Origin: an uncultured virus (IMG/VR IMGVR_UViG_3300022562_001918)
Lineage: Duplodnaviria; Heunggongvirae; Uroviricota; Caudoviricetes
Reading direction: 5' to 3' (one strand)
IMG/VR virus record: IMGVR_UViG_3300022562_001918
DNA: 20,000 bases
Part shown: piece by piece, positions 1 through 20,000 of the stretch
Layout of the letters: every line of letters starts with the position of its first letter
How positions within the stretch are numbered: the first letter of the stretch is position 1
Notes under the pieces: generated by a model
Seen by the model: only the letters and a program-made list of their open reading frames with translations
The model's database searches: none
What the model was told of the DNA's origin: nothing
Position numbers and translations under genes: made by a program

Positions 1-189
1 CAATTCGAGGAGGCTACCCAACGATTCCAAGAATGCTCCCTTATCGATGACAGCGAATCCGCTGTTGCCGAATCCATGAGAGTACAAATCAGCTCCAGGC
101 TGGGCATCCACTACGCCCAGTCCCTGCCCTTCACTAAGGGCATCCAAGAAACACGGCAAGCCATGTGCGACGTCATCTTTCTTGTGTGA
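1..189 (+). CDS. 3' end of a hypothetical protein (partial, ...RQAMCDVIFLV*)
   Basis: Frame 1 is open from base 1 to TGA 187-189 and is followed by the terminator/promoter module seen after other cassette genes. Confidence 0.65.
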   Translation, partial: QFEEATQRFQECSLIDDSESAVAESMRVQISSRLGIHYAQSLPFTKGIQETRQAMCDVIFLV

Positions 190-220
190 GCAATCCGCCC
201 TCTGAGAAATCAGGGGGCAT

Positions 221-244
221 GGCACCTTCGGGTGCCTTCTTAGC
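221..244 (+). terminator. Intrinsic terminator-like hairpin GGCACC-TTCG-GGTGCC + TTCTTAGC
   Basis: Perfect 6-bp stem, C(UUCG)G loop, short T-tract. Confidence 0.7.
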
Positions 245-253
245 TATCAGGAT

Positions 254-276
254 CACTCGACCTTTTCGGGCATAAG
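254..276 (+). promoter_or_regulatory. Putative phage promoter copy 1: CACT-N11-GGCATAAG
   Basis: Repeated bipartite motif; ATG 283 follows after 6 nt with no SD. Confidence 0.75.
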
Positions 277-282
277 ATTGGT

Positions 283-549
283 ATGAAGGAAAAACTACTT
301 ACCAACATGCTCAATCACATCAACTCGGAAATGAAGATCGCGGCCGAACTCGCGGACAGGTCCGAGAAGATGTCTCTCTCTCAAATGCAGAGAACCGAGG
401 CTTCGAAGCGCACCGAGCGCTTCCTGTGCAATGTGCACATGGAAGTGTCGACGTGCGTCCACGAAGGTCTGTTCTCCCGCGAAGAGGCGGATGCTCTTCT
501 CCAGCTGTCCAAGAGCGTCGAGGCGACGTACAAATACGCGCTGATGTAG
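283..549 (+). CDS. Hypothetical protein, 88 aa, probably leaderless
   Basis: ORF directly after the promoter motif; N-terminus MKEKLLTN nearly identical to ORF 5922 (MKKKLLTN). Confidence 0.8.
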   Translation: MKEKLLTNMLNHINSEMKIAAELADRSEKMSLSQMQRTEASKRTERFLCNVHMEVSTCVHEGLFSREEADALLQLSKSVEATYKYALM

Positions 550-608
550 CCGAGCTTGGCGGTAGCCCCCTCAACGCAGGGGTGCGACTGCACAAACAAC
601 GCACACCA

Positions 609-646
609 TTTTTTTAGCCTGAGCACTGCTTGAAATCAGGCATAAG
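609..646 (+). promoter_or_regulatory. T-tract TTTTTTTAGC + promoter copy 2 (CACT 624-627, GGCATAAG 639-646)
   Basis: Same motif and spacing; followed by SD AAGGAG and ATG 667. Confidence 0.75.
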
Positions 647-666
647 AGTAATGAAAGGAGATTCTT

Positions 667-903
667 ATGTCGCGAACATACCGTTCGCAGTGCTACGGAT
701 CTCGCAAGTCCACTCGTGAAGAGTTGGCCCGCCTGGAGCACGAGCTCGAGCGGCAGTACCGCGCACATTGTCGTGCCGACGCCCAAGCCCATGATGAGAT
801 CATGGAAGAGGCGTTGAGCGATGAGGTGTCCCGGAACAGCCGTCGACTCGCTCGCTGCTCCTCGAGGACCGACTCCAGCGAGCGGTTTGCGATGAGCAAG
901 TAG
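667..903 (+). CDS. Hypothetical charged helical protein, 78 aa
   Basis: SD AAGGAG upstream of ATG; lies downstream of the promoter motif. Confidence 0.75.
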   Translation: MSRTYRSQCYGSRKSTREELARLEHELERQYRAHCRADAQAHDEIMEEALSDEVSRNSRRLARCSSRTDSSERFAMSK

Positions 904-939
904 CACTGCGAAAGCAGATGCTCGAGAAAAGAGCCCCTC

Positions 940-1097
940 CAGGAGGTCGCACAGTTCGAGTGCGCGCTCCCGTTATGCTTGGCGTCTACCTAGCTGGAAC
1001 AACCTTTGGAGTCTTAAGTGATGAAAGGCCAGCAAAGAGGCGCCCGGATAGGGATGCTAAAAGTACGCACCAAGCTGTGCGACTTCCTGTTTTTTTA
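940..1097 (+). ncRNA. Candidate structured RNA (long rod-like hairpin, ~150 nt) ending in a T-tract
   Basis: CAGGAGGTCGCACAGTT (940-956) pairs with AGCTGTGCGACTTCCTG (1073-1089), 17 bp with 2 G-U; nested stems GTGCG/CGCAC, GGCGTCT/AGGCGCC, GCTGG/CCAGC, CCTTT/AAAGG. Confidence 0.6.
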
Positions 1098-1127
1098 GCC
1101 TGATCACTGCCTGTTTGCGGGCACAAG
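1090..1127 (+). promoter_or_regulatory. TTTTTTTAGC + promoter copy 3 (CACT 1105-1108, GGCACAAG 1120-1127)
   Basis: Same spacing, one-base variant of the octamer. Confidence 0.7.
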
Positions 1128-1175
1128 GATCATAGAAGGGAACACTTCCGTTCCCTCAAAACAAAGGAGATCTAT

Positions 1176-1799
1176 ATGTCCAGTAAAGCAGCAAAGAAAA
1201 AGACTATCCCCGAACTTACCGAGGAGCAGCGTAACCTCATCCTCGTTACCGCGCACCTTGTCCCAGAGCTTACCCCCGAAGCTCTTTGCCACAATGCGTC
1301 CGGCCCTGACTGTGACGACATCACCCCCGATCAGCTCGACCAGATGTCTGACGACATGTGGATTCAGTGGGGTAGATGCTGCAGACTCACTGAGTCCGGC
1401 GAGAAAAAGGCTCAAGCCATCATAGATGGAGACAGAGTTCTTCGCACGGCGGTGTTCGTTGTCTATCGCGGTCTTCTTAAAGAGAAGGACACCCGGATTG
1501 ATGAGCTAAAGAAGCGCATCGAGGAGCTCGGGGACATCAACGAAAATCTCCACGAGCAGATAAAGGAACAATCCACTCTCATGAGAGAGGTCGAAAACAA
1601 GATCGGGACCATGCGGCAAAACCGCGATGGCTCGAACTTGTATGTCGCAAAAGACGGCAGCGGGGGACGAAAGTGCTACATCGTTGCGGCCAACATGAAG
1701 GAGGCGGTCGCGAAGATCGAGGCCTGGGGTGTCGAGGAGTTCAGCATCAAGAAGGTGTGCAACTCAGAGAACTTCCTTCTCGGGGATGGGGGGGAGTGA
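1176..1799 (+). CDS. Hypothetical protein, 207 aa, with central coiled coil
   Basis: SD AAGGAG; heptad-like segment KEKDTRIDELKKRIEELGDINENLHEQIKEQ; TGATG coupling to next gene. Confidence 0.8.
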   Translation: MSSKAAKKKTIPELTEEQRNLILVTAHLVPELTPEALCHNASGPDCDDITPDQLDQMSDDMWIQWGRCCRLTESGEKKAQAIIDGDRVLRTAVFVVYRGLLKEKDTRIDELKKRIEELGDINENLHEQIKEQSTLMREVENKIGTMRQNRDGSNLYVAKDGSGGRKCYIVAANMKEAVAKIEAWGVEEFSIKKVCNSENFLLGDGGE

Positions 1800-2134
1800 T
1801 GGAGCGCATTACCAGCAAGCACGTCAATGAGGTCAGGATACTGTCCTATGTCGCCATGCATCCAGATTGCACCGCTGGTGACCTACACGAAGGTAATGCC
1901 TACACTCATCTGACCGCAACCAGCAAGGCCATCAGGTTTCTGTCGAAGGATGGCTTCATTGAGATCAAGAGAGACGATGATGATGGTCGCCGTGTCCGCC
2001 TTCGCGTCACAGCCCAAGGACGAGAGTATCTGGACATTCTGTGCGAAGAGATCCGTTCCTATGCACAAGAGCTACTTGAGATCGTATCGAACATTGAGAT
2101 CCCCGAAAGGACACACCATGTCAATCAAGGATGA
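1799..2134 (+). CDS. MarR-family winged-helix transcriptional regulator, 111 aa (start revised to ATG 1799)
   Basis: Pattern TSKAIRFLSKDGFIEIKRDDDDGRRVRLRVTAQG fits the MarR recognition helix and D-x-R wing; TGATG overlap. Confidence 0.8.
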   Translation: MERITSKHVNEVRILSYVAMHPDCTAGDLHEGNAYTHLTATSKAIRFLSKDGFIEIKRDDDDGRRVRLRVTAQGREYLDILCEEIRSYAQELLEIVSNIEIPERTHHVNQG

Positions 2135-2477
2135 CTGGAAACAAGCACTGCTCCTTCAAGAGCAACTCATCGACTGCCTCGAGATTGTCGAGAAGTACAT
2201 CTGCGATGAGAACATGCCAGCCGCCTTCGTCGCCCTGGGCGAGGCCCTCGGTATCGTCAAGAAAGCAGAGCCCTACCTCGAAAAGTACACGTCCGACAAG
2301 ACAGGACTGGCCACACTCATTCTGGAGTTTGGAAAGAGACCCATCGCCGAAGACATCCTCATCACCTCATCCATTATCGGCATCTTCCAGGCAATGCATC
2401 GGGTCTACGCTATCTACTCCAACGCCGTCAAAGAGGCGGTGGGGAACGAGCTCGACGACGAGCCCCTCAAGCACTGA
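2118..2477 (+). CDS. Hypothetical helical protein, 119 aa (start revised to ATG 2118)
   Basis: SD AAAGGA upstream; short overlap with the MarR gene. Confidence 0.7.
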   Translation: MSIKDDWKQALLLQEQLIDCLEIVEKYICDENMPAAFVALGEALGIVKKAEPYLEKYTSDKTGLATLILEFGKRPIAEDILITSSIIGIFQAMHRVYAIYSNAVKEAVGNELDDEPLKH

Positions 2478-2479
2478 TT

Positions 2480-2660
2480 CAGGGGGGGAACATTAGAGCG
2501 TTGGGCTCAATGCGTTGGGGCAAGGTGGCCCCCCGATATCTGCTTTTCCCGCCTGCTCCGTCCTTGAAAGGTGCGCAGCCAGTCTCACCTTAATTGAGTC
2601 AAACTGGTACGAAAGCCTGTGCCCCGGTAATTCTGCCGGGGGCAGGCTTCGTTCTTTTTC
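2480..2660 (+). ncRNA. Candidate structured intergenic RNA/leader ending in a terminator-like hairpin
   Basis: G7 (2482-2488)/C6 (2529-2534); CATTAGAGC/GCTCAATG; CCAGT/ACTGG; AAGCCTG..CCCCGG/CCGGGG..CAGGCTT (2613-2649) + TTCTTTTTC. Confidence 0.45.
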
Positions 2661-2685
2661 AACACAAACCAAAAGGAGAAATCTA

Positions 2686-3351
2686 ATGTCCAAAATCACC
2701 ATTCAAAACTTCGCTGACGACCTAAGCCGGTTGCTCTGCGAAGACGTCCAAGAGGCCAACGACTTCGCCAGTCTCTACAACCACTTCCTCTCTGTCGCCA
2801 TCGCCGGCGAGCAACTTCGCCGGGCAAGTCTCGCCGAGGGAGAAGGCGACATTGGGTCGATTGAACTCGCGGCGTACGACGCATTTCTGGAAAGCTACAT
2901 CGGCCCCGTCGCTGAAGATCTCCCAGAGGCTCTTATCGCAGTCCTTGAGAACGTGGACGACTTTGCAGAGACTCCCCTGCCCCGCGATCCGTCCATGGCA
3001 GAAGACCTTCTCATCGAAATCGATGAAGTACTCTGCGTTGCTGCGTGCGCCGGACGGGTTGGCAAACTTGCCAAGTACGAAGTTCTCGCTCTCGGGAAGA
3101 CGGCCCGCGACCACATCGCCGCCAACGCCCCTGCCCTCTCCGCTGCCTCGGCCTTTGCCGAAGAGCGCGACCTATTGTTTGCCGACGACCCTCTCTACCC
3201 AGACCTCTTTGCCTTCTACGAGCCCCTGGCTGCCCTCTCGCCAAGCCGCGTGAGTCTCGTTGCCACCTTGCAAAGAGAAGCCCGCCGCGCTCGTCACATT
3301 AAGGCTGCCATGGCCGCCTTCGACGCCAAGCACGCATCCACTGATAACTAA
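2686..3351 (+). CDS. Hypothetical acidic Ala-rich helical protein, 221 aa (start ATG 2686)
   Basis: SD AAGGAG after an A/C-rich leader. Confidence 0.8.
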   Translation: MSKITIQNFADDLSRLLCEDVQEANDFASLYNHFLSVAIAGEQLRRASLAEGEGDIGSIELAAYDAFLESYIGPVAEDLPEALIAVLENVDDFAETPLPRDPSMAEDLLIEIDEVLCVAACAGRVGKLAKYEVLALGKTARDHIAANAPALSAASAFAEERDLLFADDPLYPDLFAFYEPLAALSPSRVSLVATLQREARRARHIKAAMAAFDAKHASTDN

Positions 3352-3379
3352 CAAACAACCCAAACCAAAGGAGATCCCA

Positions 3380-3781
3380 GTGTCCAAAATCACCGTTGAA
3401 GAATTCATGGACAACCATGAGTCACCCGATGAACTCAATCGCTATCGGTCCATGACCGCCCAGGACCACGTCGAAGGTTTTGTCGACGAGAACACCCGCT
3501 TCCACATCATCCGCACCAGCGAGAACTACCGTCCAGCCCAGCTCGACAAGCTAAACGATAGCCTCGACTCTCAGTGCTACATGCTCGAGAAAATCGAGTC
3601 CATCGTCGAAGACTGGGAGGCCAAGGCCGTGCGGACCAAGGACGCAGACCACATCGAGTTCGTCAACCAGCCCGACTACGAGCTCGAGGCCCGCCTCATG
3701 CGCGCCCAGCTCGATGTCGCAAAGGCCAGGTTCGCTGAGAACTTCTCGATGCTGCGACGGCTCAAAGAAGAGAGTGAGTAA
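3380..3781 (+). CDS. Hypothetical protein, 133 aa (GTG start 3380)
   Basis: SD AAGGAG; N-terminus SKIT shared with ORF 2686. Confidence 0.8.
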   Translation: MSKITVEEFMDNHESPDELNRYRSMTAQDHVEGFVDENTRFHIIRTSENYRPAQLDKLNDSLDSQCYMLEKIESIVEDWEAKAVRTKDADHIEFVNQPDYELEARLMRAQLDVAKARFAENFSMLRRLKEESE

Positions 3782-3810
3782 TTCCCAACCAACAACCAAA
3801 GGAGATCTAC

Positions 3811-4338
3811 ATGCCAAAACGTCTAAGTGGCCCTGAGCGCGCGAATCGCGACAACGAGCAAGCAGTCATCTTGCAGCAGATTCTCATGTACCTGTCTTCC
3901 GACCCAGACAAGTACGAAATTGCTGCGAAATGCTTCTTTGACGAGCACTTTCAGAAAGCTCTCACAAAGCGAGGTCTTCTGATGGGCAGCCATCAATATC
4001 ACAAGATCAAACTGCAAACGATCGACGAGTGCCAAAAGGAGTTCGACGCAATCATCCCTTTCATCAAAGAAGAGAATCGAGAGGCGTATCGCTCTTGCTT
4101 TGAAGAAGCTATCGAGTCGATTAGATGCACGCCCAACCGAATTGTTGCCGAGGACTTTGGGCTCTTCATAGATCAGCTTCTCTTCGCACTGCAAACAAGC
4201 ATGCCAGAGGTTTGCGAGAAAGCTGTCGAGGACAACTACTTGGCGGAAAAAGCAAACAGGCTGATGGCTTCGTTCGCTCAAGAAGTCGGGAAAGCGACAT
4301 CGCGCATACAGAACTCGATACGCCTTATCTACCAGTAG
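3811..4338 (+). CDS. Hypothetical protein, 175 aa
   Basis: SD AAGGAG with the same leader style as its neighbours. Confidence 0.8.
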   Translation: MPKRLSGPERANRDNEQAVILQQILMYLSSDPDKYEIAAKCFFDEHFQKALTKRGLLMGSHQYHKIKLQTIDECQKEFDAIIPFIKEENREAYRSCFEEAIESIRCTPNRIVAEDFGLFIDQLLFALQTSMPEVCEKAVEDNYLAEKANRLMASFAQEVGKATSRIQNSIRLIYQ

Positions 4339-4385
4339 GCACCCAGAAGCCAACTCCACACACATAAACAAGAAAGGAAAATCTA

Positions 4386-5396
4386 ATGGGAAAGAGAAAA
4401 AGCAAAACCAACAGCTACAAAAGCAGAAAAAGGAGAACGGTCAATCGCAAAACTGCGTCTGAGCGCCTTGAGTGGATCGAGGCAAGGTGGAGCACCAACC
4501 CAGACATTCCAATCAATGGACGGAATGGGATGCACGAGCTTCTCATGAACGAGTTCGGCGTCACTCAGCGCGACGAGCAACTTGTCCGCATCCGTGAAAG
4601 GATCATGGGCAAGCTGGACAGGAAGAAGCCTCTCGTGACCAGGGACGAGAAAGAGCTTATCGAGGGTGTCCTCCGTAAGTACGAGCAGGCTGAGAAGATC
4701 AAGTCTGCCCAGGTTGCGGCCGCCGACGCTCCTCCTCTGAGGAAAGAAGTGGCACGAAACGAGCCGCCCTCTCCTCCTCCACCGCCAACGCCAAAGGTGC
4801 CTCCTGCTCCACACTCTGTGTCTGAGGACAGGAAGCCGTACCATGAACCGCCTAGGCTGAAGATCATCGACAAAGATGGCGACGTGAGTTACCGGAGAGC
4901 AATGGACGTCATTCCAGCGCCCGGAACCACTCGCTCCAGTGCCGATATCAGAATTCGCTTCGATTGGTGTCGTGAGTACATGAAGCTCAATCCCGATGCT
5001 CAGTACAAGGAGGTCATCGAGGCGTGTCGGAGAGCCTTTGGCATTGGCATCAGTCCCAACGCCCTTGGCGACATCCGCCGCATGCTGGGCAGCGGTCTAA
5101 CGAGGAGACGGAGCCATGAGTCTCATCGTCATCGCAGGGCACCCGTAGGCCGAATCATCCTCGATGATGATGAGGTCGAGCTCGAGCTCGAAGAACCAGA
5201 GACCAAGCCCAGCGCTGCTCCTCGACGAGCTCGCCGGAACACAGAGGTGTCTGCCTCTGCTATCCGAGCCGCTGTCACAATGCTCCTCGACGAGCTTCCG
5301 CGGTTGCGTTCCCTCATCGTGGCTATCGATGAAAACGGCGATCCGGATATCTCATTCGAGATGGAGAGCATTGTCTCAGGAACTGTGACTCTATAG
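4386..5396 (+). CDS. Putative DNA-binding protein, 336 aa; two similar HTH-like domains, Pro-rich linker, basic N-terminus
   Basis: SD AAAGGA; RLEW..NPD..EFGV resembles RFDW..NPD..AFGI; PPSPPPPPTP linker. Confidence 0.7.
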   Translation: MGKRKSKTNSYKSRKRRTVNRKTASERLEWIEARWSTNPDIPINGRNGMHELLMNEFGVTQRDEQLVRIRERIMGKLDRKKPLVTRDEKELIEGVLRKYEQAEKIKSAQVAAADAPPLRKEVARNEPPSPPPPPTPKVPPAPHSVSEDRKPYHEPPRLKIIDKDGDVSYRRAMDVIPAPGTTRSSADIRIRFDWCREYMKLNPDAQYKEVIEACRRAFGIGISPNALGDIRRMLGSGLTRRRSHESHRHRRAPVGRIILDDDEVELELEEPETKPSAAPRRARRNTEVSASAIRAAVTMLLDELPRLRSLIVAIDENGDPDISFEMESIVSGTVTL

Positions 5397-5404
5397 GAGT
5401 CACC

Positions 5405-5435
5405 GGAACCCCGTGGCGGGGGTTCCTTTTTTAGC
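5405..5435 (+). terminator. Intrinsic terminator GGAACCCC/GGGGTTCC + TTTTTTAGC
   Basis: 8-bp perfect stem and T6 just after the stop of ORF 4386. Confidence 0.85.
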
Positions 5436-5458
5436 CAGTCGTCCTTTATAGGCATAAG
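5436..5458 (+). promoter_or_regulatory. Promoter copy 4 (CAGT-N11-GGCATAAG)
   Basis: Same motif and spacing; precedes the candidate ncRNA. Confidence 0.75.
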
Positions 5459-5464
5459 TTCTAT

Positions 5465-5607
5465 GAAAGGATTTTGCGCTATCCTAATTCTGCAGCCGGC
5501 CCGGCTATGGTGCGTGGGGAGAGCCCACGACGGTGTTTTTTCTGAGTGTCAGTTCGTCAGCACTCAGGCTTTTTCGCCCATGAAACACCGGGCTGGCTGC
5601 CCTTTTT
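5465..5607 (+). ncRNA. Candidate stand-alone small RNA (~140 nt, three-way junction)
   Basis: Lies between promoter copy 4 and T-tract 5603-5607; GCAGCCGGCC/GGCTGGCTGC closing stem, CGTGGG/CCCACG, CGGTGTTT/AAACACCG, CTGAGTG/CACTCAG, 5' AGGAT/ATCCT hairpin. Confidence 0.6.
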
Positions 5608-5630
5608 CAGTGGTCAAAATCGGGCATAAG
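5608..5630 (+). promoter_or_regulatory. Promoter copy 5 (CAGT-N11-GGCATAAG)
   Basis: Same motif; followed by ATGAAAGGAG, as in copy 2. Confidence 0.75.
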
Positions 5631-5652
5631 AAGGATGAAAGGAGAATTTCTT

Positions 5653-5835
5653 ATGTCCAAGAAGAGACGACTTCGGTCCATGGGCCAAAGGCAGAAACGA
5701 AACCTCATCGCGCTATACACGGTTGGCATCTCTCTCGTAGGCCTCGCAGCCTACACGATTGTGCTCAGCCCAGTGCTCGGCTCGCTTGGGGTATTCAGTC
5801 TGCTTGCAGGCTTGACTGTGCTCGCATCCAACTGA
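5653..5835 (+). CDS. Small membrane protein, 60 aa (basic N-terminus, 2 hydrophobic segments)
   Basis: SD AAGGAG; MSKKRRLR...LIALYTVGISLVGLAAYTIV...VLGSLGVFSLLAGLTVLA. Confidence 0.75.
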   Translation: MSKKRRLRSMGQRQKRNLIALYTVGISLVGLAAYTIVLSPVLGSLGVFSLLAGLTVLASN

Positions 5836-5860
5836 ACTCAGAACTTCGACTTAACTTACC

Positions 5861-5915
5861 AAGCCCTTCGGGGCTTTTTTAGCCTGCATGATCAGTCCGC
5901 GAAATCTGGCATAAG
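5861..5915 (+). promoter_or_regulatory. Terminator AAGCCC-TTCG-GGGCTT + TTTTAGC fused to promoter copy 6 (CAGT 5893-5896, GGCATAAG 5908-5915)
   Basis: UUCG hairpin, T6 and motif at the conserved spacing. Confidence 0.85.
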
Positions 5916-5921
5916 GTATGT

Positions 5922-6215
5922 ATGAAGAAAAAACTACTTACCAACGAGTATGAAGAAGTTGATTTGGCGCTTGATAGATGGCAAGCCGAGATCAGTTCTC
6001 TTATCACGGACGTGACCGATGACATGAAGCAACAGCGGGAGCTGAGCGACGATGAGCGTCTTGCAATTCTTTCCAGGCACAAAAATGTCCGCGATCAGGT
6101 GGATGTCATTTGGCGGGAAATTTTGCGGATACGCGAAACAACGTCGCCAGGCCCGATGGTCGCATTAGTGAAGCGTTACGTTCCCATAAAGAACTTCGTC
6201 CTGGCCTACCTCTAG
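5922..6215 (+). CDS. Hypothetical helical protein, 97 aa, probably leaderless
   Basis: ATG 6 nt after GGCATAAG. Confidence 0.8.
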   Translation: MKKKLLTNEYEEVDLALDRWQAEISSLITDVTDDMKQQRELSDDERLAILSRHKNVRDQVDVIWREILRIRETTSPGPMVALVKRYVPIKNFVLAYL

Positions 6216-6259
6216 AGGCAGCCAACAACTACTTCTCACTCAGAGCAGAAAAACCAGAC

Positions 6260-6312
6260 AGCCCTTCGGGGCTTTTTTAGCTATCAGCTCAGTCGGTGGA
6301 ATCAGGCATAAG
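6260..6312 (+). promoter_or_regulatory. Terminator AGCCC-TTCG-GGGCT + TTTTTAGC fused to promoter copy 7 (CAGT 6290-6293, GGCATAAG 6305-6312)
   Basis: First 22 bp identical to 5862-5883; motif at the conserved spacing. Confidence 0.85.
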
Positions 6313-6318
6313 AAAGGT

Positions 6319-6705
6319 ATGAAGAAAAAAATAAATCCCATCAAGTTCACTGCACTTGTCTGCAAAGAGCCCGAAGGAATCAGTGCTGAAATCGAGACCG
6401 ATGCCGGCCTTGTCAAAACCATCTGCAACCTACTCGAGAGAACAATGAAAACTCACTCGATCGAGGGTGCTTTGATGGTTGATGTCACGGGTGAGCAAAA
6501 CCTCACGGTCAGAAGTGCTCTTCCCTACGAACTCTTCAAGACTCTGCTCCGCGAGCCTGATGAGGACAAAAACAAACTTCGAGAAGAAGTGAAAGCGATC
6601 AACTGGAGTGTTGGCCCATCCGAGTCCTATATCTCACTTGAGTTCCACGAAGAACTCGAGGGTTTTAAGGGACGCATGGAAGGAATCAACACAATATTTG
6701 ATTGA
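6319..6705 (+). CDS. Hypothetical protein, 128 aa
   Basis: ATG 6 nt after GGCATAAG. Confidence 0.8.
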   Translation: MKKKINPIKFTALVCKEPEGISAEIETDAGLVKTICNLLERTMKTHSIEGALMVDVTGEQNLTVRSALPYELFKTLLREPDEDKNKLREEVKAINWSVGPSESYISLEFHEELEGFKGRMEGINTIFD

Positions 6706-6711
6706 TTACAC

Positions 6712-6765
6712 GCGCCTCACGGCGCTTTTTTAGCTATCAGCTCAGTCCGTGAAATCTGGCATAAG
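6712..6765 (+). promoter_or_regulatory. Terminator GCGCC-TCAC-GGCGC + TTTTTTAGC fused to promoter copy 8 (CAGT 6743-6746, GGCATAAG 6758-6765)
   Basis: Hairpin, T6 and motif at the conserved spacing. Confidence 0.85.
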
Positions 6766-6771
6766 ATTGGT

Positions 6772-7236
6772 ATGAAGGAAAACACAATTACCGTACCGAT
6801 CACTGGACCCGACAAAATCTACAACGTGGAAATCACGTTGCCCGACGACCCGGCGAAAGCGAAAGCTGTTCGAGAATACTACGCACAATCCGAGGCCTTC
6901 GATGACATGAACCGAATGAACCGGCTCATGGCGCCCGAAACCTTCGAGGAATACGCCAGGTGGTCCATCTCTGAAATCGAGAAGAACAAAGAGCTCTTCA
7001 CCAGCATTTTTGCTCATCCGAGCATGGATGTACTGAAGAGCTTTGTCGACATGTCTCGAGACAACATGGAGAAGGTCCTCGGCTACGTCCACGAAGACTT
7101 TCGGAGGCGCTACGAGACGCTCATGACAGAAGTCATCGAAGAGCTGGAAAACTGCGAAAGCCTCGAAGAGTTCTTCGCCATCTACCTGGGTATGACGGCT
7201 CGAATGAAACTCGAGTTTCCAGAGGTCAATCAGTAA
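6772..7236 (+). CDS. Hypothetical acidic protein, 154 aa, probably leaderless
   Basis: ATG 6 nt after GGCATAAG. Confidence 0.8.
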   Translation: MKENTITVPITGPDKIYNVEITLPDDPAKAKAVREYYAQSEAFDDMNRMNRLMAPETFEEYARWSISEIEKNKELFTSIFAHPSMDVLKSFVDMSRDNMEKVLGYVHEDFRRRYETLMTEVIEELENCESLEEFFAIYLGMTARMKLEFPEVNQ

Positions 7237-7244
7237 CCCCTTCG

Positions 7245-7332
7245 GTCACACACCACACCTAGCACGCCCGCTATGCCTACCAGTTCCGCTGGAGGTCGGG
7301 CCACTGCTCTCGTGGTGTGTGGCTTTTTTAGC
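7245..7332 (+). ncRNA. Candidate rod-shaped structured RNA or extended terminator (~80 nt) + TTTTTTAGC
   Basis: GTCACACACCAC (7245-7256)/GTGGTGTGTGGC (7312-7323), 12 bp with 1 G-U; nested AGCA/TGCT, GCCCG/CGGGC, CCT/AGG, CCAG/CTGG. Confidence 0.55.
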
Positions 7333-7343
7333 CATCACCTGTC

Positions 7344-7366
7344 CACAGGAAAAGTCATGGCAGAAG
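7344..7366 (+). promoter_or_regulatory. Promoter copy 9, variant (CACA-N11-GGCAGAAG)
   Basis: Same spacing; ATG 7373 is 6 nt downstream. Confidence 0.6.
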
Positions 7367-7372
7367 GCTTGT

Positions 7373-7867
7373 ATGACCCCCATCGAACGCCTCAAAGGCT
7401 TCACCGAGCTCCACGGTGGAATCATGGCCTTCACTCGCGAAACAAAGTTCTTCAACTGCCCGTTCAGTAGTGACGTCGGAATCGAGTGGAGGTCTCAAAT
7501 CCTTTTCGTCCGCTCAGACTCAAGGCCAAGCGACAAATTGTTCGCCAACATGATCCACGAGCTCGGCCACCTTCTTGCCGCCGACAAACCTCCTGGGCCG
7601 AACTGCGATGAGCTCATGTTTCTTGGATGGGAAACTCTCGTTGCAAAGCAAGTCATCGGCTGGGACTTAAAACGATGGCAGACAGCGGTCGGTGACTACA
7701 GCCTCGAGCCTGGAGTCGAACTTGAGAACCTTTCCCTTGAAGAGCTCAAAGAACGACAGAAGGAATGGGTCAACGAGGGAGAGGCCTACTACAAAAACAT
7801 CGTCGACGGCGAGCCCGTGTCGATTTGCAGGCCACAATCCATTCCAACCCAACTACTCACCCCATAG
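7373..7867 (+). CDS. Putative zinc metallopeptidase-like protein (HExxH), 164 aa
   Basis: MIHELGHLL motif with downstream Glu (CDELMF), a layout seen in ImmA/IrrE-like zincins; start inferred from promoter spacing. Confidence 0.6.
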   Translation: MTPIERLKGFTELHGGIMAFTRETKFFNCPFSSDVGIEWRSQILFVRSDSRPSDKLFANMIHELGHLLAADKPPGPNCDELMFLGWETLVAKQVIGWDLKRWQTAVGDYSLEPGVELENLSLEELKERQKEWVNEGEAYYKNIVDGEPVSICRPQSIPTQLLTP

Positions 7868-7965
7868 AGAACATCAGACCACCATTTGATGCCGTCCGCA
7901 TCTTGTGGTTGCTCGAGCCCGATACACAAGACCTCGTGGCTTGACTGATCAATTCACCAGGGTAG

Positions 7966-8544
7966 ATGCTGGCCGTCTGCCCCAAGGAGTCCGCTTTGTC
8001 ATTTGATATGAAGAAGTGGCTCGATGGTAACGTCGTGCCTCTCACTCAACGCGAACCAAAATCGAAAATCTACTCGTTCATCTGGAACGGCAATCCTCCC
8101 AGGGAGATCCTTGTTTGGCTTCTTGCGGGTCATCCGTCGGCAGGCGATGACTCGGAAGGAACTAGCGCGTCCGAGGAGGAAAAACCATTCAACCCACTCG
8201 ACTGGCCGAATCTTGTCAAGCGACTCCTGGTTGAGGACGACTTCCGCTTCGACTACCTGCGTGAGCAGCAGATGGTCAAAATCGAAACCGGCATGATTCC
8301 CGTGTTTGGCGGCGATGGAGCCCCTCTCTTTGGAAAAGACGGCATGGCCTCCTCGAGGCTCTTCAAGGTCATGGACGATGGCATCCGCCTCATCCTGCAG
8401 GTCGGTTGCAAATACCCAGGCGAAAGCGGCATGAACCCAGGCCAGCATGCTTCGGCCGCCGTCAAAGGGTTCTTCGGCCTCTTCGACGACGAAAACCCTC
8501 TCACTGTGTGCCAGAAGTACGCCGCGGTCTTCGGGCAAGCCTGA
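7966..8544 (+). CDS. Hypothetical protein, up to 192 aa (start 7966 or 8008)
   Basis: Long + strand ORF, TGATG-coupled to the next gene. Confidence 0.7.
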   Translation: MLAVCPKESALSFDMKKWLDGNVVPLTQREPKSKIYSFIWNGNPPREILVWLLAGHPSAGDDSEGTSASEEEKPFNPLDWPNLVKRLLVEDDFRFDYLREQQMVKIETGMIPVFGGDGAPLFGKDGMASSRLFKVMDDGIRLILQVGCKYPGESGMNPGQHASAAVKGFFGLFDDENPLTVCQKYAAVFGQA

Positions 8545-9089
8545 TGAGGCGCGCGCTGCAAATCGTCAGAGTGCTCCTGGCCCACGAACCAGAGCTCGGC
8601 CTCGCTCCAAACTACAACCCCCCAGACGACCTGCTCGCCGCCCGCAAGCGATACTTCGAGCTCGCCCAGATTCCACCTCGACCTCACTTTTGGTCTGACG
8701 ACTCGTGGCGCTTCGAGCACTGGGAGTGGAATGGGCCAAGGCGTTCGGATGGACAGCCGTACATTCACGTAAATAGGCGAGATCTGTCAGTCCACCAGTT
8801 TCTATGGCTCATGGACAACGGACCCATCCCCGAGGGCCTATTCGCCAAGCCGGCCTGCGGAAACCGTGACTGCGTGAGCATGCATCACGTCCGGCTCAGG
8901 CCGCGGCGCGGACAACTCCTTCGGCATGACGAGAAGACCATCTTGGACTTGTTCCGCCAGGAGCACCTGGGTCTGTCGGTGAAACAGATCGGGGACCTTT
9001 TCGGAGTCACCGAGCGCCGAGTCCTCGAAGCGTTAGAGGCGCAGGCTGGGCAATTTATCCACACGGAAAATCATGAGCTGGCAGGCTGA
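8544..9089 (+). CDS. Degenerate HNH-endonuclease-like domain + C-terminal HTH, 181 aa (start ATG 8544)
   Basis: HWEWNG..G..VHQFLW..NGPIPEG...CGNRDCVSMHHV follows the phage HNH scaffold; LSVKQIGDLFGVTERRV is HTH-like. Confidence 0.65.
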   Translation: MRRALQIVRVLLAHEPELGLAPNYNPPDDLLAARKRYFELAQIPPRPHFWSDDSWRFEHWEWNGPRRSDGQPYIHVNRRDLSVHQFLWLMDNGPIPEGLFAKPACGNRDCVSMHHVRLRPRRGQLLRHDEKTILDLFRQEHLGLSVKQIGDLFGVTERRVLEALEAQAGQFIHTENHELAG

Positions 9090-9278
9090 AAAACGAGCCA
9101 TTTTGGAGAGGTCAGCCTGCGTCAATCTGCCACGGGTTACATGTCGGTGTATGTCTGTTCTATGGTCACACGTAGGGAAACAAGCTCAGATGTCTGATGA
9201 TGTAATAAAAGTGTGATTGTGCTGTTTGTCACATCGCCGAATCTGTAAGTGGTTGAAGGCTCGTTCGAGACTGACAGA

Positions 9279-9377
9279 AAAAGTCTACACACCCACCCAG
9301 AATCAAGCTCCCCTGTCTCTTCTCTCTCTTCCGAAAGAGACACCCGCTAGCAAAAACACCTGGGTGTGTACACTTTT
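9279..9377. repeat. Inverted repeat AAAAGTCTACACACCCA / TGGGTGTGTACACTTTT (16/17) enclosing TGTCTCTT/AAGAGACA
   Basis: Arms at 9279-9295 and 9361-9377; inner arms at 9314-9321 and 9335-9342. Confidence 0.8.
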
Positions 9378-9433
9378 CGGTATTCGACACATTCATCCTC
9401 CCCCCTCTCTCTTTCTCTCAAATTTTCAATATG

Positions 9434-9467
9434 GTTATCCACAATCATGTTCTTGAGTTATCCACAA
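9434..9467 (+). promoter_or_regulatory. Two perfect DnaA boxes TTATCCACA (9435-9443, 9458-9466)
   Basis: Exact consensus R-box; 11-bp direct repeat GTTATCCACAA with a 23-bp period. Confidence 0.7.
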
Positions 9468-9480
9468 CCCATATGGCTCT

Positions 9481-9488
9481 GGCATAAG
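9481..9488 (+). promoter_or_regulatory. GGCATAAG octamer upstream of the primase-helicase (lacks the upstream CA(C/G)T element)
   Basis: Exact octamer 47 nt before ATG 9536. Confidence 0.55.
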
Positions 9489-9535
9489 GGCTGTAAGCCA
9501 AGTTCCTACCCCATTCACTGAAGAGGATTCCACGC

Positions 9536-12500
9536 ATGAGCCATTGGAAGGAGTATGGGTACGTCGACGCCCAGTTTGAGCACTCCGCCAGCAAGAAGAA
9601 GTCGAAGTGGGTTCGCGTTCAGGTGGAGGACGTGGACAAGAAGATCGTCGCGAAATCACAAGGCGCCAATTGCTTTGCGACTATCCAGCGATTCAAGGAC
9701 GCGACCTCCCTTCTCGAGCAGTCGAGGGAAGCTAAGACCGCGAAAAAGAATGGGCACGACCCTAGAGAGGCTCAGCGCCAGGCAGATTTCAGGGAAGGTG
9801 ACGACCTCCCCTCTGACTGCCAGATGCGCTACCACGGACTGTTCTTTGATTTTGACTGTGACCACAAGAAGTTAGGGATCACCCGGGAGGAGGCGGTAGC
9901 CATCAGCAAGCGCGACTGCCTCAGGCTCGCGGAGTGGTTCCATGAGACGTTCGACCTCAACGAGGCGCACCTCCAGATCTGGTTCTCGGGTAACAAGGGG
10001 TTCCACCTCACCGTTCGCCCGGAGGTATTCGGCATCAAGCCGCACTACCACCTGACCTACATCGTTCGCTCCATTGCGTTCGAGCTGGCGGATGCCCTTG
10101 AGCTCGAGACCCTGGACCGGTCTGTCTACACCCGCCGGCGGATGTGGCGTATTGCCAACACCGTCAACCCGAAGTCGGGGAAGTTCAAGATCGAGCTCTA
10201 CATCCAGGAGCTCCGGCAGTGGAATTCGGAGAAGCTGCTCGAGCGCGCGTCCGAGCCAAGGGTCGAGACCTCGAACCGAGACCCGATGGCCTGGTCCCAT
10301 CTCTGGGAAGCCATTGAATACAAAGACATTGCACCGGATGAGGAGGCGGTGAACTGGTACACCGAGCGGTTTGCGGCGTACGACGCCTACAAAGATCTCA
10401 GGAACTTATCGCCAAGAAACCCCATTAGGACGATGGAGGAGGCTGGCACCAACGGTCTCGAAGGGGACAAGTACCCGGTGTGTATCAAGGACCTGCTCGA
10501 CAATGGGCCGAAGGAGGGAGGGCCAAACCGGAACCGCGTCATCCTGCCCATTGCTGGATTCTTTAGCGATGCTGGAATGGACAAGGCCTGGACGCTCAAC
10601 AGGATGGCGGAGTGGACAGAGACTCACTATCCAGACCCGAGGGAGCTCAGCGACCGGCTGAACAACACGAAGAGCGTGGTGGAGTCGGCGTACCGTGGCC
10701 AGACACGGTTCTCGTGTCGGTTCATCCGCTCGTGTGGTGGTACGGGGGAGAAGGGTCGTGTGGCATGCGTGACGGAGAAGAACTGTCACTGGATCAAGTC
10801 ACCCGAGGACCAGGAGCCAGCCCAGATTCCATTCATGCATCTCTCGGAGGCCTCGAAGGGTTGCTACAACGGCACGAAGATTCGCACGGCGATTCACGTT
10901 GCAACGATAGCGGGCAGGCCGTTTCAGCTGCCAATGGCTGGGCAGTTTCTCTGTGAGCCAGATCCATCGGCCAAGATCTGCGAGAAGTGCCCAAACCTAA
11001 AAGCTGGGGGGAATCTCAAATGGTCATTTGACTCCGAGGACCGAGATGTTCTGAACCTCGTCAACGTCAACGACAGCATCAAGAAAGGAACCATCAAGAG
11101 CAAGGCTGGCATTCCACAGAAGTGCTACCGGGTATCTATCAACGTTGAGGATTATGGAAACGTCGAGGAGATTCAAGTCATCCCGATGGTCGACTACGCC
11201 AACGCATATGAAATGGATGCAGGCGAGGACGATGACACGATTGACGCAAGAGGAGCCAAGCATGTTGTTCGTCTGGCCTACTACATGGGTCATGGCATCG
11301 AGGCCAACAAGAAGTACCTGATTGAGCCGACAGTCTTTGGCCACCCAAGGGACCAGCGCGTCTGCTTTCTGTTCGACAAGGCTGAGCCCGCTCAGAACGA
11401 CATCGACCAGTTCAAGATGACGGATGATCTAAAGGACAAGCTAAAGGTCTTTCAGCCAAGGATAAACCAAACCGTCGAAGAGAAGCTCATCGAGATTCAC
11501 CGAGACTTGACGGTCAACGTCCACAGGATTGGTGGCCGGTTCGATCTCTCCATCGGGGTCGACCTTTGTTACCACTCGGTCATTGGCTTTCGCTTTGCGG
11601 GCGATGACGTCCACAAGGGATGGTTCGAGCTCGTGGTGATTGGCGACACCTCAACAGGCAAGTCGACGCTTATCCAGCGCATGATGCGGCACTTTGGCCT
11701 TGGGGAGCTCATCGCGGGTGAGCAAGCCAAGCGCACGGGTCTCATTTATGCCTCGGTTCAGGTGGCTGGCCAATGGGTGCTCATCTGGGGAAAGATTCCA
11801 CAGAACGACAGGCGCCTACTGGTCATCGACGAGTTCTCAGGCATTCCAGGTGAGGAGGTATCCAAGATGACGCAGCTCCGCTCCGAGGGCAAAGCCCAAG
11901 GTGGTGGTGTCAACGCGCACTATGAGACCTTTGCTCGTGCCAGGATGATTCTCCTTACGAACCCTCGAGGGAACAAAGGCTCTCTCCAGGGATTCAACTA
12001 CGGGGTTCAGGCGCTCGATCAGCTATTCGATGAGCGTGCTGACCTAAGGCGTGTCGACTTGGCCATGATCATGGAAGAGTCGGATGTCCCCAAGGAGATT
12101 GTCACCAAGCGCTGGGACAAGGTGGACCTGCCGCACATCTACACGGCAGATCTTTGTCGCAACCTGGTCTTGTGGGCCTGGTCTCGCAATCCTCACCACG
12201 TCGAGTGGATGGAGGATGCAGAGTCTGAGGCGGTGTCCTGGGCCGACAGGCTAGGTGATACCTACGAGTGCGATTTGCCACTGGCGGTAAGGACGGACCT
12301 GAAGATCAAGATTGCCAGGGTGGCAACAGCGTGTGCAGCGAGGCTGTTCTCGACGGATGACGAGGCCAAGAAGGTCATCGTGAGAAAGGAGCATGTGGAG
12401 TTTGCGGCGAAGTTCATGGACCGCGCCTATCGCAAACCAGCGATGGCGTTCTTTGAGTACGCTCGCAAGTTCAAGATGGACAACCATTTCACGGAGGAGA

Positions 12501-12952
12501 AGAAAGCAAACATCAGGCACACGCTGGAGAGCTATGGGGATGACCGGGACAGCATCGTGTCGGCGCTCCTTGACGTAGATCTGATTACAAAGCCCTTGTT
12601 CATCGACATGGTCAACATTGGTGATGACGAGTTCAGGAAGCTGTGGAAGTTCATGGTGGGCCACCGGCTGCTGAGAAAGACAGCCAGGGGCTACCGGAAG
12701 ACTGGAGCATTCACGAAGTTCCTAAAGGAGCTGGGTGTGAAGAGCTCGGGCTACTCCGGTGAGCTGTCGTCTGACTTTGAGACGGGCGGCAATTTCGAGG
12801 AGGCTGTGCGCGAGCTCGTTGGGCCGATTGGCGGAGATGACGAAGAGGATGACCATGGCCAGGAGGATGATCCTGTAACAGAGGACGAGTTCGACGACGC
12901 TCCATTCGGCGACGACGAACCATTCGAGGAGGCGGACGAGCCTCCGTTCTAG
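9536..12952 (+). CDS. Archaeo-eukaryotic primase (AEP)-MCM-type AAA+ helicase fusion, 1138 aa
   Basis: AEP motifs FFDFD, FSGNKGFHL, LDRSVY..RMWR; Cys-rich PriL/PriCT-like region (YPVC..FSC..C..C); Zn finger ICEKC; MCM motifs Walker A GDTSTGKS, Walker B LLVIDEF, ARARMILLTNP, Arg finger LRRVDL; acidic C-terminal tail. Confidence 0.9.
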   Translation: MSHWKEYGYVDAQFEHSASKKKSKWVRVQVEDVDKKIVAKSQGANCFATIQRFKDATSLLEQSREAKTAKKNGHDPREAQRQADFREGDDLPSDCQMRYHGLFFDFDCDHKKLGITREEAVAISKRDCLRLAEWFHETFDLNEAHLQIWFSGNKGFHLTVRPEVFGIKPHYHLTYIVRSIAFELADALELETLDRSVYTRRRMWRIANTVNPKSGKFKIELYIQELRQWNSEKLLERASEPRVETSNRDPMAWSHLWEAIEYKDIAPDEEAVNWYTERFAAYDAYKDLRNLSPRNPIRTMEEAGTNGLEGDKYPVCIKDLLDNGPKEGGPNRNRVILPIAGFFSDAGMDKAWTLNRMAEWTETHYPDPRELSDRLNNTKSVVESAYRGQTRFSCRFIRSCGGTGEKGRVACVTEKNCHWIKSPEDQEPAQIPFMHLSEASKGCYNGTKIRTAIHVATIAGRPFQLPMAGQFLCEPDPSAKICEKCPNLKAGGNLKWSFDSEDRDVLNLVNVNDSIKKGTIKSKAGIPQKCYRVSINVEDYGNVEEIQVIPMVDYANAYEMDAGEDDDTIDARGAKHVVRLAYYMGHGIEANKKYLIEPTVFGHPRDQRVCFLFDKAEPAQNDIDQFKMTDDLKDKLKVFQPRINQTVEEKLIEIHRDLTVNVHRIGGRFDLSIGVDLCYHSVIGFRFAGDDVHKGWFELVVIGDTSTGKSTLIQRMMRHFGLGELIAGEQAKRTGLIYASVQVAGQWVLIWGKIPQNDRRLLVIDEFSGIPGEEVSKMTQLRSEGKAQGGGVNAHYETFARARMILLTNPRGNKGSLQGFNYGVQALDQLFDERADLRRVDLAMIMEESDVPKEIVTKRWDKVDLPHIYTADLCRNLVLWAWSRNPHHVEWMEDAESEAVSWADRLGDTYECDLPLAVRTDLKIKIARVATACAARLFSTDDEAKKVIVRKEHVEFAAKFMDRAYRKPAMAFFEYARKFKMDNHFTEEKKANIRHTLESYGDDRDSIVSALLDVDLITKPLFIDMVNIGDDEFRKLWKFMVGHRLLRKTARGYRKTGAFTKFLKELGVKSSGYSGELSSDFETGGNFEEAVRELVGPIGGDDEEDDHGQEDDPVTEDEFDDAPFGDDEPFEEADEPPF

Positions 12953-12960
12953 GAGGAAAT

Positions 12961-14118
12961 ATGAGAACCAAGGACATGTGGAAGAAGACGGGGGATGCCA
13001 TCGCGAATGCACTCAAGGGGTACAGGAAGGGTACATGGCCCGCCATGTTCTACGAGTCGATCCTTTGGATACTCGTTGCATCAACAGAAGACCCAAAGAT
13101 TGCATTGGCGATGCGCCAAGCAGCTGCGATAGGTGAGACAGCGAAGACAGATCTCATCTACCAACTGGCTTTTTCTGCATCATGGAAGCTGTTGGGGAGA
13201 CCTGTTTTCAAGCTGACCCCTGGCCTAACGGCAGCTCTCATGCTGACGGAGTTGCCGGATACAGACCTGAACGAACTGAGGCTCCCGTTTCCGTCGATGT
13301 GGGTCGAAATACCGCATGACGTCATCACGTTTGCCGACGAGAAAGGAGAGAGATATTCGTGCAATCAGTTCTCTGTGCAAGAGTCATTTGATCCAGACAT
13401 CTACGACACCTGGACAGATGAAGAGATTCGTAAGTTCGTCGTCAACATGGGGCACCTTGTTACAAGGTGTGCCATGCAAATTGCCGAGCAGGGTCCACCT
13501 GGCCCTTACTTGGGGGAGGAGGTCTTTCATAGCGTTGTTGGCGAAATCGGAGGCCTTGTTAAGCGTCGTTGGCGAATGGAAGGCTTTATCAAGGACAAGG
13601 TCAATATCTACACCAACTCATCTCCGATGAGGGATGGGATGACAATCCGTGAGTGGCTGGAATACCGAGACGGGTACGAGTTGTCCAGCGACGGAGAGCT
13701 GTTCGTTGACGACACTGACGACATGGCTCTTGCGGCAATGCACAGGTTGACGATCAATCTTGCTCTCTACCTGGAGATGAAGATGGAGAGGGATGGTCCT
13801 CTCAATGTGATTCGAAAGGAGAAGGGTCGCCGCAGCGGTTTTTCTATCTACAAGGTTGGCTCTGAGGTGAAACTCCCAGAGGGACTGATTAAGTCTGCGC
13901 GGGCCTACGCCCATGCTGGCGTTCAGCCTGAGGGGTGGAAGATGCAGCGGCGGTTCACGGTGCGCGGTCACTGGAGGAATCAGCCTTGCGGGCCAGGCCG
14001 AAAAGAGAGAAAACGCATCTTCATCGAGCCTCATTGGAAGGGGCCGGAGACCGCAGAAGAAATGTCCAGACTCTACGAGGCAAAGACCCTCGAAGAAGCC
14101 GGGCTAACGGACTCATAG
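12961..14118 (+). CDS. Phage hypothetical protein with C-terminal VRGHWR..IEPHWKG motif, 385 aa
   Basis: SD AGGAGG; the motif is one I recall from uncharacterised phage/MGE proteins. Confidence 0.8.
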   Translation: MRTKDMWKKTGDAIANALKGYRKGTWPAMFYESILWILVASTEDPKIALAMRQAAAIGETAKTDLIYQLAFSASWKLLGRPVFKLTPGLTAALMLTELPDTDLNELRLPFPSMWVEIPHDVITFADEKGERYSCNQFSVQESFDPDIYDTWTDEEIRKFVVNMGHLVTRCAMQIAEQGPPGPYLGEEVFHSVVGEIGGLVKRRWRMEGFIKDKVNIYTNSSPMRDGMTIREWLEYRDGYELSSDGELFVDDTDDMALAAMHRLTINLALYLEMKMERDGPLNVIRKEKGRRSGFSIYKVGSEVKLPEGLIKSARAYAHAGVQPEGWKMQRRFTVRGHWRNQPCGPGRKERKRIFIEPHWKGPETAEEMSRLYEAKTLEEAGLTDS

Positions 14119-14128
14119 GAGAAACAGC

Positions 14129-14299
14129 ATGGCTAAAAAACAAACGAGAAAGAGCATCAGCATCACAAAGGGTGCCTACGAAAAGCTCAAGGCGTACTCG
14201 GTGTCGACGAACAAGTCGATGTCGGGGGTGGTGGAAAACCTTGTAAATCACGAGCTCGACAAGCTCAGGGTGCCAAGGCAGGGCGAAGGATTCAACTGA
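14129..14299 (+). CDS. Ribbon-helix-helix (CopG/Arc-like) DNA-binding protein, 56 aa (not in the ORF track)
   Basis: SD AGGAG; MAKKQTRKSISITKGAYEKLKAYSVSTNKSMSGVVENLV matches the RHH strand-helix-S-x-S-helix pattern; TGATG coupling. Confidence 0.75.
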   Translation: MAKKQTRKSISITKGAYEKLKAYSVSTNKSMSGVVENLVNHELDKLRVPRQGEGFN

Positions 14300-14826
14300 T
14301 GCTCCGCCCGGAGTGGGAACCACGAGAGAACAGCGAAGGAGATCTGTTGTTCCCCATTTTCCGCATGATGGTGGAGTTCAAGTACACCAACACCAAGGGA
14401 GAAAGAGACTGGAGCGGCGGATGTCCTCGAAGGATGTTTGACCACGCTCCGACGTACGCCGAACTGGAAGAAAGCCTGGCGAGCCAGGTCGAGCATTTGC
14501 TGGCGAGCGCGGAGAGTCCGAGTAAACCAGTGGCCGAGTGGTACTACTCGCATCACGAGAGCTGGTGCCTGGGCTGGTTCTCACACCACACGTTTGACCG
14601 TGGGCAGAGCGACGAGGATATTCTCGAGAGCTTTGACCGTTACGTCTGGCGGTGCCAGGTGGTAAACGAGCGACACAGGTACCGTGGAGACCCAGAGGAG
14701 CCCGAGCCATTCTTGCTGATGGGCGCCGAGGACCGCTGGCGCTGGAGCGGCCAGCCCGAAGACCGGAATCCCCCCTGCCGTTGCGATGGTTGCAAGAAGT
14801 GGGGCCTGATTCGTATATGTCACTAG
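14299..14826 (+). CDS. Hypothetical Trp/Cys/His-rich protein, 175 aa
   Basis: Translationally coupled ORF; C-terminal CRCDGC..CH. Confidence 0.75.
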   Translation: MLRPEWEPRENSEGDLLFPIFRMMVEFKYTNTKGERDWSGGCPRRMFDHAPTYAELEESLASQVEHLLASAESPSKPVAEWYYSHHESWCLGWFSHHTFDRGQSDEDILESFDRYVWRCQVVNERHRYRGDPEEPEPFLLMGAEDRWRWSGQPEDRNPPCRCDGCKKWGLIRICH

Positions 14827-14838
14827 GGAGATAGATAA

Positions 14839-14988
14839 ATGGGAGGAAAACCACGACCGCCTCGAGTTACAAAGAGGCTAGAAGAACTGCTCCGCTGGTG
14901 CGCAGAAGATCCAGCGGAGCATAGCATCGACATGGATGGCAAGGACGCGAAGGCGCTTCTTGCTCTCATTGAAAAGGCAAAGCCATGA
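14839..14988 (+). CDS. Hypothetical protein, 49 aa (not in the ORF track)
   Basis: SD GGGAG; MGGKPRPPRVTKRLEELL...; ATGA overlap with the next gene. Confidence 0.6.
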   Translation: MGGKPRPPRVTKRLEELLRWCAEDPAEHSIDMDGKDAKALLALIEKAKP

Positions 14989-15299
14989 GCACCATCACCC
15001 GAATCCGATCCACCATCAACCCCAGCCAACAACCAGAGGAAGAGCAGACGCTCCGAGAGAAAGTGAACGAGATCATCGACCGCCGCCGGCGAGAAACCCT
15101 TGAGCGAGTGGAGAAGACGATCATCTACCATGCGGAGATGGGCGGGACGCAGCTCCATGTGGACGACCTGCCTGGGCTCCATGCTGCGGACCACAAGTTC
15201 GTGATGAAGTGGCTGCGGAGCCAGGGGTTCAAGGTGGTGAACCCGAAGTTCAGTACGCGGGCCATCATCGACCTCCGAGCGGAAGAGCCGGAGGAATAG
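14985..15299 (+). CDS. Hypothetical protein, 104 aa
   Basis: Coupled ORF in the + strand gene string. Confidence 0.7.
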   Translation: MSTITRIRSTINPSQQPEEEQTLREKVNEIIDRRRRETLERVEKTIIYHAEMGGTQLHVDDLPGLHAADHKFVMKWLRSQGFKVVNPKFSTRAIIDLRAEEPEE

Positions 15300-15346
15300 G
15301 CGTCGATCTCGCAGTTACGTCCACCAGAAAGGGGCACGATACAGCC

Positions 15347-16096
15347 ATGGGAAAACAGCTACACAGGCCAGGGCTTGCCCCGGTGTTGCCGGAAGAGTAC
15401 TTCCAGCCGGACGACGTAACACTTCCGACCTCGGGCTACTTCGAAGCTGATGAAGGCGTAGCACCAACGGTGACCAGGGAAGGGATCATCGATCTGTCAG
15501 ATGCCCGTCGACCAAGGCGTGACCTATCGGTCGAAACCTTGATCGAAATGACGGAGGAAGAGAGGGAATTCGAGCGAAAACGAATCGAGAACATCAGGAA
15601 GATAAGGGCTATCCAAGAGAAGGAGAAGAGACGTCTTCGGAAAGATTGGGAGCTCATCGCAAATGCGTGGGACTGGGTTTCATTTTATGAGCGGTCGCCA
15701 GTTCTAGAACTATCCTGCAATCGCTGTGAGCGAGGAGAGAACCTGTACTACTCAGGGGTCACATCAGTGCTCGAGATGTACCGAAGGCTGGCCAGTCAAC
15801 AGACTCTGGACGCTGTCATCATCTTTGCGAACAAGCACAAGAACTGCATTGGTCCAGAGAGACAAGAGCTTGAGGAGTATCACCCGGAGATCGCAGAACG
15901 CCAGGATGTTGTCACGAGGGCGCTCAAGGATAGCGGAATTGATTTCAACCGCGTCTATGCGAACGGCGTCACAGCTCGAGTGATGTGCAAGCTGTGTAAG
16001 GAGTGGGATAAGTTTCCTGAGGAAGCAGAGGACAAGATTTACCTGGAGTGGATTAGAGACTTTCAGCGCAAGCACGAGGCCTGCGAGGAGGGCTAA
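15347..16096 (+). CDS. Protein with two CxxC...HxxC putative Zn fingers, ~249 aa (start ATG 15347 inferred)
   Basis: SCNRC..FANKHKNC and MCKLC..FQRKHEAC. Confidence 0.7.
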   Translation: MGKQLHRPGLAPVLPEEYFQPDDVTLPTSGYFEADEGVAPTVTREGIIDLSDARRPRRDLSVETLIEMTEEEREFERKRIENIRKIRAIQEKEKRRLRKDWELIANAWDWVSFYERSPVLELSCNRCERGENLYYSGVTSVLEMYRRLASQQTLDAVIIFANKHKNCIGPERQELEEYHPEIAERQDVVTRALKDSGIDFNRVYANGVTARVMCKLCKEWDKFPEEAEDKIYLEWIRDFQRKHEACEEG

Positions 16097-16476
16097 TGCT
16101 AGACAACATACGCCGCTGGCTACGCCGGCGGTCGAGGAGCAAGCTGTTCAAGCGATTGTTCGGCGGGGACGACATTGGCTTCATCATGCCGTGGGAGCCG
16201 AGCCATCCGTTCTACAGTCGGAATCGGCTCAAGATGGAGCGCGCGGAAGATCCGTGGCACGACCGCCACCTCAAGGCCTTGCCGGAGAACAATGCAGAGT
16301 CGTTCTACGTCCATGGCAACGGTCGCATCATGAGCCGTCCGTTCAAGAGGTTTGTGGATGCGGCGAACTACATCACGGAGCTGCAGTCGATGCAGACTTA
16401 TGAGTACTACCGCTTTGAGATTCGCCGGGGCTCAGGGGTCCTGGTCGAGCTCTGGCGGTTCAACAAGACGAGATAG
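16096..16476 (+). CDS. Hypothetical protein, 126 aa
   Basis: SD GAGGAGG; TAATG coupling. Confidence 0.7.
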   Translation: MLDNIRRWLRRRSRSKLFKRLFGGDDIGFIMPWEPSHPFYSRNRLKMERAEDPWHDRHLKALPENNAESFYVHGNGRIMSRPFKRFVDAANYITELQSMQTYEYYRFEIRRGSGVLVELWRFNKTR

Positions 16477-16485
16477 GACAAGCAA

Positions 16486-17034
16486 ATGATCGGAATATAT
16501 GTTTGCTGCAAATGCACAGTTCCTTTGTGCGGGGACCTGACCGGGGAGCACATATCTCTGCCTGATGGCTATATGTTCTGCGAAGACTGCGCGGGTACTC
16601 ACGATGGAGAAATCCACGCCAAGGTAAAGCGAGATTTTTCTCAGTACGGAGGTGAGGAAAATGCTCGCAAAAAGATTGCGTCACTACGAGAGGCGTCTGG
16701 TGCAGATCGCACCCCCCGCGCCCACACCCAGGAGGAGATGCAGGAGATGTTCTTGGGGCAGCTCCGCAGATACGTCCACTACTGGGCCAACGAGGAGCGG
16801 GTGACGGATGTGAAAGAGAAGCTCGATGGTCTGGCGTTCTCGTTCCTCAACATGCTGGACGGGACGAGCGCTGGGCTACCAGCCTTCGACATCTACCCCT
16901 GCCCGCACCCAGGAGACAAGGGATTCCATATTGGCGAGGGCGAGAACTACTGGCCGAGCAAAGAGGATGACGTATCAGTCTTCGGCAACAGCATGGCCCA
17001 CGACAAGTGGTACAGGGGAGACAAAAAACAATGA
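16486..17034 (+). CDS. Hypothetical protein with N-terminal CxxC..CxxC, 182 aa
   Basis: SD AGGA; CCKC..FCEDC. Confidence 0.75.
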   Translation: MIGIYVCCKCTVPLCGDLTGEHISLPDGYMFCEDCAGTHDGEIHAKVKRDFSQYGGEENARKKIASLREASGADRTPRAHTQEEMQEMFLGQLRRYVHYWANEERVTDVKEKLDGLAFSFLNMLDGTSAGLPAFDIYPCPHPGDKGFHIGEGENYWPSKEDDVSVFGNSMAHDKWYRGDKKQ

Positions 17035-17243
17035 CCATTCGAGATGCAATAGCGAAAAGGCTCGGCATGGATGAACTACTGTGCGCCGAGTGCCGGGAAA
17101 GCCCGGAAGACAAAGAGGACGGACTACCTGACCTAGCTTACTGGCACTGGGAGGATAACTCTATACGGTGCCCAAAGTGCGCAGGCAGAATTAGCCCTGG
17201 TCAATCAAGCTGTCCAGTGTTCTGGATTGTTCACTGGTACTAG
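17031..17243 (+). CDS. Small Zn-ribbon protein, 70 aa
   Basis: ATGA overlap; CAEC..CPKC. Confidence 0.7.
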   Translation: MTIRDAIAKRLGMDELLCAECRESPEDKEDGLPDLAYWHWEDNSIRCPKCAGRISPGQSSCPVFWIVHWY

Positions 17244-17273
17244 GATTTTATGGATGCTTCGAAAGGAGGGCGG

Positions 17274-17639
17274 ATGACCCTGATATTCAGAGACACAATG
17301 GAGCTCGACGGGGCCATCCCCAATTTCTTTCCCGGTCGAATCCAGTACAAAGACCAGACGCGGTGGTTCTTTGCGAAGGTGGTGGGCAGGGACGGGAAAG
17401 TGACCCTTGAGCCCATAGGCTCGGTGAAATCAAGCCTGCGTCTAGTATCACTGGCAGTAACGGCATACCTGGCAGGCGACAAGCTTCCGTCATGTACGGT
17501 CTTTGACCCAACGATGGTGAACTACCTGTCTTACGACAGCATCGAGGACAGCTGGCATCCATGGGTGAAAGGACCCCTCAGATCATTCCAGGGTCGCGTG
17601 ATCAATCCAGCTCGAAGGTGGCTGACCTCGTGGGAATGA
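17274..17639 (+). CDS. Hypothetical protein, 121 aa (start ATG 17274)
   Basis: SD AAGGAGG. Confidence 0.7.
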   Translation: MTLIFRDTMELDGAIPNFFPGRIQYKDQTRWFFAKVVGRDGKVTLEPIGSVKSSLRLVSLAVTAYLAGDKLPSCTVFDPTMVNYLSYDSIEDSWHPWVKGPLRSFQGRVINPARRWLTSWE

Positions 17640-17827
17640 AGAAAAGGCCTAGCGAAATCACATTATTCTGCTGCGTTTGCGGGGAGGGGGAGACCGTCAA
17701 GGACCACTACGAAGTGGTTGAATTCAACAGCCGCCATCGCCACCCATTAGAGAAAAAACATGAGCAAAAAAAACCAAATCAGCGTCAGCGAAGAGACGTT
17801 CCGCAAGATGCTGCGGGACTCCATTAA
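17636..17827 (+). CDS. Small putative Zn-binding protein, 63 aa
   Basis: ATGA overlap; CCVC..FNSRHRH; overlaps the next gene by 68 nt. Confidence 0.5.
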   Translation: MKKRPSEITLFCCVCGEGETVKDHYEVVEFNSRHRHPLEKKHEQKKPNQRQRRDVPQDAAGLH

Positions 17828-18149
17828 CTTTTGCGAGAACACAACGGAGCCGCATATTAAAGAGGCGACGGAGGCCCTTGAGGTATTCGAGCGAGCGAAG
17901 AATCCATTGGCCAAGCCGTGGAAGATGGCACCACACAGCAACATTTGGCACGTTCGCGACAAGGATGGCACCTTGATTGCCGAGGGCAATAAGGCTCAGA
18001 TGAGCCTCGTTGTAATGGCGCCAGCGATGCTGGGTTGGATGGAGGAGCTCTTTGAACTGTGGAGTGGCCCACTAACCAATAAGGCCCTCGAAGCCCTTAT
18101 CATCGACCACCTTCCCCGAATCATCCGCAAGGCGCGAGGCGAGGAATGA
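17760..18149 (+). CDS. Phage hypothetical protein, 129 aa
   Basis: PW..IAE..APAML..IRKARGE resembles a common small phage protein pattern. Confidence 0.7.
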   Translation: MSKKNQISVSEETFRKMLRDSINFCENTTEPHIKEATEALEVFERAKNPLAKPWKMAPHSNIWHVRDKDGTLIAEGNKAQMSLVVMAPAMLGWMEELFELWSGPLTNKALEALIIDHLPRIIRKARGEE

Positions 18150-18520
18150 GCGAAGGCCTCAAGGAGCGCATCGCCGAGCTCTATAGGCTCGAAGAGGGCA
18201 AGACCCCAGGCCCATGGTTCGGTGACGCAGACCACGTAGCAGCCGACAACATTGTTGCCAGCAAAGACAATTGGGTTTGCAATACCGACCGGCAGGAGGA
18301 CGCCCTCTTCATTGCGGCCGCTGCGAACTTGGCATCCGATCTAGCGCACGAGGTGGAGCGACTACGCCAAGTACTCAGACGAACCGCAGGGTTCATCAAA
18401 TGCGAAATCAGCGGCAATCCATGCGGGCCATCGAGCATGGGCTGTCCATGCAATTCGTGCGGCATGCACTACGCCGCAACGAATGGTGGCACTGAAGCGG
18501 TGCGCGAGGAGGAAACATGA
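18146..18520 (+). CDS. Ead/Ea22-like phage protein, 124 aa
   Basis: TPGPW...DALFIAAA...EVERLR pattern; Cys-rich tail. Confidence 0.6.
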   Translation: MSEGLKERIAELYRLEEGKTPGPWFGDADHVAADNIVASKDNWVCNTDRQEDALFIAAAANLASDLAHEVERLRQVLRRTAGFIKCEISGNPCGPSSMGCPCNSCGMHYAATNGGTEAVREEET

Positions 18521-18723
18521 AGTGTAAAAAATGCAACGAACACAACGCGGGCGGTACGAGCATAGTTTCAGGACTGTGCTCGTTTTGCTTTGAGAAGCTC
18601 GAGGAGGACGCGAAGGCGCGTGGGTTCTCTTTGCGCCGAGCTCCGCAGAGGTTCGAGGCCGATGAGCGGCAGCTCTGGGGGGTCAAGATCTTCTACTGGA
18701 GGAATCAATGGAGGGTGGCATGA
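18517..18723 (+). CDS. Small Zn-finger-like protein, 68 aa
   Basis: SD GGAGG; CKKC..CSFC. Confidence 0.7.
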   Translation: MKCKKCNEHNAGGTSIVSGLCSFCFEKLEEDAKARGFSLRRAPQRFEADERQLWGVKIFYWRNQWRVA

Positions 18724-19169
18724 GAGAAGACGCAAGAGCGGCATTCCATACGATCTATGGCAATGCTGAAATCATCTACGAGTACACCTGGGACGACGGC
18801 TGCCCAGGGTTTTATTTCCAGGAGTGGTGTGGAGACAGCGTCAAGCTGGCTCACGCAAAGTACCATCCGCACACCGACCATATCGAGGTTTTGCACGAAG
18901 CCAGGCTCGTACCCAAGCAGGTTGAACGCTTGGCTCAGTTCGTGGATGGTCGAGTCGAGTTCGAGAAGGACAGGAAAATTGCAGAGCCCATGGCTCTTTA
19001 TGAGGAGAATCCGTTCCTGGTTCTCTATGGGACAGCGTTCGACTTCAAGTACGGCAATCCGATCTCAGAGCCGGCTAAGACCATGGACGAGCTTGCCAGC
19101 GTCCGGTCGAAGCTAAAGAGGGGTGTCCTCTCGATGAGCTACGTGAGGGTGGAGAAAGAGAGCGATTAG
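18720..19169 (+). CDS. Hypothetical protein, 149 aa
   Basis: SD GGAGG; ATGA overlap. Confidence 0.7.
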   Translation: MREDARAAFHTIYGNAEIIYEYTWDDGCPGFYFQEWCGDSVKLAHAKYHPHTDHIEVLHEARLVPKQVERLAQFVDGRVEFEKDRKIAEPMALYEENPFLVLYGTAFDFKYGNPISEPAKTMDELASVRSKLKRGVLSMSYVRVEKESD

Positions 19170-19170
19170 G

Positions 19171-19443
19171 ATGGGCATGAAACCAAGACCGCAGAAACCC
19201 TCGAGGGCTCGCATTGAGGAGGAGCTTGTTCGGCAGAGGTTGGCCGAAGAGGTTATGGAGGACAACAACGAGTGGGACGGCGGGTATGACACTGGCTACA
19301 ACCACGGCGTTCGGAACGCGCTCGAGTGGGCGCTTGGGGGAACCAGCATAACGAGATCTCCATCACTGAACAATCTCTGGGGAGACAGGTTAACGAAGGT
19401 GCTCAAGATCTTGGGCCTACGGAAGAAGGACATAGACCGATGA
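19171..19443 (+). CDS. Hypothetical protein, 90 aa
   Basis: Fills the gap in the coupled gene string. Confidence 0.65.
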   Translation: MGMKPRPQKPSRARIEEELVRQRLAEEVMEDNNEWDGGYDTGYNHGVRNALEWALGGTSITRSPSLNNLWGDRLTKVLKILGLRKKDIDR

Positions 19444-19553
19444 GTGAGATGGAAATTAGTGAAAGTCGGCGACTGCCGATGCGGGGATTTTCAGTCCTCG
19501 GGCCGAATGAACCTAAGCCCACGCGGGCACTGAAGAAAGGCGGCGCCGGATGA
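19440..19553 (+). CDS. Hypothetical peptide, 37 aa (MSEMEISESRRLP...)
   Basis: ATGA overlaps at both ends; SD AAGGA. Confidence 0.5.
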   Translation: MSEMEISESRRLPMRGFSVLGPNEPKPTRALKKGGAG

Positions 19554-19774
19554 GCGGTGAGCAACCGATGATGAAATGCCCGAGATGTGGGCTGTCTGAG
19601 CCCGACTACGATGGTTTCGGAATGCTGGCCCACACCAAGCCAGCCTATGAGAACGGCTGCGGTTACTGCTTGCACCCGGCTCTTGATGCCGGGGCCTGTG
19701 ACATCTGTGGTGCCTCCCCCGACCCCGGCAAGGAGGGTGACCCCACCCCGCGCGGCAAAGGCGGTGAAGAGTGA
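19550..19774 (+). CDS. Small Cys-rich Zn-binding protein, 74 aa
   Basis: CPRC, CGYC.H, CDIC. Confidence 0.65.
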   Translation: MSGEQPMMKCPRCGLSEPDYDGFGMLAHTKPAYENGCGYCLHPALDAGACDICGASPDPGKEGDPTPRGKGGEE

Positions 19775-20000
19775 CCACCCCACCCAAGCCCGAGAAGCCC
19801 GTGGAGGAGCGGATAGCCATGGTGCTGGGCGACAAGTACACCAACAGGGACCCGGATGTCCTTGCGCTGCTTCTCGCAGACGCGCAAACCGAACTGCCGA
19901 GGCTGCGGGCGGAGAATGCCCTACTTAGTGATCCGCTGGCCGCCAGGGGCCGCACCGCCAGGAACCGCACCGCCAGGAACCGCACCGACATGACCGTGGG
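19771..20000 (+). CDS. Hypothetical protein, partial (GTG start, runs off the window)
   Basis: GTGA overlap; open frame TTPPKPEKPVEERIAMVLG... Confidence 0.55.
   Translation, partial: MTTPPKPEKPVEERIAMVLGDKYTNRDPDVLALLLADAQTELPRLRAENALLSDPLAARGRTARNRTARNRTDMTV
19940..19987 (+). repeat. 15-bp tandem repeat CCGCCAGG(AA/GG)CCGCA, ~3.2 copies
   Basis: Read directly; encodes in-frame AR(G/N)RT repeats. Confidence 0.85.

What the first reader, a model, noticed from the sequence alone, without database searches (positions are those of the whole stretch)
5451..5607. An RNA-only cassette: own promoter, three-way-junction fold, own T-tract
Seen: promoter copy 4 is followed by ~140 nt that fold into a 5' hairpin and a three-way junction (P1 5492-5501/5591-5600, P2 5513-5518/5524-5529, P3 5531-5538/5583-5590 with apical 5542-5548/5561-5567). 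Then come TTTTT and the next promoter, and no self-contained SD-led gene is evident. CCG 5588-5590 can pair with either P1 or P3, so alternative folds exist. I do not recognise it as tRNA, SRP or a known ribozyme. It is the best candidate for an undescribed phage small RNA gene.
Basis: partly seen in the sequence, partly recalled or inferred. Interest (0 to 1): 0.8.

Follow-up and report, generated by a model that had tools for sequence, protein, structure and literature searches.

The report
New phage three-way-junction RNA family
An uncultured bacterial virus carries a small gene that makes only a folded RNA; the same fold recurs in dozens of unrelated phages and prophages and matches no catalogued RNA family, and whether it acts as a protein decoy or cuts itself is untested.

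Summary
It follows one copy of a phage promoter repeat (GGCATAAG: 8 on +, 0 on -, 0.35 expected) and ends in T5. Relatives shuffle these cassettes, and one lacks this one at this site. A model built from the window alone found a homologue in an unrelated 199-kb phage. Further scans gave 32 copies in phages and bacterial genomes (mostly prophage-like loci). Stems covary (0 of 500 shuffles match). The core RUGGUG...UGAANCA is near-invariant, and 5507/5585 covary non-canonically (A-A 15, G-U 15, G-G 2). There is no Rfam match, no shared partner gene and no support for the overlapping ORF. No RNA data exist. Best guess: a stable RNA acting in trans as a protein-binding decoy (0.4). Rivals: a new self-cleaving ribozyme class (0.3); a cis processing signal (0.2). 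Three earlier notes of this scan describe a widespread phage three-way-junction RNA on other DNA; I could not tell whether it is the same family.

The parts
5405..5432 (+). Intrinsic terminator of the upstream cassette (8-bp hairpin, T6)
5427..5435 (+). Cassette boundary motif TTTTTTAGC; the joint in a relative that lacks the RNA lies right after 5435
5435..5458 (+). Promoter repeat copy: hexamer 5435-5440, 10 nt, GGCATAAG 5451-5458 (promoter function inferred)
   Evidence: in run X2 a 55-nt copy with 4 differences is followed by an SD and ATG
5463..5491 (+). Inferred start (ATGAA at 5463) and 29-nt leader with a weak hairpin 5468-5472/5481-5485; not part of the family core
5492..5504 (+). P1, 5' strand (13 bp; sequence varies, pairing kept)
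5505..5512 (+). J1/2; conserved core RUGGUG at 5507-5512 (U5508, G5509, G5510 invariant in 32 of 32)
5513..5529 (+). P2, 6-bp hairpin with GNNAN pentaloop 5519-5523 (G5519, A5522 invariant)
5530..5531 (+). J2/3 (AC in 24 of 32); 5531 is C or U in all 32, compatible with pairing to a core G
5532..5578 (+). P3 (5532-5535/5575-5578, covarying) enclosing a variable arm; here the arm holds the hairpin 5541-5549/5560-5568, replaced by a different hairpin in run X3 and by a short loop in most homologues
5579..5587 (+). J3/1; core UGAANCA at 5581-5587 (six positions invariant; 5585 covaries with 5507)
5588..5600 (+). P1, 3' strand
5603..5607 (+). T5 tract, probable 3' end (inferred)
   Evidence: sequence
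5607..5639 (+). Next promoter repeat copy (hexamer 5607-5612, GGCATAAG 5623-5630, ATGAA 5635)
5653..5835 (+). Next cassette: 60-aa protein with basic N-terminus and hydrophobic C-terminal half; seen in a relative behind a different upstream cassette, so not tied to the RNA
5463..5882 (+). 139-codon ORF overlapping the RNA, the next promoter and the next gene; judged not a gene
   Evidence: 9 candidates, none at E 0.01 or better

Best explanation
Shown: 5492-5600 is a member of an uncatalogued, compact three-way-junction RNA family of phages and prophages, and in this phage it is the sole cargo of one swappable promoter-cargo-terminator cassette. Inferred: RNA polymerase starts near 5463 and stops near 5607, giving about 140 nt. 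P1 clamps the ends. The two conserved strands (RUGGUG and UGAANCA) zip into a non-canonical, loop-E/S-turn-like extension of P1 on which the GNNAN loop docks, making a stable particle. The RNA itself is the product and works in trans, most likely by binding and titrating a widely conserved host RNA-binding protein or nuclease (a decoy). Elsewhere the same module sits in heavily transcribed places (head and tail operons, tRNA and tmRNA clusters) and is freed by processing or decay of its flanks. The partner is not identified.
For: Family and fold. Covariation on an alignment not fitted to the structure: P1 83% of cells paired, 11 of 13 pairs compensatory; P2 97.5%, 6 of 6; 0 of 500 shuffles match; slid controls 38-45%. 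Tertiary signal: 5507/5585 is the 4th strongest corrected mutual-information pair, A-A 15, G-U 15, G-G 2 of 32, with equal identity within and between types (0.626 vs 0.628). RNA as product: here it lies between a terminator and the next promoter, with nothing to regulate or cut in cis. It is gained or lost as a cassette (X2 contig skips 5436-5606). 3 of the other 31 copies have a sigma-70-like site within 110 nt upstream, against a 1.2% background. One record has two copies in tandem. L091 lies opposite to both nearest ORFs. No neighbouring protein family recurs as a partner (118 ORFs scanned; 74).
Against: No expression, binding or structure-probing data. No partner is named, so the decoy step is pure inference. 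Only 4 of 32 copies show an own promoter by my scans, while 11 of 32 start within 45 nt of the stop of a same-strand ORF of 100 codons or more, which fits cis processing at least as well. The size, junction and invariant purines fit a ribozyme. The T5 tract is separated from P1 by 2 nt and closes an 83-nt loop, so termination there is uncertain.
Confidence: 0.4

Rival explanations
1. A new class of small self-cleaving ribozyme. The two conserved strands and the docked pentaloop form an active site that cuts phage polycistronic transcripts between genes and next to tRNA or tmRNA genes.
For: It meets the criteria in PMC10085705 section 17 (50-80 nt, multi-stem junction, highly conserved positions, covariation). 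11 positions are invariant in 32 of 32. Peripheral stems are freely variable. It sits between unrelated genes, 4 nt before a tRNA-Ser in L073 and just before a permuted tmRNA in L110. The strands can be laid on hairpin-ribozyme loop B so that 5507/5585 falls on the A38-A24 contact (PMC8216279 passages; the lay-out uses recalled strand sequences).
Against: The A38- and A24-equivalent positions are not A in 17 of 32, whereas both are invariant in 941 hairpin ribozymes, and no invariant loop-A or G8 partner is seen. No circularly permuted form among 10 pattern hits (one pattern, one collection). A ribozyme-only cassette leaves nothing useful to cut. A site 5' of a tRNA duplicates RNase P (own knowledge). 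In PMC10085705, 10 of 10 non-hammerhead motifs picked by the same criteria did not cleave.
Confidence: 0.3
2. A cis-acting processing, end-protection or attenuation signal: the fold blocks an exonuclease, is cut by RNase III in P1, or pauses polymerase, and so sets the ratio of neighbouring phage gene products. The stand-alone cassette here would be a remnant whose gene was lost.
For: 11 of 32 copies start within 45 nt of a same-strand stop codon; 8 of 32 have a U-rich tract after the core against a 10.5% background (loose criterion). Several follow head genes (L096, L097, L149). Tandem copies in a 3' region (L116).
Against: Copies opposite to their neighbours or with an own promoter (L076, L091, window) have no cis target. 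24 of 32 lack the U tract. The window copy keeps every invariant base, unlike a decaying remnant.
Confidence: 0.2
3. Not a functional RNA: a leaderless 139-aa gene, a mere long terminator, or a DNA-level recombination site.
For: Four leaderless ORFs in this window start at the same ATGAA (283, 5922, 6319, 6772). Folding z-scores of -4 occur in coding tiles. The tract after the distal hairpin resembles the cassette terminators.
Against: The ORF has no homologue and crosses the next promoter; 4 of the 5 listed X3 differences inside it fall on first codon positions (counted by hand). G-U pairs and one-strand conservation of unpaired bases point to RNA. Joints in relatives lie at the promoter repeats, not in the fold.
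Confidence: 0.05

Closest known systems
Small self-cleaving ribozymes of phages and metagenomes (hammerhead, twister, twister-sister, pistol, hatchet, HDV-like theta; Rfam families)
   Same: Size (80-110 nt, core about 60), multi-stem junction, invariant unpaired bases, variable peripheral stems, scattered intergenic sites, some beside tRNAs.
   Different: No Rfam model matches any copy scanned; no CUGANGA hammerhead strand; no supported pseudoknot; no permuted form found; cleavage untested.
Hairpin ribozyme loop B (PMC8216279, passages)
   Same: A GAANCA strand facing a U/purine-rich strand, an S-turn-like option, and a covarying non-canonical contact where A24-A38 would lie.
   Different: A24 and A38 are invariant in hairpins but vary here (17 of 32 not A); no loop A; the motif abuts a three-way junction; hairpins were found only in RNA form (PMC10085705 section 17), this one is in DNA phages.
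PeSL regulatory cassettes of T4-type phages RB49/phi1 (Arbiol et al. 2010, PMC2839356, passages)
   Same: Repeated promoter-plus-terminator units flanking orphan cargo; relatives differ by cassette exchange at the repeats.
   Different: The promoter here is not sigma-70-like (1 consensus site in 20 kb, in a gene); one cargo is a non-coding RNA; mini-circles not tested.
Orphan phage RNA motifs (RAGATH and HRIMA series; candidates of Fremin et al. 2023, PMC10690425)
   Same: Conserved, covarying motifs of unknown function in phage or metagenome DNA.
   Different: No match to the Rfam models; core words not found in the supplement files that could be searched. Files 1, 2 and 4 of PMC10690425 were not searched and could hold it.
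Phage decoy RNAs (pseudo-ToxI, RNA anti-CRISPRs; recalled, not read here)
   Same: A small phage RNA in an accessory region proposed to titrate a host protein.
   Different: No repeat or CRISPR-repeat likeness shown; no cognate system identified; hosts span several phyla.

Membership tests
Any Rfam 15 family | Covariance-model score at the gathering threshold | tested here: not met
   Window: 0 hits to E 5, 3 hits of 12 bits or less. Loci holding 31 homologue copies: no hit overlapping the motif.
Hairpin ribozyme | A38 and A24 invariant | tested here: not met
   Equivalent positions 5507/5585 are G-U or G-G in 17 of 32 against 941 of 941 A. The equivalence is my lay-out.
Hairpin ribozyme | Loop A with invariant G8 and G+1 | tested here: not met
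   No second internal loop; loop position 5521 is G 24, A 7, U 1.
Hammerhead ribozyme, including non-circular permutations | CUGANGA strand, GAAA strand and NUH site round a three-way junction | tested here: not met
   Conserved strands are RUGGUG and UGAANCA; no Rfam hammerhead hit.
Twister, twister-sister, pistol, hatchet, HDV-like (theta) | Family core and pseudoknots as modelled in Rfam | tested here: not met
   No hit; no long-range Watson-Crick covariation beyond P1-P3 among the top 22 pairs. Theta paper seen only as listing and abstract start.
Self-cleaving ribozyme of a new class | Site-specific self-cleavage | not testable with these tools
   Needs an in vitro assay.
Self-cleaving ribozyme of a new class | Natural circular permutations | tested here: inconclusive
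   0 of 10 hits of one P1-closed pattern in IMG/VR fold correctly.
tRNA or tmRNA | Cloverleaf or tmRNA model | tested here: not met
   ARAGORN finds 0 genes in the window.
Riboswitch or leader | Consistent position 5' of functionally related genes | tested here: not met
   Downstream neighbour is same-strand in 17, opposite in 8, absent within 400 nt in 7 of 32; no shared family.
PeSL-like shuffling cassette | Repeated terminator-plus-promoter units flanking orphan cargo | tested here: met
PeSL-like shuffling cassette | Relatives differ by exchange at the repeats | tested here: met
   Three joints in runs X2 and X3, all ending at the promoter repeat; each rests on one contig of depth 2.7-5 with 33-59 nt on the short side.
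PeSL-like shuffling cassette | Sigma-70-like promoter; mini-circles | tested here: not met
   No sigma-70 consensus at the repeats; mini-circles not testable.
Trans-acting decoy RNA | Discrete stable RNA that binds a host protein | not testable with these tools
   No RNA run available; no partner known.

The most novel reading that the evidence does not exclude
The family is a new structural class of self-cleaving ribozyme, or another autonomous catalytic RNA, built on a loop-B-like core with two interchangeable active-site variants (A-A and G-U), spread through phages of several bacterial phyla and here carried as a stand-alone mobile gene.
Probability: 0.3. Interest if true: 0.9.

Novelty: new variant of a known kind. 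Interest (0 to 1): 0.68.

Why it matters
It turns a single-genome guess into a defined RNA family: 32 copies, a covariation-supported fold, a near-invariant core and a built-in pair of natural compensatory variants. That makes it testable in a day of in vitro work. If it cleaves, it is a new ribozyme class, of which few are known. If it binds a host protein, it is a phage RNA effector that works across phyla and points to a conserved host target. It also shows that PeSL-like phage cassette arrays shuffle RNA genes as well as protein genes.

Tried and rejected
No whole genome is held for the window. No RNA holder listed among 9 runs; this says nothing on expression. No contig laid covers 5472-5567 (4 of the 7 holders were laid). 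Close relatives were not found: primase and the 336-aa neighbour in IMG/VR, 2 and 14 stretches, none confirmed; promoter pattern, 2 viral and 55 metagenome loci, no DNA or protein similarity beyond one 32-nt match; exact window words, 4 and 11 viral hits and 0 genome hits, all chance; BLAST in cultured phages and plasmids, nothing real. Model R1 found nothing new in the first 72 loci. The window primase has no match in 5 carrier phages, so these carriers look unrelated. Antisense targets: no duplex stood out for five RNA pieces against about 3,980 tiles, and a hand-spotted pairing with the 60-aa gene was not in the top 8. Circular permutation not found. The two other U-tailed long hairpins of the window (940-1089, 7245-7323) are not family members (no R2 hit up to E 5); their shared 9-nt word with this RNA arises in 2.1-5.5% of control triples. 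Wider model searches added nothing in three samples: 2 of 151, 1 of 151, 1 of 151, all already known. By eye only, from recalled motifs, I rejected hammerhead on either strand, pistol, twister, kink-turn, group II intron domain V, retron, attC and CRISPR-repeat readings. Not in print, as far as these searches go: and supplement searches.

Full report
Setting. The window is phage DNA. Genes lie on the + strand; the few with matches are a primase-MCM helicase (9536-12952), an HNH nuclease and a MarR-type regulator. An exact copy of the 60-aa neighbour lies on a 71-kb contig, and the best sequencing holder is a marine sediment metagenome that may be the source. No whole genome is held.

The cassette array. 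A repeat of hairpin, TTTTTTAGC, a CAST-type hexamer, 10 nt, GGCATAAG and ATGAA precedes most small genes. The octamer occurs 8 times on + and never on -, against 0.35 expected. Its promoter role is inferred from position; it is not sigma-70-like, and I found no paper on it (listing only). Contigs of four other runs show that relatives shuffle the cassettes. In X2 a contig matches 5336-5435 without a difference, then jumps to 5607 and goes on into a different cassette, so the 171 nt with the RNA are missing at this site. Two more joints end at the same repeat. In X2 the promoter copy that here drives the RNA precedes an SD and ATG. Each joint rests on one low-depth contig. This works like the PeSL cassettes of T4-type phages (PMC2839356, passages).

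The observation. Promoter, fold, T tract and next promoter are as described. The folding score alone (z -3.5 to -4.0) would not be enough, since coding tiles reach the same. The 139-codon ORF has no homologue and is broken by the joints. In X3 a contig matches 5568-5787 with 8 differences and is preceded by a different sequence that, paired by eye, forms a hairpin of about the same size in the same place. That is one contig, and it did not show the 5' half.

The family. A covariance model built from the window alone hit a 199-kb IMG/VR phage at 37.5 bits, E 3e-6, with P1 changed in compensation, 4 nt before a tRNA-Ser. Patterns from the two shared strands gave 5 of 11, 5 of 13 and 14 of 20 loci that fold correctly. 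The patterns did not constrain the stems, so 24 of 44 with a paired 6-bp hairpin is far above chance. After removing duplicates there were 20 members. A second model from 13 compact members scores the window, which it was not trained on, at 56.6 bits; members score 41-76 and the pattern-only loci rescored 30 or less. It found a second tandem copy in L116 and matches in 6 of 151 genomes of one acidobacterial family and 7 of 147 of one myxobacterial order, seeds included. Leaving out an unpublished genome, 11 new copies bring the set to 32. Three further samples added none. Named carriers are MAGs titled Acidobacteriaceae (2), Actinomycetota, Verrucomicrobia and Kofleriaceae; many genome copies lie among head, tail, replication or integrase genes. 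Five carrier phages have no match to the window's primase.

The fold. On a plain MAFFT alignment of the 20, P1 is paired in 83% of cells with 11 of 13 pairs compensatory and P2 in 97.5% with 6 of 6; no shuffle of 500 reaches this and slid controls give 38-45%. Members were chosen partly by structure, so these figures lean high. In the 11 model-found copies P2 is 100% and P1 80% paired; P3 shows only 46% there as the model aligned it. Invariant in all 32: U5508, G5509, G5510, G5519, A5522, U5581, G5582, A5583, A5584, C5586 and A5587. For 20 copies the search patterns imposed most of this; the 12 model-found copies keep it while varying 5503-5506 and 5579-5580. Positions 5507 and 5585 covary without Watson-Crick pairing (A-A 15, G-U 15, G-G 2), and identity elsewhere is the same within and between types, so descent does not explain it. 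From memory, these three combinations fit one trans Watson-Crick/Hoogsteen family. Loop base 5523 is U in 16 of 17 G-type and 4 of 15 A-type copies, a hint that the pentaloop docks on the core. Two registers remain open: a loop-E-like zip of UGGUG with GAA, or two Watson-Crick pairs 5508-5587 and 5509-5586 behind a bulge.

Context and function. No partner gene recurs. 11 of 32 copies begin within 45 nt of a same-strand stop, 8 of 32 have a U tract behind, one precedes a tRNA, one precedes a permuted tmRNA and one follows a tRNA at about 80 nt, and 4 of 32 have a promoter-like site close upstream (ORF calls in GC-rich loci are noisy). A riboswitch or RNA-guided system is therefore unlikely. The stand-alone, mobile, fully intact copy here argues that the RNA is the product. 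I put a trans-acting, protein-binding RNA at 0.4, a new self-cleaving ribozyme at 0.3 and a cis processing signal at 0.2. For the ribozyme speak the size, core and scattered sites. Against it speak the failed hairpin and hammerhead tests (PMC8216279, passages), no permuted form in one scan, and 10 of 10 similar candidates that did not cleave in PMC10085705 (section 17). None of the three is shown.

Novelty. No Rfam family overlaps the window copy or the 31 others. Ten paper searches found no description. Seen: PMC2839356, PMC8216279 and PMC11620745 as passages; PMC10085705 as abstract, section 17 and a word search of its one supplement file (0 hits); PMC10690425 as listing and a word search of 6 supplement files (0 hits; files 1, 2 and 4 not searched); two 2026 preprints as abstract and passages (supplements and database not seen); PMC10879173 as listing only. 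The motif may sit unnamed in those unseen candidate sets, and gapped alignments or figures would escape a word search. This scan's notes hold no look-alike by sequence, but three describe a widespread uncatalogued phage three-way-junction RNA and one a UGAAAACAG-loop motif; they show too little sequence to compare.

Verdict. A real, uncatalogued, strongly supported phage RNA family, here a stand-alone cassette; function open and cheaply testable. Interest 0.68.

Noticed in passing
window 940-1089 (+): A 150-nt rod closed by a 15-bp helix and followed by T7, filling the 3' part of the cassette after ORF 667-903. No Rfam match; not a member of this family. A second candidate RNA.
   Followed up: partly
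window 7245-7323 (+): A 79-nt rod closed by 12-13 bp and T6 after ORF 6772-7236 (z -6.1); kept in run X5 with 4 differences and 2 gaps.
   Followed up: partly
window 969-977, 5500-5509, 7267-7275: The three U-tailed long helices share CCCG(G)YTATG, the only three matches in 20 kb; post hoc controls give 2.1-5.5%, so suggestive only.
   Followed up: partly
window 684-696 with 900-912: A 13-bp helix encloses nearly the whole 78-codon ORF 667-903, like end-paired mRNAs.
   Followed up: no
window 2477-2660: A structured 180-nt intergenic stretch ending in a long hairpin and T tract, without the promoter repeat.
   Followed up: no
window 283, 5922, 6319, 6772; L001, L046, L057, L041, L007, L037: Four ORFs start at the ATGAA of the promoter repeat (leaderless). 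The same promoter style recurs, often several times per locus, in loci with no protein match to the window; the sigma factor or polymerase is unknown.
   Followed up: partly
window 5653-5835: 60-aa protein, basic then hydrophobic, no family match and only 2 identical database entries; looks like a small membrane protein.
   Followed up: partly
window 9536-12952: 1138-aa primase-MCM helicase fusion; closest cultured matches are Bacillus phages at 30% identity, with a 77% relative in metagenomes.
   Followed up: partly
L073 1589-2942: The 199-kb phage has a cluster of four tRNA-Ser-like genes with different anticodons and one odd tRNA-like element at 2359-2457.
   Followed up: no
L001 1770-2010: A promoter copy followed by about 230 nt with no evident gene, ending in a tRNA-like T arm; possibly another RNA-only cassette.
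   Followed up: no
L110 1488-1921: A family copy directly precedes a permuted tmRNA in a phage head-gene region.
   Followed up: partly
L116 1403-1572: Two family copies in tandem behind a small gene, convergent with a tape-measure gene.
   Followed up: partly
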